From a virus (Duplodnaviria > Caudoviricetes): 61,090 nucleotides of DNA. Shown here piece by piece: positions 1 through 61,090 of the stretch. The DNA lies in the IMG/VR virus record IMGVR_UViG_3300025407_001003, positions 1 to 61,090 of that record; one strand, given 5' to 3'. A program made the translations under genes and the position numbers. The notes below the pieces were generated by a model. It did not search any database. It was not told the origin of the DNA and saw only the letters and a list, made by a program, of their open reading frames with translations. Numbering within the stretch: the first letter of the stretch is position 1; every line of letters starts with the position of its first letter.

Positions 1-1
1 T

Positions 2-358
2 GTTAGAGTATCTATAGATTCATTTATAGGTAATTTAATACGATATTATAAATGGTATGACGATATCGATGTATCATTAGATTTTTATAATATAAAAATA
101 ATATACTATGAAGATTTTGTTAGTGATTATCTATATATAGGAAAATCGTTTAATTTTCTCGATATACCATTATATAGTACGTACACAAATAAATCACCAT
201 ATGATTATAAAGATATTATTTTAAATTGGAAAGATTTATATTCTATATATAATAATGCAATTGCTTACAATAAGCACGGATTTGAAAGTTTTGACCAATA
301 TATGAACTATTATATATTAGATCAATATAACGATAGAGACGATAAATTTAGTTTATGA
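2..358 (+). CDS. 5'-truncated ORF, possibly sulfotransferase-like C-terminus
   Basis: Open frame from window edge to TGA 356-358; IIYYEDF and DYKDIILNWKDL resemble P-loop sulfotransferase C-termini; not in ORF track. Confidence 0.45.
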   Translation, partial: VRVSIDSFIGNLIRYYKWYDDIDVSLDFYNIKIIYYEDFVSDYLYIGKSFNFLDIPLYSTYTNKSPYDYKDIILNWKDLYSIYNNAIAYNKHGFESFDQYMNYYILDQYNDRDDKFSL

Positions 359-546
359 AAATTTATATTGTAATTGAAATGCACGTAGCAACCGGAAGAA
401 TTCTAAGAATTGTCGAAGTATATGACAATTATGAATCAGCATTAGCATATGTTGATAGTTGGAAAAAACTTTTCAAAAAAGACGACCCTTACAAATTTGA
501 AATTATCGAAAAAGATGTAGTAACTAACGATGTTGCCAAAAATTAG
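355..546 (+). CDS. hypothetical protein
   Basis: 63 aa, ATGA overlap with upstream ORF. Confidence 0.6.
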   Translation: MKIYIVIEMHVATGRILRIVEVYDNYESALAYVDSWKKLFKKDDPYKFEIIEKDVVTNDVAKN

Positions 547-1507
547 ATAAATCATACTTAACTGAGTTGTCTTTTGATCGAATGAATTCTTTTTCTGCTT
601 GATAAAATGTTGACTGTTGAACAAAAAGAGGAACTTGACTATAATCAGTGACAATATCCAATGCTAGATTTTTATTAAATTCTAGTTTTTCTTTAATCTG
701 ATTATATTGAGAAACTAAGTTATTGTTAGAAATATTTTTCATATTTTCAACAATCATATTTGTTCTAAGAGTTAAATCATCAACTCTATCAAATTTATAA
801 TCGATAATTTCATCATACAATAAAAAACCTAAATTTTCTAAATGTTTATGATATCGAGGTAATGCTAACGCAATAAAGGGCTTTCCTAGCAATAACGGAA
901 TCCAAGTTTTTTCAGTTACAATACCTCTTCTAATAGTAGATTCAGGAACAAGTTGAAAAAATGAATAGGCATATTCTTTGGGAACAGTAAACATATTATT
1001 CCAACCGTCAAATGAATCGGTTAAAGATAATCTTACTTGATTCCAATATTTCCATTCGTAATTTGTTGGATTTTCAAGACGATTCCATGAGATTGCATTA
1101 CTTTCGATTAAATTTTCTCTAGATAAAAAATCAATTAATTGACATCGATGATAGTGTGCATTGTGATTTAAACTGAGAAAGGGATATTTAAAATTAGTGT
1201 TTGACGAAATAAGATCAACATCGTTATGATTTAGAAACATGGCTGTTAATGTTCCTAAATATGTACTCCATTGATGAACTTTACCGATCATACAAAATTG
1301 TCGAACATCATTTAATTCATGTCCACCTAATACAAAATTAATATTAATTTTATCACTGAGAGAATGGTCCCATTCTCTCCACCATGCTCCTAGGACATCA
1401 AATTCATGTGCATTAAACACATTAATAGCTGTAGGATTAAATTTTTCGATGTCTTGTTGTATTATTTTTAATGAAAGGTTTAGTCGATTGTAATTTAAAG
1501 TTGTCAT
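524..1507 (-). CDS. putative glycosyltransferase (GT10-like 'TEK' motif phage family)
   Basis: PES...VTEKTWIPLLLGKPFI...LGFLLYDEIIDYKFD; paralog of 3921..5210. Confidence 0.55.
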   Translation of the reverse strand: MTTLNYNRLNLSLKIIQQDIEKFNPTAINVFNAHEFDVLGAWWREWDHSLSDKININFVLGGHELNDVRQFCMIGKVHQWSTYLGTLTAMFLNHNDVDLISSNTNFKYPFLSLNHNAHYHRCQLIDFLSRENLIESNAISWNRLENPTNYEWKYWNQVRLSLTDSFDGWNNMFTVPKEYAYSFFQLVPESTIRRGIVTEKTWIPLLLGKPFIALALPRYHKHLENLGFLLYDEIIDYKFDRVDDLTLRTNMIVENMKNISNNNLVSQYNQIKEKLEFNKNLALDIVTDYSQVPLFVQQSTFYQAEKEFIRSKDNSVKYDLSNFWQHR

Positions 1508-1530
1508 AGTGTTATTTAATTAAGAAATCG

Positions 1531-1558
1531 TTGACAGATAAATAAAAGGCTGTATAAT
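1531..1558 (+). promoter_or_regulatory. sigma70-like promoter upstream of tRNA-Glu
   Basis: TTGACA-N16-TATAAT. Confidence 0.7.
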
Positions 1559-1615
1559 ACAGTACATAAGTTAGGGAAATAACTAACTTGCTCTTTAACA
1601 ATTTAATTTTTATAT

Positions 1616-1687
1616 GCTCCCGTCGACTAGCGGTTAGGTCATCGCCCTTTCACGGCGGCGACACCGGTTCGAATCCGGTCGGGAGTA
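1616..1687 (+). tRNA. tRNA-Glu(TTC), no encoded CCA
   Basis: Acceptor GCTCCCG/CGGGAGT, anticodon loop CT-TTC-AC, T-loop TTCGAAT; followed by CAC rather than CCA. Confidence 0.9.
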
Positions 1688-1703
1688 CACTTTTAATAAA
1701 TAC

Positions 1704-2330
1704 ATGATGAAAACAATTTTTTATCTGTATCAAGTTACAAACACAATAAACAACAAAATTTATGTTGGTGTTCATAAGACAAAAAACATAAATGATGGCT
1801 ATATGGGATCTGGAAAGATCATTAAATCAGCTATTAAAAAATATGGAATTGAAAATTTTCAAAAAGATATACTTGAATTTTTTTCGACAGAAGTTGAAAT
1901 GTTTAATCGAGAAAAAGAGATTGTAACAGAAGATTTTTTAGCACGAGAAGATGTTTACAATTTAAGAAGAGGAGGTCACGGGGGTTTTGATCATATAAAC
2001 AGCAAACCTTATACAATGACACCTAACAGAACAATCGGGCATCAAAAAAGAAGTGAAAAACTCAAAGGCCGAAAAAATATCGTATTGAGTGAAATACTTA
2101 AACAAAAACATAAATTAGGATCTGTTAAGATTCCTGATTGGACTGGTAGAAAACATAAAGTTGATACTATTGAAAAAATGAGAGGTCTTAGACCACAATC
2201 TTCAGGAAGTAATAATTCACAATATGGAAGTATGTGGATTTATAATGAAGAGCTAAAACAAAATAAGAAAGTACCTATTACTGATCCTATTCCTGATGGA
2301 TGGGTAAAAGGTCGTAAACTTAATTTTTGA
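1704..2330 (+). CDS. GIY-YIG homing endonuclease (Seg-like) with NUMOD3-like C-terminal motifs
   Basis: YLYQVTNTINNKIYVGVH...YMGSG...KYGIENF; GRKHKVDTIEKM; GWVKGR. Confidence 0.9.
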   Translation: MMKTIFYLYQVTNTINNKIYVGVHKTKNINDGYMGSGKIIKSAIKKYGIENFQKDILEFFSTEVEMFNREKEIVTEDFLAREDVYNLRRGGHGGFDHINSKPYTMTPNRTIGHQKRSEKLKGRKNIVLSEILKQKHKLGSVKIPDWTGRKHKVDTIEKMRGLRPQSSGSNNSQYGSMWIYNEELKQNKKVPITDPIPDGWVKGRKLNF

Positions 2331-2331
2331 G

Positions 2332-2414
2332 CCATATAAAAACATATTACGGTTGTACTATTTGAAGTTAGTACCTAAGTTGCAAACAAGCCACAGTAGT
2401 ATGTTTCTATATGG
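2332..2414 (+). ncRNA. long-stem hairpin element
   Basis: CCATATAAAAACATATTAC pairs with GTAGTATGTTTCTATATGG (about 19 bp, one mismatch plus G-U). Confidence 0.55.
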
Positions 2415-2649
2415 TGAATGTGGGATACTGACCCACTTACGAGAGAGAGGACGGTTGTATAACAATTAGCCGTATTAGCAGAGTGAGCAAGACCGAGTAG
2501 GTACTCGTGTAGAATTAACTACACAAAGCTCGTGCAGGGTGCTTGGAAAACGGAAGGGCGAAGACACGTACCTTGATACGCCCGTCAGATGAATCCGAAA
2601 AGTGTTTTCCGAAATTGCCACAAGTTAGAGATCAGTGCTAACCACCATA
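2410..2649 (+). ncRNA. candidate ~240-nt structured ncRNA
   Basis: GC-rich, no ORF; closing helix TATGGTG/CACCATA; internal helices GTGGG/CCCAC, ACGGTTG/TAGCCGT, GTGTAG/CTACAC, GGGCG/CGCCC, GGAAAAC/GTTTTCC. Confidence 0.6.
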
Positions 2650-2658
2650 ACAATTTTC

Positions 2659-2796
2659 ATTTAGTAGTGATATAGCTCGTTAGCCAATGTACACGGCTAA
2701 CCTTGTTCAATTCGGAGTCCTGTGATACTAGTAAACAACATTTATAAAATGTTGACATCAGGCAGAAAAGAATAGTAAACTGTATCACTACTAAAT
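2659..2796 (+). ncRNA. candidate structured ncRNA closed by a 17-bp stem
   Basis: ATTTAGTAGTGATATAG pairs with CTGTATCACTACTAAAT; internal GTTAGCC/GGCTAAC and CAACATTT/AAATGTTG. Confidence 0.55.
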
Positions 2797-2835
2797 TATA
2801 TTTTAATATCTATATAGTAAATTAATGAGAACTAT

Positions 2836-3042
2836 ATGAGAATAGTTAGATTAGACACAGATGGCATGTATGGTGTTATTGATTATGGTCTTAGCTCTTA
2901 TATTGTAACAATTCGGACAGTAAATTTAGAAGGACTTAATGCTACACTTATTATGAAGTCTTTTGGAAACTGTGTAAGTGCAGAAGACTTTTTACTCAAA
3001 GTTCTGTGTAATCCAACATTTTATAAGTTACAATATAGTTAA
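2836..3042 (+). CDS. hypothetical protein
   Basis: 68 aa ORF with GAG upstream. Confidence 0.5.
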   Translation: MRIVRLDTDGMYGVIDYGLSSYIVTIRTVNLEGLNATLIMKSFGNCVSAEDFLLKVLCNPTFYKLQYS

Positions 3043-3049
3043 AGTTTTT

Positions 3050-3074
3050 GCCCGGGTGGTGGAATGGTAGACAC
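3050..3074 (+). pseudogene. 5' fragment of a tRNA-Leu (acceptor strand + D-arm)
   Basis: GCCCGGGTGGTGGAATGGTAGACAC matches the 5' end of tRNA-Leu(TAA) at 8096 (GCCTGAGTGGTGGAATAGGTAGACAC) and stops before the anticodon arm. Confidence 0.75.
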
Positions 3075-3095
3075 TTTGAATAGATAAATAGATGT

Positions 3096-3551
3096 ATGAA
3101 ACTAATAGAAGAATACATCACAGAGTCGAAACAGAATAGACAATCACATTTGAATCTGTCTGAACCGTGTATTGAACGAGGTGGTCCGCAAAATGGAGGA
3201 TTATCGAGTTATTGTAAAGGTTTAATGGCACATTTGTTAGATACTACGATTCCGTCGGGACACAAGATACATATATGTCACGCTTGTAATAATCAAAGGT
3301 GTAGTAATCCTAATCATTTGTATTGGGGAACAGCACAAGAAAACAAGTTGGACCAAAAAACAAATGGTGAAAAAACTATTTGGGAAAGAACTGTTGAAAA
3401 ATATGGCTTAGAAGAAGCAAAGAAATTACAAGCAAAAGGTGATAAATCAGCGGGCGGAAAAGCAAATGCTGGTAAACCTAAAAGCGAAGAACATAAAAGA
3501 AAAATTGCCGCAAATCATAAAGGCGGTAAAAAAAGAAAATTGCCCCTATAG
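3096..3551 (+). CDS. HNH homing endonuclease with NUMOD3-like tail
   Basis: ICHACNNQRCSNPNHLYWGTAQEN; GKPKSEEHKRKIA; TAG stop lies within tRNA-Leu. Confidence 0.88.
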   Translation: MKLIEEYITESKQNRQSHLNLSEPCIERGGPQNGGLSSYCKGLMAHLLDTTIPSGHKIHICHACNNQRCSNPNHLYWGTAQENKLDQKTNGEKTIWERTVEKYGLEEAKKLQAKGDKSAGGKANAGKPKSEEHKRKIAANHKGGKKRKLPL

Positions 3552-3618
3552 CCCAATTGGTAGAGGTGATGCGCTTAGAACGCATTCAGTGTTGGTTCGA
3601 ATCCGACTAGGGGTACCA
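3542..3618 (+). tRNA. tRNA-Leu(TAG), short variable loop
   Basis: GCCCCTA/TAGGGGT-A-CCA; anticodon arm ATGCG-CTTAGAA-CGCAT; 5-nt variable loop. Confidence 0.88.
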
Positions 3619-3620
3619 GT

Positions 3621-3800
3621 TTTGTTGTAAAGTAGATGTTGGGAAAGCAAAGCGTCGAAAACTTTGTGAGCAGGTGATCTCCGCGATGAGGCTAAACTAG
3701 TAACCTTGTACCAACTATTACTACGTACCTCTGTACCGGCCGGCCTAGTATAAACGGTTAAAATGGTTCCGAATGAGGGAGGCGGAACGTTTACAACAAA
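3621..3800 (+). ncRNA. candidate ~180-nt structured ncRNA between tRNA-Leu and tRNA-Ser
   Basis: Closing stem TTTGTTGTAAA/TTTACAACAAA; internal GTTGG/CCAAC, GCAAAG/CTTTGT, GTTCCG/CGGAAC. Confidence 0.6.
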
Positions 3801-3807
3801 TTTTTTC

Positions 3808-3900
3808 GGAAGGTTGCCAGAGTCTGGCTTATTGGAACAGTCTTGAAAACTGTCGGCGGCTAATAACCGTCCGTGGGTTCGAATCCCACACCTTCCTCCA
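3808..3900 (+). tRNA. tRNA-Ser(TGA)
   Basis: GGAAGGT/ACCTTCC-T-CCA; ACAGT-CTTGAAA-ACTGT; long variable arm. Confidence 0.95.
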
Positions 3901-3920
3901 ATTTACATAATAACTACAAT

Positions 3921-5210
3921 ATGAAAAGAATATTTGTAGTTCATGATTATTTTACAAAAGAATCAGTAATTCCAAATGGATTTAATATGTCCTATGAAGA
4001 ATTTAATGAACATCGTTATAAACTGTCTAGAACATCAAACGTTAAATTTAAAAATGATTCATTATTTCTTCAATTAACACCTATCCATAAAAGTACCATT
4101 TTATCATCAAATTTTCTTACAAAAGACGATAAAATTTATTATTTTGTACATTTAAATCGGAACGCGGGAGATTATCCTGAATTATATGATTATGGTATGA
4201 ATCATTGGACCAGTTACATTGATGAGAAAATAATCGAATTAATTAAAAAAAAGAAAGTAACATTAGCACTTTCGATTTTTATCGAGACGTTAACGTTACA
4301 GGATATTAAAATTATAGGTAATAGACTTTTAAGTCATTTAGGCGAAATTAATTTTGAAATATGGACACCTTGGACATATCCTAAAGAGGACTGGATCAGA
4401 GTTATTGGAAGTTTAAAATACTATCGTTCAATTGTTGATGTTCCTTATTGGGAGATATCGGCTAAAAAATTGTATAATACAACTGGATTGATAATTAATC
4501 ATAAAAGTAAGAAATACATTAATTTGTGTCGTAGATATACACCAGAACGAATTTTGGCACATACATATATATTATCTCATAATTTATTAGATTTGGGATA
4601 TAACAGTATTCCTAGTCATGATACTATCACCGGAAGATCGTTAATAGATGTGGCCCGAGACTTGTTAGATAGTTATTCAGGTATTTTTAATAATGAGATT
4701 AGCTTATCATTAAGCTATTGGAAGGAAAATGATCAAGGAATTACATTAGATCAACCTCCTGTATCAGATTTTGATAGGACTCTTCATAAAGATCAATATT
4801 ACGGGTTTAACAATTCGCCAGATTTAGAAAAATACTACAACGATAGTTATCTAAGTTTAATCGGCGAAGGATGTATGACCGTAGACAGTTACATGATTAC
4901 AGAAAAAACTTACAGATCGATATTATATAAACATCTTTTCCTTATTATAGGACCTAAACATACTTTACAATCTTTAAGGGAAAAGGGGTATAAAACATTT
5001 AACAGCATTTGGTCCGAAGAATACGACAATATCGATGATGATGGAGAACGAATACAAACTGTTCTAAAATTATTTGAAAATATCATTATATCAAACAATC
5101 TCGAAACCCTGTACGAAAAAGCATTACCGATTATAGAACATAACTATAATTTCATGCATGAGAGAATAGAAAATTACATAAAAAACACAGGATATCATGA
5201 AACCTCTTAA
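3921..5210 (+). CDS. putative glycosyltransferase (GT10-like 'TEK' motif phage family)
   Basis: ITEKTYRSILYKHLFLIIGP...LREKGYKTF...WSEEYD; start moved to ATG 3921 because the track start lies inside tRNA-Ser. Confidence 0.55.
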   Translation: MKRIFVVHDYFTKESVIPNGFNMSYEEFNEHRYKLSRTSNVKFKNDSLFLQLTPIHKSTILSSNFLTKDDKIYYFVHLNRNAGDYPELYDYGMNHWTSYIDEKIIELIKKKKVTLALSIFIETLTLQDIKIIGNRLLSHLGEINFEIWTPWTYPKEDWIRVIGSLKYYRSIVDVPYWEISAKKLYNTTGLIINHKSKKYINLCRRYTPERILAHTYILSHNLLDLGYNSIPSHDTITGRSLIDVARDLLDSYSGIFNNEISLSLSYWKENDQGITLDQPPVSDFDRTLHKDQYYGFNNSPDLEKYYNDSYLSLIGEGCMTVDSYMITEKTYRSILYKHLFLIIGPKHTLQSLREKGYKTFNSIWSEEYDNIDDDGERIQTVLKLFENIIISNNLETLYEKALPIIEHNYNFMHERIENYIKNTGYHETS

Positions 5211-5721
5211 TATAACGTTAGACTACGATTTTAAATTTGTAATCAATGCTGATTATGATTCCAATGAATCTAGTTGTATTAATTATCTAGTGGTAGAACA
5301 AAAAGATACTTATGATAAGTACGGCGGTCTTCCAACTAGTTATTGTTATCAGAACACTTTAATACGACAATTATGGTGGGATAACACTCAACTTGATTTT
5401 CAAGAAATTGGACGTCAATTAGGCATGGAAGTTATTACTATAAGCACTATTCGACAAGATCCAGGATGCGTAATACCAGCTCATAGAGACGAATTTTATC
5501 AGATTAAACTGCGACATCCCGACAGAACCGAATCTAAAGTTAGAGCTAATATCTATCTTCAAGATTGGAAACTAGGGCATTTTTTACAATATGGAGATAA
5601 TATCTCTACGCATTGGACTGCTGGACAAGGACATATGTGGGATCGAGAAACATTACACCTTAGTGCAAACGCAGGGTTAGAACCTAAATTTACTATGCAG
5701 ATTTCGGGGTTTATTCTTTAA
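5197..5721 (+). CDS. 2OG-Fe(II)/AspH-like oxygenase
   Basis: PGCVIPAHRD (HxD) and distal HLSANAG. Confidence 0.7.
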   Translation: MKPLNITLDYDFKFVINADYDSNESSCINYLVVEQKDTYDKYGGLPTSYCYQNTLIRQLWWDNTQLDFQEIGRQLGMEVITISTIRQDPGCVIPAHRDEFYQIKLRHPDRTESKVRANIYLQDWKLGHFLQYGDNISTHWTAGQGHMWDRETLHLSANAGLEPKFTMQISGFIL

Positions 5722-6773
5722 TGCCGGTCCAAAGTCATAACGATTGGGATCAACTAGAAGAAATAGTTGTCGGAATTGCTGATTATGCAATGCTGCCGAC
5801 AATTAATAAGAGTACCCATAGCTTTTGTTATGCAGGGGAAACCGTTGAAAACATTAAAAAGTTGCAAGGATCTCACAATCAAACCGTAATTGATGAAGCT
5901 AACGAAGATTTAGATAGGCTTGCGACAGAGTTAAAAACTTTAGGTGTGATTGTACATAGGCCAACGCCGATCGATCATAGTAAAGAATTTTCTACACCGG
6001 AATGGAAAACTACCGGATGGTATACATATTGTCCCAGAGACTTATTACTTCCTCTAGATAACACTATTATCGAATGTCCTAGTCCTATGCGAGCAAGATA
6101 TTTCGAAACTCGAGCATATTATGATTTATTATATAAATGGATGTCCGAAGGCACAAGGTGGATATGTGCTCCAAAGCCTATTTTAAATGATGATAGTTAT
6201 CAATTAGATGATCTTGTAGAACCAACACTATTAAACAAGGAAATAGTATTCGATGCTCCTAATATAGTACGATTAGGAAAAGATTTGTTGTTTCAAGTAA
6301 GCAATAGCGGAAATAAATTAGGTTATGACTGGTTAAAAAGTATTGTCGGAGATAGATATAATATTCATCTTGCAGAAAAATACTATAGTTTCAGCCATTT
6401 TGATTCTACCGTAATTCCATTGAGGCCCGGATTAGTTTTATTTAATGGTGATCGTTGCAACCCTAATTGGTATCCTCCAATTTTCGAGTCATGGGATAAA
6501 ATTTTCTTTCCCGGTGAAAATGTAGTTGATATCGGAAGCAATTTGGAAAACGGAGTTAGTCCTTGTAGCAAGTATATAGGACTTAATTTTTTATCCGTAA
6601 ATCCAGAATTAGTAATTTGCGATGAAAATCAAAATGAACTAAGGAGAGAATTAGATAAATGGGGAATTGAAACAATTGGACTTCCTATGAGACAAGCACG
6701 TACATTAAGTGGCGGATTTCATTGTGTTACTTTAGATGTTAAACGAAAAGGTAAGTTAGAATCGTATTTTTGA
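5721..6773 (+). CDS. amidinotransferase (glycine / inosamine-phosphate amidinotransferase family)
   Basis: HNDWDQLEEIVVG, CPRD, FDAPN, HFDST, GGFHCVT catalytic Cys motif. Confidence 0.9.
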   Translation: MPVQSHNDWDQLEEIVVGIADYAMLPTINKSTHSFCYAGETVENIKKLQGSHNQTVIDEANEDLDRLATELKTLGVIVHRPTPIDHSKEFSTPEWKTTGWYTYCPRDLLLPLDNTIIECPSPMRARYFETRAYYDLLYKWMSEGTRWICAPKPILNDDSYQLDDLVEPTLLNKEIVFDAPNIVRLGKDLLFQVSNSGNKLGYDWLKSIVGDRYNIHLAEKYYSFSHFDSTVIPLRPGLVLFNGDRCNPNWYPPIFESWDKIFFPGENVVDIGSNLENGVSPCSKYIGLNFLSVNPELVICDENQNELRRELDKWGIETIGLPMRQARTLSGGFHCVTLDVKRKGKLESYF

Positions 6774-6836
6774 TTTTTCTCTCTAATGTTATTGTAATCA
6801 TACTAATTATAAATAGTCGAAACTAAGGATACTCAA

Positions 6837-7901
6837 ATGATTACAAAACCAAGAGTGTTGTTTATACTTAAAAGACGACATGATTACAACCCAATAGAAC
6901 ACGATAAAATTAATCTTACTACAGGTCTATACAATTCGGTCAACTTTATGAATAAAATGTTGATTAGAGAAAATATAGAAACAAAAATTGTAGTTGTTGA
7001 AGATAATAATTGCATTGATCGCGAAGTTACTGAATACAAACCAACTCATGTTATAATCGAAGCATTATGGGTAGTGCCTACAAAATTTAGCGCACTACAA
7101 AAATTGCACCCTGATGTATCTTGGATTGTTAGATTACATAGCGACACACCATTCATTGCTGGTGAAGGAATTGCAATGGATTGGATAGGCGAATATAGCG
7201 GGTATCGTAATGTTATAGTTGCATGTAATTCACCTAAAATCTTACAGGAAATTAGAACTTATTTAAGAATTCGTAATAAGTGGCCTGAAAAACATACCGA
7301 AGAAAAAGTTATATATCTTCCAAATTATTATCCTAATTTCTATAAAAAGAAGGAACATAATTTTGAAAAAGATTACATTAATGTAGGATGTTTTGGCGCC
7401 GTTCGCCCGTTAAAAAATCATCTGTTACAAGCAATGGCGGCAATTAAGTTTGCAGATGCTGTAGGTAAAAAGTTACATTTTCATGTTAATTCAGGCAGAT
7501 ATGAAATGAAAGGCGAACCTGTGTTTAATAACTTAAAAGCGTTATTTGAACAATTAGCAAGTTCCGGACACGAGTTGATTATACATGGATGGATGCCTCG
7601 AGAAGAATTTTTGCAGATTTGTGCAGAGATGGATATCGGATTACAAGTTAGTTTAAGCGAGACTTTTAATATTGTTAGTGCAGATTTAATTAGTCAAGGA
7701 GTTCCGGTTGTAGGAAGTGCAGAAATTCCGTGGATGACTAACTGGACTCATGCAGACCCTGTAAAAAGTCAAGATATTGCACTTAAATTGCAAGCAACGT
7801 TTGACCACCCTCAAATTAATGTGTGGTTAAATCAACGAGGCTTGACAAAATACACAAATGAGACTAAACTTATTTGGAGTAGATATTTTAAAAAGAATTA
7901 A
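6837..7901 (+). CDS. GT-B glycosyltransferase (GT4-like)
   Basis: FGAVRPLKN and SLSETFNIVSAD...GVPVV; TATAAATA at 6808-6815 upstream. Confidence 0.75.
   Translation: MITKPRVLFILKRRHDYNPIEHDKINLTTGLYNSVNFMNKMLIRENIETKIVVVEDNNCIDREVTEYKPTHVIIEALWVVPTKFSALQKLHPDVSWIVRLHSDTPFIAGEGIAMDWIGEYSGYRNVIVACNSPKILQEIRTYLRIRNKWPEKHTEEKVIYLPNYYPNFYKKKEHNFEKDYINVGCFGAVRPLKNHLLQAMAAIKFADAVGKKLHFHVNSGRYEMKGEPVFNNLKALFEQLASSGHELIIHGWMPREEFLQICAEMDIGLQVSLSETFNIVSADLISQGVPVVGSAEIPWMTNWTHADPVKSQDIALKLQATFDHPQINVWLNQRGLTKYTNETKLIWSRYFKKN
7842..7870 (+). promoter_or_regulatory. sigma70-like promoter for tRNA-Asp cluster
   Basis: TTGACA-N17-TAAACT. Confidence 0.6.
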
Positions 7902-7902
7902 A

Positions 7903-7980
7903 GGGTTGTTAGCATAGTCGGCCTAATGCGCTGGCCTGTCACGCCAGAGACCACGGGTTCGAATCCCGTACAGCCCGCCA
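7903..7980 (+). tRNA. tRNA-Asp(GTC)
   Basis: GGGTTGT/ACAGCCC-G-CCA; CTGGC-CTGTCAC-GCCAG. Confidence 0.95.
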
Positions 7981-7984
7981 ATTT

Positions 7985-8072
7985 TAGGATCTTTACAGCA
8001 AACCTTAATGGAAAATAAACTGATTTATACTCAGTTTTAGAAGGTTCAAATCCTTTACAATAAAAGATCCTG
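7985..8072 (+). ncRNA. CAGCA-motif RNA copy 1 (anticodon-like arm and T-arm cargo)
   Basis: TAGGATCT-TTA-CAGCA...AGATCCTG; interior ACTGA-TTTATAC-TCAGT and AAGG-TTCAAAT-CCTT. Confidence 0.75.
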
Positions 8073-8095
8073 TTTAGTAAATACAAAAGAATTAT

Positions 8096-8181
8096 GCCTG
8101 AGTGGTGGAATAGGTAGACACAACAGACTTAAAATCTGTCGCCCATAAAGCATGCCGGTTCGAGTCCGGCCTTAGGTACCA
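8096..8181 (+). tRNA. tRNA-Leu(TAA)
   Basis: ACAGA-CTTAAAA-TCTGT, long variable arm, ACCA end. Confidence 0.95.
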
Positions 8182-8186
8182 AATTA

Positions 8187-8279
8187 GGAGAGTTGGGTGA
8201 GTTGGTTTAAACCAGCAGATTGCTAATCTGTCGATTAGGGAAACCTGGTCCGAGGGTTCGAATCCCTCACTCTCCGCCA
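8187..8279 (+). tRNA. tRNA-Ser(GCT)
   Basis: GGAGAGT/ACTCTCC-G-CCA; GCAGA-TTGCTAA-TCTGT; long variable arm. Confidence 0.95.
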
Positions 8280-8304
8280 ATTTAAATGATATATAAAGAG
8301 TACT

Positions 8305-8381
8305 TGGCAAGTAGCTCAGACGGTAGTAGCAAGTGACTGTTAATCACTGGGTCGGGGGTTCGATCCCCTCCTTGCCAGCCA
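8305..8381 (+). tRNA. tRNA-Asn(GTT)
   Basis: TGGCAAG/CTTGCCA-G-CCA; AGTGA-CTGTTAA-TCACT. Confidence 0.95.
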
Positions 8382-8387
8382 ATTTAA

Positions 8388-8463
8388 GGGGTTGTAGCTC
8401 AGTTGGGAGAGCGCCAGATTTGCATTCTGGATGTCGCAGGTTCGATCCCTGTCAACTCCACCA
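8388..8463 (+). tRNA. tRNA-Ala(TGC)
   Basis: GGGGTTG/CAACTCC with G3:U70; CCAGA-TTTGCAT-TCTGG; ACCA. Confidence 0.95.
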
Positions 8464-8477
8464 TTTTAAGAAAAGAT

Positions 8478-9314
8478 GTGGATATATTCACTTTACGCCA
8501 ACAACAAGAACAAGGATCATATGATTTACGTACTACATTGCGTAGTGTTGTAATAAATCCAGTAGAACGCTGTAATCGAACATGTATAATTTGTCCGAGA
8601 AGTGATGAATTACTATATCCTACATTAAACACCGAAGTAAGTTTAGAAGTTGTAACAAAAATAGCTAACGACTTAGAAGCTATAAATTTTGAAGGGAGAG
8701 TTGGGTTTGATGGTCTTGGAGAACCGTTGTTACATTCTAATCTTGTTGAATGTGTTTCTATAGTACGAAAAACTATTACACGAATAAAATGGTTAGAAGT
8801 TCAAACTAACGGTGACTATTTAACCCGTGACAAGATAAAAGAACTTATAAATGCTGGATGTGATACAATTTCGATCAGTATGTATGATAAAGATGATACT
8901 GAGAAATTTCAGACATTAGCAAAAAATCTCCCAGTATCTTTAATATTGCGGCATCATTATGATAAATCAGTTAATTATAATTTGCACCTAGTAAATAGAA
9001 TTGATTTAGCTAATAAAAACTCGAAAATACTCAACATCAACAGACCATGTTATGTACCATTTTATAAAATGTTTATTGATTGTAATGGGGATGTGTTAGT
9101 ATGTAACAATGATTGGAGCAGATCAAGTTTTATAGGAAACGTATTAATAGATACTATTGAAAATATTTGGCTCGGAAATAATTTAAATACATACAGACAT
9201 AACTTAATTAATGGAAATCGGAAAAATTGTAATCCGTGTAATCGATGTGCAATTGACGGAACATTGTTAGGTAAAGAAAGTGCAGAAATTTTTCGAGAGA
9301 GCTTATTTTCATGA
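8478..9314 (+). CDS. radical SAM/SPASM protein
   Basis: CNRTCIICP, GLGEPLLH, TNG, C-terminal C...C...CNPCNRC; probable GTG start after tRNA-Ala. Confidence 0.85.
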   Translation: MDIFTLRQQQEQGSYDLRTTLRSVVINPVERCNRTCIICPRSDELLYPTLNTEVSLEVVTKIANDLEAINFEGRVGFDGLGEPLLHSNLVECVSIVRKTITRIKWLEVQTNGDYLTRDKIKELINAGCDTISISMYDKDDTEKFQTLAKNLPVSLILRHHYDKSVNYNLHLVNRIDLANKNSKILNINRPCYVPFYKMFIDCNGDVLVCNNDWSRSSFIGNVLIDTIENIWLGNNLNTYRHNLINGNRKNCNPCNRCAIDGTLLGKESAEIFRESLFS

Positions 9315-9850
9315 TAGGAATGCAAGAGATTAAAGATCCGTGGATGCATTGGATAGTAGATGAATTTCTTACACCCGAATGCCTTGCTGAAGTTAAAAAT
9401 GTTAACCATGTGAATGAGCAAATAAACTACGGTCGTAGAGTTGGTAGCCAGCGATTGTTTATTAATGAGCAAGTGCAAGATGCTTATCCAAACTTGTATA
9501 AATTGTACCAAAGTTTACATCAAGGAGAATATAGAGATTTTTTCGAATCTGTTACTAGTCAGTCATTTGAGGGATTATATCCGAGAGTCGAAGTTATTAG
9601 TGATTACGGGTTATTCTACCTCGATCCACATCATGACCACTTAGAAAAAAAGCTAACTGCTATTTTATACACAGATTATGAACAACTGTATCCAGGTACT
9701 GAATTGGAAAACGGATACAGAATTCCAGTAAAAGATAATCGATGTTTTTTCTTTGTTCCTGCCAAACATACAATGCATAGTTATCCAGAAACGAAGTTTG
9801 ATAAAATACGTAGATGTTTACAAATTAATTATTGGACATATACTATATGA
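9311..9850 (+). CDS. 2OG-Fe(II) oxygenase
   Basis: LDPHHD, distal HSY, RRCLQINY. Confidence 0.75.
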   Translation: MIGMQEIKDPWMHWIVDEFLTPECLAEVKNVNHVNEQINYGRRVGSQRLFINEQVQDAYPNLYKLYQSLHQGEYRDFFESVTSQSFEGLYPRVEVISDYGLFYLDPHHDHLEKKLTAILYTDYEQLYPGTELENGYRIPVKDNRCFFFVPAKHTMHSYPETKFDKIRRCLQINYWTYTI

Positions 9851-10683
9851 CTAGAGAGGAAGTTGACCGATTAAAAGACCTTCTTCCAAAATTTTCCAAT
9901 ATAATACATACTGATAATAACGTATATAATAATTGGAATTACTGTAAACAATATTATAATAATTTTAAATTTCAATTAATCGAAATTGATAGAACGGTTG
10001 ATCCTGTTATGTCGTTGCCTCTTTCTTTACTCGAATTTAAGTGGAAAGATCATCTTAATTACATAGAAGATCGAGACTTCTTTAAGTTACAATGGTTAAT
10101 TAACGATTACTTAACTACTGGGTTTACATTTCCTGTTCAATCAACTTGGAATTTTAAATTACATCACTGGGAGATGCATCCGGGATTATTGAGAGAGTTA
10201 GTATATAGCGCATTTAATCAGACTAAGTGGTTAGCTTTTTATCAAAATATTACAGATACTTCAGTTGTTACTATCGATACATATCATTCGGTTGACGATT
10301 TGTTAGTTAAATTAAATTTTAAAGATCAATACAATGTATATGCAAATCTAGTTAATTATTACGGTTTTCCTCTTTTTGCACTAAATGTTGAAAATTGCAA
10401 TATTGACGAATGTATAAAACTGCATAAGGATATTTTTTATAATAATTTAAAACGAGGAATTAACATACTAGCAGAGGATAATACTATAGATTTAGTCAAG
10501 CAGGAATTAGACAGTTGGCCCGAACACATGATAAAATCTAAAATTCTTTTCAACTCTGCTCACAATGCTCCTTCGATAAAAATAAGTATCTTTAACAAAA
10601 CACAATTTTATCTAAGTTTGTATTTTTTAGGCACTAATGTAAGAAATTATAAACAAACTGAATTTAGGTACATTAATGAATAA
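9847..10683 (+). CDS. hypothetical protein
   Basis: Long ORF translationally coupled (ATGA) to neighbours. Confidence 0.7.
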   Translation: MTREEVDRLKDLLPKFSNIIHTDNNVYNNWNYCKQYYNNFKFQLIEIDRTVDPVMSLPLSLLEFKWKDHLNYIEDRDFFKLQWLINDYLTTGFTFPVQSTWNFKLHHWEMHPGLLRELVYSAFNQTKWLAFYQNITDTSVVTIDTYHSVDDLLVKLNFKDQYNVYANLVNYYGFPLFALNVENCNIDECIKLHKDIFYNNLKRGINILAEDNTIDLVKQELDSWPEHMIKSKILFNSAHNAPSIKISIFNKTQFYLSLYFLGTNVRNYKQTEFRYINE

Positions 10684-11581
10684 AACAGATGAGAGAAAAC
10701 AATTACCATATGGTAGAGCCGAAGCTGTTGTTAGTTCTTCACACAAAAATGTTGTTTTACAAAATACTATATTATGTCTAAACAACCAATGTTTAGATAA
10801 TAACTCAATTCATAAGGATTTTGTTATAAAATATCGAGAGTGGGTTTCTACTACAAAATTAAACACTATAATAGGTTTAGAAAATTTTCCGGTTACTACA
10901 TATAGTAATGGTACGACTGAATCGTTTGATAAGTTTTATTTAAAAAATAAAACCAAACGTCTCCGGGTGTTTAAAGGTGAATACATGTATCATCAAGCAT
11001 CTGGAAGAAATTATTTTCCTAACTGGAAATTTATCGACGATGAAGAGCTAAAAGAAAATGATGTAGTAATTATTAGTCATCCGTTTTCTGATACAGGATG
11101 TGAACATCCATTATATAAACAAACTTTAGATACGTGTGCTAATTTAGGAATACCGGTACTAGTTGATTGTGCATTTTTTGGATTATGTTCGGATATTGTG
11201 TTTGACTTCACGCATCCTGCAATTACTGATATCACGTTTAGTCTGAGTAAATTCCTACCAGTGGCGCATTTACGTATAGGAATGAGATTAACTAAAATTG
11301 ACGATGATGATACATTACTAATTGCACACAAAATGTCGTATGTTAATAGAATAGGCGCAGCAGTTGGCGAGAATCTTATAAAACTGTATTCTCCCGATTT
11401 TAATTATAATACTTACCGATCAACGCAAGAAACTTTTTGTAAAAAATTACAAGTTTTACCAAGTAATACTGTAATTTTTGGTATTGATACTGAAAATAGA
11501 TATCAAGAATACAATAGAGGTTATGTTTCTAATAGACTGTGTTTCCCCAAATATCTAAAAAATAGGAAATTACCGATTTAA
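10676..11581 (+). CDS. PLP-dependent enzyme (aminotransferase class I/II-like fold)
   Basis: VLVDCAF and FSLSKFLPVAHLRIG (PLP-Lys motif). Confidence 0.8.
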   Translation: MNKTDERKQLPYGRAEAVVSSSHKNVVLQNTILCLNNQCLDNNSIHKDFVIKYREWVSTTKLNTIIGLENFPVTTYSNGTTESFDKFYLKNKTKRLRVFKGEYMYHQASGRNYFPNWKFIDDEELKENDVVIISHPFSDTGCEHPLYKQTLDTCANLGIPVLVDCAFFGLCSDIVFDFTHPAITDITFSLSKFLPVAHLRIGMRLTKIDDDDTLLIAHKMSYVNRIGAAVGENLIKLYSPDFNYNTYRSTQETFCKKLQVLPSNTVIFGIDTENRYQEYNRGYVSNRLCFPKYLKNRKLPI

Positions 11582-12309
11582 TGAGTACTATAGGATTCTT
11601 CGGTGATAGTTTCTGCGCTAAAAAAGATATGCCTTTTTTTAGTAAGAATACAGGAACTACTTACATCAAAAAACTCGAACTTAATTACAACACTAAAATT
11701 TTACAACTAGGTGTAGATGGGTCGTCTATTTGGGATCTGATTTTATTACAATTTAATCCTATCAAAACAAACTTACCGGATATTTGCATATTCGTATGGA
11801 CTAATAACGGGAGATTGTTTCATAGAGAAGTTCGAAATATAAATGCATCTTCATTATTAAAACATCACAATAGTAAAAATTTAATATGGAAATCTGCACA
11901 ATTATATTATGAAAATTTGCACGATTGGGAAAAAGAAGATTTAGAACATCTATCCGTTATGCATTATTTTGATACCGAAATCTTATCAAAATTAGACACG
12001 GGTATTAAGATTATTCATCTCTGGTCATATGGAGACATAGACTGGGATAACCGTGACAGATTCAATCCAGAAAATATAAAATATCCTTATAGATGGAAAA
12101 CTGGCATGGAAATAAGACCTGCGTTAGCATCAATTAGCATGATTGATGTACAAGATGATAACATACATTTTCATGACTCTCGTCCAAATCATTTAGACGG
12201 TGAACAGAAAAATGAATTAGTTTTTTCGTGGATTAAACATGCTATTGATAACTACAATCCAGGAAGTTGTTTAAATTTTGATTATGATGTAATTAATTTT
12301 ATAAAATAA
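11581..12309 (+). CDS. SGNH-like hydrolase/acyltransferase
   Basis: FFGDSF N-terminal block, LGVDGSS, distal PNH. Confidence 0.6.
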   Translation: MSTIGFFGDSFCAKKDMPFFSKNTGTTYIKKLELNYNTKILQLGVDGSSIWDLILLQFNPIKTNLPDICIFVWTNNGRLFHREVRNINASSLLKHHNSKNLIWKSAQLYYENLHDWEKEDLEHLSVMHYFDTEILSKLDTGIKIIHLWSYGDIDWDNRDRFNPENIKYPYRWKTGMEIRPALASISMIDVQDDNIHFHDSRPNHLDGEQKNELVFSWIKHAIDNYNPGSCLNFDYDVINFIK

Positions 12310-12311
12310 TA

Positions 12312-13169
12312 ATGCGTATTACAGAATTAAATTTATCAAAATATAATCGAGTGTTTACATTCGGTTGTAGTTATACAAATTATATTTGGCCGACATGGGC
12401 GGATATAATAGGCCGAGAGGTCCCAGTGTATGAAAACTGGGGTAAATCCGGTGGAGGCAATAGTTTTATCGTTAATTCTGTAATAGAATGTCATACAACA
12501 CATAAATTCCAAAAAGGAGATCTTGTGTTAATAATGTGGTCCTCCCTATCTCGAGAGGATCGATATATAAATGGCTCTTGGTTGTGTGTAGGTGGCATTG
12601 GCCATCAAACAGTATACAGTAAAGATTGGGTTAAAAAGTTTGGATTAGACATGCGCGGATATGCTATACGAGATTATGCTAATATTTTGTTAATACAAAA
12701 TTTATTAGAGAATCTTGAATGCGATTATGACCAGTATTCAATGCATCATCTTCTTTGTTTTGATCATAGTAATGTCGATCGATTGTTTCCTGATTTAGAA
12801 TATAGATATAATTTGTATAGAAGAATACTAATAGGAATAAATAAATCTGGAACTATTATCGAAGAAGGAAAGACAATAGTAGAAAATCAAGATGTTGTTG
12901 AACTTTATAAAACAATTTTTCCTAAAATTCATCTTTCAATTCAAGAAATAGTATATGATAATTTTTGGAAGACTAGGTTAATAGTGAACTTTGGAGATAC
13001 TCATCCGTCACCAAGTGAGCATTTATTATATTTAGATCGATTATATCCTAACAATTCTATCAGTCAATCGACAAGAGAATACGTTGAACAATATGATTGT
13101 ATAGTCAGGAATACTAACTCAAAATTGGAAGAAAATATACACACTCCGTCTAAAATAGTTAGATTATAG
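12312..13169 (+). CDS. SGNH-like hydrolase/acyltransferase
   Basis: FGCSYT, NWGKSGGGN, DTHPS. Confidence 0.6.
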   Translation: MRITELNLSKYNRVFTFGCSYTNYIWPTWADIIGREVPVYENWGKSGGGNSFIVNSVIECHTTHKFQKGDLVLIMWSSLSREDRYINGSWLCVGGIGHQTVYSKDWVKKFGLDMRGYAIRDYANILLIQNLLENLECDYDQYSMHHLLCFDHSNVDRLFPDLEYRYNLYRRILIGINKSGTIIEEGKTIVENQDVVELYKTIFPKIHLSIQEIVYDNFWKTRLIVNFGDTHPSPSEHLLYLDRLYPNNSISQSTREYVEQYDCIVRNTNSKLEENIHTPSKIVRL

Positions 13170-13179
13170 GAAATTAAAA

Positions 13180-13314
13180 ATGTCACAATGGTATGGCGGT
13201 AAAGGATCTACTCCGCGTAAAGTAGATAAGAAAAAGTTTGACGAAAACTGGGATAGAATTTTTGGAAAGAAAGATCAAAATAAACCGGTTGACAAACGTG
13301 AAGAAGATAAGTAA
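13180..13314 (+). CDS. small basic phage protein (44 aa)
   Basis: MSQWYGGKGSTPRKVDKKKFDENWDRIFGKK...; AGGA SD; below ORF-track cutoff. Confidence 0.7.
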   Translation: MSQWYGGKGSTPRKVDKKKFDENWDRIFGKKDQNKPVDKREEDK

Positions 13315-13317
13315 ACT
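13289..13317 (+). promoter_or_regulatory. sigma70-like promoter
   Basis: TTGACA-N17-TAAACT. Confidence 0.6.
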
Positions 13318-13347
13318 ATACAAATATTAACGCAATAGAGAAACAAG

Positions 13348-13530
13348 ATGGCAACAATTAGTAAAGCAAATAGACCAAGACAGGCTCCGGGAATGACCCA
13401 CAATGGTCGTCCACGCTTAAGAGCAAAGAGTGTTGCACAGTTAGAAGAAATGTATAGTAAGGCTAGCGATAAAAAGTCAAAAGGTAAAATCCTAAACGAG
13501 CTTAATCGTCAGCGTTCAAGAGTTAAATAG
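13348..13530 (+). CDS. small basic hypothetical protein
   Basis: 60 aa, Arg/Lys-rich. Confidence 0.65.
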   Translation: MATISKANRPRQAPGMTHNGRPRLRAKSVAQLEEMYSKASDKKSKGKILNELNRQRSRVK

Positions 13531-13536
13531 TTTATT

Positions 13537-13611
13537 GCCCCTTAAGCATTGATGGCGATGCGCATGACTTGTAATCATGATAACTCGGTTCGATTCCGGG
13601 CGGGGGCTCCA
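13537..13611 (+). tRNA. tRNA-Thr(TGT)
   Basis: CATGA-CTTGTAA-TCATG; T-loop TTCGATT; TCCA end. Confidence 0.9.
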
Positions 13612-13613
13612 AA

Positions 13614-13801
13614 CACTAGGTTACACTTTTACCTAAAGAAGTGGGTTATTGTCTGACCATACACGACACGGTGCTTAGGATCTATACCGCAAAGGCTTCA
13701 AATAAGGAGCGACTTGAGAATATCCTAGGGCGGGAACTGTACCGTCCAAATGGAAAAGCAGATGGACAGGTGTAACAACTCAGTTTAGGGCTTTGGTAGT
13801 G
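13614..13801 (+). ncRNA. candidate ~190-nt structured ncRNA after tRNA-Thr
   Basis: GC-rich non-coding; CACTA/TAGTG, GTTACAC/GTGTAAC, ACGGTGC/GTACCGT, TAGGAT/ATCCTA, GTCCA/TGGAC. Confidence 0.55.
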
Positions 13802-13815
13802 CGAAGTAGCTAAAC

Positions 13816-13900
13816 ACTTTAATTAAACACATCGGCTTGTACAGGACGCTGTTTAAGACCTTGAGAGAGGCGCAAGTTGTACGGTGTGTTTAATTAAAGT
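13816..13900 (+). ncRNA. long-stem hairpin element abutting tRNA-Gly
   Basis: ACTTTAATTAAACACATCG pairs with CGGTGTGTTTAATTAAAGT (19 bp). Confidence 0.6.
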
Positions 13901-13976
13901 GCGGGTGTAACTCAGTGGCTAGAGTGTCAGCCTTCCAAGCTGTTCGTCGTGGGTTCGAGTCCCATCTCCCGCTCCA
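13901..13976 (+). tRNA. tRNA-Gly(TCC)
   Basis: GCGGGTG...CCCGC-T-CCA; CAGC-CTTCCAA-GCTG. Confidence 0.93.
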
Positions 13977-13994
13977 ATTTAAATAGAGGTTATA

Positions 13995-14255
13995 ATGAGA
14001 GCAAGTCATATTTTAGTTGACACGTTAGATCAAGCAACTGCAATCTTAGAAGAAGCAAATGCATTAAATTTTGCTAGTTTAGCACAAGCACATAGCAAGT
14101 GTCCGAGTAAAGCAAGAGGCGGTGACTTAGGTGATTTTGGTCCAGGCATGATGGTAAAACCATTTGAAGATGCTACATTAGCAACAGCGGTTGGACAAAT
14201 TAGTCAGCCGGTCCAGACACAATTCGGATATCATTTAATTCACAGGACTGGTTAA
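13995..14255 (+). CDS. ppiC: parvulin-type peptidyl-prolyl isomerase
   Basis: ASHILV, HSKCPSKARGGDLG, MVKPFE, PVQTQFGYHLI. Confidence 0.95.
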   Translation: MRASHILVDTLDQATAILEEANALNFASLAQAHSKCPSKARGGDLGDFGPGMMVKPFEDATLATAVGQISQPVQTQFGYHLIHRTG

Positions 14256-14551
14256 TGGCTGATTTCAAAGAATTGATTACAGGAAAAGATAATGAAACGC
14301 TTTGCATGGGCCGAATCAGTTGGGCCGCTAGTTATATTGCTATTGTTGGGGTTGCTAGTGGCATTATTTTATCAGGCGGGGTCCTTGGAATCGCAGAACT
14401 CGGCATTGCGCTCGCAACAATCGCAGCTGGTCACGGAGCAGCAATCAAACTTAAAGAAACTACTGAACCAACAGTAGAACCAAAACAAGAACCAGTAGTA
14501 CCATTTTTTTCCGGATTGCAAGTAGTAATGCCGGAAACAGAAGAAAAATAA
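14255..14551 (+). CDS. small membrane protein
   Basis: Two hydrophobic segments; coupled to ppiC. Confidence 0.65.
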   Translation: MADFKELITGKDNETLCMGRISWAASYIAIVGVASGIILSGGVLGIAELGIALATIAAGHGAAIKLKETTEPTVEPKQEPVVPFFSGLQVVMPETEEK

Positions 14552-14560
14552 AGATTTTAC

Positions 14561-14577
14561 ACAGGATTAGCTTAGTT
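14561..14577 (+). pseudogene. possible 5' tRNA remnant upstream of HNH gene
   Basis: ACAGGAT-TAG-CTTAGTT resembles the 5' end of the downstream tRNA-Pro (CGGGGTT-TAG-CTGAGGTT); short match. Confidence 0.4.
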
Positions 14578-14623
14578 AATATTCATTTTGTAAGATAAAA
14601 GTCTAATGTTAAATAAATATTAG

Positions 14624-15328
14624 ATGAATTACAAAAAACATTATTTGTTATTAATAGAACGGGCAAAGTTAAGAAATATCGAGGACTATACCGAAAGACA
14701 TCATATTATTCCGCGATGTTTAGGTGGTTCTAATGCAGTAGATAATTTAGTTAATTTAACGCCAGAAGAGCATTATTTAGCACACCAATTATTAGTAAAA
14801 ATTCATCCTAATAATAAAAAATTACTACATGCAGCAATGATGATGATTCCGTCATCATCATACCAAAATAGAAATAATAAGTTATATGGATGGTTAAGAA
14901 AACGGTATTCTAAACAAAGAAAACGCGATACAATAGGAGATAAAAATCCAAATTTTGGAAAAAAATGGTATCATGAGCCAACTACACTTGAAAAAATAAG
15001 AGTAGTTCCAGGAACACAGCCAACAAATTTTGTCGAAGGCAGAACTCCAAAATTTAAAAATCGATATTGTAGAGTGTGTAAGAATTTTGTTGATAAAGTT
15101 CCATTATGGAATGGTAAATTAAAATTTTGCGATGGTTGTAAACCGCTTCATAAAAAAGAAAGATTGTTAAAATATGATTATTCAATCATTTCTTTGATTT
15201 ATAAAGAAGGAGTTAGTACTAAACAAGGGTATTATAGTATTGCTAAAAAATATGGTATAAACAAATGGTCGATTTATGATTACATTGAAAGATACAAAGA
15301 TCGATTAGAAAAAGAACACGGGGTTTAG
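14624..15328 (+). CDS. HNH homing endonuclease (Mob-like)
   Basis: YTERHHIIPRCLGGSN...NLVNLTPEEHYLAHQLL; GDKNPNFGKKW; TAG stop within tRNA-Pro. Confidence 0.92.
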   Translation: MNYKKHYLLLIERAKLRNIEDYTERHHIIPRCLGGSNAVDNLVNLTPEEHYLAHQLLVKIHPNNKKLLHAAMMMIPSSSYQNRNNKLYGWLRKRYSKQRKRDTIGDKNPNFGKKWYHEPTTLEKIRVVPGTQPTNFVEGRTPKFKNRYCRVCKNFVDKVPLWNGKLKFCDGCKPLHKKERLLKYDYSIISLIYKEGVSTKQGYYSIAKKYGINKWSIYDYIERYKDRLEKEHGV

Positions 15329-15394
15329 CTGAGGTTGGTTTAGCATACCGTTTGGGGCGGTAAGACGCAGGTTCGAATCCTGCAATCCCGACCA
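15319..15394 (+). tRNA. tRNA-Pro(TGG)
   Basis: CGGGGTT/AATCCCG-A-CCA; TACCG-TTTGGGG-CGGTA. Confidence 0.93.
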
Positions 15395-15398
15395 ATTT

Positions 15399-15455
15399 TA
15401 GGATCCATTCAGCAATTAAACATTTTACTTTTCATGTGAAACAAAGCGGATCCTG
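15399..15455 (+). ncRNA. CAGCA-motif RNA copy 2 (minimal hairpin cargo)
   Basis: TAGGATCC-ATT-CAGCA...GGATCCTG; interior TTTTAC-TTTTCAT-GTGAAA. Confidence 0.75.
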
Positions 15456-15470
15456 TTAGTTTTAAGATTT

Positions 15471-15590
15471 TAGGATGCTTTCAGCATAAAATTATTACAA
15501 GCCAAAAACGGCGGGTGTAGGTGCAATTCCTACTTCCTACGGGGATGATGTAACAGTAGCATGGCCGTCCGTAAATAATAATGCATCCTG
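15471..15590 (+). ncRNA. CAGCA-motif RNA copy 3 with circularly permuted tRNA-like domain
   Basis: TAGGATGC-TTT-CAGCA...GCATCCTG; order ACGGC, T-arm GTAGG-TGCAATT-CCTAC, TTCC-TACG-GGGA, D-arm ATGT/GCAT, GCCGT. Confidence 0.85.
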
Positions 15591-15602
15591 TTTATTTAGA
15601 GG

Positions 15603-15631
15603 TTGACAACTACCTTAAAAAGTTGTACTAT
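15603..15631 (+). promoter_or_regulatory. sigma70-like promoter for CAGCA RNA copy 4
   Basis: TTGACA-N17-TACTAT. Confidence 0.7.
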
Positions 15632-15644
15632 AATTTTAAGAATT

Positions 15645-15779
15645 TAGGATGCTTACAGCAAATATTTTCTAAAAGAATCAGGCATCGAAAGATTTGTAGG
15701 TTCAAGTCCTACACCCGATCACGCTGATTGGGTTGGCGAAATTGGTAAACGCACTTGACAAAAAAGAAAATGCATCCTG
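15645..15779 (+). ncRNA. CAGCA-motif RNA copy 4 with circularly permuted class II (Leu-like) tRNA domain
   Basis: TAGGATGC-TTA-CAGCA...GCATCCTG; TCAGG, variable arm ATC-GAAA-GAT, T-arm GTAGG-TTCAAGT-CCTAC, ACCCGATC-ACGCT-GATTGGGT, D-arm GCG-AAATTGGTAAA-CGC, CTTGA. Confidence 0.88.
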
Positions 15780-15786
15780 TTAAAAG

Positions 15787-15901
15787 TCTTTATACACATG
15801 CACACAAATGCGTAGGCCACGCAGATGTACTGGAGGACAGCTTTGTCGTTGGCGACATAGTTGGCAGGTTCGATTCCTGTGAGTGTGCAGATGTATAAAG
15901 A
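15787..15901 (+). ncRNA. tRNA-like element on an extended stem
   Basis: TCTTTATACA/TGTATAAAGA and TGCACAC/GTGTGCA; TGCGT/ACGCA, TGTCG/CGACA and T-arm GCAGG-TTCGATT-CCTGT; no CCA end. Confidence 0.6.
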
Positions 15902-15906
15902 TTTAT

Positions 15907-15980
15907 TTCGGGTTCGTCTAATGGTAGGACATGTGACTTTGACTCACAGAATCGAGGTTCGAGCCCTTGACCCGAAGCCA
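15907..15980 (+). tRNA. tRNA-Gln(TTG)
   Basis: TTCGGGT/ACCCGAA-G-CCA; TGTGA-CTTTGAC-TCACA. Confidence 0.93.
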
Positions 15981-16074
15981 ATTTAAAATATGAAATTAAT
16001 ACAAAATACAATTATAATACTAATAATCTTGTTCGTCCTTATAACATTTGGGGGCGTAACAGGACTCATCCAAT

Positions 16075-16148
16075 AGCGGGATGGAGTAACGGTAACTTAT
16101 GAGTCTCATAAGCTCAAGATCCTGGTTCGATTCCGGGTCCCGCTTCCA
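16075..16148 (+). tRNA. tRNA with CAT anticodon (elongator Met or Ile2)
   Basis: AGCGGGA/TCCCGCT-T-CCA; TGAGT-CTCATAA-GCTCA; lacks the initiator GGG/CCC anticodon stem. Confidence 0.88.
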
Positions 16149-16194
16149 AATTACTTCTGCGATAAATAATATACGTACATAATGGAGGTATATT

Positions 16195-16356
16195 ATGGCA
16201 GGATGTGTTGTTAAAAAATGTGGATGCAAAAGCACTCCACCGGGTATTTCAGAATACCAAGATAAAAGATATGGTCAGGATATGCGTGTTATGAATCTTG
16301 ATCAAAAGAAGTCCGAAGCAGTTTGTACTGTATGCGGTAAAACGCACAAGGCTTAA
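16195..16356 (+). CDS. small Cys-rich putative Zn-binding protein (53 aa)
   Basis: GGAGG SD; CGC...CTVCG; below ORF-track cutoff. Confidence 0.7.
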   Translation: MAGCVVKKCGCKSTPPGISEYQDKRYGQDMRVMNLDQKKSEAVCTVCGKTHKA

Positions 16357-16361
16357 ACAAT

Positions 16362-16402
16362 AACCCCTAATATCAAACATGTATTAGGGGTTTTTCTTTT
16401 TT
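16362..16402 (+). terminator. Rho-independent terminator
   Basis: AACCCCTAATA/TATTAGGGGTT followed by T-run. Confidence 0.8.
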
Positions 16403-16427
16403 ACTAAGTAGTTGAGAGGTTGAATAC

Positions 16428-18221
16428 ATGATTAATAAAAATATCTCAACTGCAATTCTTTTTGCAGTTCTCATTGTATCGTTGTATGTTATGTTTAACA
16501 CAATAAACGGAAACAAAGAACGCGGTCCAATGCCATTTCCTTATAGTCAATTTGTTAGGGAAGTTCACGGGCATACAATCAAACGAGTTATGATCGATGA
16601 TAGGGTGATTAGAGGTGAATCAAGAGACGGAGAACAGTTTATTGTTTATACACCAAATGATCCTGCATTGATTAATGACTTACTTAATAACGATGTAGAA
16701 GTTCGAGCTCAAGAACCTCCACATAGAAGTTTATTCTTTGAAATTTTCATCAGTTGGTTCCCGATGCTTGTTTTGATCGGCGTGTGGATTTGGTTCATGC
16801 GTAAACAGAATAGAATGATGGGTAGCGGTACTAATGGAATGGGCAAGAGCAAACATAAATTGCTCAACGAAACAAGCCAAAAAATTACGTTTGCCGATGT
16901 AGCAGGATGCGATGAAGCAAAAGGAGATGTTGTAGAAATTGTAGACTTCTTAAAGGATCCAAAGAAGTTTAGTAAATTAGGTGGTAAAATACCTCGTGGT
17001 GTCTTACTAGTAGGCCCCCCAGGAACAGGTAAAACATTACTAGCAAGAGCAGTAGCAGGAGAGGCGGGTGTTTCATTCTTTAGTATCTCCGGTTCCGACT
17101 TTGTTGAAATGTTTGTCGGTGTAGGTGCAAGTCGTGTACGTGATATGTTTGTTGAAGCAAAGAAACAATCACCTTGTATTATATTTATTGACGAAATTGA
17201 TGCAATCGGTAAAGCACGTAATGGTAGCATTATGGGCAACGACGAACGTGATCAAACCCTTAACGCATTACTTGTTGAAATGGACGGATTTGAAGCATCA
17301 ACTGGCATCATTATTATTGCCGCAACTAATCGTCCCGAAATTCTTGATAAAGCATTACTTCGTCCAGGACGATTTGATAGACAAGTTACAGTAGGACTTC
17401 CAGACATTAACGGACGCGAACAAATACTTAAAGTACACACTAAAGATGTTCCATTAGCAAAAGATGTTAAGTTACATGATTTAGCACGTGGTACACCTGG
17501 ATTTAGTGGTGCAGAACTTGCAAACCTAGTCAATGAAGCAAGTATTTTAGCAAGTAAATGCGATCGTGAAGCAATTCATATGAAGCATTTTGAAAAGGCC
17601 AAGGACAAGATCCTAATGGGTGCGGAACGTAAAACTTTTGCAATGAGTGAAGATGAAAAGCGTTTAACTGCATATCATGAAGCAGGACACGCAGTAGTTG
17701 GTTACTTAACACCAGAGCATGATCCGATTTACAAAGTCAGCATCATTCCGCGGGGACGCGCATTAGGTATCACAATGTTCCTTCCAGAACGTGACTCAGT
17801 TAGTATGAGTAAGCGTAAATTAGAAGGACAGATCGCAAGTCTTTATGGAGGAAGAATTGCTGAAGAAATTATTGCAGGCGAAGATGGAATTACTACAGGT
17901 GCTAGCAATGATATTGAACGTGCAACTCTACTTGCTACTAAAATGGTAACAGAGTGGGGCATGAGCAAAAACTTACAACCTATTAAATACGTCGAGGAAG
18001 ATGGCGGATATGTAGGTGCAGGACATAGCCACTTAAAACAAGGACTAGATGAAATCAATAATCAAATTGAAAAGGAAATTGAAGAGGTTATTGAACGTAA
18101 TTACGGTCGTGCTAAGACAATCCTTAAAACTAATTGGGATAAAGTCGAAGCAATGGTTACTGCCCTAATGAAACACGAAACAATCGATGTTAAACAGATT
18201 GAGAAAATTATGAAAGGTTGA
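16428..18221 (+). CDS. ftsH: ATP-dependent zinc metalloprotease FtsH
   Basis: Two TM segments, [31 protein letters not shown]. Confidence 0.97.
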
Positions 18222-18242
18222 CATTACATTAAATTAGTGTAT

Positions 18243-18278
18243 AATAAAGGCTTACGTAACAACTAAGCCTTTATTTTT
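18243..18278 (+). terminator. terminator hairpin after ftsH, overlapping a TTGACA...TATAAT promoter (18218-18245)
   Basis: AATAAAGGCTTA/TAAGCCTTTATT plus T-run. Confidence 0.6.
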
Positions 18279-18458
18279 ATGACAAAGAAAGAACTTGTAC
18301 GAATTCTTAATAAACTTGATGACGAGGACGAAGTTTATGTGCATGTAGCATATAACACTTACGAAATTCGACAAGTTATCAATTGGGGTGATTTTGCTGT
18401 CCTTAATGCAGGTGCAACGATCAATCCCGAACCATTTAATTTAGACGAACTTGCATAA
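18279..18458 (+). CDS. hypothetical protein (59 aa)
   Basis: MTKKELVRILNKLDDEDEV...; below track cutoff. Confidence 0.6.
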   Translation: MTKKELVRILNKLDDEDEVYVHVAYNTYEIRQVINWGDFAVLNAGATINPEPFNLDELA

Positions 18459-18462
18459 TAAG

Positions 18463-18490
18463 TTGACAAGATTTAAAAAGATAGTATACT
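18463..18490 (+). promoter_or_regulatory. sigma70-like promoter for CAGCA RNA copies 5-6
   Basis: TTGACA-N16-TATACT. Confidence 0.65.
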
Positions 18491-18508
18491 ATACATATAG
18501 TTAGATTT

Positions 18509-18564
18509 TAGGCTCAGTTCAGCAATTAACTTTTCACCATTATAGAAAAACCAAGTTGAGCCTG
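18509..18564 (+). ncRNA. CAGCA-motif RNA copy 5
   Basis: TAGGCTCA-GTT-CAGCA...TGAGCCTG. Confidence 0.75.
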
Positions 18565-18573
18565 TTAATATCA

Positions 18574-18805
18574 TAGGATGAATACAGCAAAATATAACTT
18601 TATTACTGCAACCAACTAAGGCAGTAGACGGTGGCCCGGAAGGCAAGTAGCAATACTTTCTAGAAATAGACGCTAACGGAACTGATGACTTATGGAAAGA
18701 CATATATGCGCTATTGCAGACACAAGAATAGCTAGGCTTGGGGAACTGAACCAATATACAGGGGATGGGGCCAAGCAGAAAATAAAAACTGTTCCGCTCA
18801 TCCTG
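18574..18805 (+). ncRNA. CAGCA-motif RNA copy 6 with ~200-nt multi-helix cargo
   Basis: TAGGATGA-ATA-CAGCA...TCATCCTG; TACTGC/GCAGTA, AAGTA-GCAA-TACTT, CGGAAC/GTTCCG, GCTATT/AATAGC. Confidence 0.75.
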
Positions 18806-18830
18806 CATTTAAACTTATTCGGAATTAAAA

Positions 18831-19007
18831 ATGATTACACTCGGCAACCACGTATTCACAGTTCGGTGGAGTTCAGACGGCTGGATTAGAAACGGTAATA
18901 AACAATATATTACGTTTACAAGAATTGTTCGCCCGTATGTTACAACTTACGGACTTATCTTTTTTAATCTTGCAATGATTTTAGGAATTGCGCACAATGA
19001 ACTATAA
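18831..19007 (+). CDS. hypothetical protein (58 aa)
   Basis: MITLGNHVFTVRWSSDGW...; GGA upstream; below track cutoff. Confidence 0.45.
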   Translation: MITLGNHVFTVRWSSDGWIRNGNKQYITFTRIVRPYVTTYGLIFFNLAMILGIAHNEL

Positions 19008-19296
19008 ATGGATTGGTTGGATGCAGGAAGGTAACTCCGATAAAGTGTGGGGCGTTATTACACTTATCGAAGATATTTGGCCTACTCCGGGGAAATACTG
19101 TACATTCTGGGGACGTAGAGGCAAGAAGCTTCAAACTAAAATTGTTGAAGGGTCTGATTATGAGATTCGCCGTTTAATATCCAAAAAGACGGAAAAAGGA
19201 TATGAAGGTGTGGATATGACTAAACTCAATGAAGTATATCCAGAGTTCGAAGCTGATTTAAAGAAAACAGCATTTTGGGCATCATTTAAGATATAA
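18997..19296 (+). CDS. WGR-domain-like protein
   Basis: SDKVW...FWGRRGKKLQTK...KTEKGY. Confidence 0.7.
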   Translation: MNYKWIGWMQEGNSDKVWGVITLIEDIWPTPGKYCTFWGRRGKKLQTKIVEGSDYEIRRLISKKTEKGYEGVDMTKLNEVYPEFEADLKKTAFWASFKI

Positions 19297-19297
19297 T

Positions 19298-19492
19298 ATG
19301 CGTCCTGATCCTATAAAATTTGGTTATGATGTTATGTGGTGGGTACTTTTGCCATTTGCCTTAGCTAGAGAGGCGTATGATGTGGTAGTTGACAAATATC
19401 AAAAAATCAAATATAATCGAAAAATTAAACAAATTGTAAAAGAGAATCCAGACATTGCCGAACTACGCAAACTATCAGGACAGGATAAATGA
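19298..19492 (+). CDS. hypothetical protein
   Basis: Part of tightly packed small-ORF run. Confidence 0.6.
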   Translation: MRPDPIKFGYDVMWWVLLPFALAREAYDVVVDKYQKIKYNRKIKQIVKENPDIAELRKLSGQDK

Positions 19493-19671
19493 GACGAATC
19501 GATATTTACATGTTTGCATTAACTGCTGTATACTTTATAGCAGGGATGATTAACATATTTGTTTACAAGTTTACCGATCATATAGAGTATATTCAAATGC
19601 CGTGGGTCATTCTTTTATGTTTGCCTATTTTTATTACACCGTTACGCAAGTGGATGGATAATAAAAAATGA
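19489..19671 (+). CDS. small membrane protein
   Basis: Two hydrophobic segments; ATGA overlaps. Confidence 0.6.
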   Translation: MRRIDIYMFALTAVYFIAGMINIFVYKFTDHIEYIQMPWVILLCLPIFITPLRKWMDNKK

Positions 19672-19868
19672 CGAAAGAAAACACTTGGCGAGCAATGAAG
19701 GATCTTAAACCAATCCAATCGTGGAAGTGTAGAATAGGATGGCATCGTTGGACAAATTATTCTATCGAATCTCGCGAACGAGACTATTTGCCGTCACTGT
19801 GTTATTGTGCATGTGCTGATTGCGGACTTCTTCGTGTTGAAAAACCTTATAGCAAAACAATAAAATGA
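19668..19868 (+). CDS. small Cys/His protein
   Basis: CRIGWHRW...CADCG. Confidence 0.65.
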   Translation: MTKENTWRAMKDLKPIQSWKCRIGWHRWTNYSIESRERDYLPSLCYCACADCGLLRVEKPYSKTIK

Positions 19869-20314
19869 TAAACGCAAGAAAAAACGATTATTATGATTGG
19901 GCTTATGATCTCAAGCCTGAAATTATTAAGAACTTAAATGAACTACTTGTAGCAGAAGGAACCGAGCCATTAAATGAGTTGCATGGCGGTAAATTCCTTA
20001 ATGGCAAATGGGTCTGTACTTTAGATAGTAATGATTATCGTAACTATTGGCATGTGTATCTTGAATTATTTGCCGAAGGTTTGCGAAATGACCAATTTTT
20101 GGTAACATATTTCCCACATCCTGATAATGACGAAGAGTGGGATTATTATTACAGCACAGCCGATGAATTTTGCGAGAAAAAAAGAAGTGGCTATGAGCAT
20201 AGTGATCCGCATTGGGCTAGACATTTAGTAACTGCCGTTCGTAAGATGTTAAAGGATAACGATATGATTAAGGATATTGACGGTGATACTCTTACAATTT
20301 GGTGGAGTTGGTAA
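19865..20314 (+). CDS. hypothetical protein
   Basis: 149 aa, coupled ORF. Confidence 0.7.
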   Translation: MINARKNDYYDWAYDLKPEIIKNLNELLVAEGTEPLNELHGGKFLNGKWVCTLDSNDYRNYWHVYLELFAEGLRNDQFLVTYFPHPDNDEEWDYYYSTADEFCEKKRSGYEHSDPHWARHLVTAVRKMLKDNDMIKDIDGDTLTIWWSW

Positions 20315-20553
20315 TGAGTAGAAAAGCAAAAATTAAAAATTACTTCGAAGGTATGCGAGAAGGTGTTAAACTATACGCACATTGGAAAGACGGTGTGCAG
20401 TATGTTGGAACTTGTGGTCGCACCTTAAAAGAAGCATTTGCTGACATTGATAAAATGGAGCAAGATATGATGGATGCTTTAGAAGAGAATAGAACGGTCT
20501 ATAGCGAATTAGGATATAGTCGTGTTGGCAGAGATGCAATGAGGAGAGGTTAA
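20314..20553 (+). CDS. hypothetical protein
   Basis: YAHWKDGVQYVGTCG; TAATG coupling. Confidence 0.65.
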   Translation: MSRKAKIKNYFEGMREGVKLYAHWKDGVQYVGTCGRTLKEAFADIDKMEQDMMDALEENRTVYSELGYSRVGRDAMRRG

Positions 20554-20840
20554 TGGCTAGAGGTCGTGTACAATCAGAGTTCACCGTTGAATATAATAAA
20601 AGTCATAGAATCATATTTCTTAAAGATACTGGACAGGGAAAAAAGACTATTACTAATGACGCTGACGAGGTGTATGCGTACTACAAACAGATAGATCCGT
20701 TAATTCGTATTGTATACCAAGGCACAGATGATGTTTGGATGGAAATTGTCCAACGCGAAACTTGGATGGGCAAGGGAATCGGATTTGAACCTTGGCACGG
20801 ACTTACTTGGGATGCATTAAAGCGAGATTACTCGGAATAA
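20553..20840 (+). CDS. hypothetical protein
   Basis: GGAG SD, TAATG coupling. Confidence 0.65.
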   Translation: MARGRVQSEFTVEYNKSHRIIFLKDTGQGKKTITNDADEVYAYYKQIDPLIRIVYQGTDDVWMEIVQRETWMGKGIGFEPWHGLTWDALKRDYSE

Positions 20841-21079
20841 TGACCCGGAATGAACTGATTGACTTAGTTGCTGAATATGCTATACTAATATTAGAAGCAG
20901 ACGATGCTAATCCCGATGTTGGCATGGGAATAGGTCCGCTGAGTGCCGTTTTATCAGCTGAAAAACAAGTATATCGAGAAGCAGTAAGATGGAATAGTCT
21001 TGCCGCATTAGCATTAGATTTTGAAGACATTAGATCAGAAGTTGTTAACAATGTAAATTTACAGAGGCGTATGTGGTAA
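20840..21079 (+). CDS. hypothetical protein
   Basis: TAATG coupling. Confidence 0.6.
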   Translation: MTRNELIDLVAEYAILILEADDANPDVGMGIGPLSAVLSAEKQVYREAVRWNSLAALALDFEDIRSEVVNNVNLQRRMW

Positions 21080-21342
21080 TGACTACAGCCGAACTATTAG
21101 AAAAGTATCAAAAAGAAGTCGATACCATTCCGGAAATGAGGCAACTGGTTTCTTATAAATGCGAAACTGCTGTGATAATTATTTCTAATTTTATGGCAAA
21201 AGGGTATTGCAAAAACGAAGAATTTGCTGTATTATTCGGAGACAGTATGAGACGTCTTAAGGGTTGTGCAAATCCTGCGGCAGTTAAAGATATCATTAAC
21301 GAGTGGAAAGAAACTGATGACCAAGGTATACAAAATCCGTGA
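21079..21342 (+). CDS. hypothetical protein (weak resemblance to GatB/YqeY C-terminal helix)
   Basis: FGDSMRRLKGCANPAAVKDII. Confidence 0.55.
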   Translation: MTTAELLEKYQKEVDTIPEMRQLVSYKCETAVIIISNFMAKGYCKNEEFAVLFGDSMRRLKGCANPAAVKDIINEWKETDDQGIQNP

Positions 21343-21562
21343 TCCTAAGACTGGAGAGTTTTATACCGGCGATATGTATAAAACAACACCTACTACTAAG
21401 CAAGGGCGTGTATATAATAGCATCAGCACCGTTAAAGCGTTCTTGACTCGGTTTGGATACGATCCCCGTGTAAACGTATTGCTCAACGATACCGATATGG
21501 AAATTGTTGAGTACGATCTCGTCGAAGTATCATCTACTAAACTTTCTAACTTTAAAAGATAA
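21317..21562 (+). CDS. hypothetical protein
   Basis: MTKVYKIRDPKTGEFYTG...EIVEYDL. Confidence 0.65.
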   Translation: MTKVYKIRDPKTGEFYTGDMYKTTPTTKQGRVYNSISTVKAFLTRFGYDPRVNVLLNDTDMEIVEYDLVEVSSTKLSNFKR

Positions 21563-21801
21563 TGAACAAACAAATTAAAGAACTTTATGAACAGGCTCAT
21601 ATTGAACACCGACAGGAATACTTTAGTTCCGTAGTTGATCCTACTATTAAGTCAGTGTCAGTGACCCGTCATTTTAATCCCGAAAAGTTCGCCGAGTTGA
21701 TAATCAAAGATTGTTTGGAATTAGCAGATCTATTTGAAATCGATGTAAACCAGAGTGGACTTGTTAGTTCTATAAAAAACCATTTTGGAATTGAAGAATG
21801 A
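21562..21801 (+). CDS. hypothetical protein, tandem paralog 1
   Basis: MNKQIKELYEQA...EKFAELII...HFGIEE. Confidence 0.7.
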   Translation: MNKQIKELYEQAHIEHRQEYFSSVVDPTIKSVSVTRHFNPEKFAELIIKDCLELADLFEIDVNQSGLVSSIKNHFGIEE

Positions 21802-22118
21802 ACAAACGAATTAAAGAACTTGCTGAACAAGCGTGCGAAATGAAACCATACATGGTCGCGGACCCCGAAACATTCGAGATTGTTCAGAAGATCGGTTACG
21901 ATGGTCAGCCAATGTTCCACAGAGACTTTAACCGTGAGAAGTTCGCCGAGTTGATTGTTCGGGAATGTATGTCAATGTGTGACGAAACACGAGCTAACTA
22001 TCTAAAGCATCGTAAAGCAACTATAGACTTTGATGAAAAGAATATCTTTGCTGAAGGCGAAGCGGCAAGTGACGTAATCAAGTACAAGATGAAGAAACAT
22101 TTCGGAGTTGAAGAATGA
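21798..22118 (+). CDS. hypothetical protein, tandem paralog 2
   Basis: MNKRIKELAEQA...EKFAELIV...HFGVEE. Confidence 0.7.
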   Translation: MNKRIKELAEQACEMKPYMVADPETFEIVQKIGYDGQPMFHRDFNREKFAELIVRECMSMCDETRANYLKHRKATIDFDEKNIFAEGEAASDVIKYKMKKHFGVEE

Positions 22119-22423
22119 ACGAACGAATTAAAAAACTTGCCGAACAAGCATCAGTAATTGCCCGAGGAGATAACCCCGATTTAGCAAAGTCTGTAACTGT
22201 TAATGATATACTTGGTAGAACTGATCGCAAAGTTTATGTAATTGACGATGCTACAACACAGAAATTTGCCGAGATGATTGTTTCCGCAGTATTAGACGAA
22301 GTTAACGAAAGAGCATATTATAGCGGCGATAGAGCGTGGAGTGACGACTTAGACCGCAAATGGATTGAATTAGAATTTGGATTCGGCGAACTTGCTAAGA
22401 TAAAAAATGGCAACGCTCCGTAA
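22115..22423 (+). CDS. hypothetical protein, tandem paralog 3
   Basis: MNERIKKLAEQA...QKFAEMIV...EFGFGE. Confidence 0.7.
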   Translation: MNERIKKLAEQASVIARGDNPDLAKSVTVNDILGRTDRKVYVIDDATTQKFAEMIVSAVLDEVNERAYYSGDRAWSDDLDRKWIELEFGFGELAKIKNGNAP

Positions 22424-22601
22424 ATTTGAAATTCTAAATGTTGAACTGAATCCTGGCGGTCCTGGCCCGGAACGTTTATACATTGTCAAATATCGAGCTA
22501 TAAAAAACAAGCAATGGATCGAAGGGTATTTCTATATCGTAGCAAGAAATGAAAAAGAAGCACGGCATTACGCAGAAAAACGATGGGGTGGAAAATTATG
22601 A
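22407..22601 (+). CDS. hypothetical protein
   Basis: 64 aa in small-ORF run. Confidence 0.6.
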   Translation: MATLRKFEILNVELNPGGPGPERLYIVKYRAIKNKQWIEGYFYIVARNEKEARHYAEKRWGGKL

Positions 22602-22774
22602 ACATCTCTAAGCGGTTAAACAGTATTTTAGAGATTAGACTCGAAGCGTGGAAACGAATCGAAGATAATAAAGAATTATATAAACAGTTCTGTTACTCCG
22701 ATAGTCAATTAGAACGAGACCTTATTATTTTTGAAGAAGTTTACAAAATGGGCATTGAAAAAGGAAAATTATGA
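22598..22774 (+). CDS. hypothetical protein
   Basis: ATGA overlaps on both sides. Confidence 0.6.
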   Translation: MNISKRLNSILEIRLEAWKRIEDNKELYKQFCYSDSQLERDLIIFEEVYKMGIEKGKL

Positions 22775-22956
22775 GTAACGAAGTTAAAGCATTATATTAT
22801 ACGATTTCTATTTTTGTATTCTTCGCAATCTTTATGTCTATCTATCATTACTACCCAGATGCTGCCGCAGTTCTAATCGCTGTTTTTGCTTTTATAATGA
22901 TTTTTTGTATAATGTACACAGTTGTATTTTGGGTAGGGTTAGGAGGACCGAAGTAA
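22771..22956 (+). CDS. small membrane protein
   Basis: Two hydrophobic helices. Confidence 0.6.
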   Translation: MSNEVKALYYTISIFVFFAIFMSIYHYYPDAAAVLIAVFAFIMIFCIMYTVVFWVGLGGPK

Positions 22957-23381
22957 TGACTAAGATTTATATCGACACAGAATTTAATGGGTTTCAAGGT
23001 GAACTCATTAGTATGGCATTAGTATCAGTAAACGGGCACGAATTTTACGAAGTATTAGAATGTAAGGATCCGACACCTTGGGTAGCAGAGCATGTAATGC
23101 CGTACTTAGAAAAAGAACCTGTTACTATGGATGTATTTCAAACAAAACTAATGCTGTTTTTACATTACCATAAACAAGTAACTATTGTTGCCGATTGGCC
23201 CGATGATATTAAGTATTTTTGCGAATCGTTAATTACAGGGCCCGGAGTAGCAATGAATCATCCGCCTATTTCATTTGAATTGGATCGGACTCTTTCTAGC
23301 GAAGACAGCAAAGTACCGCATAATGCGTTACACGATGCAAGAGCTATCGCTGATAATGATTTAAGTCAACAATGGGGTTGA
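22956..23381 (+). CDS. DEDDh 3'-5' exonuclease (Rv2179c/RNase AS-like)
   Basis: IYIDTEF, LISMALV, DW..D, HNALHDA; AGGAGG SD before ATG 22956. Confidence 0.85.
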   Translation: MTKIYIDTEFNGFQGELISMALVSVNGHEFYEVLECKDPTPWVAEHVMPYLEKEPVTMDVFQTKLMLFLHYHKQVTIVADWPDDIKYFCESLITGPGVAMNHPPISFELDRTLSSEDSKVPHNALHDARAIADNDLSQQWG

Positions 23382-23406
23382 CACAAACGCTAGCATAGCG
23401 TATACT
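23378..23406 (+). promoter_or_regulatory. sigma70 promoter of the vWA gene
   Basis: TTGACA-N17-TATACT. Confidence 0.8.
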
Positions 23407-23418
23407 ATGCTTATTAGT

Positions 23419-23459
23419 TAGGTTACTTACAGCAACTAATTTTTTTTAACAATAACCTG
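23419..23459 (+). promoter_or_regulatory. CAGCA-motif copy 7 in the 5' UTR of the vWA gene
   Basis: TAGGTTAC-TTA-CAGCA...TAACCTG; last G is the first G of the GGAG SD. Confidence 0.8.
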
Positions 23460-23470
23460 GAGATAATATT

Positions 23471-24874
23471 ATGACTACTTTTACTAATGCAGTTAAGGAT
23501 CAAGAGGCTCGTACTAAGAATGGTATGAAGGCACGTAAGTCTACTACCGATAAGGTTGTCGACTTGTTTTTCAAGATCGGTGCAAGCCGTGGTAAGGACA
23601 TTGTACCTGACTTTGTCGGCGCATATGTTCAAGATAAGGATTTGGCAGCTCGTGTAGCACTTTGGGCGCGTGACGCTCGTGGCGGTGCTGGTGAGCGTAA
23701 GTTGTTCCGTGACATCCTTGTTTACCTAGAGACTAGTGATCCAGACATGGCTAAGGCTATGTTACACAAGGTTCCAGAGCTTGGACGTTGGGATGACATT
23801 TTTGTGTTTAAGACTGTAGAGTTCAAGCATGCCGCATATGACATGTTAAAGACTGCACTTTTAAACGGAGATGGATTGGCAGCTAAGTGGACTCCTCGTA
23901 AGGGCGAGTTGGCAGCTGAGATCCGCAACTATTTTGGTTGGTCTCCAAAGTTTTACCGTAAGACTTTGGTTACTTTGACTAAGGTTGTTGAGACTCAAAT
24001 GTGTGCTAACGATTGGGATGAGATTAACTTTAACCATGTTCCTTCTTTGGCATCTGCGCGATACAAGAAGGCATTTAACCGTCATACTACTAAGTTTGCG
24101 GACTATGTAGCGGCGTTGGTTAAGGGAGACCCAACTGCCAAGGTTAACGCTGGTGCAGTTTACCCATATGATGTACTAAAGGGTGTAGCATACGCTCGCT
24201 TTGATAAGACTGAGAAGGATCATGTTATCGCACAATGGGAGGCTTTGCCAAACTTTGTAGGTGACGCAAACATTCTTCCAATGGTCGATGTTAGTGGTTC
24301 TATGAACACTCCAGCAGGCGGCAAGGGATCTACTACTTGTATGGATGTTGCAGTTAGCTTGGGCTTGTACCTTGCCGAGAAGAACCAAGGAAAGTTCAAG
24401 GATACCTTCCTTACTTTCTCAAGTGATCCAGAACTACTTCACCTTAAGGGTAATGTAGTTGAGAAGATGACTCAAATGGTTCGTAGCGCATGGGGCATGA
24501 GCACCAATCTACATGCAGCATTTGACGAGATCCTTAAGGTCGCAGTTAAGGGTAACGTTCCACAAGCTGAGATGCCAGAGATGGTGCTTATCCTTAGCGA
24601 CATGCAATTTAACCATTGTACTCGTTTCGACGATAGCGCAATGGAGATGATTGCACGTAAGTTTGAGCAAGCAGGATACGCTGTACCACAGGTTGTATTC
24701 TGGAACTTGAACGCTAGCGATAACGTTCCTGTTAAGGCTGATGCATCTGGTGCAGCACTTGTATCTGGTTTTAGCCCAAGCATTGTTAAGGCAGTTCTTG
24801 GTGCAGATATGAGTGAGTTTACTCCACATGGTATCATGATGAAGACCATCATGAACGATCGTTACACACTCTAA
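23471..24874 (+). CDS. DUF2828-like protein: helical N-terminus plus vWA domain (Ro60/TROVE-like architecture)
   Basis: RDARGGAGER, GRWDD, AAKWTPR; MIDAS DVSGSM, STNL, ILSDMQF, VFWNL, LVSGFSP; strongly biased codon usage. Confidence 0.85.
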   Translation: MTTFTNAVKDQEARTKNGMKARKSTTDKVVDLFFKIGASRGKDIVPDFVGAYVQDKDLAARVALWARDARGGAGERKLFRDILVYLETSDPDMAKAMLHKVPELGRWDDIFVFKTVEFKHAAYDMLKTALLNGDGLAAKWTPRKGELAAEIRNYFGWSPKFYRKTLVTLTKVVETQMCANDWDEINFNHVPSLASARYKKAFNRHTTKFADYVAALVKGDPTAKVNAGAVYPYDVLKGVAYARFDKTEKDHVIAQWEALPNFVGDANILPMVDVSGSMNTPAGGKGSTTCMDVAVSLGLYLAEKNQGKFKDTFLTFSSDPELLHLKGNVVEKMTQMVRSAWGMSTNLHAAFDEILKVAVKGNVPQAEMPEMVLILSDMQFNHCTRFDDSAMEMIARKFEQAGYAVPQVVFWNLNASDNVPVKADASGAALVSGFSPSIVKAVLGADMSEFTPHGIMMKTIMNDRYTL

Positions 24875-24888
24875 AGTGTGATAACTAT

Positions 24889-24915
24889 AAGGGCAGTCTA
24901 GTACTGCCCTTTTTT
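24889..24915 (+). terminator. Rho-independent terminator
   Basis: AAGGGCAGT-CTAGT-ACTGCCCTT plus T-run. Confidence 0.85.
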
Positions 24916-24929
24916 AATGAGGATAAGTT

Positions 24930-25130
24930 ATGGGTTGGTATTTAGTGTTATATCTTGTTGGCACATCTGATGTATTAGTAAAACCGTTTGAAAATAAAGC
25001 TGCTTGTGAAGTTTACAGACATGCTCATCAAACAGAATACAAGAAAGATAAGAATATTAAGAAATATGTATGCGAGGAAGGTGTTCCGATTGATGGTCTC
25101 GATAACCAATCATACGAAACGAGTATCTGA
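24930..25130 (+). CDS. hypothetical protein
   Basis: GAGGA SD; 66 aa. Confidence 0.65.
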   Translation: MGWYLVLYLVGTSDVLVKPFENKAACEVYRHAHQTEYKKDKNIKKYVCEEGVPIDGLDNQSYETSI

Positions 25131-25294
25131 TGTACTTATGTGTTTGTAATGGGCTAACTGTTGATGATGTAAAGAACCTCATCAAAGAATACCCAGGTCT
25201 TGACATAGAACAGTTGAGAGATCTAGGGGTTGCAGATAACTGTTATAAATGTTATTATGAAGTACAAGAATTGTTAATCAACGAGTCAAAATGA
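25130..25294 (+). CDS. bfd: Bfd-like [2Fe-2S] ferredoxin (54 aa)
   Basis: MYLCVCNGLT...GVADNCYKC matches the CxC...CxxC Bfd pattern; missed by ORF track. Confidence 0.8.
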   Translation: MYLCVCNGLTVDDVKNLIKEYPGLDIEQLRDLGVADNCYKCYYEVQELLINESK

Positions 25295-25683
25295 AGATTA
25301 CAAAAAAACTTCAATCAGAAATGGTCGAATTCAATCGTCTATATCGAAAACCTAATAACGAGCGTCCTCTAACTATCGAAGAATATGCTCGATATGTATA
25401 CGGTAAAGGACTTCCTAGAACTAAAATTGAGCAGTCTAAAAAAAGACTAAAGTCTACGGGCATTCCGACTTGGGCAAATAATCCTTACGACATTCCTAGT
25501 GCGGTTCCCACTGATCATATTGCTGTCAAGAACTCTATTATGGAACGTCTTGATAATGAACCAGAGGAGGTCCGTAAGGAGATTATGGATAAAAAGAATC
25601 GTATTGCGCTTCCGTATAGTAAGGGTGCATATCAATATATTACCGATGCTGACTTAGCAAAATGTTTAGGTAGAAAGTTATAA
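25291..25683 (+). CDS. hypothetical phage protein
   Basis: 130 aa, C-terminal IALPYSKGAYQYIT. Confidence 0.7.
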   Translation: MKITKKLQSEMVEFNRLYRKPNNERPLTIEEYARYVYGKGLPRTKIEQSKKRLKSTGIPTWANNPYDIPSAVPTDHIAVKNSIMERLDNEPEEVRKEIMDKKNRIALPYSKGAYQYITDADLAKCLGRKL

Positions 25684-25709
25684 ATACATTTTTATTTTAT
25701 TTTTCTTTT

Positions 25710-25735
25710 TAGGGCTCATTGAGCCCTATTTTTTT
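25710..25735 (+). terminator. Rho-independent terminator
   Basis: TAGGGCTC-ATT-GAGCCCTA plus T-run. Confidence 0.8.
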
Positions 25736-25794
25736 GGCTATTATATCTCTTCTCGTTTAATAAATACACAATAAAAGAATTATGGAGATAGCAC

Positions 25795-26970
25795 ATGTCG
25801 CTACGAATTAGAAGAGGAACGGATGCTCAGAGAGGCAGCGTAATATTTGATTTAGGTGAACCAGTCTGGACCACCAATTTTGAACAATTATGGGTCGGGG
25901 ATGGTGTAACTAGAGGCGGAATAAGTATTGCACAGGGAATTGCAGGACCGGGACTAGCATACAATGCTACTACTGGTAAGTTAGAAACTTCAAATGCAAC
26001 TTTAACTACAGACGATATTATAGAAGGATCTACTCACAAATACTTTGCAAATTCGTTAGCAGTTACCGCAGTTGCAGCAGCATTTGCAAGTGGAACACAA
26101 ACAGGTATTACTATTTCATATAATAACGGATCGTTAAATGCAATAGTTCCCGGTCATGGCACACTAACTGAGAATCTACAATTAAATTCTTATAGTATTA
26201 CAGGAACAGGTAGTATTAACATTAATGGTAATATAACTTCGAACGCATATTATGGGGACTTATTTAATGCAACTGATAACGTAACCCCGATTACCATGAT
26301 TGCACCGGGTGGAATAATACAAGATACAAGTCGATTAAGTATTACATCTTGTAGTAATTCTCTTAATAGCGATTTTTCTTCTTCTACTGGATTAAGGCTT
26401 TCAACTGCTCGTAATACGATTGCTTCTCCGACTGCTACTACTGCATTGGATTACCTAGGATATATTGGATTCGAAACCTATATCGATTCGGTACACGATT
26501 ATGAATTAGTAAGTTTAATTCAATCTCGAGTTAGTTGGAATACTTCTGGATTATTTGCAAATCCGACGGAAATAGATTTTAGCGTCAGAGGATTGGACGG
26601 ATCGGTTATTACTACCTCAATACTTCACAACGGCATGATCGTTTCGCCGGCTCTTCAAACTAAAGGACTATCTACAACTAACAAAAATGCAATAGTATCG
26701 TCTATCTCACCTACAAATACTAATTCTGATTTGTATGGAACTATTGTTTATGATACAACTCTACAAAGATTACAAGCATTTGACAGTACAGGTTGGAACA
26801 ATGTTTTATTAGCAAATCACCCGTTACAAACTGTAGTATACGCATCGAGTGCTGCTCGAGATTCTGCTCTTCCTACTCCTTCGATCGGTATGATTATATT
26901 TAATACTCAAACTGGTAAATTCGAAGGTAATACTAATGGTACTACAGGCGGGTGGGCAGCATTAAACTAA
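25795..26970 (+). CDS. virion structural / tail-fibre-like protein
   Basis: N-terminal LRIRRGT...GEP...LWVGDGVT.GG module typical of fibre adhesins; Thr/Ser/Gly-rich; GMIIFNT..GKFEG. Confidence 0.7.
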   Translation: MSLRIRRGTDAQRGSVIFDLGEPVWTTNFEQLWVGDGVTRGGISIAQGIAGPGLAYNATTGKLETSNATLTTDDIIEGSTHKYFANSLAVTAVAAAFASGTQTGITISYNNGSLNAIVPGHGTLTENLQLNSYSITGTGSININGNITSNAYYGDLFNATDNVTPITMIAPGGIIQDTSRLSITSCSNSLNSDFSSSTGLRLSTARNTIASPTATTALDYLGYIGFETYIDSVHDYELVSLIQSRVSWNTSGLFANPTEIDFSVRGLDGSVITTSILHNGMIVSPALQTKGLSTTNKNAIVSSISPTNTNSDLYGTIVYDTTLQRLQAFDSTGWNNVLLANHPLQTVVYASSAARDSALPTPSIGMIIFNTQTGKFEGNTNGTTGGWAALN

Positions 26971-27569
26971 TATTTAAAATATTCGATATCTTGCTCAAAA
27001 ATCTTAGAAATTAATTTGATACTACGATCATTAAAATATTTTTTATATTCATAATGATCGTAGCCACTTATATCGGGTAATGTTGAATAGTTATTAAGAT
27101 ATTCGTTCACTATTTTAAAGTCGTTTTCTAAATTTTCAACTTTTAAAATAAAATCTACCCAATTGTTATCGTAATTTAAAAAATCAATCTGGTTAGTAAA
27201 CCGATTAAACCATCTTGGAAAATTAAATACAACTTCTGGATTACAGTAATCTTCGACCCATTCATTAATTGGTTTTAAATCCATTAGAACTTGTCCGTTC
27301 CAATCTAACCAATAGCCTTCGTCATTGATTTTTCGATAAAAACTAAAAAGTCTTTGCCACGGATTTCTAACAACAGTTAAAGTTTTTCCTGTAGGGATTT
27401 TCTCTCGAACCATTTGTAAATTTGGGTGATCTAGCATCCAATCTTCGTGATCATTGACGGTATAATGTATTTTAAACCAATCAGAAATAATCTTTTTCAT
27501 AGCCATTCCTGTACGGGGAACATGTATGTATGATAATTCTATTGGTTCTTTAATGTGAAATGTGCCCAC
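26967..27569 (-). CDS. sulfotransferase family 2-like protein
   Basis: YIHVPRTG (5'-PSB) and VVRNPWQRLFSFY (3'-PB). Confidence 0.8.
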   Translation of the reverse strand: MGTFHIKEPIELSYIHVPRTGMAMKKIISDWFKIHYTVNDHEDWMLDHPNLQMVREKIPTGKTLTVVRNPWQRLFSFYRKINDEGYWLDWNGQVLMDLKPINEWVEDYCNPEVVFNFPRWFNRFTNQIDFLNYDNNWVDFILKVENLENDFKIVNEYLNNYSTLPDISGYDHYEYKKYFNDRSIKLISKIFEQDIEYFKY

Positions 27570-27612
27570 AAAATATTTATTGATTGAATAAAAATAGATA
27601 AATTAATGTGAT

Positions 27613-28353
27613 ATGATAGATTATTTGACACAACAATTCTATGAAAAAAATAAAGAATTAAATTGGATCCCACCTCCAGTTCCGACTAATATCACTTCTG
27701 ATAAAGATGTCGCAACTTGGATTACACAAAACAATGATATCGGATGGGTTGAACTAGATATAAAAATTGCTTTAGATATATGGAAGGAAGAATCTAAACA
27801 AGCATCTAAATACTTTGTAGATCATCGAGGACAAGAGCATCCAGGATGGAATAGTTGTTGCATTCATGGTATAGATATTGATAAGACAGGATCTTGGACA
27901 AATTACGGATATGACTCCGAATCAGAAGTACGGTATAAATGGACTGATTTAGCATATAGAGTTCCAGTTATTACTAATTTTTGGAAGAATATATTTCCAT
28001 CTGAAACTTATAGAAGAATTAGATTCATGGAATTAGAACCTAATGGCTATATTGCTCCGCATAGTGATATGCCTGAATATACAGATATTAGTGTCATCGA
28101 TCATGGAATTCCTGTTAATATTGCTATTACTCATCCCGAAGATTGTTACATGGTAATAGAAGGGTGTGGAATAGTTCCGTGGAAAGAAGGTAAGGTTATG
28201 ATGTTAAATATCCGTAAATATCATTCGGTTATCAATTTTAGTAACTCTTCGAGAATACACATGATAGGGCACGGCACATATGGAAAATATACAAATAAAT
28301 TTTGCGAACTAATTGCAAGAAGTTATCGTAAACAATATGAAAATTATACTTAA
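27613..28353 (+). CDS. AspH-like 2OG-Fe(II) oxygenase
   Basis: LEPNGYIAPHSD...HSVIN...RIHMI. Confidence 0.8.
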   Translation: MIDYLTQQFYEKNKELNWIPPPVPTNITSDKDVATWITQNNDIGWVELDIKIALDIWKEESKQASKYFVDHRGQEHPGWNSCCIHGIDIDKTGSWTNYGYDSESEVRYKWTDLAYRVPVITNFWKNIFPSETYRRIRFMELEPNGYIAPHSDMPEYTDISVIDHGIPVNIAITHPEDCYMVIEGCGIVPWKEGKVMMLNIRKYHSVINFSNSSRIHMIGHGTYGKYTNKFCELIARSYRKQYENYT

Positions 28354-30172
28354 TAAACTTAGAGATAATCTAGCACAGTTAACATTTGATATAGAGTATT
28401 CTTATCAGATTCTATTAACTGAATTTAAAAATGAGCATTGGATCGATCATGGTGAATATATCGGTAAACACGGCCCAACTATTCCGCATCGACATATTTT
28501 AGTAGATCCAAAGAGTCAAATCTTACATAAAATTCTTAAGTTTATTGAATCAGATGACTGTAAACAGAATTTATTAACTGAAATGTTTAAAGTGTTTCCT
28601 TGTATAGAAAAAGAATGGATGAGGAAATTAGACAACAACACATCGAACTTTATGATCAAAGGATATTTTATGAAAGATACTCCGGGATACGAGTTTGATG
28701 TACATATCGATACTCCTGTATATGATACATTATCTATAATATATTTTACCGAAACCGACGATCCTGCCGTAGCTACAACTTTTTACACCGATAAATTCTT
28801 ATCAAATCCTATAAGGATGAATACGGATTTTTGTAACGGAGTTGTACATATTAACACAAGAGATTCGTGGCATTCTGCATATAATCGATCTAACCTTGAT
28901 CGATATATTCTTCTTATAACTATGAAACTACCGTTAACAAAACATGTTATTACTTATAATGCACCAAATGACAATGAACTAGATTCGTCGATAGTATACT
29001 GTGTCGTCGATAACACTAGTAAATGCAGATCGGATTGGATAAGAGAGATTGTAAAAAATCAAGCGGATTATACCGTGAATAACATAACAGCTAAAGGGTA
29101 TACAGTATTACAAGGAACCGATGAAGATACGTTAATCGAATATGCATCAGAATATTACGATCATGCAGTAATTTTTAAAACCGGAACAGAATTTATCAAC
29201 GGTGATGATTTTTTTAATCATATCGAGGATATTTCCAAAAATAACATAGCATTAGCTGGGCATATTTTGGATCATGATATTGGCTATTACGAATTACACG
29301 ATCAATGTTATTATATTAATTTAAATATTTGGAAACAATCTAATAATCCTAAAATAGGACAGCTTGAGTTCGATATCACTCATACTAAAACTGAACCCTT
29401 ACGAAGCGAGGAAAACTTCCATGACGATTACACACCGTTATGGATTAAATCAGGAAATACCTTAAGAACATATCAGCATCAAGCACATGGGTGGAATATC
29501 TTATCACATTATTTAAATCTTGGTCATACTATTAGTGTTTTTAACGAAAAAATTAGATCGAGTAAAATCTATCTGTATCCAGAGGATTTTACTGATTTTC
29601 ACAAAAATTGTTCGTTTTTATATAAACGTCAACATATTTGTTTAACTGAATTCGTACACACCTCGACTACTGATCATTACACATATAACGGACCAAAAAT
29701 TAAACAACTAATAACACCTGCAAGTGGTTCTTTATTTGAAAATTTTTGTGACGATGATGTAAAAATTGTAATGTATGATTATAACTTAAAATCATTAGAC
29801 TATTGGAAAAATATACCTACATTAGATAGCAATTATACATATGAATTTACGCATATCGACCTACTAGCCGATGATATCATATGGAAAGATATATTAGATA
29901 CTTCTTTAGAAGAAAACACGCTAATTAATTTAACAAATATTTTTGCGTACGAAGCAACGGCGCCGTTTGCAAGTTTACATTATCGGATGTATAGGGAAAA
30001 TAAAATAATTCAAGATCTAAAAGAATTAATTCCTAACGGCAGAATACTGTTTAGTCGTAGATCGTGGCAAGGATATAAACCTTATTCTAAAAATAGTTTA
30101 AGTTGCAAAATTAAAGATTGTGAAATTGTTCAATTTAAAGATTTAAATCTTCCAACATGGCATATTAATTAA
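28337..30172 (+). CDS. fusion: N-terminal 2OG-Fe(II) domain plus uncharacterised C-terminal region
   Basis: PGYEFDVHID...WHSAYN...R in first ~200 aa. Confidence 0.6.
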   Translation: MKIILNKLRDNLAQLTFDIEYSYQILLTEFKNEHWIDHGEYIGKHGPTIPHRHILVDPKSQILHKILKFIESDDCKQNLLTEMFKVFPCIEKEWMRKLDNNTSNFMIKGYFMKDTPGYEFDVHIDTPVYDTLSIIYFTETDDPAVATTFYTDKFLSNPIRMNTDFCNGVVHINTRDSWHSAYNRSNLDRYILLITMKLPLTKHVITYNAPNDNELDSSIVYCVVDNTSKCRSDWIREIVKNQADYTVNNITAKGYTVLQGTDEDTLIEYASEYYDHAVIFKTGTEFINGDDFFNHIEDISKNNIALAGHILDHDIGYYELHDQCYYINLNIWKQSNNPKIGQLEFDITHTKTEPLRSEENFHDDYTPLWIKSGNTLRTYQHQAHGWNILSHYLNLGHTISVFNEKIRSSKIYLYPEDFTDFHKNCSFLYKRQHICLTEFVHTSTTDHYTYNGPKIKQLITPASGSLFENFCDDDVKIVMYDYNLKSLDYWKNIPTLDSNYTYEFTHIDLLADDIIWKDILDTSLEENTLINLTNIFAYEATAPFASLHYRMYRENKIIQDLKELIPNGRILFSRRSWQGYKPYSKNSLSCKIKDCEIVQFKDLNLPTWHIN

Positions 30173-30941
30173 TTTTAAGTATCTTAATTGCTAACCCGAT
30201 TAGATCCCATTCCCACCATTTTTCTTGTAAATTATACTTGTTAGGTTTAGCATGGTGATTATTATGCCATCCTTCTCCTAGCGTTATAAGATTTGCGATC
30301 CAACTATTAGTACTATGATCTCTAGTTGTATGATTTCTATAACCGTGCGAATGTCCCAACACGTTAACTAATCCGATAGAATGTAATGTTAGCGCCGCCG
30401 GTAAAAAATAAGCAAATAAAGGCAATAACGGGTGAATTAAAAACAACAGATATATTCCTGTGAACAGTATTCTAAAATAATTGTTTAATATAAATTTATG
30501 TATGGGCTTTTTTAGCAAATCTTTGACAAACTTTAATGGAATATTTGGAATATGCCATCCGATACCAGACCATGCAATGATTGCTTGTGTTAAACTAAAT
30601 TTTCCAGTCTTTGGGCTATATGGCGTATGTGGATCTGTAGGTTCATCTGAATGTACGTGGTGATACCGATGTAATCCTACCCATGCGATTGTTGTTCCAA
30701 CCGTGGAAAAAACTGTAATAAGAGATAATGTAGTTTCAACACAATCGTATGTTTTAAACGACCGATGAGTTAATAAACGATGTAATGTTAATCCTGTACT
30801 AATCGGGGATAACAATATATACATCGGAAGGGAAATATATAACCAAAAATATTCATGCGTATTGATAACATAATATACTGAATATATACCGATAAATTGA
30901 CAAATTATTTGCCAACTTCTAATTTTAAAATTGAAACTCAT
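30165..30941 (-). CDS. membrane fatty-acid desaturase (delta-9-like)
   Basis: His boxes HRLLTH, HRYHH, GEGWHNNHH. Confidence 0.92.
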   Translation of the reverse strand: MSFNFKIRSWQIICQFIGIYSVYYVINTHEYFWLYISLPMYILLSPISTGLTLHRLLTHRSFKTYDCVETTLSLITVFSTVGTTIAWVGLHRYHHVHSDEPTDPHTPYSPKTGKFSLTQAIIAWSGIGWHIPNIPLKFVKDLLKKPIHKFILNNYFRILFTGIYLLFLIHPLLPLFAYFLPAALTLHSIGLVNVLGHSHGYRNHTTRDHSTNSWIANLITLGEGWHNNHHAKPNKYNLQEKWWEWDLIGLAIKILKIN

Positions 30942-31543
30942 TAGTTACCTACCGGAAGTTGGCTCCATTCTTCGTGTGTAATTGTGGGCATTGATAATGG
31001 ACCGCAATATACGAAATTTTGCCAGCATTTTTGTACAGGAACATTCTTAGTTTGAATATATCCATCACCGGGAATCCATAATCCGTTACTCGCCTTATCC
31101 ATAGTAGATTTCCATACTTCCCACCAACCTTTTGTTGATCTGTTGTATCTATTTTGCATAGTTATAAGATAACAGTCATAGTTATTAACTTCCATAAGAG
31201 GATAAATTAGATATTTGTGTAAAATTTGAAATCCTAATAACAGGCAAGATCTATCTCTAGAACGAAACTTCGGAAATGTGAATGTTCTATTAATCATCCT
31301 TGCGGTATTTTCCGGATATGACGGATCACGATATACTCCTCCCATAACAATAGGTTCTCCGGTACTTGTTTTATATGCTACTCCAAAACCTGTGTGATCT
31401 TCTACAATAAGAGAATTTTCAAGATAATTTTTTCTAAGCCAATTATCTTCCGATAAACACTCATCTCGAACTTTCTTAAAAGCCGGAGTTTCGGTATAAT
31501 AAATTTCATAATGACAGTCATCTAAACTAAATGGATATCGCAT
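30941..31543 (-). CDS. hypothetical protein
   Basis: 200 aa, coupled to desaturase, GGAGG SD. Confidence 0.7.
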   Translation of the reverse strand: MRYPFSLDDCHYEIYYTETPAFKKVRDECLSEDNWLRKNYLENSLIVEDHTGFGVAYKTSTGEPIVMGGVYRDPSYPENTARMINRTFTFPKFRSRDRSCLLLGFQILHKYLIYPLMEVNNYDCYLITMQNRYNRSTKGWWEVWKSTMDKASNGLWIPGDGYIQTKNVPVQKCWQNFVYCGPLSMPTITHEEWSQLPVGN

Positions 31544-31599
31544 CTCTACCTCCCAAGACAGTACTTAACTAAATATTTTTTTAGTATGATTATTTTCGA

Positions 31600-32223
31600 A
31601 TGACGTGGATTATTAAAACATTAAACTTTACTATCGATCTAGATGAACTACATCGGTATCATCAATTTTTAACGGAAAATCATGAGAATCTAAAATGGAC
31701 ATTTGAGAAATGTAAGCAAGATCTTACAGAAGAATGGTATAATAAAATTATTTCAAATCCTGGCGCCGAAAAGGGATATGGATGGGCATTACAAAGTAAT
31801 TTAGTAGAAGAGGATATTCCTTGTACTCCTTATAATGTAAGCACTCGAGATCGACTTACCTATTATCGAAATACTAAAATGATTACTGGTATAGTTTCTC
31901 GATTACAAGACAGGATCCCATATGCGCAGCGATGGTCGCTTTTTATTCAACCTCCAGGTGGACATGTTCCATTGCATACTGATCAAGAAGACGAATACAC
32001 AATACATATTCCGCTTCAATGGGAAAAAGAAACAGTATTTGAGTTTGTATCAAACAATATTATTAAATCAATAACTATGCCAGCTACTGGGAAGTCATAC
32101 ATACTTGATACCACTATCCCACATGCAACCTATAATAGATCATCGAAAGATAGAATCGGATTAATTTTTCGTATCAATCATTCTCATCTCAATGATCTAA
32201 TTAGTGTAACTGGATTGATATAA
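31600..32223 (+). CDS. AspH-like 2OG-Fe(II) oxygenase
   Basis: QPPGGHVPLHTD...HATYN...R. Confidence 0.8.
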   Translation: MTWIIKTLNFTIDLDELHRYHQFLTENHENLKWTFEKCKQDLTEEWYNKIISNPGAEKGYGWALQSNLVEEDIPCTPYNVSTRDRLTYYRNTKMITGIVSRLQDRIPYAQRWSLFIQPPGGHVPLHTDQEDEYTIHIPLQWEKETVFEFVSNNIIKSITMPATGKSYILDTTIPHATYNRSSKDRIGLIFRINHSHLNDLISVTGLI

Positions 32224-32858
32224 TGAATTTTCCTGAATTATATAAAAAGTTTAATTGCACAGTTAATTTAGAAGAACTGAGAAATTACTATCAAATAGTA
32301 ACCGATCAATTTGAACATCTTCGATGGAGTTGGTATAAAAATCGACATGAGGTAGAAGTTGGATGGCAAGAAAAATTAAAAGAATATTCCCACTTTGAAT
32401 ATCATACCGGATGGGCTATACAAAGCAATATTATAGATAAAACTAAAATTTGTCCTCCATTTAATATTAGTAATTACTCCACTGGAGATTACTATAATAC
32501 AGAACTTGTATTTGGTGTAGTTGATAGACTTTGTAAAGCCTTTCCATTTGCGTATCGGTGGTCATTAGTGGTACAACCACCCGGTGGTTGTGTCCCTAGA
32601 CATAATGATGGTACTATCGAATATACGTGCCATATTCCAATTTATTGGCCAAAAGGAGCAGTATTCGAATGCAGTTATCCATCAAATAATTCTTCTATTA
32701 CTAATTTAGAACTTCCGGCTACTGGAGAAATTTATTGGTTTAATACCGAAGTAGATCATTTTACTATGAATTATTCAACTGAACCTAGAGTTAATATTAT
32801 GTTTAGATGTAAAAAAGATAATATACCAGACTTATTCAAAGTAACGGGCGAAATTTAA
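32223..32858 (+). CDS. AspH-like 2OG-Fe(II) oxygenase, paralog of 31600
   Basis: GWAIQSN, RWSL.QPPGG..PRHND...HFTMN...R. Confidence 0.8.
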   Translation: MNFPELYKKFNCTVNLEELRNYYQIVTDQFEHLRWSWYKNRHEVEVGWQEKLKEYSHFEYHTGWAIQSNIIDKTKICPPFNISNYSTGDYYNTELVFGVVDRLCKAFPFAYRWSLVVQPPGGCVPRHNDGTIEYTCHIPIYWPKGAVFECSYPSNNSSITNLELPATGEIYWFNTEVDHFTMNYSTEPRVNIMFRCKKDNIPDLFKVTGEI

Positions 32859-33520
32859 TGAAAAATAAAAAAATTGTATATACTCCTATTGACATAGAAT
32901 TTGATATGCCTTCTGAGAATGCACTGATCGAGTGGTTTGAAAATAATAAAGTATTAGACACCGATTACTGGGAATATACTGAGAACAGGCATACTTGGTG
33001 CTTTATAGCAATGCGACATATGCCGTCGGACTGGCGAAGATTTAACGCATGGAGAGAATGGTTTAACGAACGAGTAGCATCTAACTCGACTGACTTATTT
33101 TTTGCACCCGGATTTGAAGAACTGTTTCCATCTCTTGCAAATGCTATTCGACAATTGCCGTTTAAGGAAATAGGGGCATCTGGGATGTTAATGCAAATGG
33201 GAGCAGTACCGCCTCATAGAGATACATATGATCCGGACCAACCGCAAGAACCCCGGAGATATATAATTTATATAACAAATCCATCAGATTCGACGTTTTA
33301 TATTCAACACGGCGATGTTAAAATCTATCCACAAATTGATGAAAAATATAGATGCTTTGCTTTTAATAATACTGATGTGCTGCATGGTGCAGATCCGACA
33401 TTTAAAACTAAAATTATTCTATCTACCGCAGGGATTATCGATCAAAAAAAACATAACGAATTATTATCACGAAGTATAAAGAAATTTTCTAATAAGGTGA
33501 TTTACATAGATGACATTTGA
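32858..33520 (+). CDS. 2OG-Fe(II)-like oxygenase
   Basis: VPPHRD...FAFNN...LHGA. Confidence 0.65.
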   Translation: MKNKKIVYTPIDIEFDMPSENALIEWFENNKVLDTDYWEYTENRHTWCFIAMRHMPSDWRRFNAWREWFNERVASNSTDLFFAPGFEELFPSLANAIRQLPFKEIGASGMLMQMGAVPPHRDTYDPDQPQEPRRYIIYITNPSDSTFYIQHGDVKIYPQIDEKYRCFAFNNTDVLHGADPTFKTKIILSTAGIIDQKKHNELLSRSIKKFSNKVIYIDDI

Positions 33521-34190
33521 ATATTATTATAACGATGTTCCGGGAAAAGGGTTATGTAGGAATAATCTAATTTATACCAGTTTAATATCAACAGATAAAA
33601 AGGTATTTTGCCAGTGGTACCATAATGACACAGTATATCATCAAGGACAAAATGAAGTAGTAGATCCTGCGATTATGGACGAAAAATGGAATAGAGAAGT
33701 ACAATTTTTAACAACTATGACATCTGAGTTTATTCCAAAAATTTTAGATATAAACGACCGAGAAAAAAAGATATATTTGTCTATCGACGGAGTAGATTTT
33801 TGGCAGCGTAGTTTAAACAATAGTAGTTATAACGAAGTATTGCCCGATTGGCAAGAACAAATGCTAACCATTATTAAAGAATATCGTCGGTTAGGTTGGT
33901 ACAAATACAGTATGCACCCTAGTAGTTATTTTATAGTAGATGGGAGATTAAAAAGTATCAATTACTTTTTTACATATCAAGAAGGAGAACCGTTAATTAG
34001 CATTAAAGATGTTGAAAGTCATATATATTCTACGCGCCAAGAGGAACTTAAAAAATATACCGAACGCATGGGTATATCGTGGTCTGAACCTCAATCGTTT
34101 ACAAAATTACAACATCTATGCTTTGAAAGTTTTAGAAAAAACTATCCTAACGATTTTATAAATAAAGCCCGAGAGATTTATAATGATTAA
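33510..34190 (+). CDS. hypothetical protein, possibly degenerate kinase-like fold
   Basis: NREVQFL...IPKILD...SMHPSSYFI...LKSINYF loosely follows kinase motif order. Confidence 0.5.
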   Translation: MTFEYYYNDVPGKGLCRNNLIYTSLISTDKKVFCQWYHNDTVYHQGQNEVVDPAIMDEKWNREVQFLTTMTSEFIPKILDINDREKKIYLSIDGVDFWQRSLNNSSYNEVLPDWQEQMLTIIKEYRRLGWYKYSMHPSSYFIVDGRLKSINYFFTYQEGEPLISIKDVESHIYSTRQEELKKYTERMGISWSEPQSFTKLQHLCFESFRKNYPNDFINKAREIYND

Positions 34191-34989
34191 AGGTATTAAT
34201 AATCATCCGTATATTGACATGTCGCAGCATATCGATATGCAAAGATTTGATGAATTGCAACCTGAAATAATTCGAGGATTTGCAGATGCGAGAGAATTTG
34301 CTAAAGAAGGAACTTGGATGACTCCTGCATTTAAGCTCGAAGATATGAGTTACATTCCTAATTGGAAGCCGATTTACAGAGCTATTGAAGAGTTCTTAGC
34401 ATTACCCGACAACGATCCCATTAAAAAAGGTGGAATCGACTTATACAGAGATTTTGAAGATTTCCGTGTACGTAATAGATTTACCCGATATATTAAAATG
34501 GCTATGGGAGCATATGATCCTTACATCTATTATTTCTTATGGGAACAAGGAAGTTGGGACGATCGAACTTCGGCCCGTAATTTAACGCCGGAAGCAGAAT
34601 TCTTTCCGGGAGTAGTTAAATGGGTTGAAGAAATGATTACCGATAACATTTTTGATCATATTGGGAGGGTAATTTTCTTTCATCGGGAAGCAGATGGAAT
34701 ACAATTTGAACACCGAGATTTAGATGGAACTAAAGGCATCCAAGATGGTTATACTCCTCATCGAAATGAATTCATTCATATACGCCCTAATTTAAAATCC
34801 CCTTTTTATTTGTGGGATCCAGAACAAAAAAATAAGGTTTATATTAATACTCGTGCAGCATGGTGGAACGATCAAGACTGGCATGGAGGCAACAGTATCA
34901 TGGAACAAAGTTATGGATTACGTATCGACGGCCAATTTTCTGAACAATTTAGAACACAACTAGGACTACAGCATTTAGATAGTTATTGA
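34183..34989 (+). CDS. 2OG-Fe(II)-like oxygenase
   Basis: FEHRD...WNDQDWHG...LRIDG. Confidence 0.6.
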   Translation: MIKGINNHPYIDMSQHIDMQRFDELQPEIIRGFADAREFAKEGTWMTPAFKLEDMSYIPNWKPIYRAIEEFLALPDNDPIKKGGIDLYRDFEDFRVRNRFTRYIKMAMGAYDPYIYYFLWEQGSWDDRTSARNLTPEAEFFPGVVKWVEEMITDNIFDHIGRVIFFHREADGIQFEHRDLDGTKGIQDGYTPHRNEFIHIRPNLKSPFYLWDPEQKNKVYINTRAAWWNDQDWHGGNSIMEQSYGLRIDGQFSEQFRTQLGLQHLDSY

Positions 34990-35534
34990 TATCCCGTGAA
35001 GGTGAACAGATATTTAGATGTATACCCGGCATTTGAACCGGCATGCCATGTGTCTAGAGCCGGGTATTGATAAACAGATCCTTGGGACTCATAATAAAAG
35101 CATTCTTTCTCGACCATAAACACATGCCCTGGTTGAGGAGGCGTTATAAAGCAGAAAAATCTAACTAACTTTCCCTTCTTTTCCCATTCGTGTTGCCATG
35201 GATTAATATCCCAATGCCATGGAACACATTTTCCTGGTCTAACTTCACTAATCCAAGTCATTAATGGAGTTGCATTTACAAATTCTCCAAATTTAGTTTC
35301 AACTGCCTGATCAAAATGTGTTCCTGCATTATAGTGTCGATATTCTAATGAATCACCGGCTGCATACCCCGATTCTATAATAAGTTTTTTTTGATGTAAA
35401 TGATCTTCGTAAAATAAATCACCAGGTTGTAAATCCATGTTACTATGAAAGGGCGGTACATCATGTTGTTTAATCTGATCTATGACAAGGTTCCAGTTAA
35501 TTAACGTAGAACAGTTTCCTATGTATAATTTCAT
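34983..35534 (-). CDS. 2OG-Fe(II)-like oxygenase
   Basis: PGKCVPWHWD...WHAGSNAG. Confidence 0.7.
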   Translation of the reverse strand: MKLYIGNCSTLINWNLVIDQIKQHDVPPFHSNMDLQPGDLFYEDHLHQKKLIIESGYAAGDSLEYRHYNAGTHFDQAVETKFGEFVNATPLMTWISEVRPGKCVPWHWDINPWQHEWEKKGKLVRFFCFITPPQPGHVFMVEKECFYYESQGSVYQYPALDTWHAGSNAGYTSKYLFTFTGYQ

Positions 35535-36196
35535 AAAATAATAAACTCAGACGGCATAATATCTTCTAGTTCACTATAAAATTCTGCCTCCATTGTAAAA
35601 GAAACTATACCATTCTTATAATCAAAATTATTAATAATTCGTCGTTTATTTGCTCGATTTATCCATGGACTAATCTTTTCATCAAATAAAAACCTTCGAT
35701 CGTCAATACTTAAAGACGGAGCATCGATTCGAACATTAATAGGATTATTACAGTTAGCCCAAAATAATCGTTGACGAATCACTAGTTGTATTCTATATAA
35801 ATTTCCAAAATTTGCAGCACTATGTTTCCAACCAGCATCCATGATATACCACACGCCGTCTCGATAAACTGGATACATTTTTTCATCTTGTAAATTTATT
35901 AAGTAAGATTTATTACCTGCTAAATTTAAGTGATACCGGTCATCTATATCGGCATGACTAATATAGCATTTTCCTCCCTCTAATACAATTAATCTAGCTT
36001 CTCCTTTATCTTCGGGCATTGAATTATAAATCTTTTCCCATATTGTTCCTTTAAATTCTTCTTTAAGAATCCAAGGGTCATAAAAGAAATTACCCGTCGG
36101 ACGATTTAATGTATAACGTAATTCATTTGAGGGTAACTCATCTAATGCTTGATCTATATCTGCCATGGATACTGTATATGGGGTTTTTGAAATCAT
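35531..36196 (-). CDS. AspH-like oxygenase
   Basis: CYISHADIDDRYHL...HSAANFG...R. Confidence 0.7.
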   Translation of the reverse strand: MISKTPYTVSMADIDQALDELPSNELRYTLNRPTGNFFYDPWILKEEFKGTIWEKIYNSMPEDKGEARLIVLEGGKCYISHADIDDRYHLNLAGNKSYLINLQDEKMYPVYRDGVWYIMDAGWKHSAANFGNLYRIQLVIRQRLFWANCNNPINVRIDAPSLSIDDRRFLFDEKISPWINRANKRRIINNFDYKNGIVSFTMEAEFYSELEDIMPSEFIIL

Positions 36197-36234
36197 AAAA
36201 TATTTATGAGTGATTGTTAATCAGTAAATAACTC

Positions 36235-36987
36235 ATGAAAGAATACAACTTATATAGTATCGACGGTGTTGAAATACCGTTTTCACCTAATTGGAACGAT
36301 ATAGCTATTAGTTTAAGTGGCGGTGCTGATAGCGCATTATTGGCGTATCTACTTTGTGAATTAGTTGAACAATATAATAAAGAAATTAATATACATCTCA
36401 TTTCGCATATTCGAATGTGGAAAACACGACCGTGGCAACAATACGATGCAAATAGAATCTATCAATATCTAACTCAATTGTTTCCAAATTTAAAATTTAT
36501 TCGTTACACAAATTTTATTGCGCCAGATCTCGAATATGGTTTCATCGGCCATTCTATTAATGACGAATACGGAAAGCAAGTAAGCGGTGATAATATTCAG
36601 ATCAGGGCATATTCGGAATATGTATGTTACCATAATAAAGTTAATGCGTATTATAATGCTGTAACACGAAATCCTAAAAATGTTGATTTTTCGCTCGATG
36701 GCATGGATCGAAGAGATATAGAACCTACTGACGATAACACACATTTACAATTAATGGTTCATATGAATGTATTAGTAAGTCATCCATTTCGATTTACCGA
36801 AAAGTCGTGGGTAATAAAACAATATAAAAGTAAAAATTTAATGGATCTATTTAATCTCACTCGTAGCTGTGAAGGTGATTTTAAAAATCTAGATTATGTT
36901 ACATATATACCGTACCAAGACGTGCCAGTATGCAACAACTGCTTTTGGTGTAAAGAGAGGAACTGGGCAATTGAACAAAACAAGTAA
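36235..36987 (+). CDS. QueC-like PP-loop ATPase
   Basis: SLSGGADS PP-loop; TRSC...CNNCFWCKER Zn motif. Confidence 0.75.
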   Translation: MKEYNLYSIDGVEIPFSPNWNDIAISLSGGADSALLAYLLCELVEQYNKEINIHLISHIRMWKTRPWQQYDANRIYQYLTQLFPNLKFIRYTNFIAPDLEYGFIGHSINDEYGKQVSGDNIQIRAYSEYVCYHNKVNAYYNAVTRNPKNVDFSLDGMDRRDIEPTDDNTHLQLMVHMNVLVSHPFRFTEKSWVIKQYKSKNLMDLFNLTRSCEGDFKNLDYVTYIPYQDVPVCNNCFWCKERNWAIEQNK

Positions 36988-38236
36988 TACATTCTGTATG
37001 CATCCGTTTACAGGATTAGCAACGAGAGAAGACGGAGCTATAAAAGTTTGTTGCCGTAGTCATCCTATCGGGTATATTCAAGAGAATACACTTGAAGAGA
37101 TTTGGAATAACGACACAATGTGCCGAATTAGAAAACAAATACTCAATAATGAACGTCCTCCCGAATGCCAGCCCTGTTTTAGTCTCGAAGATCAAGGAGT
37201 CGAAAGTTTAAGACAGAGGCATATTGCAGGAATCATCCCAGAAGCAAGGATTACGTTATACCCTACCGCATTAGATAGTTTAAAAGATGACTATACGATG
37301 CCGTTTGAAATTCCTACGATGGAAATTAAAATAAACAATTTATGCAATCTCAAATGTCGCATGTGCAATCCTACCGATAGCACTAGTTGGACAGATTGGA
37401 AGGAAATTGAAGAATTTTATATTAAAGAGGATAATTTTTTAGTTGACAATATTAATATGCTCAATTTATTAAAACATCCCTATTTAGACAAGTTTCAAAA
37501 TAATCCTAATTGGTGGGAAAGTTTTGAAAAATTACTACCTCATTTTCGTAGGGTAGAATTTGCCGGAGGCGAACCGTTAATGGATCCACAGCATTATCGA
37601 ATACTTGATATGCTTATACCGTACGGAAATAACATCCAAATTAAATATGCAACTAATCTAACCATGCTCGGCAAAGGCATTCACACGATTCATGAATATT
37701 GGCCAAAATTTTCAAGTGTAGCAGTTAACGTAAGTATAGACGGATACAAAGACAGTTACGAGTATATTCGTAGAAATGCTAATTGGAATCAGTTAATTGA
37801 AAATATCAAATCAATACAGACTATTCCAAATATTGATCGAATCGTCGGAGCAGTTGCGGTACAAGTTAGTAATATATTAGTATTAGATAAAATGATCGAA
37901 TACTTCTTAGATGAATTAGGGGTTGTTTTTTACACAAATATGGTAAGGTATCCAAGTGTACTCTCTATACAAGTATTACCGTTTGAATTGAAATCATTAG
38001 TTACACTACGTTTGAAATTAACAAAATGTAAAGTTTCTAAGTTTAAGTATGTACAAGAAAATCCAATTCTTGAAGAAATAACACTTAAACAAATAGATGG
38101 AGTAATTAATTTCTTATGGGCTAGTGATGACAGTGACCTTTGGAAAGATTGCATTGAATATAATACAAGATTGGATAAAAGTCGTAATTCTTTAAAATTT
38201 GAAGAAGTAACGCCAGAATTTAAAATGTTTTTATGA
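36971..38236 (+). CDS. radical SAM protein with N-terminal Cys-rich (twitch/SPASM-like) domain
   Basis: CMHPF..CC..CQPC; CNLKCRMC; FAGGEP; probable TTG start. Confidence 0.88.
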   Translation: MNKTSNTFCMHPFTGLATREDGAIKVCCRSHPIGYIQENTLEEIWNNDTMCRIRKQILNNERPPECQPCFSLEDQGVESLRQRHIAGIIPEARITLYPTALDSLKDDYTMPFEIPTMEIKINNLCNLKCRMCNPTDSTSWTDWKEIEEFYIKEDNFLVDNINMLNLLKHPYLDKFQNNPNWWESFEKLLPHFRRVEFAGGEPLMDPQHYRILDMLIPYGNNIQIKYATNLTMLGKGIHTIHEYWPKFSSVAVNVSIDGYKDSYEYIRRNANWNQLIENIKSIQTIPNIDRIVGAVAVQVSNILVLDKMIEYFLDELGVVFYTNMVRYPSVLSIQVLPFELKSLVTLRLKLTKCKVSKFKYVQENPILEEITLKQIDGVINFLWASDDSDLWKDCIEYNTRLDKSRNSLKFEEVTPEFKMFL

Positions 38237-39138
38237 ATCAATTTAAACTAACAATAACAAATCAAGTAGACGATTTTGACCTGTACTTTGATATTTTTGA
38301 AACAAATATTGCTAAAAAATGGAAACTGGAAATAGAGAACGCATATTCGTTATTCGAAACCGAACGATTCACTAATTGGCCTAACAGTTTGAAAACTCGC
38401 AATTATTATACAGCAGAATTAAATAAACAGATTGACATTATTAACTTTTATCATCCAAATTCTATAGATGCTGTGTTTGATGAAAATGCAACACAAGAAA
38501 CAATGAATTACTTACATAAGTTTTTTGAAGTTTTACGCGGTCCAGTTAACGAAGGCACAGAATGGTATAATAATGCTAACCCGATTGCTCAAGATGCATT
38601 GTCACAGTATAATGTCCTTATCCATGAATACGAACATTTTTGTTTTAATGAAACAGCAATTAAAGAAACAAATCATCCATACGCAACAATCGTCGGAACT
38701 TATCATTGTGAAAGACATTGTCTAACAGATGGGGACTACGGACATTTTACATTTAAGTGGAAATTTGGTACTGTTTATATCAATTATTGTGAGATAGGAA
38801 AACCTTTATTAGATGTTTTTAAAGATAATGATCAGATAGTAGGGTCTAACAATATAAAACCTTTACAATATTATAGTGCAGATTTTCAAATTAAATTTGG
38901 TCCTAGTACATTAGATCATGTTTATAATCAACGAGTAAAGGATTTTTGTGATTGGTATGATCGTAAAGCTAACTATCTTTGCTCGTTAGGATTGTTTCGT
39001 TCTAATCGATTAGCATTAGGATTAATTCCTGTCGCATCGTTGAATATAAAAGATAGCAGACTTGAAAACTTGTCCGAAGTTGAAATTATTCAAAAACTAA
39101 GCAAATACAATCGTATTAAATCAACATGCATAAAATAA
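38233..39138 (+). CDS. hypothetical protein (paralog of 58057..59097)
   Basis: NYLH..FE, N..IH.YE, Y...GK, LALGLIPVA. Confidence 0.7.
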   Translation: MNQFKLTITNQVDDFDLYFDIFETNIAKKWKLEIENAYSLFETERFTNWPNSLKTRNYYTAELNKQIDIINFYHPNSIDAVFDENATQETMNYLHKFFEVLRGPVNEGTEWYNNANPIAQDALSQYNVLIHEYEHFCFNETAIKETNHPYATIVGTYHCERHCLTDGDYGHFTFKWKFGTVYINYCEIGKPLLDVFKDNDQIVGSNNIKPLQYYSADFQIKFGPSTLDHVYNQRVKDFCDWYDRKANYLCSLGLFRSNRLALGLIPVASLNIKDSRLENLSEVEIIQKLSKYNRIKSTCIK

Positions 39139-40040
39139 CATCTCGATGGGGACAACACGATCAGCTTAGAATCGAATGGAATTTAGGAAAACGTTGTAAT
39201 TACGATTGTTCATATTGCCCATCTGAAATACACGATCATAATAGTCCACATACAAATTTTGATATTTTAAAAACTACAATCGATAATTTATTAAAAATTA
39301 ATAAGCCCTTGAGAATTAGTTTTACCGGCGGTGAACCGTGCGTACATCCTCGATTTAAAGAACTAGTTGATTATGCAAAACATAAAGGAATCTACTGGGT
39401 CAATGTAACTACAAACGGAACACGCCGCCCGGAATACTATATGAGTTTAAATGTAGATCATATTGTTTTTAGTTTGCATTTCGAACATGATTGGCGTAGG
39501 GTAATGACTACTATTATTAAAGTACAAAAAGAAAGCAATAAAACAATAATGGTTAACGTAATGGTTCATCCCGATAAGATCGAAGACGCAAAATTATGTT
39601 GTTCAAGATTTCAACTATCCAATGTTAAGTACACTCTCAGGCGTATTAGATGGACACAAGGAAATCACGATTTATTTGATGACATGCGATATCATCCCGA
39701 CGATTTAGAATGGATGTTAAATCGAGAATCAACAGCACACGCTAACTGTGCTATTAATGACGGAGAATCATATGTTCACGCAAATGATATACTTAAACAT
39801 AAACTTAATAGTTTCACTAATTGGACATGCAATGCAGGAATCGAAAGTTTAATGATCAATTGGGATGGAGAGATATTCCGAGCAACATGCCGAGTGGGCG
39901 GAAGTCTTGGAAACATTTACAATAATATATATAGTTTCCCTACGGACTCGATCACTTGCACACGTAATTGGTGTACTTGTGCCGCGGATATTCCTATAAC
40001 TAAATATATTTCTTTAAATCTGCAAATTCCGGAAAAGTAG
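39126..40040 (+). CDS. radical SAM protein with C-terminal Cys cluster
   Basis: CNYDCSYC, FTGGEP, TTNG, C-terminal C...C...CTRNWCTC. Confidence 0.9.
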   Translation: MHKITSRWGQHDQLRIEWNLGKRCNYDCSYCPSEIHDHNSPHTNFDILKTTIDNLLKINKPLRISFTGGEPCVHPRFKELVDYAKHKGIYWVNVTTNGTRRPEYYMSLNVDHIVFSLHFEHDWRRVMTTIIKVQKESNKTIMVNVMVHPDKIEDAKLCCSRFQLSNVKYTLRRIRWTQGNHDLFDDMRYHPDDLEWMLNRESTAHANCAINDGESYVHANDILKHKLNSFTNWTCNAGIESLMINWDGEIFRATCRVGGSLGNIYNNIYSFPTDSITCTRNWCTCAADIPITKYISLNLQIPEK

Positions 40041-41142
40041 TAAAAAAATCATTGTTTCGGATTTTATCTTTACTAAATGTGTGTGCAAAAAAATCAGGTA
40101 ACAATTTGCTATCGTCCGACGACCACATATGAGATAAAAATAGTTTAACATACTCATTAGATGAAAATTCACTCCAATGTTCTTCAACCCGTTGTTTTAT
40201 CTCAATTGGCAATACCGTTAATTGATAGTATTTAGGATTAACCAATATAGTGTAAGTTATGCTATGAACTAACTCATTATCATTCATAAATTTATGAAGA
40301 TTTAACGCATCGAACGCATTAAGTAGTTGTATAGTTAGTGCAAGATCAATTTTTACATTAGGACAACTGTTTTTAATTAAAGTTAAATTAGAAATTATAT
40401 TGTCCCAGTTCGACGGATATCTTATATAATGGTTTCGGTTTTCACATGCATCTATACTAACACGTAATTCGATCTCATTAAAATGTGACCACATCTCAAT
40501 AATATCATAATTTTTTAATTTTATATTTGTAAGATTACTATGGTATTTTAATCGAACATTAACTTTGTTTTTATTGATAAGATATTCTAAAATCTTAAAA
40601 TGTTCTTCGATCATCATCGGTTCGCCGCCTTCGAATGCAATTTCTTCTAAGGTTTCGAGATTATCGTTAAAAAATCTATAAAAATCATCAATGTTATTAA
40701 ATGATGCAGTTTTTGGCAAGTGGTTCTCTTCTATCGCAATCGATGTGCTTAATAACGGAGAGCACATCCGGCATTTTAAATTACATAAATTAGAAAATCC
40801 TGCACCACACCAAAATGCAATATATAATTCGTGCGTTTCAATCGGAATTTTAGGCAGTAAATGCTCGTATTTTTCATTTGAGAATATTCGATGACTCTTA
40901 TGGCCAGCTTGCTCTTTTTGAATACAACGAATACAAGACGGCGGCAACTTCGACCCTGTTAAAAACTGTTGTCGAAACTCTGTCCATTTTTTATTATCAG
41001 TAGAATATATATCATATAAGGATTCTTCGATGGTTGATCCAAAAGAATACTCATGATTAATGCAACAAGGTACAGCTCTCCCATGCCATATCCTCACGCT
41101 CATGAATGGCAATATACAAAAATGTTGAGGTAAACTTTTCAT
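40000..41142 (-). CDS. radical SAM protein with N-terminal Cys-rich domain
   Basis: CILPF..PCC..CIRC; CNLKCRMC; FEGGEP. Confidence 0.9.
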   Translation of the reverse strand: MKSLPQHFCILPFMSVRIWHGRAVPCCINHEYSFGSTIEESLYDIYSTDNKKWTEFRQQFLTGSKLPPSCIRCIQKEQAGHKSHRIFSNEKYEHLLPKIPIETHELYIAFWCGAGFSNLCNLKCRMCSPLLSTSIAIEENHLPKTASFNNIDDFYRFFNDNLETLEEIAFEGGEPMMIEEHFKILEYLINKNKVNVRLKYHSNLTNIKLKNYDIIEMWSHFNEIELRVSIDACENRNHYIRYPSNWDNIISNLTLIKNSCPNVKIDLALTIQLLNAFDALNLHKFMNDNELVHSITYTILVNPKYYQLTVLPIEIKQRVEEHWSEFSSNEYVKLFLSHMWSSDDSKLLPDFFAHTFSKDKIRNNDFFTTFPEFADLKKYI

Positions 41143-42131
41143 TTATATTTTGTTACATGTGTCTCAGGTTGACATCCGCATAATGTTCGTGGACAAATGA
41201 TTGATTTAAATTCAACATCATCTAAGTTAAAATCATTATCTGAAAAAACGTTAAATATTTTACCGTTAAATATTCCTTCCTGACATGATCCTGTTACGGT
41301 ACCGTCAAAGTTTATCAATAACGTTTCTAATCCGACGTTGCATGTCCATCCTTTAAAATAATTCCATTTATTAACAATGATGGTTTCTGGACGAGCAACC
41401 ATTATTGACTCATCGTCGAATAATACCACACTCTCATATATACGCAAGTTGTTAAAGTTTTTTAATAGCCAATCCGAGTCTGGTAATCGTTTCATACTTT
41501 GTGAACAATAGTCGAGTTGATCTTGAGTATATGAATCAACGTCCATTCCGGGAGCCATTATTACTTCTTTTGTTTGTATATACCACGGATATTTGCTAGT
41601 TTTCATTTTTTCAACAGCGGCAACACACTCGTCCCATTTTTCTGCGTTCATTAACACAAGTGACGTGACTTTTAATCCTTCTTCAAATAGCGTATCTGCA
41701 ACTGCAATATGATGATCGATATCTCCATATTCTTGATGAAAACTCAAGACCGCATCATCAAAATATTTAGAATTTTCTTTCCACCACCGAATCGTTCTAG
41801 AACCGTTTGAAATAATAGTAATATAAACATTATGTGTTTTTTTTATTTCTTCGCAAAAATAACTAATATGCGGCCATAAAGATGGATCACCGCCTCCTGT
41901 GATTTGCAAATGAAATCGGGTTTTATTTAACTTGCGTTCATATATATCAAATAATTTTCTAAAATTGTTAATTACAGTATCGACATTTTTTGGGTATCTA
42001 AATTTTCCGTCTTTTTGTCCTGGAAAACAATATGAACAATCAAAGTTGCAAATATCAGTAGGCAAAAATCTTACATGTAACGTAGATTGCTCTTGAGTTG
42101 AAATTATCTTAATAGGGATACGTTTATTCAT
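41139..42131 (-). CDS. radical SAM protein with C-terminal Cys cluster
   Basis: CNFDCSYC; GGGDP; CPRTLCGC. Confidence 0.9.
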   Translation of the reverse strand: MNKRIPIKIISTQEQSTLHVRFLPTDICNFDCSYCFPGQKDGKFRYPKNVDTVINNFRKLFDIYERKLNKTRFHLQITGGGDPSLWPHISYFCEEIKKTHNVYITIISNGSRTIRWWKENSKYFDDAVLSFHQEYGDIDHHIAVADTLFEEGLKVTSLVLMNAEKWDECVAAVEKMKTSKYPWYIQTKEVIMAPGMDVDSYTQDQLDYCSQSMKRLPDSDWLLKNFNNLRIYESVVLFDDESIMVARPETIIVNKWNYFKGWTCNVGLETLLINFDGTVTGSCQEGIFNGKIFNVFSDNDFNLDDVEFKSIICPRTLCGCQPETHVTKYK

Positions 42132-43513
42132 ACTAATCCTTTTAATTCCGGAAACGTGCTAGAAAAATCAGTTCCTCTAATTCTATCTAAATTTTTTATA
42201 TATTCAGAAAAATCTGGCAACAAATGACTCAAATCTTCACATTCGATAAAGTCGATTCCGCTGTCCCACCTTTTCCATCCGTATGAACTCACATTCCAAA
42301 AAACGTCATCGGTTGTGTAGTTTTTCTGTAACCATAGTTTAAATTCTTCAAACCGTTTTCTTAATTCTTGTTTGTATTCCAATGGCAGTATCTTTGCACT
42401 AAGGAAAGTTGGAATATATAAAAAATGCATGTTAATTAGCCCTCCTCCCATTACGAATTCTCCGGGCATAACTGATAAATTTATTTTTTTATAATTTTGT
42501 GAAATTTTCCATTTTACAAAATCTGGTAGATGCATTACATTTAATACTTGAATAGCCGTTGCAATGCTTACTACTACATTATCCGGTGTATTATCTAACA
42601 TGTGTAATGCCCTCTCAACTTCGGCCCATTTTGTAGGAAATCTTATATAATGATTTCGATCTCCATATGCATCTATACTAATTGCAAATTTAACCTGTTT
42701 AAAATAAGACCAAAGATCTATAATTTCATCAGTTAAAAATACTCCATTACTTGAGTATCTAACAACTATGTCTTTTGCATATCCTCGGCGAATAATTTCC
42801 TCCAAAAACAATTTATGTTCCTTGATCATTAATGGTTCGCCACCGGCAAAATATACTTGCTTTAAGTTTGGTATTTGATCATAAATATCGGACCAAAACG
42901 ACGGTTGCTCATACCATCGATTGTTAAACGATATGTCATCAAACTCAATTTGGCTCCTTACTACACTACTAGATGTTACAGACATTAGCTTAGAATGATC
43001 TTGTAACCATCTACTACTATCATGCGGGCTACACATTACACATTTTAAATTACACGTATTTCCTAATCTCAAGTCTAAATACCGAAATTTATTCGAGATC
43101 GAACCATCTTGATTAGTCGAAGTTACTAATTCATTAATATCTATACCTTCTTCGATCCAGTATTTTGTCTCCCATACTCTCTTACTAACCACTCCGGATG
43201 ATTCTTCTTTAAAACATTTTGTACAACTTTTTGGAATTTGATTACTTAACATTTGTAATCTTACTGATTTCATATAATCATTGTTCCATGCTTCTAAGGG
43301 AGATTCTCGTGAAAAATTAGCGGGACCGCCGTGAAAGTGTTTTACTAGCCCGATTTCGATCTCATTTGTTTCAGCGCCGCTTGCATTAGATGTGCAACAT
43401 AATCGCATATCACCGTTCGGCCTAGTTGCCAAATGAATCCATGGTAATATACAAAACGTCGATGACGAGTTCGCTGTAATTTCATCGCATAGTGATTTTA
43501 ACTCGCTAGTCAT
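42128..43513 (-). CDS. radical SAM protein with N-terminal Cys-rich domain
   Basis: CILPW..LCC..CTKC; CNLKCVMC; FAGGEP. Confidence 0.9.
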   Translation of the reverse strand: MTSELKSLCDEITANSSSTFCILPWIHLATRPNGDMRLCCTSNASGAETNEIEIGLVKHFHGGPANFSRESPLEAWNNDYMKSVRLQMLSNQIPKSCTKCFKEESSGVVSKRVWETKYWIEEGIDINELVTSTNQDGSISNKFRYLDLRLGNTCNLKCVMCSPHDSSRWLQDHSKLMSVTSSSVVRSQIEFDDISFNNRWYEQPSFWSDIYDQIPNLKQVYFAGGEPLMIKEHKLFLEEIIRRGYAKDIVVRYSSNGVFLTDEIIDLWSYFKQVKFAISIDAYGDRNHYIRFPTKWAEVERALHMLDNTPDNVVVSIATAIQVLNVMHLPDFVKWKISQNYKKINLSVMPGEFVMGGGLINMHFLYIPTFLSAKILPLEYKQELRKRFEEFKLWLQKNYTTDDVFWNVSSYGWKRWDSGIDFIECEDLSHLLPDFSEYIKNLDRIRGTDFSSTFPELKGLV

Positions 43514-44597
43514 TTAACTTTAAAACTTCTACAAATTGATTTGACGGTTTTGATAAATTATTTTTTTCCATTTTGCCACATATTCTAGCACACATAATTA
43601 GTTTTTTTGTAGTCCAGTATTCGTTCCATAAATTCTGATATTCATAAGAATTTATTATAGTTTTAATATCATATGTTAGCGCGTGTACTCGTTCAATACC
43701 ACCGAACGAATTAATTAACTCATTATATTGATCTACAATTGTATTTCTTACCTCAGAAGCATAATCGTCGGGTTCGATATATGTATACGGAATGCTAGCA
43801 AGCCAACAACATGGAAATACATTTCGATAAGCATCGATATATATTTCTTTATTTCGATCTGCATAGCAATGAATTGTTGATGTTTCAATAACTTCCTTAT
43901 ATGAATCAATAGTATTCTTATCTATAAAGGTTAATTTGTTTGTAGTCGGGGGTTCGATATAATAAAGATGTTCATTGTTTTTATTTTTAACAGAATACCT
44001 TGGTTCTAAAACAAATCGCGAACTATTTTTAACTGTAAACTTTTTAAATCCGTACTGTTTGGCAATTTCTTTTGCTTGTTCTTCTTGGTGTTCGTTGTGT
44101 TTAAATTTTATAAAACACCACTCAGCTATTCCGCCGGCCTCAATAAATGCTAACGCATTTTGTAAAATAAGGTTGTATTTTGTACCAATTCGATAAATTT
44201 CGTGCGTATCGCCTACCCCATCTAATGCAAATATTACATTATGATTTTTTGGAAGTACCTTTGCTAATGTTTTCCACCAATCGACCTGACGGGCACTACC
44301 ATTTGTATGGATTCGCAAATATTGATCGGGAGAATTTATAGAAACATACTGACACATTTCGATAAGATCATTATTTAAAATCGGATCACCAAAATTACCA
44401 CAGAAATACATGCCTTCTATCTGATTGAGAACATCTTGTGTGATTATTTTCTTAAATTCATCAAGGGTCCAATTTTGATTTTTTATCAAAGGATTATCAA
44501 TCCCCCCGTGAATGTTCCTTGCGCACATAGGGCAACTTGCTTGACAATTATTGCTAATTTCTAGATGTATCTGTTTTAAATTTTCAAAAGTAAACAT
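43506..44597 (-). CDS. radical SAM/SPASM protein
   Basis: CQASCPMC; CGNFGDP; HTNGS; PCCW...CARIC. Confidence 0.88.
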   Translation of the reverse strand: MFTFENLKQIHLEISNNCQASCPMCARNIHGGIDNPLIKNQNWTLDEFKKIITQDVLNQIEGMYFCGNFGDPILNNDLIEMCQYVSINSPDQYLRIHTNGSARQVDWWKTLAKVLPKNHNVIFALDGVGDTHEIYRIGTKYNLILQNALAFIEAGGIAEWCFIKFKHNEHQEEQAKEIAKQYGFKKFTVKNSSRFVLEPRYSVKNKNNEHLYYIEPPTTNKLTFIDKNTIDSYKEVIETSTIHCYADRNKEIYIDAYRNVFPCCWLASIPYTYIEPDDYASEVRNTIVDQYNELINSFGGIERVHALTYDIKTIINSYEYQNLWNEYWTTKKLIMCARICGKMEKNNLSKPSNQFVEVLKLND

Positions 44598-44642
44598 AAA
44601 ATAAATATTTTTCTCAACTATTTACATAAGAAACAACATTGT

Positions 44643-45143
44643 ATGAAATTTATTGGCAATTATAATTACATCGACCCTAAATGGATTGAATATGTCTTGA
44701 GTAATCCAGGATACGGTCGTCCAAAAGAAGGTAAAAGACCCGATAGTCCCGAAGAAGAACAAGAATATACGATTGCACGAAATGCAGGGTACAATGATAA
44801 TGCAATTTATTTTTGGATGTTCGACAACTCAAACTTCCCATTCGATTTAGATCTACCATTCATTGATAAACCGTATCATTGGTGGATTACTAAAATGTTA
44901 CCGGGGAACTTTATGCCAATGCACATTGATCCACATACTGTATATCAAAAAAATAGTAAACGATTGTGGTTACCGTGGCAAGACTGGGAAGCAGGACATG
45001 TCTTTGCATATGAGGATATTGTTCTTACAAAGTATCGAAAAGGCGATGTTTGGGAATATGAATCAGCAACTGGTTTGCACGGTGCTGCCAATATCGGGCA
45101 TGTCCCTAGAATTATATTACAAGTGAGTACATATGATGTATAA
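44643..45143 (+). CDS. 2OG-Fe(II)-like oxygenase
   Basis: PGNFMPMHID...LHGAANIG..PR. Confidence 0.72.
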   Translation: MKFIGNYNYIDPKWIEYVLSNPGYGRPKEGKRPDSPEEEQEYTIARNAGYNDNAIYFWMFDNSNFPFDLDLPFIDKPYHWWITKMLPGNFMPMHIDPHTVYQKNSKRLWLPWQDWEAGHVFAYEDIVLTKYRKGDVWEYESATGLHGAANIGHVPRIILQVSTYDV

Positions 45144-45855
45144 AAAATTATATAACAAGATCACCTCCTGGAAAAAATCATCGGTGGTGTCGTTCTATAA
45201 TAATCAACCATTGCCGGTTCTTCCCGAAACATATTTTTTTATTCACGAATATGATGATGACGGATTATATATATATGATGATCATCAGGCAATATATTAT
45301 CACAATGATGGATCAACATTTTTATTAACAGATGAATATCTTGTCTCCGACTGGTATGTATTAAAAGCGTTATATGATTCTAATACGGTTCCAATGTCAA
45401 TTCCGGTCGAATTCACCGAATATAAACATTTTGGATACTATCATTTTCAGAGTCCTACCGGGCACATTGGTGACCCTTGGATTATACAGCCTTATTATAC
45501 TACCGAATATTGGATTAAATTGGCCGATATTATTACTAATCTTATTGTTGCATTAAAAGAAGGCAACCATCCGTTTCCTTCAGATGCAATAAATCTTCCG
45601 ACATTTATCTATGATGGCGACAACAGTTATTATTCTCATGCGTCAGGAACCAATAGAATAGTGTTTAATAATACTTGTAATTTTTTTATAACTGAACAGT
45701 TTAAACGATTTAAATTATACAGTATAAATATTAGAGAAGCACTTGTATTAGATCCAAGTAGAGATGAATTGCTTTCAAATATCAACTGGACATACATTCG
45801 TAAGTATATTAAAGAAAAATGGTTACCATTAAGAATCACGAAGCCGAATTTGTAG
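45133..45855 (+). CDS. hypothetical protein
   Basis: 240 aa ORF overlapping neighbours. Confidence 0.6.
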   Translation: MMYKKLYNKITSWKKSSVVSFYNNQPLPVLPETYFFIHEYDDDGLYIYDDHQAIYYHNDGSTFLLTDEYLVSDWYVLKALYDSNTVPMSIPVEFTEYKHFGYYHFQSPTGHIGDPWIIQPYYTTEYWIKLADIITNLIVALKEGNHPFPSDAINLPTFIYDGDNSYYSHASGTNRIVFNNTCNFFITEQFKRFKLYSINIREALVLDPSRDELLSNINWTYIRKYIKEKWLPLRITKPNL

Positions 45856-46070
45856 TATTTCAAGGAACAGTTGAATCAATGAGATTTACCTCGAACTTAT
45901 GGAAATTCCAGGAAACATTTCGTCAATTGCTCGGCCCAACATCGAAAAATACTCATTTTACTATGACCTATAACGGAATCACTCGCATATTTGCAGATCC
46001 GACAAATTGGGACAATCCAACTTGTTGTGCAGCATGTCGAGAAGCAGCGAAATCACTTAAATTATCATAA
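45819..46070 (+). CDS. hypothetical protein
   Basis: 83 aa; CCAAC; TAATG coupling downstream. Confidence 0.5.
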   Translation: MVTIKNHEAEFVVFQGTVESMRFTSNLWKFQETFRQLLGPTSKNTHFTMTYNGITRIFADPTNWDNPTCCAACREAAKSLKLS

Positions 46071-46618
46071 TGGCCATTTTCCTCATAAGTGACACACATT
46101 TTGAGCATACATCTATGTATGAAAAGGTATATGCTGGAAACAGATTACGACCTTGGAATACCTATGAAGAAGGTGATAATATAATAATTGAACGTTGGAA
46201 CAACACCGTAAATGAATCCGATACTGTGTTTCATTTAGGCGATATTATCGGTCAAACTGAAGAGTCTTTATCAGTATTAGCTCGATTAAATGGCAACAAG
46301 GTTTTAATTAGGGGAAATCATGATACAGGAGATTTAGCATTATATACAAAATACTTTTCTAATGTATATGGATGCTACGAACTTGGTGATCTTTTACTTA
46401 CCCACATACCAGCTCACCCTATGCTTCGATGTAAAAATCTAGCAAATGTACACGGTCACATGCACGGATTAATGATGGATGTGGATCCTTGGTACTTTGA
46501 TGTATCGGTAGAGGTCATTAATTACACTCCAATTTTACTAGAAGATCTTCTTATCAAAATTAAAGAAAGACAAGAATCACCGAATCAATTTACCTATAAT
46601 CATATATCTTGTATATAA
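46070..46618 (+). CDS. calcineurin-like metallophosphoesterase
   Basis: SDTH, LGD, GNHD, THIP, HGHMH. Confidence 0.9.
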   Translation: MAIFLISDTHFEHTSMYEKVYAGNRLRPWNTYEEGDNIIIERWNNTVNESDTVFHLGDIIGQTEESLSVLARLNGNKVLIRGNHDTGDLALYTKYFSNVYGCYELGDLLLTHIPAHPMLRCKNLANVHGHMHGLMMDVDPWYFDVSVEVINYTPILLEDLLIKIKERQESPNQFTYNHISCI

Positions 46619-47179
46619 CGGTAATGCTAGTTCCCCTGCCCATAGTTCCTGAAGATGACATTGCTGTTTAAATTCATCTAACGAATGCGCAATTCTACAA
46701 TGTTCGTCAATCTCATAATTATTACTCTGGACTACTACTAAACTATCAGGCAATAGTAATTCTAACCATTGTTCATACGCTGCTTGTGAAATGTGTTCGG
46801 CGCTAGTATTAATGGCAATAGGATTAGGCCCGAAATTAGGATATGTTTCCATTGGTCGACAAACTGATCGAAACCTTCCTTGAATTTCTTCAACCTTGTT
46901 CATAGTAACAGCCGTTTCTAAACAATCAATGTCGATATCAACACTTTCGATTTTGTCTATAGGAATATCTGATTGGAATAACATACTAGCTAAAACGCCT
47001 ACCCAACCACCATATATAGTAATATTCGCTGGGTGGTCGATGTACGGACGTAAATTGTTAATTAGCCATTCTTTACTTTTTAATTGTCCTCCCCAAAACG
47101 CTTCTAATGTTCGCAATGGATTCTCACTATTTCGAATAGCATCCATCCAAAATTTAATATGATCTAAATTTATCTGCAT
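46577..47179 (-). CDS. class I SAM-dependent methyltransferase-like protein
   Basis: IYGGWVGVLA, SVDID, INTSAEH. Confidence 0.7.
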   Translation of the reverse strand: MQINLDHIKFWMDAIRNSENPLRTLEAFWGGQLKSKEWLINNLRPYIDHPANITIYGGWVGVLASMLFQSDIPIDKIESVDIDIDCLETAVTMNKVEEIQGRFRSVCRPMETYPNFGPNPIAINTSAEHISQAAYEQWLELLLPDSLVVVQSNNYEIDEHCRIAHSLDEFKQQCHLQELWAGELALPLYTRYMIIGKLIR

Positions 47180-48141
47180 TTTGGTATTTTACTATCTGCT
47201 GAACTAACACATCTCGGAGTTGTGCATATAACTGGATTATTAAATAACTCAAACCCATCAGTTAATGTACCTAATGGTTCATCATAACAGCTATAACTCC
47301 TTTTAACTTCATTCCCACGTATAACTACACTTTGAAATCCACTGTTGCAATTCCACCCGTTAAACTGATTAAAATTAAATGCGTTAAACCGTTCAGCTTG
47401 ATCAAATTGATAATTATTATCATTTTTATCAAATAACGATATTTGATATAATTCTTTTCCGCAAACATGTTGAGGAAATCCCTCTTGCATTAAATCAATC
47501 ATACGATCAGTATAGCCATCAATAATAGAACTAGCAGTAACATTACTTTGAGGTTTTAATGTAACATTAATCCCTTTGTCGTGGAATCGTTTACATCGAT
47601 CATACAAATCATAAAATTGACTAGGAATCATAACTTGATTAATAGTTACAAATATTCCCTGCTCCATGAGCATTAAAATTTTATTAGCAAATTCTATTTC
47701 ATTGGCAAATTCTGTATGAAAACTCGCTGTAATCGATACCCTATCAAGCCATCTTGTAGCGGTTGTCCACTTTTTCCAATATTTATAGGGCGGACTTAGA
47801 TTTGTTGTCATATGTAATGACTGATATGATTGGCTATCATTCAAATAACTGATTAATTTATTTAGGTTCTTATATACTGTAGGTTCTCCACCGCTAAACG
47901 ACCAATGAAATTCTGTAAATCCATTTAATCGAGCTTGATATTTAATTTGATTAATTGTATTATAATATACATTCAAATCTAAATAATCCGGAATTGACGA
48001 ATTTGCGTAAGGCCAACAGTAACTACACTTGTAATTGCAAAATCTTCCTAATATCCAACTTACAGAAAATAACGGTTGATCAATCATTGTCCTTTGACCG
48101 AATCGAACGATATTATTAAAAGGAATGTTGGAAAAACTCAT
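47170..48141 (-). CDS. radical SAM protein with C-terminal Cys cluster
   Basis: CNYKCSYC; FSGGEP; TTN; CTTPRC. Confidence 0.9.
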   Translation of the reverse strand: MSFSNIPFNNIVRFGQRTMIDQPLFSVSWILGRFCNYKCSYCWPYANSSIPDYLDLNVYYNTINQIKYQARLNGFTEFHWSFSGGEPTVYKNLNKLISYLNDSQSYQSLHMTTNLSPPYKYWKKWTTATRWLDRVSITASFHTEFANEIEFANKILMLMEQGIFVTINQVMIPSQFYDLYDRCKRFHDKGINVTLKPQSNVTASSIIDGYTDRMIDLMQEGFPQHVCGKELYQISLFDKNDNNYQFDQAERFNAFNFNQFNGWNCNSGFQSVVIRGNEVKRSYSCYDEPLGTLTDGFELFNNPVICTTPRCVSSADSKIPKCR

Positions 48142-48185
48142 ACTGATATTTAATCACAAATAATGTACACACAAATAAATAAGAA

Positions 48186-48845
48186 ATGATACCGATATAC
48201 ATAGGTTACGATCCAAAAGAAGCACTTGCTTATCATGTATGTACAAATAGTATTATAAGACATGCTACATCTCCCGTGTCTTTCATACCACTATCATTGA
48301 ATACATTATGCAATTATACTGAGACGCACAATGACGGTAGTAATCAGTTTATCTATACTAGATTTCTAGTTCCTAGTTTACAAAATTATAAAGGATGGGC
48401 TATCTATATAGATAGCGATATAATTCTAAAAGCAGATATTGCAGAATTATGGAATTTAAGAGATAACTCTAAAGCAGTGATGTGTGTGCATCATGATTAT
48501 AAAACAACATCATCTTTTAAATATTTTGGAAATAAAAATGAAGATTATCCTAGAAAAAATTGGTCGAGTGTAATTCTTTGGAATTGCGATCATAAATTAA
48601 ATCAAAATTTATCACCAAGAATCGTTCAACAACATCCCGGATCATATTTACACCGGTTTTCTTGGATTCCAGATACGTTTATAGGAGAAATCCCGAATAC
48701 ATGGAATTGGCTTCCTGACGAATTTGGCACATCAGAGAATGCAAAACTGATACATTATACGTTAGGTGTTCCTGATATCTATACTAATGTAGCGATGGCT
48801 AGCGATTGGCAACAAGAAAAAAATCATGCGCTCAAAATTGGTTGA
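48186..48845 (+). CDS. GT-A glycosyltransferase (GT8-like)
   Basis: IYIGYD, F..TRFLVP, YIDSD (DxD), RKNWSS, WN, IHYT.G.P. Confidence 0.85.
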   Translation: MIPIYIGYDPKEALAYHVCTNSIIRHATSPVSFIPLSLNTLCNYTETHNDGSNQFIYTRFLVPSLQNYKGWAIYIDSDIILKADIAELWNLRDNSKAVMCVHHDYKTTSSFKYFGNKNEDYPRKNWSSVILWNCDHKLNQNLSPRIVQQHPGSYLHRFSWIPDTFIGEIPNTWNWLPDEFGTSENAKLIHYTLGVPDIYTNVAMASDWQQEKNHALKIG

Positions 48846-48870
48846 CGCATGATGATAGTTTTTGTATACT
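48842..48870 (+). promoter_or_regulatory. sigma70-like promoter for tRNA-like RNA
   Basis: TTGACG-N17-TATACT. Confidence 0.7.
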
Positions 48871-48876
48871 TTAACT

Positions 48877-48976
48877 GTAGACGTGAGCGGAATTGGTATA
48901 CCTCCTCCCTTCGGGGAGGGAAGTGGGCTAGGCTATAACGCTGCCTTTGGAGGTTCGAATCCTCCCGTCTGCACCA
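48877..48976 (+). ncRNA. tRNA-like RNA whose anticodon loop is a UUCG tetraloop
   Basis: GTAGACG/CGTCTGC-A-CCA, D-loop GGAATTGGTATA, CCTCCC-TTCG-GGGAGG, long variable region, GGAGG-TTCGAAT-CCTCC. Confidence 0.8.
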
Positions 48977-49001
48977 TTTTAACTTACTATTAGGCATAAC
49001 A

Positions 49002-49334
49002 ATGAAGGCTCTTTTATTTTTTCTTTTGATTCCTACTTCAGTTTTTGCTTGGCAAGACGATCCATACGAGTTATTCAATTCATCAAGTACAATGTACAAT
49101 AGTTCACAAATTGAAATTCATTCTGTTAATACTGACAACGATGGAATGTGGAAAGTATGTGAAAAAGAAAGTCGTAAACGAGGATTCAATGGTTTTCCTA
49201 ACAGGGTATATGCCTGTAGTTTTTGGAATGAAGGCGGACAACATAAATGTTCTATCTATATTCCTAAATACACCGACATGCATCAACTAGGACACGAAAT
49301 AAGGCATTGTTTTTACGGAGCATGGCACCCGTGA
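49002..49334 (+). CDS. exported hypothetical protein with HExxH
   Basis: Signal peptide (VFA|W); LGHEIRHC. Confidence 0.65.
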   Translation: MKALLFFLLIPTSVFAWQDDPYELFNSSSTMYNSSQIEIHSVNTDNDGMWKVCEKESRKRGFNGFPNRVYACSFWNEGGQHKCSIYIPKYTDMHQLGHEIRHCFYGAWHP

Positions 49335-49795
49335 TAAGCAAGAGTTCTGAACGACACGCTAAACTAAAACAAAATCATATCGATCGATGTCTAGAAAAGG
49401 GCAGAGACCCAACTGATTATGTTAATGTCTTAGACGAGTGGGAACGTATATCACAAGAAAAAGAAGCCGATCCGGAATGGGCTAAAAACAATCTCGAATA
49501 CGATTTACGCTCAACTGATTGGATACTAAATAAAGTTCGTTCGTCAGATGATTATGCAGGTGCATTATATTCAGCATTGTGCAATAATGACTTCATTAAA
49601 CGAGAAATGTGGCAAATCCTAAAAGAAGATACATGGGGTTGTTCATGGAGATATGCCGGGGGTATAGTCGCCGATATGAAAGAGCACGGAGACTATATAG
49701 ACTGGTATTGTCATGGTAATGAAGGATATGTATCTGAAGAAATCAAAGAAGACTTATATGAATTAGGTTGGATAGTTGTAACAAACGGAGAGTAA
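49331..49795 (+). CDS. hypothetical protein
   Basis: GTGA overlap start; CSWRYAGGIVAD. Confidence 0.7.
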   Translation: MISKSSERHAKLKQNHIDRCLEKGRDPTDYVNVLDEWERISQEKEADPEWAKNNLEYDLRSTDWILNKVRSSDDYAGALYSALCNNDFIKREMWQILKEDTWGCSWRYAGGIVADMKEHGDYIDWYCHGNEGYVSEEIKEDLYELGWIVVTNGE

Positions 49796-49805
49796 ATACA
49801 AGCGA

Positions 49806-50027
49806 ATGGCTAAAAAAGATGATGTTATTGAATTGAAGGGAGTAGTAAAAGAAGTATTACCAGGTAATATGTACCGGGTTAAGGTAGAGGAACTCCCTGA
49901 TTTGCTCCTGTGTTACCTTGGAGGTAAATTAAAACAGCACAAGATTAGAATTATCTTAGGTGATGCTGTAAAACTCGAAATCAGTCCATATGATTTAACC
50001 AAAGGAAGGGTAACATACCGATTATGA
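49806..50027 (+). CDS. infA: translation initiation factor IF-1
   Basis: VIELKGVVKEVLPG..YRV...GKL..HKIRIILGD.V.LEISPYDLTKGRVTYR. Confidence 0.95.
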   Translation: MAKKDDVIELKGVVKEVLPGNMYRVKVEELPDLLLCYLGGKLKQHKIRIILGDAVKLEISPYDLTKGRVTYRL

Positions 50028-50028
50028 C

Positions 50029-50694
50029 ATGAATGGGCTAATGGAAACTATCTGTCTAATATGTAATGCTATTAGACTTAACACCGAAAGAGGAGTTTGT
50101 TTCCATAAGCTAATGTCTATTATTCGCAAAGAATTTCGAATACACGGAATTGATCTACACATCCGATCTCATAGAAGACAATCATTAGATCCCGCTGAAT
50201 ATTATGTTAATGCCTATTACGATTCGGAAAATGATCGTAATTTTGATATAGCTATTGAAGTAATCATTTATCATAATTTTAAGAAAAAAATCGACTGGGA
50301 TCGATATCATGTCACAGAATTACTAATACAAATTTTTGATGCAGTTATCCATGAATACAAGCATCGTAGACAAAGCATTAAAAGAAATCATAAAAGTTTT
50401 TGGGCAACATCGTCTGTTGTAAACGAATATTTGAGCGATCCGGACGAAATAGATGCATATGCGTTCTCGATTGCTGTAGAACTTTGTCGATCATTGGGCA
50501 AATATCGCGCATTAAAATACATGTCTAAGTTAACTACATTAAGTAGGATTAAAATTCGAACAAGATACGCGAGTCCTACTTTATACGGGTACGTCAAGGA
50601 ATTTCAATCAATTGATCATCCTGTTCTTATCAAACTTTCCAAAAAAATTTATAAAAGATTACTAAAGGTTGACACTGACACTATTTTCATGTAA
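50029..50694 (+). CDS. hypothetical protein with HExxH motif
   Basis: IHEYKH...YL..PDEIDAYA. Confidence 0.65.
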   Translation: MNGLMETICLICNAIRLNTERGVCFHKLMSIIRKEFRIHGIDLHIRSHRRQSLDPAEYYVNAYYDSENDRNFDIAIEVIIYHNFKKKIDWDRYHVTELLIQIFDAVIHEYKHRRQSIKRNHKSFWATSSVVNEYLSDPDEIDAYAFSIAVELCRSLGKYRALKYMSKLTTLSRIKIRTRYASPTLYGYVKEFQSIDHPVLIKLSKKIYKRLLKVDTDTIFM

Positions 50695-50697
50695 ACT
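50669..50697 (+). promoter_or_regulatory. sigma70-like promoter
   Basis: TTGACA-N17-TAAACT. Confidence 0.65.
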
Positions 50698-50719
50698 GTT
50701 TTTATTTTCAACAAACACC

Positions 50720-51553
50720 ATGAAATTTAAAGTAGTCTCCGATCTTCATTTAGAATTTTCTGACATTGAGATTCCAAATAATGGATGCGATGTGCTAGTT
50801 CTTAGTGGAGATATTATGTTAGCAGACGTATTACATGATTTTCCTGCTGACTATGATAACACTAATATTGTTTCCAAGCGGCAAGCACAAGCAACTCGAT
50901 TCAGGAATTTTTTAAGATACTGTTCTGAAGATTTCCCACATGTTGTCTACATTGCAGGGAATCATGAATTCTACCACGGAAAATTTTATCAGTCACTTGA
51001 TACTTTAAGGGAGGAATGCGCACAGTTTAATAATGTTCATTTCTTAGAAGACAACTCAGTTACAATCGATGATACTATTTTTGTCGGAGGCACACTTTGG
51101 ACCGATATGAACGACTGCGATCCTCTTACAATGATGCGTTCGGAACAAGGTATGAACGATTATCATATCATTAAAAACGACCAAAAAGGGTACAGGTCAA
51201 TCGATGCAATGGATACTATTAAGCGGCATCGTAAAACTTTAGAATACATCAGTGTAGTTGTAGACAATGCACCAGCCGACAAAAAGATTGTAGTCGTAGG
51301 GCATCATTCACCTAGTCATCAAAGTGTTGATTCTCGATATAAGAATGATATTCTTAACGGAGCATATGCGACTGATCTTACAGACTTTATTCTTGACCGG
51401 CCTCGAATTAAAGTTTGGACCCATGGACATATGCATAAAAGAAACGATTACATGATTGGCCCAACTCGAATCGTATGTAATCCCCGAGGATATCACCAAC
51501 ATGGTTATGGAGAAGACACTGGTTGGGATATCGATCTGGTTGTAGAAATTTAA
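50720..51553 (+). CDS. calcineurin-like metallophosphoesterase
   Basis: SDLHLE, SGD, GNHEFY, HHSP, HGHMH, NPRGY. Confidence 0.92.
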   Translation: MKFKVVSDLHLEFSDIEIPNNGCDVLVLSGDIMLADVLHDFPADYDNTNIVSKRQAQATRFRNFLRYCSEDFPHVVYIAGNHEFYHGKFYQSLDTLREECAQFNNVHFLEDNSVTIDDTIFVGGTLWTDMNDCDPLTMMRSEQGMNDYHIIKNDQKGYRSIDAMDTIKRHRKTLEYISVVVDNAPADKKIVVVGHHSPSHQSVDSRYKNDILNGAYATDLTDFILDRPRIKVWTHGHMHKRNDYMIGPTRIVCNPRGYHQHGYGEDTGWDIDLVVEI

Positions 51554-51566
51554 AAGAGGTATTATA

Positions 51567-51746
51567 ATGTCAACTGAAAATGAAGGAACAATTCGCGTTA
51601 GTGAGATGATTTTACAAACTAACAATAATATGTTCGAATTTAATAAAAAGATCGCCGAACATGTTGAACTTTTAGAAAACACGATCGTCGAACTTCAAAA
51701 TGAAATCAATCAACTTAAAGGTGAAACAAATGGATATGAAGAATAA
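51567..51746 (+). CDS. small coiled-coil hypothetical protein (59 aa)
   Basis: GAGG SD; below track cutoff. Confidence 0.6.
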   Translation: MSTENEGTIRVSEMILQTNNNMFEFNKKIAEHVELLENTIVELQNEINQLKGETNGYEE

Positions 51747-52008
51747 AGAAGAACTTGATGCTCTCAAGAACTGGCTAAATGGTATGCTTAAGATCGAAAA
51801 GGTCACTGTTACGTTTACTAAGCAAGACGGTTCTGAACGAGTGATGAAGTGTACTGCAAATCCTATTTACTTTAACAACAAGGTAGACGAAGTTGTTAAT
51901 CGTAACGAGGATGTGTGTACTGTATATGATTTAGAAGTTGACGAGTGGCGTAGTTTCAGATACGAGTCAATCAAGCGTATTGAATTTAGCACTCTTTCAG
52001 ACGAATGA
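51730..52008 (+). CDS. SH3-like beta-barrel (WYL_2-like) phage protein
   Basis: VTFTKQDGSERVMKCT...VYDLEVDEWRSFR. Confidence 0.75.
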   Translation: MDMKNKEELDALKNWLNGMLKIEKVTVTFTKQDGSERVMKCTANPIYFNNKVDEVVNRNEDVCTVYDLEVDEWRSFRYESIKRIEFSTLSDE

Positions 52009-52166
52009 ACCAAGATACTAAAGATATTGTCTTAGACAGATTTACTGTACTAAGCGAAAGTAAGGTGTGTGTCCTACACTATAATGAGCGTGTAGGCACA
52101 CCAAATGTTCGTTATATTTTTGATAGCGAAACACTCGAACTCAAATCGGTTGAAATTATTAAATGA
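52005..52166 (+). CDS. hypothetical protein (53 aa)
   Basis: ATGA overlaps on both sides; below cutoff. Confidence 0.55.
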   Translation: MNQDTKDIVLDRFTVLSESKVCVLHYNERVGTPNVRYIFDSETLELKSVEIIK

Positions 52167-52396
52167 AAACTAGAGAATACATTGACGATAGGTGTGAAGT
52201 TATTTGTGAAGATAACGGTCGCAAAATGGTAGCAGAAGTATTATCATATACACAGAAGAAGAGTTTAACGGTCAGCATAGATCGTAGTCTCAAACTTACA
52301 CTTATGTGGAATGGTAGGGTGTACGAAGGCAACCAAGGACCGTTAAGTTTTGTTAGCAATGGCCCGGACATTAGAGTAGTAAAATTAAGACGATGA
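52163..52396 (+). CDS. hypothetical protein
   Basis: 77 aa coupled ORF. Confidence 0.65.
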   Translation: MKTREYIDDRCEVICEDNGRKMVAEVLSYTQKKSLTVSIDRSLKLTLMWNGRVYEGNQGPLSFVSNGPDIRVVKLRR

Positions 52397-52638
52397 ACAA
52401 TACACCAAATGCATTAGTGTATTTTATAGGGATTTTTGCAGGATTGTTTGCAGGAGTTTTTACAATGTATATGGGTTATGTTAATGATAATCTGTTACTT
52501 TCCAAACACAATTATATCTGTGTAGATGCAGAGCCTACGGATAATGATCCTAGCATTGTAGCATGTACTATTGTACTTAGAAAAGGCAGTCATGCTTACA
52601 ATCAATATCTGGAGTTAGCAAATGACCGCACTAATTAA
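52393..52638 (+). CDS. membrane-anchored hypothetical protein
   Basis: N-terminal TM helix. Confidence 0.6.
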   Translation: MNNTPNALVYFIGIFAGLFAGVFTMYMGYVNDNLLLSKHNYICVDAEPTDNDPSIVACTIVLRKGSHAYNQYLELANDRTN

Positions 52639-52822
52639 AGAAGATGTGGAACGTATCATTGATCAGTACATCATCGAACGTCTTCAAAATTATAACAATC
52701 TCAAAGAAGAACTTAGACAGATTAAAAGTGGCGAATTAGTAGTTGTTCCTGCAAGTAAAACACACGCAGAAAACTTAATTCGAATGGGTCAATTTTACTT
52801 AGATACATCAAATGAAAATTAA
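52622..52822 (+). CDS. hypothetical protein
   Basis: GGAG SD. Confidence 0.6.
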   Translation: MTALIKEDVERIIDQYIIERLQNYNNLKEELRQIKSGELVVVPASKTHAENLIRMGQFYLDTSNEN

Positions 52823-53105
52823 TCTACTTAAAAATGCAGGATCGGCAAAATCAGAAGTTCGTAAAATGCTAAAGGAGTTAGCAATACAGTTTGCATATGA
52901 ATACGACATTATCGAAAAAGAAGCAGTATTCTACGCACTCACCGATAGTACAGTTAGAAAAGAGTTTTGCAATTATTTAAACGATAACGACATTCTTCAC
53001 GTTACGATTTACCGGGTAACAAAAAGTAATGGGGAAGATTTAGCCTGCGGATTTGACATTGAAGAAGATTCGTTGTATACTGCTGCTATTTTAAAATATT
53101 CATAA
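52812..53105 (+). CDS. hypothetical protein
   Basis: 97 aa ORF. Confidence 0.6.
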   Translation: MKINLLKNAGSAKSEVRKMLKELAIQFAYEYDIIEKEAVFYALTDSTVRKEFCNYLNDNDILHVTIYRVTKSNGEDLACGFDIEEDSLYTAAILKYS

Positions 53106-53114
53106 GGAGTAAAA

Positions 53115-53702
53115 ATGCCACATTTGGTACCAATGGTTGTTGAACAAGAAGCGCGTGGTGAACGTAGTTATGACATTTACAGTCGGCTGCTTAAAGATCG
53201 TATTATTATGCTCGACACCGATGTTAATGAACATTCAGCAAGTCTTATCGTAGCACAGTTGCTATTTTTAGAAAGTCAAGGAAATGAAGATATTAACTTT
53301 TTTATTAACAGCCCCGGCGGTGTTGTTACTGCTGGTATGGCTATCTACGATACTATGCAGTTTATTAATCCTGACGTTGCTACTATCGTTATGGGGCAAG
53401 CCTGTTCCATGGGTAGCTTACTTGCTACAGCAGGTGCTCCTGGCAAGCGAAAGATGCTACCTAATGCTCGTCACATGATTCATCAGCCGAGTGGAGGTGC
53501 AGGCGGTCAAGCAACTGACATGGAAATTCAAGTTAAGGAAATCTTGAAGATGAAAAAATCTTTGACTGAGATTTATGTTAAGCATAATTCAAAGGGTAAG
53601 ACATATGACGAGTTCCATCGTGATATGGAACGTGATTACTTCATGAGTGCAGAAGAAGCACTTGCATATGGTCTTATTGACGAGATCGTAACTAATCGAT
53701 AA
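53115..53702 (+). CDS. clpP: ATP-dependent Clp protease proteolytic subunit
   Basis: [43 protein letters not shown]. Confidence 0.97.
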
Positions 53703-53708
53703 TTCAAC

Positions 53709-53737
53709 TTGACAGTTACGGCTGACGGCACTATAAT
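53709..53737 (+). promoter_or_regulatory. sigma70 promoter for DNA ligase
   Basis: TTGACA-N17-TATAAT (perfect consensus). Confidence 0.85.
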
Positions 53738-53768
53738 AATTAGTATATTAACTAATTGAGATAAACAA

Positions 53769-55082
53769 ATGCGTCAGCCGTGGCAAGTCATCACCGATCT
53801 TGAAGCAGACAACAGCCGTCTTGCTAAAGAAGCAATTATTAAAAGAGAAGCAGAAGCAAACAACACCGAATTTTTTGAAGGTGTACAAACTGCTCTCAAT
53901 CCTCTAATCACTTTTGGTCTTAAACAAATCAATGAAAAAACTGACGAAGATGGTCCAGGTCTTACTTGGGATTCCTTTAGTCTTATTATCACTGGCTTTG
54001 TTAATCGTGAGCTTACCGGAAATTTGGCTCGCGATACTGTTAGCCGAATGATGTCATCTGCTACTAAAGAGCAGTGGAATAATTGGTATCGTAGAATTTT
54101 AATTAAGGACTTGCGCTGTGGTGTGAGTGAAAAGACAGTTAACAAGGTGGTAAATAAAAAATATGACCACTTTGCTATACCTGTCTTTAGTTGTCAATTG
54201 GCTCACGATTCTAATAATCATGAATCTAAGATTAGTGGAAAGAAATACGTCGAAGTCAAGCTGGATGGGGTTCGCGTTATCACTATCGTTTATCCAGATG
54301 GTCGTGTGGATCAGTTTAGTCGAAATGGTCGAGAACTTGTAAACTTCGATCATATTAAGAATCAATTTAGTTCCGTTGCAAATCACTTTACCGAACCGAT
54401 GGTGTTCGACGGTGAAGTTATGTCTGCATCATTCCAAGATCTTATGAAACAAGTACATCGCAAAGAAGATGTTAACACAGCCGACGCGGTACTGCATTTG
54501 TTCGACATTATACCGTTAACTAGTTTTGAGAACGGATTCTGTCCTTTTAGGCAAGAAGATAGAAGCCGGCTGGTATATAGTTGGCATAAAATTAATAAGG
54601 ATCAATTACCTAATATTGCTGTAGTTGGGCACGAACTTGTTGACCTCGATACCGTAGAAGGCGATAACAGATTAAAAGAAATTAATGCCCTTGCGCTCGA
54701 GGGCGGATACGAAGGGATTATGATGAAAGATCCCGAAGCACCGTATGAATGCAAGCGTAGTACAGCATGGCTCAAGTTAAAACCATTTATTGAGGTAAGT
54801 CTAAATGTTACTGATGTCGAAGAAGGTACTGGAAGGAATGTGGGACGCCTTGGTGCTCTTGTGTGCAGTGGTGTGGACGACAATAAGCACATCAATGTTA
54901 ATGTTGGTAGTGGGTTTAGTGATAGTCAACGTGACGATTTTTGGAGTAATCGCGCTAGCCTGCATGGAACTATTGTGGAAGTTCGAGCAGATGCTATCAC
55001 CCAAAACCAAGACGGAACATATAGTTTAAGGTTTCCTCGCTTTAAGGGGTTTAGAGGATTTAATAAAGGAGAAAAAATCTAA
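53769..55082 (+). CDS. lig: ATP-dependent DNA ligase
   Basis: KLDGVR, FDGE, EGIMMK, WLKLK, SLRFPRF. Confidence 0.95.
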   Translation: MRQPWQVITDLEADNSRLAKEAIIKREAEANNTEFFEGVQTALNPLITFGLKQINEKTDEDGPGLTWDSFSLIITGFVNRELTGNLARDTVSRMMSSATKEQWNNWYRRILIKDLRCGVSEKTVNKVVNKKYDHFAIPVFSCQLAHDSNNHESKISGKKYVEVKLDGVRVITIVYPDGRVDQFSRNGRELVNFDHIKNQFSSVANHFTEPMVFDGEVMSASFQDLMKQVHRKEDVNTADAVLHLFDIIPLTSFENGFCPFRQEDRSRLVYSWHKINKDQLPNIAVVGHELVDLDTVEGDNRLKEINALALEGGYEGIMMKDPEAPYECKRSTAWLKLKPFIEVSLNVTDVEEGTGRNVGRLGALVCSGVDDNKHINVNVGSGFSDSQRDDFWSNRASLHGTIVEVRADAITQNQDGTYSLRFPRFKGFRGFNKGEKI

Positions 55083-55471
55083 TGACTCAAGACGAATCGT
55101 TAGAAGAAGTAATTGCCGATGGCATTAATTTCATGCAGAGTCTTACAAAACATTATGGCAACGAACGAGGCATGGAAATTTGGGAAACAATCGGCGAAGC
55201 AGTAGGTCGAGAAATTAAAGGCAAAATCTTCTTTGCTATGATTAACGGATCCCATAATAATCGTATGAAATTTACAGCAGATCTTGCTGAATACAAAGGA
55301 AATTCTGTATCAGTAATTAAAACTATTCGTCAGTATACTGGTCTCGGATTAAAGGAAGCTAAAGATATTTGGGTCGAAAGTAAAGGTAAATTTGTCACTA
55401 TCGATGCCGACAATGACTCGATAAAACATCTTCGAGAGGAATTGCGAGCGTTAGGTTGTAGAATAATTTAA
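55082..55471 (+). CDS. protein with ribosomal protein L7/L12 C-terminal-like domain
   Basis: VSVIKTIRQYTGLGLKEAKD...LRALG. Confidence 0.8.
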   Translation: MTQDESLEEVIADGINFMQSLTKHYGNERGMEIWETIGEAVGREIKGKIFFAMINGSHNNRMKFTADLAEYKGNSVSVIKTIRQYTGLGLKEAKDIWVESKGKFVTIDADNDSIKHLREELRALGCRII

Positions 55472-55482
55472 AGGAGAAAAAT

Positions 55483-55848
55483 ATGAGTGTCTTTTCAGAC
55501 CAAAAAAAGTTTATGGAAGCAGGTGATCAAACTGTGGGGTATTTTAATGAAACACAGTTTAATATGTACGTTAATCTAATCGATGAAGAATATAATACAG
55601 AACTCAAAGATGCTATTGCGGCAAATGATCGGATTGAAATCTTTGACGCACTCTTAGACATTGTAGTTGTAACTATTGGTGCAATGCATTCACTAGGTGT
55701 AGATGCAGAAGGCGGATGGGACGAGGTCATGAAAACTAACTTTGCTAAGATCGATCCAGAAACTGGTAAGGTACGGAAGCGTGAAGATGGCAAAATCCTT
55801 AAGCCAGAAGGATGGGTAGCACCTGACTTAACTAAGTTTATTAAGTAA
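55483..55848 (+). CDS. MazG-like/PRA-PH nucleotide pyrophosphohydrolase
   Basis: LIDEE..EL, DALLD, EV..TNFAK, REDGKILKP. Confidence 0.85.
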   Translation: MSVFSDQKKFMEAGDQTVGYFNETQFNMYVNLIDEEYNTELKDAIAANDRIEIFDALLDIVVVTIGAMHSLGVDAEGGWDEVMKTNFAKIDPETGKVRKREDGKILKPEGWVAPDLTKFIK

Positions 55849-55849
55849 T

Positions 55850-56677
55850 ATGAGAAGAAATTATTGGACTTGTAGTAAATTTGCAGATTGGCTTCGTGGC
55901 ACACCAAAAGGTGGCGCTAAGACTGGCCGTGAGTGGAGAGAATGGAAAGAAGCCTCTAAGGAAAAACATCCTATTCGCTACTGGATTGCTGAAGAAGGTC
56001 TCGACTACTTGCAAGATTTCATTTTTTGGCCGGTTGACAAGTTGTATGCAGTTAAGTATTGGATTGTTAATCGATACGTTTCTAAGACACACGCATTAAC
56101 TTCTAACCTTAAAAAAGGCCAATATCACGAGTTTGATACTCGTATGCTCCACTGCTTGTTTGATGAACTTGTTAACTTCGTTGAAATCGAACAAGCATGG
56201 AGTCATATCTTATGGAACGATGAAGCTCATAGGATGTTTAAGGCTCCGTGGTACGCCAAAGGATGGTTTAGAACTCGTACATGGCGTGATCCCGAAGCGG
56301 GAATTTCGTATCTTAACTGGGCATCAAAGTTAACTTCTAAGGAAGATTACGGGCTTGAACCTGGAGATCCTAATTACGGTAAACTAACTCCTCAGGCCGA
56401 GACAGCAAGAGAAACCCTAGTGCTTTATTACTGGTGGAAAGATATTCGTCCAGCTCGTCCTGATCCGTATGATGCGAGCGGGTGGACAGAACTTTGTAAT
56501 CGTCGCCGATCTAAAGAAGATGAGGACATGTGGTGGATTGAAGATCAAACTGACGAAGAGAAAGATGAGACACGATCGTCACTTAATATTTGTGACAAAT
56601 TAGAAGAAGAATATGAAAAAGAAGACGAAGAGATGATGATTCGTTTAATTAAAATTCGACGCGGGCTATGGACTTAA
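55850..56677 (+). CDS. hypothetical protein
   Basis: 275 aa, Trp-rich. Confidence 0.75.
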   Translation: MRRNYWTCSKFADWLRGTPKGGAKTGREWREWKEASKEKHPIRYWIAEEGLDYLQDFIFWPVDKLYAVKYWIVNRYVSKTHALTSNLKKGQYHEFDTRMLHCLFDELVNFVEIEQAWSHILWNDEAHRMFKAPWYAKGWFRTRTWRDPEAGISYLNWASKLTSKEDYGLEPGDPNYGKLTPQAETARETLVLYYWWKDIRPARPDPYDASGWTELCNRRRSKEDEDMWWIEDQTDEEKDETRSSLNICDKLEEEYEKEDEEMMIRLIKIRRGLWT

Positions 56678-56717
56678 TCACCATAATTTTTCAGACTATA
56701 GTTAAGCAATTATAAGT

Positions 56718-58043
56718 ATGTTAAAGAGACGAATAATTAATTTAATTCGAAAATGGCGAGCAGCTCGCAATATTAAGAAATTTTCAAAAAAAACTATGAA
56801 ACCAGAAGATGTAATTTGTGCAATACCGTGGATGCATTTAGCATTTGAACCCAGCGGTAAAATCGTTCCCTGTTGTTTAACTTCACATCATAATTATTTT
56901 TCAGGTGATTTAACTAAAGAATCAATCGAAGAAATATGGAATAGTGAGAATATGAAATCCTTACGTCGAGAGATGTTAGAGGGTCGGGAACCAAAAATCT
57001 GTAGTACATGTTTCGACAGAGAACGTGTTACAGGAGAAAGTGCTAGAACTTTTCACGAGAAAGAATTCAAAGAAGTTGTTAAGAGAATTCCAGAAATTAC
57101 ACAGCCAGACGGCACATGTACTGAAATGAAATTACGATATTGGGATTTTAGATTCAGTAATTTGTGTAACTATAAATGTCGCAGTTGTGGGCCAAGATTT
57201 AGTAGTGCATGGGTGCCGGATGCTAAAAAATTAGGTCACATAAATGATCAGGATAAAGTGTGGAGTATTGAACAGGTTAGCAATATGTCTAACTATGACT
57301 TTTTAAAAGATCAAGTTCAATATGTGCAAAAAATTTATTTTGCAGGTGGAGAACCATTGTTAATGCCCGAACATTGGCAAATTTTAGATATGTTAGTTGA
57401 AAATCAAAAATTCAACATTAGAATATCATATAATACAAATGCGTCAACGTTAACTTATAGTGGAAAAAACGCATTGGATTATTGGAAAAAGTGGGATAAT
57501 AATAAAGTTGAAGTTTGGCCTAGTATCGATGAAATTGGAGAACGTGCTGAACTTATTCGATCCGGAACTGTTTGGACAAAAGTTGAAGAGAATCTCAAAA
57601 AGATCACAGCATTAGATAATGTTTGGATTAGACCAGGCATCACAGTCGGCGCGTGGAATGTACGAAGATTACCTATAATTTTAAATCATTTAATCGATCT
57701 CGGTGTTATCAAAGAAAAATATAATTATGCAAATTTCTTTTTTAATATACTTCAAAACCCATCACATTATCATGTTCATATTCTACCCGAAGATTATCGA
57801 TTAGAGACAATTAAAGAGTTAAATGATTTTGTAACCGACCATAATAACAAATATAATACTAACATCTCTCATTTGTTTACTCATATTTTGCACGAATTGG
57901 AAAAACCTCAGGATAAACAAGCAGTTAAAAATTTTTTACGGATTACTAATAATATTGATACATTGCGAAACGAAGACATCTGGACTACCATTCCGGAACT
58001 AGCATGTGTTAAACTTAGTGTAGACGATAATAACGAACTATAA
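56718..58043 (+). CDS. radical SAM protein with N-terminal Cys-rich domain
   Basis: CAIPW..PCC..CSTC; CNYKCRSC; FAGGEP. Confidence 0.9.
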   Translation: MLKRRIINLIRKWRAARNIKKFSKKTMKPEDVICAIPWMHLAFEPSGKIVPCCLTSHHNYFSGDLTKESIEEIWNSENMKSLRREMLEGREPKICSTCFDRERVTGESARTFHEKEFKEVVKRIPEITQPDGTCTEMKLRYWDFRFSNLCNYKCRSCGPRFSSAWVPDAKKLGHINDQDKVWSIEQVSNMSNYDFLKDQVQYVQKIYFAGGEPLLMPEHWQILDMLVENQKFNIRISYNTNASTLTYSGKNALDYWKKWDNNKVEVWPSIDEIGERAELIRSGTVWTKVEENLKKITALDNVWIRPGITVGAWNVRRLPIILNHLIDLGVIKEKYNYANFFFNILQNPSHYHVHILPEDYRLETIKELNDFVTDHNNKYNTNISHLFTHILHELEKPQDKQAVKNFLRITNNIDTLRNEDIWTTIPELACVKLSVDDNNEL

Positions 58044-58056
58044 GACCGGAGAATTT

Positions 58057-59097
58057 ATGGATCCTTTTTTAAAAACACATTACCTTACAGTAACGGCTAG
58101 TAATTCAAAAACCGGCGATAAATTATCACTTTACTATTCGATTTTAGATACTAGTGTTAGCCATCGATGGATGACACTTATTGATAAAAGTAATGAATTA
58201 GAATATTCACTACGATATAATTATCGGAGAAATTTATCAATAGATGATATCGAAGAACGATTTGAACGTTTCAAAGAAAATATTTTATATATTAATTCTA
58301 ATTACGATCGTCATTTAACTGAATTAATCGACATTGATCATTTAGATCAAAATCAGTATATTCTTAATGACCTCCATCAAGAATATGAAATCTATGGCGA
58401 TCGACTAGCACATTTAATAGAGGTTGGTTATTTTAGTAAACCTTCTAATTTCCCCGACCTTTTTAATCCTGTATGGCCCGGCGACAAAAATTACAACGAT
58501 AAAGTATTACATGAAAGATTTTTATTGTTGAATGAGCAAATTCATAATTTTGAAGCTATTTTTAGAAGTCGTAAAAGTGGCAATCCTATGTTATGTACGT
58601 GTTTATTCGACTTTATGCCTGCTGGACTTCACGAAGATTTAAATCCCGAAGATTTTTTCCTATTTTCTCCGGAACATCAGTGGGGATGGGCATATTTAGG
58701 TTACAATACATTAGGTAAACATTGGTCTAGCGCAAGTCATGATAACGATACTGAAGTTGTATTAAGAAAGCAAATACGACCACAACATCGATTTGCAGCC
58801 GAAACGTACTTAAATTTTACACTTCATACTAATGACTACAATACTAGAGTTAATCTTCATAATTGGTGGTTAAAAAATAACTTTAGTGAAACAATTAATC
58901 CTAAGATGTATCTCGATGAATTAGCTCTAGGATTTATTCCTGTTGCTAAACTTACGGGATATAAAGTTAATGATGATGAATTTAAAGAAATACTAGAACA
59001 CATCGATTACGATGATCGAGAAGATTGGAATTTAAATATATGGAGCAAATTTGATTCTATTATCGATGTTAGAATCGGAGTTAAATCTAAAAAATGA
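58057..59097 (+). CDS. hypothetical protein (paralog of 38233..39138)
   Basis: NDLH..YE, NEQIHNFE, Y.TLGK, LALGFIPVA. Confidence 0.7.
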   Translation: MDPFLKTHYLTVTASNSKTGDKLSLYYSILDTSVSHRWMTLIDKSNELEYSLRYNYRRNLSIDDIEERFERFKENILYINSNYDRHLTELIDIDHLDQNQYILNDLHQEYEIYGDRLAHLIEVGYFSKPSNFPDLFNPVWPGDKNYNDKVLHERFLLLNEQIHNFEAIFRSRKSGNPMLCTCLFDFMPAGLHEDLNPEDFFLFSPEHQWGWAYLGYNTLGKHWSSASHDNDTEVVLRKQIRPQHRFAAETYLNFTLHTNDYNTRVNLHNWWLKNNFSETINPKMYLDELALGFIPVAKLTGYKVNDDEFKEILEHIDYDDREDWNLNIWSKFDSIIDVRIGVKSKK

Positions 59098-60035
59098 ATA
59101 GAATTATTCGAGTAAAACAAGTAGATGATGCTCCTGAGATGCAGCTTACATGGCTAATTAATAACATTTGCACTAACTCATGTTCGTATTGTCCTCCTAC
59201 ATTACATTCAGGCACTAATCATCATTATGAATGGAAAAATGCAAAAAGATTCTTTGAAATCCTCTTCGAAAAATATTCATCGGTTCATTGTAGCGTAGCC
59301 GGCGGAGAACCCAGTGTAAGTCCATTTTTTACAGATTTAATTAAAATATTTTATAATTCAGGACATTCTATTGGAATTACATCAAATGCTGCTAGGTCAG
59401 TTCGATTCTGGGAGGAGAATTCTAAATATTTAAATTATGTTTGTTTTTCATATCATCCCGAATCTCCGGATCCGCACTTTATTGAAAAAATAAATGTTGC
59501 AAAAATGCAAACTTTAGTTACTGTTAGGGTAATGATGTTACCTTCTAAATGGGATCACTGTGTCGAAATGTTCGAAAAACTTTCCGAACTTAATCACATT
59601 TGTGTAGAATCAGTGAGAATTTTTGATTGGGACGGTACTAACAAAACGGCACATGTATATACAGAAGATCAATTATTATGGTTTACACATAATGAAAGAA
59701 ATCAATCTCTTAACAAAACTCCGGGCGTTGATAAAAAGGCAGTGAGAATTCTTTGCGATTATCATCTAGAGGACGGTACAGTTCTCGAGACTCCAAACGC
59801 GGTTGACTATATAAATTCAGGGATGACAAATTTTTACGGGTACACCTGTGAAGTTGGATTAAGGAGTTTATTTGTAGACTGGAGAGGACGTATTTTTCTT
59901 GGAAATTGCGGAGTAGGAGGAATAATCGGAAATATAAATTACCCTTCTACAATTCAATGGCCGACTACGTCTGTTGTTTGTAACAAAACTCTTTGTCATT
60001 GTGCAACCGATGTAAACATTAACAAATGGGTTTAA
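59094..60035 (+). CDS. radical SAM protein with C-terminal Cys cluster
   Basis: CTNSCSYC; AGGEP; CNKTLCHC. Confidence 0.9.
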   Translation: MNRIIRVKQVDDAPEMQLTWLINNICTNSCSYCPPTLHSGTNHHYEWKNAKRFFEILFEKYSSVHCSVAGGEPSVSPFFTDLIKIFYNSGHSIGITSNAARSVRFWEENSKYLNYVCFSYHPESPDPHFIEKINVAKMQTLVTVRVMMLPSKWDHCVEMFEKLSELNHICVESVRIFDWDGTNKTAHVYTEDQLLWFTHNERNQSLNKTPGVDKKAVRILCDYHLEDGTVLETPNAVDYINSGMTNFYGYTCEVGLRSLFVDWRGRIFLGNCGVGGIIGNINYPSTIQWPTTSVVCNKTLCHCATDVNINKWV

Positions 60036-61090
60036 CTGTGACCTTTTGTAATTATCTCCGAAATCAGTATCATTTTACGTATGATGTAATTAAACCGTGT
60101 TGCTGGATCAAGGACACAAAAGTAGATATTCGTGATAACAATATAAAAACCATAAGTGCTTCTTGGGCACAGATATCAGATTGGACACCATCTTGCGAAT
60201 ATTGCCATAAGTTAGAACTTAATGGTGCCGAGTCTCCTCGAACTTCAGCGTTTAAAGAAGACATATTCGATTACGACTCGGATCCTAGATCTCCTATAAA
60301 ATTAGAAGTACAAATCGATGATACCTGTAATGCAGCGTGTCTCATGTGCGGGTCTTGGAACAGTTCAACTTGGCAGCAATATGTAGTGAATACTATGAAA
60401 GATAAGGTAATACTTAATCTTCGAGAAACCTCAATTAACGACCGAATAGACGCTATAAAAAGTACTATCGATTTTAATAAAGTTAAACAGATACATTTTT
60501 TTGGTGGAGAACCATTTAAAACTGATACACATCTTAGAGTTTTAAGAGAAGTTCAAAGGCCAAACGATACAAATCTTTTGTATGTCACTAACGGAAGCAT
60601 CTTTCCAAATAAAGAAATAATAGATCTTTTAAGTTCGTTTAAATCAGTTACGATAGCAATTAGTATAGACGGAATAAATGAACATTTTAATTATTTACGA
60701 TGGCCGTTACAGTGGAACAAGATTGAAGATAATTTACTAGAATATTCTAAATTGTCACCTTCTGTATTTAACATACAAGTTAGTTTTATTGCTACACCGT
60801 TTAATATGTATTATCAAGATAGGTATACAGAATGGGCTGTTGGGTTTTTTAAAAATTCGCATATTAATGGTTCGACCTGGTTTTTAAATCCTAACCCTGT
60901 TGATGGTATAATTAACTTATCATGTGTTCCTCCTAATTTGCAACATGCTATTCGTCAAAAATATGGCGAATCTCGTATAGTTAAATTGATAGAACCGTTT
61001 GATATTAAAAAATATAAAAATTTCATCAGGTATGTTCATTATCATGACCGATTTAGAAATTTAAATTGGAGAGAAACATTTCCTGAAATA
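60026..61090 (+). CDS. radical SAM protein with N-terminal Cys-rich domain (3'-truncated by window)
   Basis: Frame read as open to the window end: PCCW..CEYC; CNAACLMC; FFGGEP; TNGS; not in ORF track. Confidence 0.85.
   Translation, partial: MGLTVTFCNYLRNQYHFTYDVIKPCCWIKDTKVDIRDNNIKTISASWAQISDWTPSCEYCHKLELNGAESPRTSAFKEDIFDYDSDPRSPIKLEVQIDDTCNAACLMCGSWNSSTWQQYVVNTMKDKVILNLRETSINDRIDAIKSTIDFNKVKQIHFFGGEPFKTDTHLRVLREVQRPNDTNLLYVTNGSIFPNKEIIDLLSSFKSVTIAISIDGINEHFNYLRWPLQWNKIEDNLLEYSKLSPSVFNIQVSFIATPFNMYYQDRYTEWAVGFFKNSHINGSTWFLNPNPVDGIINLSCVPPNLQHAIRQKYGESRIVKLIEPFDIKKYKNFIRYVHYHDRFRNLNWRETFPEI

What the first reader, a model, noticed from the sequence alone, without database searches (positions are those of the whole stretch)
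15471..15590. Second, independently derived permuted tRNA mimic with a UNCG-capped mini acceptor stem
Seen: ACGGC, short variable loop, T-arm GTAGG-TGCAATT-CCTAC, a 4-bp acceptor TTCC/GGGA capped by c(UACG)g, D-arm ATGT/GCAT, then GCCGT. A remnant CCAAAA precedes the anticodon stem (Trp- or Leu-like; identity uncertain). The scaffold is class I and unrelated in sequence to copy 4, so the CAGCA cassette appears to have captured tRNA bodies more than once. A 4-bp tetraloop-capped acceptor cannot be aminoacylated, which favours an elbow mimic over a permuted gene.
Basis: partly seen in the sequence, partly recalled or inferred. Interest (0 to 1): 0.8.

Follow-up and report, generated by a model that had tools for sequence, protein, structure and literature searches.

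The report
Phage tRNA-shaped Y-like RNA
This stretch encodes a small structured phage RNA, not a tRNA: a docking stem with a conserved UUNCAGCA motif carries a rearranged tRNA-shaped body, and the family travels with a phage relative of the Ro60 RNA-binding protein.

Summary
Window 15472-15590 (+) has a 7-bp end stem, a UUUCAGCA bulge, then T arm, 4-bp UACG-capped hairpin and D arm in permuted order.

A covariance model built from 28 other such RNAs, without this one, scores it 62 bits. The class has 48 hits, all on one strand. In it, 98% of cells pair and 20 of 23 pairs show compensatory change. T-loop base 55 covaries perfectly with D-loop base 18: 33 U/G, 4 G/A, 0 mixed. That supports a folded elbow.

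It is one of seven CAGCA cassettes in the window. By a strict scan such cassettes number 269 on the gene strand against 6 on the other, around a DUF2828/DUF7788 gene in 80 related contigs. A mini copy abuts that gene's ribosome site in 69 of 78 loci. The protein model has the Ro60 fold, Z 21.6.

Best reading: a YrlA-like Y RNA for a Ro60 paralogue. Binding and function are inferred. "Independent capture" and the "anticodon remnant" are not supported.

The docking module closely resembles Dictyostelium Class I RNAs, and dictyostelids encode DUF2828. This is a lead only.

The parts
15472..15590 (+). Cassette C, the finding: the whole RNA. P1 is 15472-15478 with 15583-15589, plus G15590. The CAGCA motif is at 15482-15486. 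An A-U helix pairs 15491-15496 with 15577-15582. The anticodon-like stem pairs 15508-15512 with 15564-15568. T arm 15517-15533, mini acceptor with UACG cap 15534-15545, D arm 15548-15562.
   Evidence: R1 gives 62.0 bits, E 8e-10. T and D arms have pairing probability about 1.0; the acceptor and anticodon-like stems about 0.
15646..15779 (+). Cassette D: a permuted tRNA-like CAGCA RNA. It has an 8-bp closed acceptor, a canonical T loop UUCAAGU and a D loop with GG.
   Evidence: The minimum-free-energy fold gives the tRNA-like layout, z -2.88. R1 gives 80.6 bits, but D was in the training set.
15400..15455 (+). Cassette B: a minimal 56-nt CAGCA RNA.
   Evidence: Rfam Dicty_Class_I_RNA 33.7 bits, gathering score 41.5.
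7986..8072 (+). Cassette A: a CAGCA RNA with an anticodon-arm-like hairpin and a T arm in normal order.
   Evidence: Fold z -3.24. Rfam tRNA 24.1 bits at 8005-8064. R1 32 bits.
18510..18564 (+). Cassette E: a minimal CAGCA RNA. A promoter-like TTGACA..TACTAT lies just upstream (read by eye).
   Evidence: Rfam Class I 20.3 bits. 98% identical in L007.
18575..18805 (+). Cassette F: a 231-nt CAGCA RNA with a conserved 3' module.
   Evidence: 53 blastn HSPs in the related loci. A 225-257-nt counterpart lies just upstream of the DUF2828 gene in many loci.
23420..23459 (+). Cassette G: a mini cassette in the 5' leader of the DUF2828 gene. Its 3' strand abuts the GGAG ribosome-binding site.
   Evidence: An equivalent copy ends within 30 nt of the start codon in 69 of 78 loci.
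23471..24874 (+). Gene for the proposed protein partner (P0001, 467 aa): a Ro60-fold ring plus a vWA domain with an intact DxSxS motif.
   Evidence: Pfam DUF7788 2.4e-50 and DUF2828 2.9e-20. phrog_850 1.7e-141. AlphaFold2 pLDDT 89.7. Ro60 Z 21.6, rmsd 4.0 A over 411 residues. D273, S275 and S277 are invariant.
15603..15631 (+). Promoter-like site TTGACA-17-TACTAT between C and D.
   Evidence: 10 of 12 matches. Such sites are not enriched in the region overall: 9 found against 9.4 expected.

Best explanation
Cassette C is a non-coding RNA of a large, so far undescribed phage family that I call CAGCA RNAs here.

Each member has two modules.
1. A docking module: a 6-7-bp helix joining the two ends, a single-stranded U-A-CAGCA-A/U motif right after its 5' strand, and CUG after its 3' strand.
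2. A variable module. In C this is a circularly permuted tRNA body: anticodon-like stem, variable loop, T arm, a closed 4-bp acceptor capped by UACG, and a D arm.

This is the architecture of bacterial YrlA Y RNAs.

I propose that the docking module binds the phage's Ro60-fold protein (DUF2828/DUF7788, 23471-24874). I propose that the L-shaped elbow presents a tRNA look-alike to a tRNA-recognising factor. The RNA would then act as an adaptor, gate or decoy in RNA surveillance or counter-defence. The mini cassette on the protein's own leader would give translational feedback.

Shown:
- the family, its helices and the elbow contact, by covariation;
- strand-specific linkage to the gene;
- the leader copy;
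- the protein fold.

Inferred:
- protein-RNA binding;
- what the tRNA-like module recruits;
- the biological role.
For: RNA class.
- R1 scores C at 62.0 bits without having seen it.
- 48 of 48 hits at E <= 1e-5 in 1.11 Mb lie on the gene strand. They include FelixO1 at 69.6 bits.
- 98.3% of cells pair, against 68% when shuffled and 36-44% when slid. 20 of 23 pairs change on both sides (the alignment is fitted to the model).

Elbow.
- Of 37 distinct members, 33 have U55 with G18, 4 have G55 with A18 (C among them), and none are mixed. The four have different D stems; three of them have U55/G18 relatives with the same D stem.

Close relatives of C.
- L049:3164-3281 and L052:2892-3010 keep the same outer stem and D-arm type.
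- Their acceptor hairpins differ: CCC-UUCG-GGG and ACUCA-GUAA-UGAGU.

Linkage to the gene.
- Strict cassettes number 269 (+) against 6 (-) in 80 DUF2828 loci, and 75 of 80 loci have one. In 103 unrelated tRNA-bearing viral loci the counts are 9 (+) and 14 (-).
- A leader cassette abuts the ribosome-binding site in 69 of 78 loci.
- Cassettes lie next to the gene in 8 of 9 distant annotated phages.
- R1 gives 22 of 22 hits on the gene strand there.

Protein.
- The ten best structural matches are all Ro60/TROVE, Z 13.9-21.6. The next tier matches only vWA domains, Z <= 10.9.

Context.
- RtcB lies about 1.3 kb downstream in Listeria phage LMTA-148.
- Bas63 gp130 is 40% identical to P0001. It is reported as Ro60-like and as a counter of the ppl defence (PMC11482910, passages read).

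Natural variant.
- The listed changes in the 5' half of C are G15513C and G15514U. Both fall in the unpaired variable loop.
Against: - No binding or expression data exist. RNA-library contigs cover only 15439-15527 and could be DNA.
- For C alone, thermodynamics does not favour the cloverleaf. The proposed fold is -25.3 kcal/mol and the minimum-free-energy fold is -33.7. The mini acceptor and the anticodon-like stem have about 0 pairing probability.
- C has a 4-bp acceptor, a non-canonical T loop, and no near-identical orthologue in the viral collection. It could be a decaying copy.
- C lies 7.9 kb from the gene.
- It lacks YrlA's GNCGAA motif and gives no Rfam YrlA hit at E <= 10.
- P0001 does not hit Pfam TROVE by sequence.
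- Bas63 gp130 alone, without phage RNAs, restored T7 plaquing on ppl. At least that phenotype needs no phage-encoded RNA.
- Aeromonas phage Aeh1 shows no cassette within 3 kb of its gene.
Confidence: 0.65

Rival explanations
1. C is a decaying, no longer functional copy of a once tRNA-like CAGCA RNA. The family is real, but this member is a relic.
For: - The acceptor is 4 bp, the T loop is UGCAAUU and the D loop lacks GG.
- The minimum-free-energy fold is 8.4 kcal/mol better than the cloverleaf.
- R1 scores it 62 bits, 47th of the 48 hits.
- No orthologue was found by blastn or by a 17-mer scan.
Against: - The U55G and G18A pair of changes is the same coupled change seen in three other members. 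Decay does not predict that.
- T and D arms are intact.
- The short acceptor is capped by a stable UNCG loop. Relatives carry UUCG- or GUAA-capped short acceptors.
- A relative strain keeps the 5' half, with changes only in the variable loop.
Confidence: 0.15
2. The cassettes are processing or insulator signals of the tRNA operon, for example RNase E, RNase III or RNase P entry sites or transcript-stabilising hairpins. They would have no specific tie to the DUF2828 protein.
For: - They lie between tRNA genes.
- They begin after the same A/U-rich trailer that follows the tRNAs' CCA.
- tRNA-like shapes attract RNase P: M. smegmatis YrlA is cleaved by it (PMC4201824, passage).
Against: - Unrelated tRNA-bearing viral contigs have only background numbers, 9 (+) and 14 (-) per 0.92 Mb.
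- Cassettes follow the gene even where few tRNAs are near, as in Moostard and the Synechococcus phage.
- The leader copy on the gene's own mRNA in 69 of 78 loci is hard to explain this way.
Confidence: 0.08
3. C is a true permuted tRNA gene. It would be matured, through circularisation or trans-ligation, into a working tRNA.
For: - Its T arm, D arm and anticodon-like stem are in the order seen in permuted tRNA genes of red algae (recalled, not from a call).
- RtcB ligase lies near the gene in a Listeria phage.
Against: - The acceptor is 4 bp and closed by a tetraloop, with no discriminator or CCA.
- There is no anticodon loop. The anticodon-like stem opens into the docking helix.
- The same scaffold carries many non-tRNA inserts of 50-260 nt.
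Confidence: 0.02
4. The cassettes are small mobile DNA elements, MITE-like, or homing-endonuclease targets. The terminal inverted repeats would be DNA-level features.
For: - Terminal inverted repeats.
- Many copies per genome.
- HNH endonuclease genes nearby, for example 14624-15328.
Against: - The stems covary instead of being conserved in sequence: 6 of 7 P1 pairs change on both sides.
- Strand bias is extreme, 269 against 6.
- G-U pairs are tolerated.
- Internal tRNA-like helices and a tertiary pair covary.
All of these are RNA-level signatures.
Confidence: 0.03

Closest known systems
YrlA, the bacterial Y RNA-like tRNA mimic (Rfam RF02553; Chen et al. 2014, PMC4201824, abstract and passages read)
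   Same: - The ends pair into a protein-docking helix.
- Between them come a variable region, T arm, closed acceptor-like stem-loop and D arm in that permuted order.
- It is encoded on the same strand as, and near, a Ro60-fold protein gene.
- Several different RNAs occur per locus (YrlA and YrlB).
- A mycobacteriophage member gives a sub-threshold YrlA hit, 37.9 bits against a gathering score of 69.
   Different: - The docking motif is U-A-CAGCA-A/U, not GNCGAAN0-1G.
- The partner is DUF2828/DUF7788, not Pfam TROVE.
- C and D give no YrlA hit at E <= 10.
- A genome can hold up to a dozen or more copies, scattered through tRNA arrays.
- A copy sits in the partner's mRNA leader.
Dictyostelium Class I RNAs (Rfam RF01414; Kjellin et al. 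2021, PMC7919456 and its preprint, passages read)
   Same: - A short helix of 6-7 bp joins the ends, beginning with (A)AG/G.
- A conserved unpaired motif, CCUUACAGCAA, follows the 5' strand directly.
- The 3' end is CUGU.
- The rest is variable, and the minimal forms are 50-65 nt.
- 4 of 9 short phage cassettes tested give RF01414 hits of 20-34 bits.
- All major dictyostelid groups encode a DUF2828 protein.
   Different: - No cassette reaches the gathering score of 41.5.
- C is 119 nt and carries a tRNA-like insert.
- Class I RNAs have a eukaryotic DUSE promoter and were reported as unique to Dictyostelia.
- The published DdR-21 pull-down lists GuaB, NdkC, DDB_G0281243 and CIBP. It does not list the DUF2828 orthologue DDB_G0281913.
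Metazoan and Deinococcus Y RNA-Ro60 particles
   Same: A Ro60-fold ring plus vWA protein is paired with small RNAs. Their terminal helix docks the protein and their other module tethers a second factor (PMC4201824, passages).
   Different: Sequence motifs and protein family differ, and no effector is known here.
Permuted tRNA genes (red algae) and two-piece tmRNA. These are recalled from general knowledge and come from no call.
   Same: The order of tRNA elements in the gene is circularly permuted.
   Different: Those are matured into aminoacylatable molecules. C has a closed 4-bp acceptor and no anticodon loop.

Membership tests
YrlA / bacterial Y RNA (RF02553) | T arm, acceptor-like stem-loop and D arm in permuted order, enclosed by a helix of the 5' and 3' ends | tested here: met
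YrlA / bacterial Y RNA (RF02553) | tRNA-like tertiary contacts (D loop with T loop) | tested here: met
   Covariation of positions 18 and 55: 33 U55/G18, 4 G55/A18, 0 mixed among 37 distinct members. C is G55/A18.
YrlA / bacterial Y RNA (RF02553) | GNCGAAN0-1G motif near the 5' end | tested here: not met
   C has UUUCAGCAUA there. Family consensus: T 0.67, A 0.70, then CAGCA, then A 0.82.
YrlA / bacterial Y RNA (RF02553) | Reaches Rfam's gathering score (69 bits) | tested here: not met
   No YrlA hit on C or D at E <= 10. The Moostard member gives 37.9 bits.
YrlA / bacterial Y RNA (RF02553) | Encoded near a Ro60 orthologue on the same strand (within 4 kb in Chen 2014) | tested here: inconclusive
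   C is on the same strand but 7.9 kb upstream. The partner has the Ro60 fold (Z 21.6), but its Pfam hits are DUF2828 and DUF7788, not TROVE.
YrlA / bacterial Y RNA (RF02553) | Bound by the Ro60-type protein in cells | not testable with these tools
   Needs immunoprecipitation or a gel-shift assay.
Dictyostelium Class I RNA (RF01414) | Short terminal stem, the motif CCUUACAGCAA next to its 5' strand, and a 3' end of CUGU | tested here: met
   C reads AGGAUGC / UUUCAGCAUA ... GCAUCCU-GUU. The last motif position is U, not A. B and E match better (alignment).
Dictyostelium Class I RNA (RF01414) | Length 42-65 nt | tested here: not met
   C is 119 nt. B (56 nt) and E (55 nt) fit.
Dictyostelium Class I RNA (RF01414) | Reaches Rfam's gathering score (41.5 bits) | tested here: not met
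   Best is B at 33.7 bits. 0 of 9 short cassettes tested reach it, and 4 of 9 give 20-34 bits. C gives no hit.
Dictyostelium Class I RNA (RF01414) | DUSE promoter about 60 nt upstream, in a dictyostelid genome | not tested
   No scan for a DUSE element was run. The window is a virus record with bacterial-type tRNA genes that encode CCA.
Functional tRNA (normal or permuted gene) | 7-bp acceptor with a free 3' end, an anticodon loop, and detection by tRNA callers | tested here: not met
   The acceptor is 4 bp and closed, and there is no anticodon loop. ARAGORN and Rfam tRNA are silent at 15472-15590.
Ro60 / TROVE proteins (for the proposed partner P0001) | HEAT-repeat ring plus a vWA domain with a MIDAS motif | tested here: met
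   The ten best structural matches are Ro60/TROVE, Z 13.9-21.6, with 378-413 residues aligned. Foldseek E 3e-7 to 2e-5. DxSxS is invariant.
Ro60 / TROVE proteins (for the proposed partner P0001) | Sequence membership in Pfam TROVE | tested here: not met
   Only DUF7788 and DUF2828 are listed. No PDB sequence hit at E <= 10.

The most novel reading that the evidence does not exclude
The phage CAGCA RNAs and the Class I RNAs of dictyostelid amoebae are one ancient RNA family. Their shared module is a short terminal helix, UUACAGCAA(UUA) beside its 5' strand, and CUG(U) at the 3' end. That module would be the docking site of DUF2828 proteins.

If so, DUF2828 particles are a second, unrecognised Ro/Y-type ribonucleoprotein system running from phages of Actinobacteria, Firmicutes, Proteobacteria and Cyanobacteria to eukaryotes. 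The unknown partner of Class I RNAs would then be DDB_G0281913.
Probability: 0.4. Interest if true: 0.9.

Novelty: new variant of a known kind. Interest (0 to 1): 0.8.

Why it matters
- It gives an RNA partner to a very common phage protein. tblastn finds it in 710 phage records, and 6282 representatives of 50%-identity clusters match at E <= 0.001. It has so far been annotated only as 'RNA-binding' or 'Ro-like'.
- It explains unannotated gaps, and small ORFs that are probably mis-called, in the tRNA arrays of well-used phages: FelixO1, Bas63, Listeria P100-like phages and cluster L mycobacteriophages.
- One family member, Bas63 gp130, is already reported as a counter-defence factor. The RNAs may therefore be part of a phage counter-defence or RNA-repair device.
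- The recurring permuted tRNA bodies, with a covarying elbow, show selection for tRNA shape without tRNA function.
- The likeness to Dictyostelium Class I RNAs turns their 20-year-old functional puzzle into a direct binding experiment.

Tried and rejected
**Orthologue searches for C.**
- blastn-short against L007-L086 found none.
- The T-arm 17-mer scan of viral contigs gave 103 loci. None matched beyond 21 nt.

**An A-U helix (P2) next to P1 as a family feature.** It was found in 10 of 141 cassettes, against 9.15 in shuffles. I rejected it as general. It is present in the C and D sub-lineages.

**Is the unknown DdR-21 pull-down protein DDB_G0281243 the DUF2828 protein?** No. The D. discoideum orthologue is DDB_G0281913.

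**Rfam Class I hits.**
- 0 of 4 short cassettes in L013.
- 2 of 3 in L019.
- None reaches the gathering score.

**Folding of C alone.** It does not return the cloverleaf.

**Promoter scan.** Sites are not enriched: 9 found against 9.4 expected.

**Sequencing runs.**
- Only contigs were available, so no ends, strand or expression level could be read.
- RNA-library contigs stop at 15527.
- The part of C without cover says nothing.
- 14 further differences were not shown, so the 3' half of C in the relative is unknown.

**Loose any-stem scan of distant phages.**
- The scan is noisy. FelixO1 gave 9 hits on the plus strand and 23 on the minus strand.
- I picked by eye the hits with ACAGCAA in intergenic DNA.
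- The model search is the unbiased count.

- The genome-contig scan gave no answer twice, so bacterial genomes were not surveyed.
- Complex prediction was not used, because it takes no RNA.

**Supplements I could not see.** Any of these could bear on prior knowledge of these RNAs:
- Chen 2014, Table S2 (22 phages with YrlA);
- Kjellin 2021, Table S4 (candidates outside Dictyostelia);
- the PhageMaP preprint, Fig. S7E.

**Literature.** Ten full-text searches were run. Those aimed at the partner found no paper that identifies an RNA partner for DUF2828 proteins.

Full report
**What is there.**

The window is a 61-kb fragment of a freshwater phage. CheckV puts its completeness at 17, and the run labels say freshwater. 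It carries 14 tRNA genes.

- a 7-bp helix joining the ends, AGGAUGC with GCAUCCU, followed by G;
- UUUCAGCAUAAA right after the 5' strand;
- ACGGC, then GGGU;
- T arm GUAGG-UGCAAUU-CCUAC;
- UUCC-UACG-GGGA;
- UG, then D arm AUGU-AACAGUA-GCAU;
- G, then GCCGU.

Neither ARAGORN nor Rfam calls a tRNA there.

**It is one of a family.**

Seven cassettes on the plus strand share the frame AGG-nnnn / UUACAGCA(A) ... nnnn-CCU-G:

| Cassette | Coordinates |
|---|---|
| A | 7986-8072 |
| B | 15400-15455 |
| C | 15472-15590 |
| D | 15646-15779 |
| E | 18510-18564 |
| F | 18575-18805 |
| G | 23420-23459 |

These were read. The pattern AGGN7CAGCAA occurs 6 times forward, 0 times reverse and 0 times in the backwards control.

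Cassette G lies in the leader of an ORF at 23471-24874, and its 3' strand runs into the GGAG ribosome site. That ORF is DUF7788 plus DUF2828, phrog_850 'RNA-binding protein'.

**Linkage to the gene.**

The search for related loci returned 80 viral loci encoding relatives of this protein at 67-90% identity.
- A strict scan required xGG plus 4 nt, a gap of 2-4, CAGCA, a complementary 3' strand and then G.
- It found 269 cassettes on the gene strand and 6 on the other, in 1.03 Mb.
- 75 of the 80 loci had at least one.
- 103 unrelated tRNA-bearing viral loci (0.92 Mb) gave 9 and 14.
- With the window included there are 198 distinct sequences. Sizes peak at 50-70, 100-130, about 160 and about 250 nt.
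- A cassette ends within 30 nt of the start codon, directly before AAAGGA or GGAG, in 69 of 78 loci with enough upstream sequence.

The same arrangement holds in very distant annotated phages. From a noisy loose scan I picked cassettes with ACAGCAA in intergenic DNA by eye:

| Phage | Cassettes next to the gene |
|---|---|
| FelixO1 | 4 |
| Mycobacteriophage Moostard | 3 |
| Listeria phage LMTA-148 | 3 |
| Campylobacter phage CP81 | 2 |
| Synechococcus phage BUCT-ZZ01 | 3 |
| Sinorhizobium phage phiM7 | 3 |
| Enterococcus phage vB_Edu_21C1 | 2 |
| Bacillus phage KoopaTroopa | 4 |
| Aeromonas phage Aeh1 | 0 within 3 kb |

**The tRNA-like class.**

Many cassettes of 100-130 nt hold a T arm, then a closed acceptor hairpin, then a D arm.
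- I aligned 28 of them, leaving C out.
- RNAalifold gave 23 pairs, 18 of them with compensatory change.
- The covariance model R1 scores C at 62.0 bits, E 8e-10.
- Over the window, the 80 loci and FelixO1 (1.11 Mb), R1 finds 48 hits at E <= 1e-5, all on the gene strand.
- In nine further loci of distant phages, 22 of 22 hits at E <= 0.01 are on the gene strand. These include Bas63, Moostard, and the Enterococcus, Bacillus, Sinorhizobium and Synechococcus phages.
- On the model-fitted alignment, 98.3% of cells pair, against 68% shuffled and 36-44% slid. 20 of 23 pairs change on both sides.

**The elbow.**

Among the 37 distinct members:
- 33 have a T loop UUC with a D loop GG;
- 4 have a T loop UGC with a D loop AG;
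- none is mixed.

The four are C, L021:595, L027:1070 and L060:3096. Their D stems differ. L021:595, L027:1070 and L060:3096 have relatives with the same D stem that carry U55/G18, so the coupled change arose several times.

In tRNA, position 18 contacts position 55; this numbering and contact are recalled, not taken from a call.

**Relatives of C.**

No near-identical orthologue was found. Two relatives share C's outer stem, D-arm type and the A-U helix next to P1, but carry different short capped acceptors:
- L049:3164-3281, with CCC-UUCG-GGG;
- L052:2892-3010, with ACUCA-GUAA-UGAGU.

A DNA contig of a related strain covers C. An RNA-library contig of the same variant covers 15439-15527. The changes listed inside C are G15513C and G15514U, both in the variable loop. 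Further differences were not displayed, and contigs cannot prove transcription.

**Against the fold, for C alone.**

The proposed structure costs -25.3 kcal/mol, against -33.7 for the minimum-free-energy fold.
- The T arm, D arm and P1 have pairing probability about 1.
- The mini acceptor and the anticodon-like stem have about 0.
- The competing helix uses G15513 and G15514, which the natural variant changes.
- For D, FelixO1 and L027 the minimum-free-energy fold itself gives the tRNA-like layout.

**The protein.**

- AlphaFold2 with 60 homologues gives pLDDT 89.7 and pTM 0.88.
- Foldseek's 12 best chains are all Ro60 or TROVE (E 3e-7 to 2e-5). After them come only vWA domains.
- VIA-align gives Ro60 at Z 21.6, rmsd 4.0 A over 411 residues. 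The best ten entries are all Ro60/TROVE (Z 13.9-21.6), and the next tier has Z <= 10.9.
- There is no sequence hit to PDB or to Pfam TROVE.

Bas63 gp130 is 40% identical to P0001 and sits directly before that phage's tRNA array. A preprint (PMC11482910, passages read) reports four things:
- gp130 is Ro60-like;
- it counters the ppl defence;
- gp130 alone helps T7 on the ppl strain;
- the authors guess that some 'tRNA genes' are Y RNAs, but they identify none.

R1 finds a tRNA-like CAGCA RNA at L204:20782-20908. It lies under small minus-strand ORFs annotated there.

**Interpretation.**

The architecture is that of YrlA (PMC4201824, passages):
- an end helix for the Ro60-type protein;
- then V, T, acceptor-like and D elements.

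The docking motif and the protein family are different, and Rfam YrlA is not reached. I therefore file it as working like a YrlA-type Y RNA, not as a member of that family.

The leader copy suggests feedback by occlusion of the ribosome site. What the tRNA-shaped module recruits is unknown. Adaptor, gate or decoy for tRNA-recognising enzymes are inferences.

**The Class I lead.**

Rfam's only recurrent non-tRNA hit on short cassettes is Dictyostelium Class I RNA:

| Cassette | Bits |
|---|---|
| B | 33.7 |
| E | 20.3 |
| L019:7782 | 29.3 |
| L019:5441 | 20.2 |

Five others gave none, and the gathering score is 41.5.

Published Class I features are these (PMC7919456, passages):
- a 6-bp end stem;
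- CCUUACAGCAA beside the 5' strand;
- a start of AAG;
- an end of CUGU;
- a length of 42-65 nt.

They match the phage docking module position for position. ACAGCAAUUA recurs in Moostard, in the Listeria phage and in window B and E.

Dictyostelids of all major groups encode DUF2828. The D. discoideum protein DDB_G0281913 is 32% identical to P0001.

Against the lead:
- the pull-down protein of unknown function is a different gene, DDB_G0281243;
- DUF2828 also occurs in eukaryotes where no Class I RNA was reported;
- the motif is short.

**Limits.**

- The bacterial-genome scan failed.
- Supplementary tables of the cited papers could not be read.

Noticed in passing
window 15783-15900: Between cassette D and tRNA-Gln lies an element closed by a long inverted repeat, CUUUAUACACAUGCACAC with GUGUGCAGAUGUAUAAAG. 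It holds a T-arm-like GGCAGGUUCGAUUCCUGU and has no CAGCA motif. R1 hits only part of it (17.5 bits). Relatives carry it with many substitutions and indels.
   Followed up: partly
window 18575-18805 and loci L007-L086: A conserved CAGCA RNA of about 225-257 nt (cassette F) lies just upstream of the DUF2828 gene in many loci, often after another of about 165 nt. There were 53 blastn HSPs, with a 64-nt core up to 100% identical. The function of these larger modules is unknown.
   Followed up: partly
window 16428-18221: A full-length FtsH-type AAA protease gene (Peptidase_M41 6.6e-65, AAA 3.2e-47) sits inside the phage's tRNA and cassette region. That is unusual for a phage.
   Followed up: no
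window 36896-38236, 42128-43513 (minus strand), 56718-58043: Three radical SAM genes, each with a SPASM domain, lie in one phage fragment.
   Followed up: no
window 48877-48976: ARAGORN calls a 100-nt tRNA-Pro(GGG) that Rfam does not list at its gathering score. It may be an intron-bearing or aberrant tRNA, or a false call.
   Followed up: no
window 7986-8072 (cassette A); relatives L010:793-878, L019:5343-5430, L020:3736-3821: A second topology exists. The CAGCA end helix takes the place of the acceptor stem and encloses an anticodon-arm-like hairpin and a T arm in normal order, with no D arm.
   Followed up: partly
L192 2469-3020 (Listeria phage LMTA-148): A ROOL RNA match of 90 bits, just under the gathering score of 99.1, lies about 1 kb upstream of the DUF2828 gene. 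RtcB ligase genes lie about 1.3 kb downstream.
   Followed up: no
L204 20749-21023 (Bas63); L193 2861-2998 (Campylobacter phage CP81): Small 'hypothetical protein' ORFs annotated in these records overlie CAGCA RNAs. They are probably mis-annotations.
   Followed up: partly
window 13677-13730: AGGAUCUAUACCGCA, with a possible imperfect partner AUAUCCU about 40 nt on, looks like a degenerate cassette: CCGCA stands in place of CAGCA.
   Followed up: no
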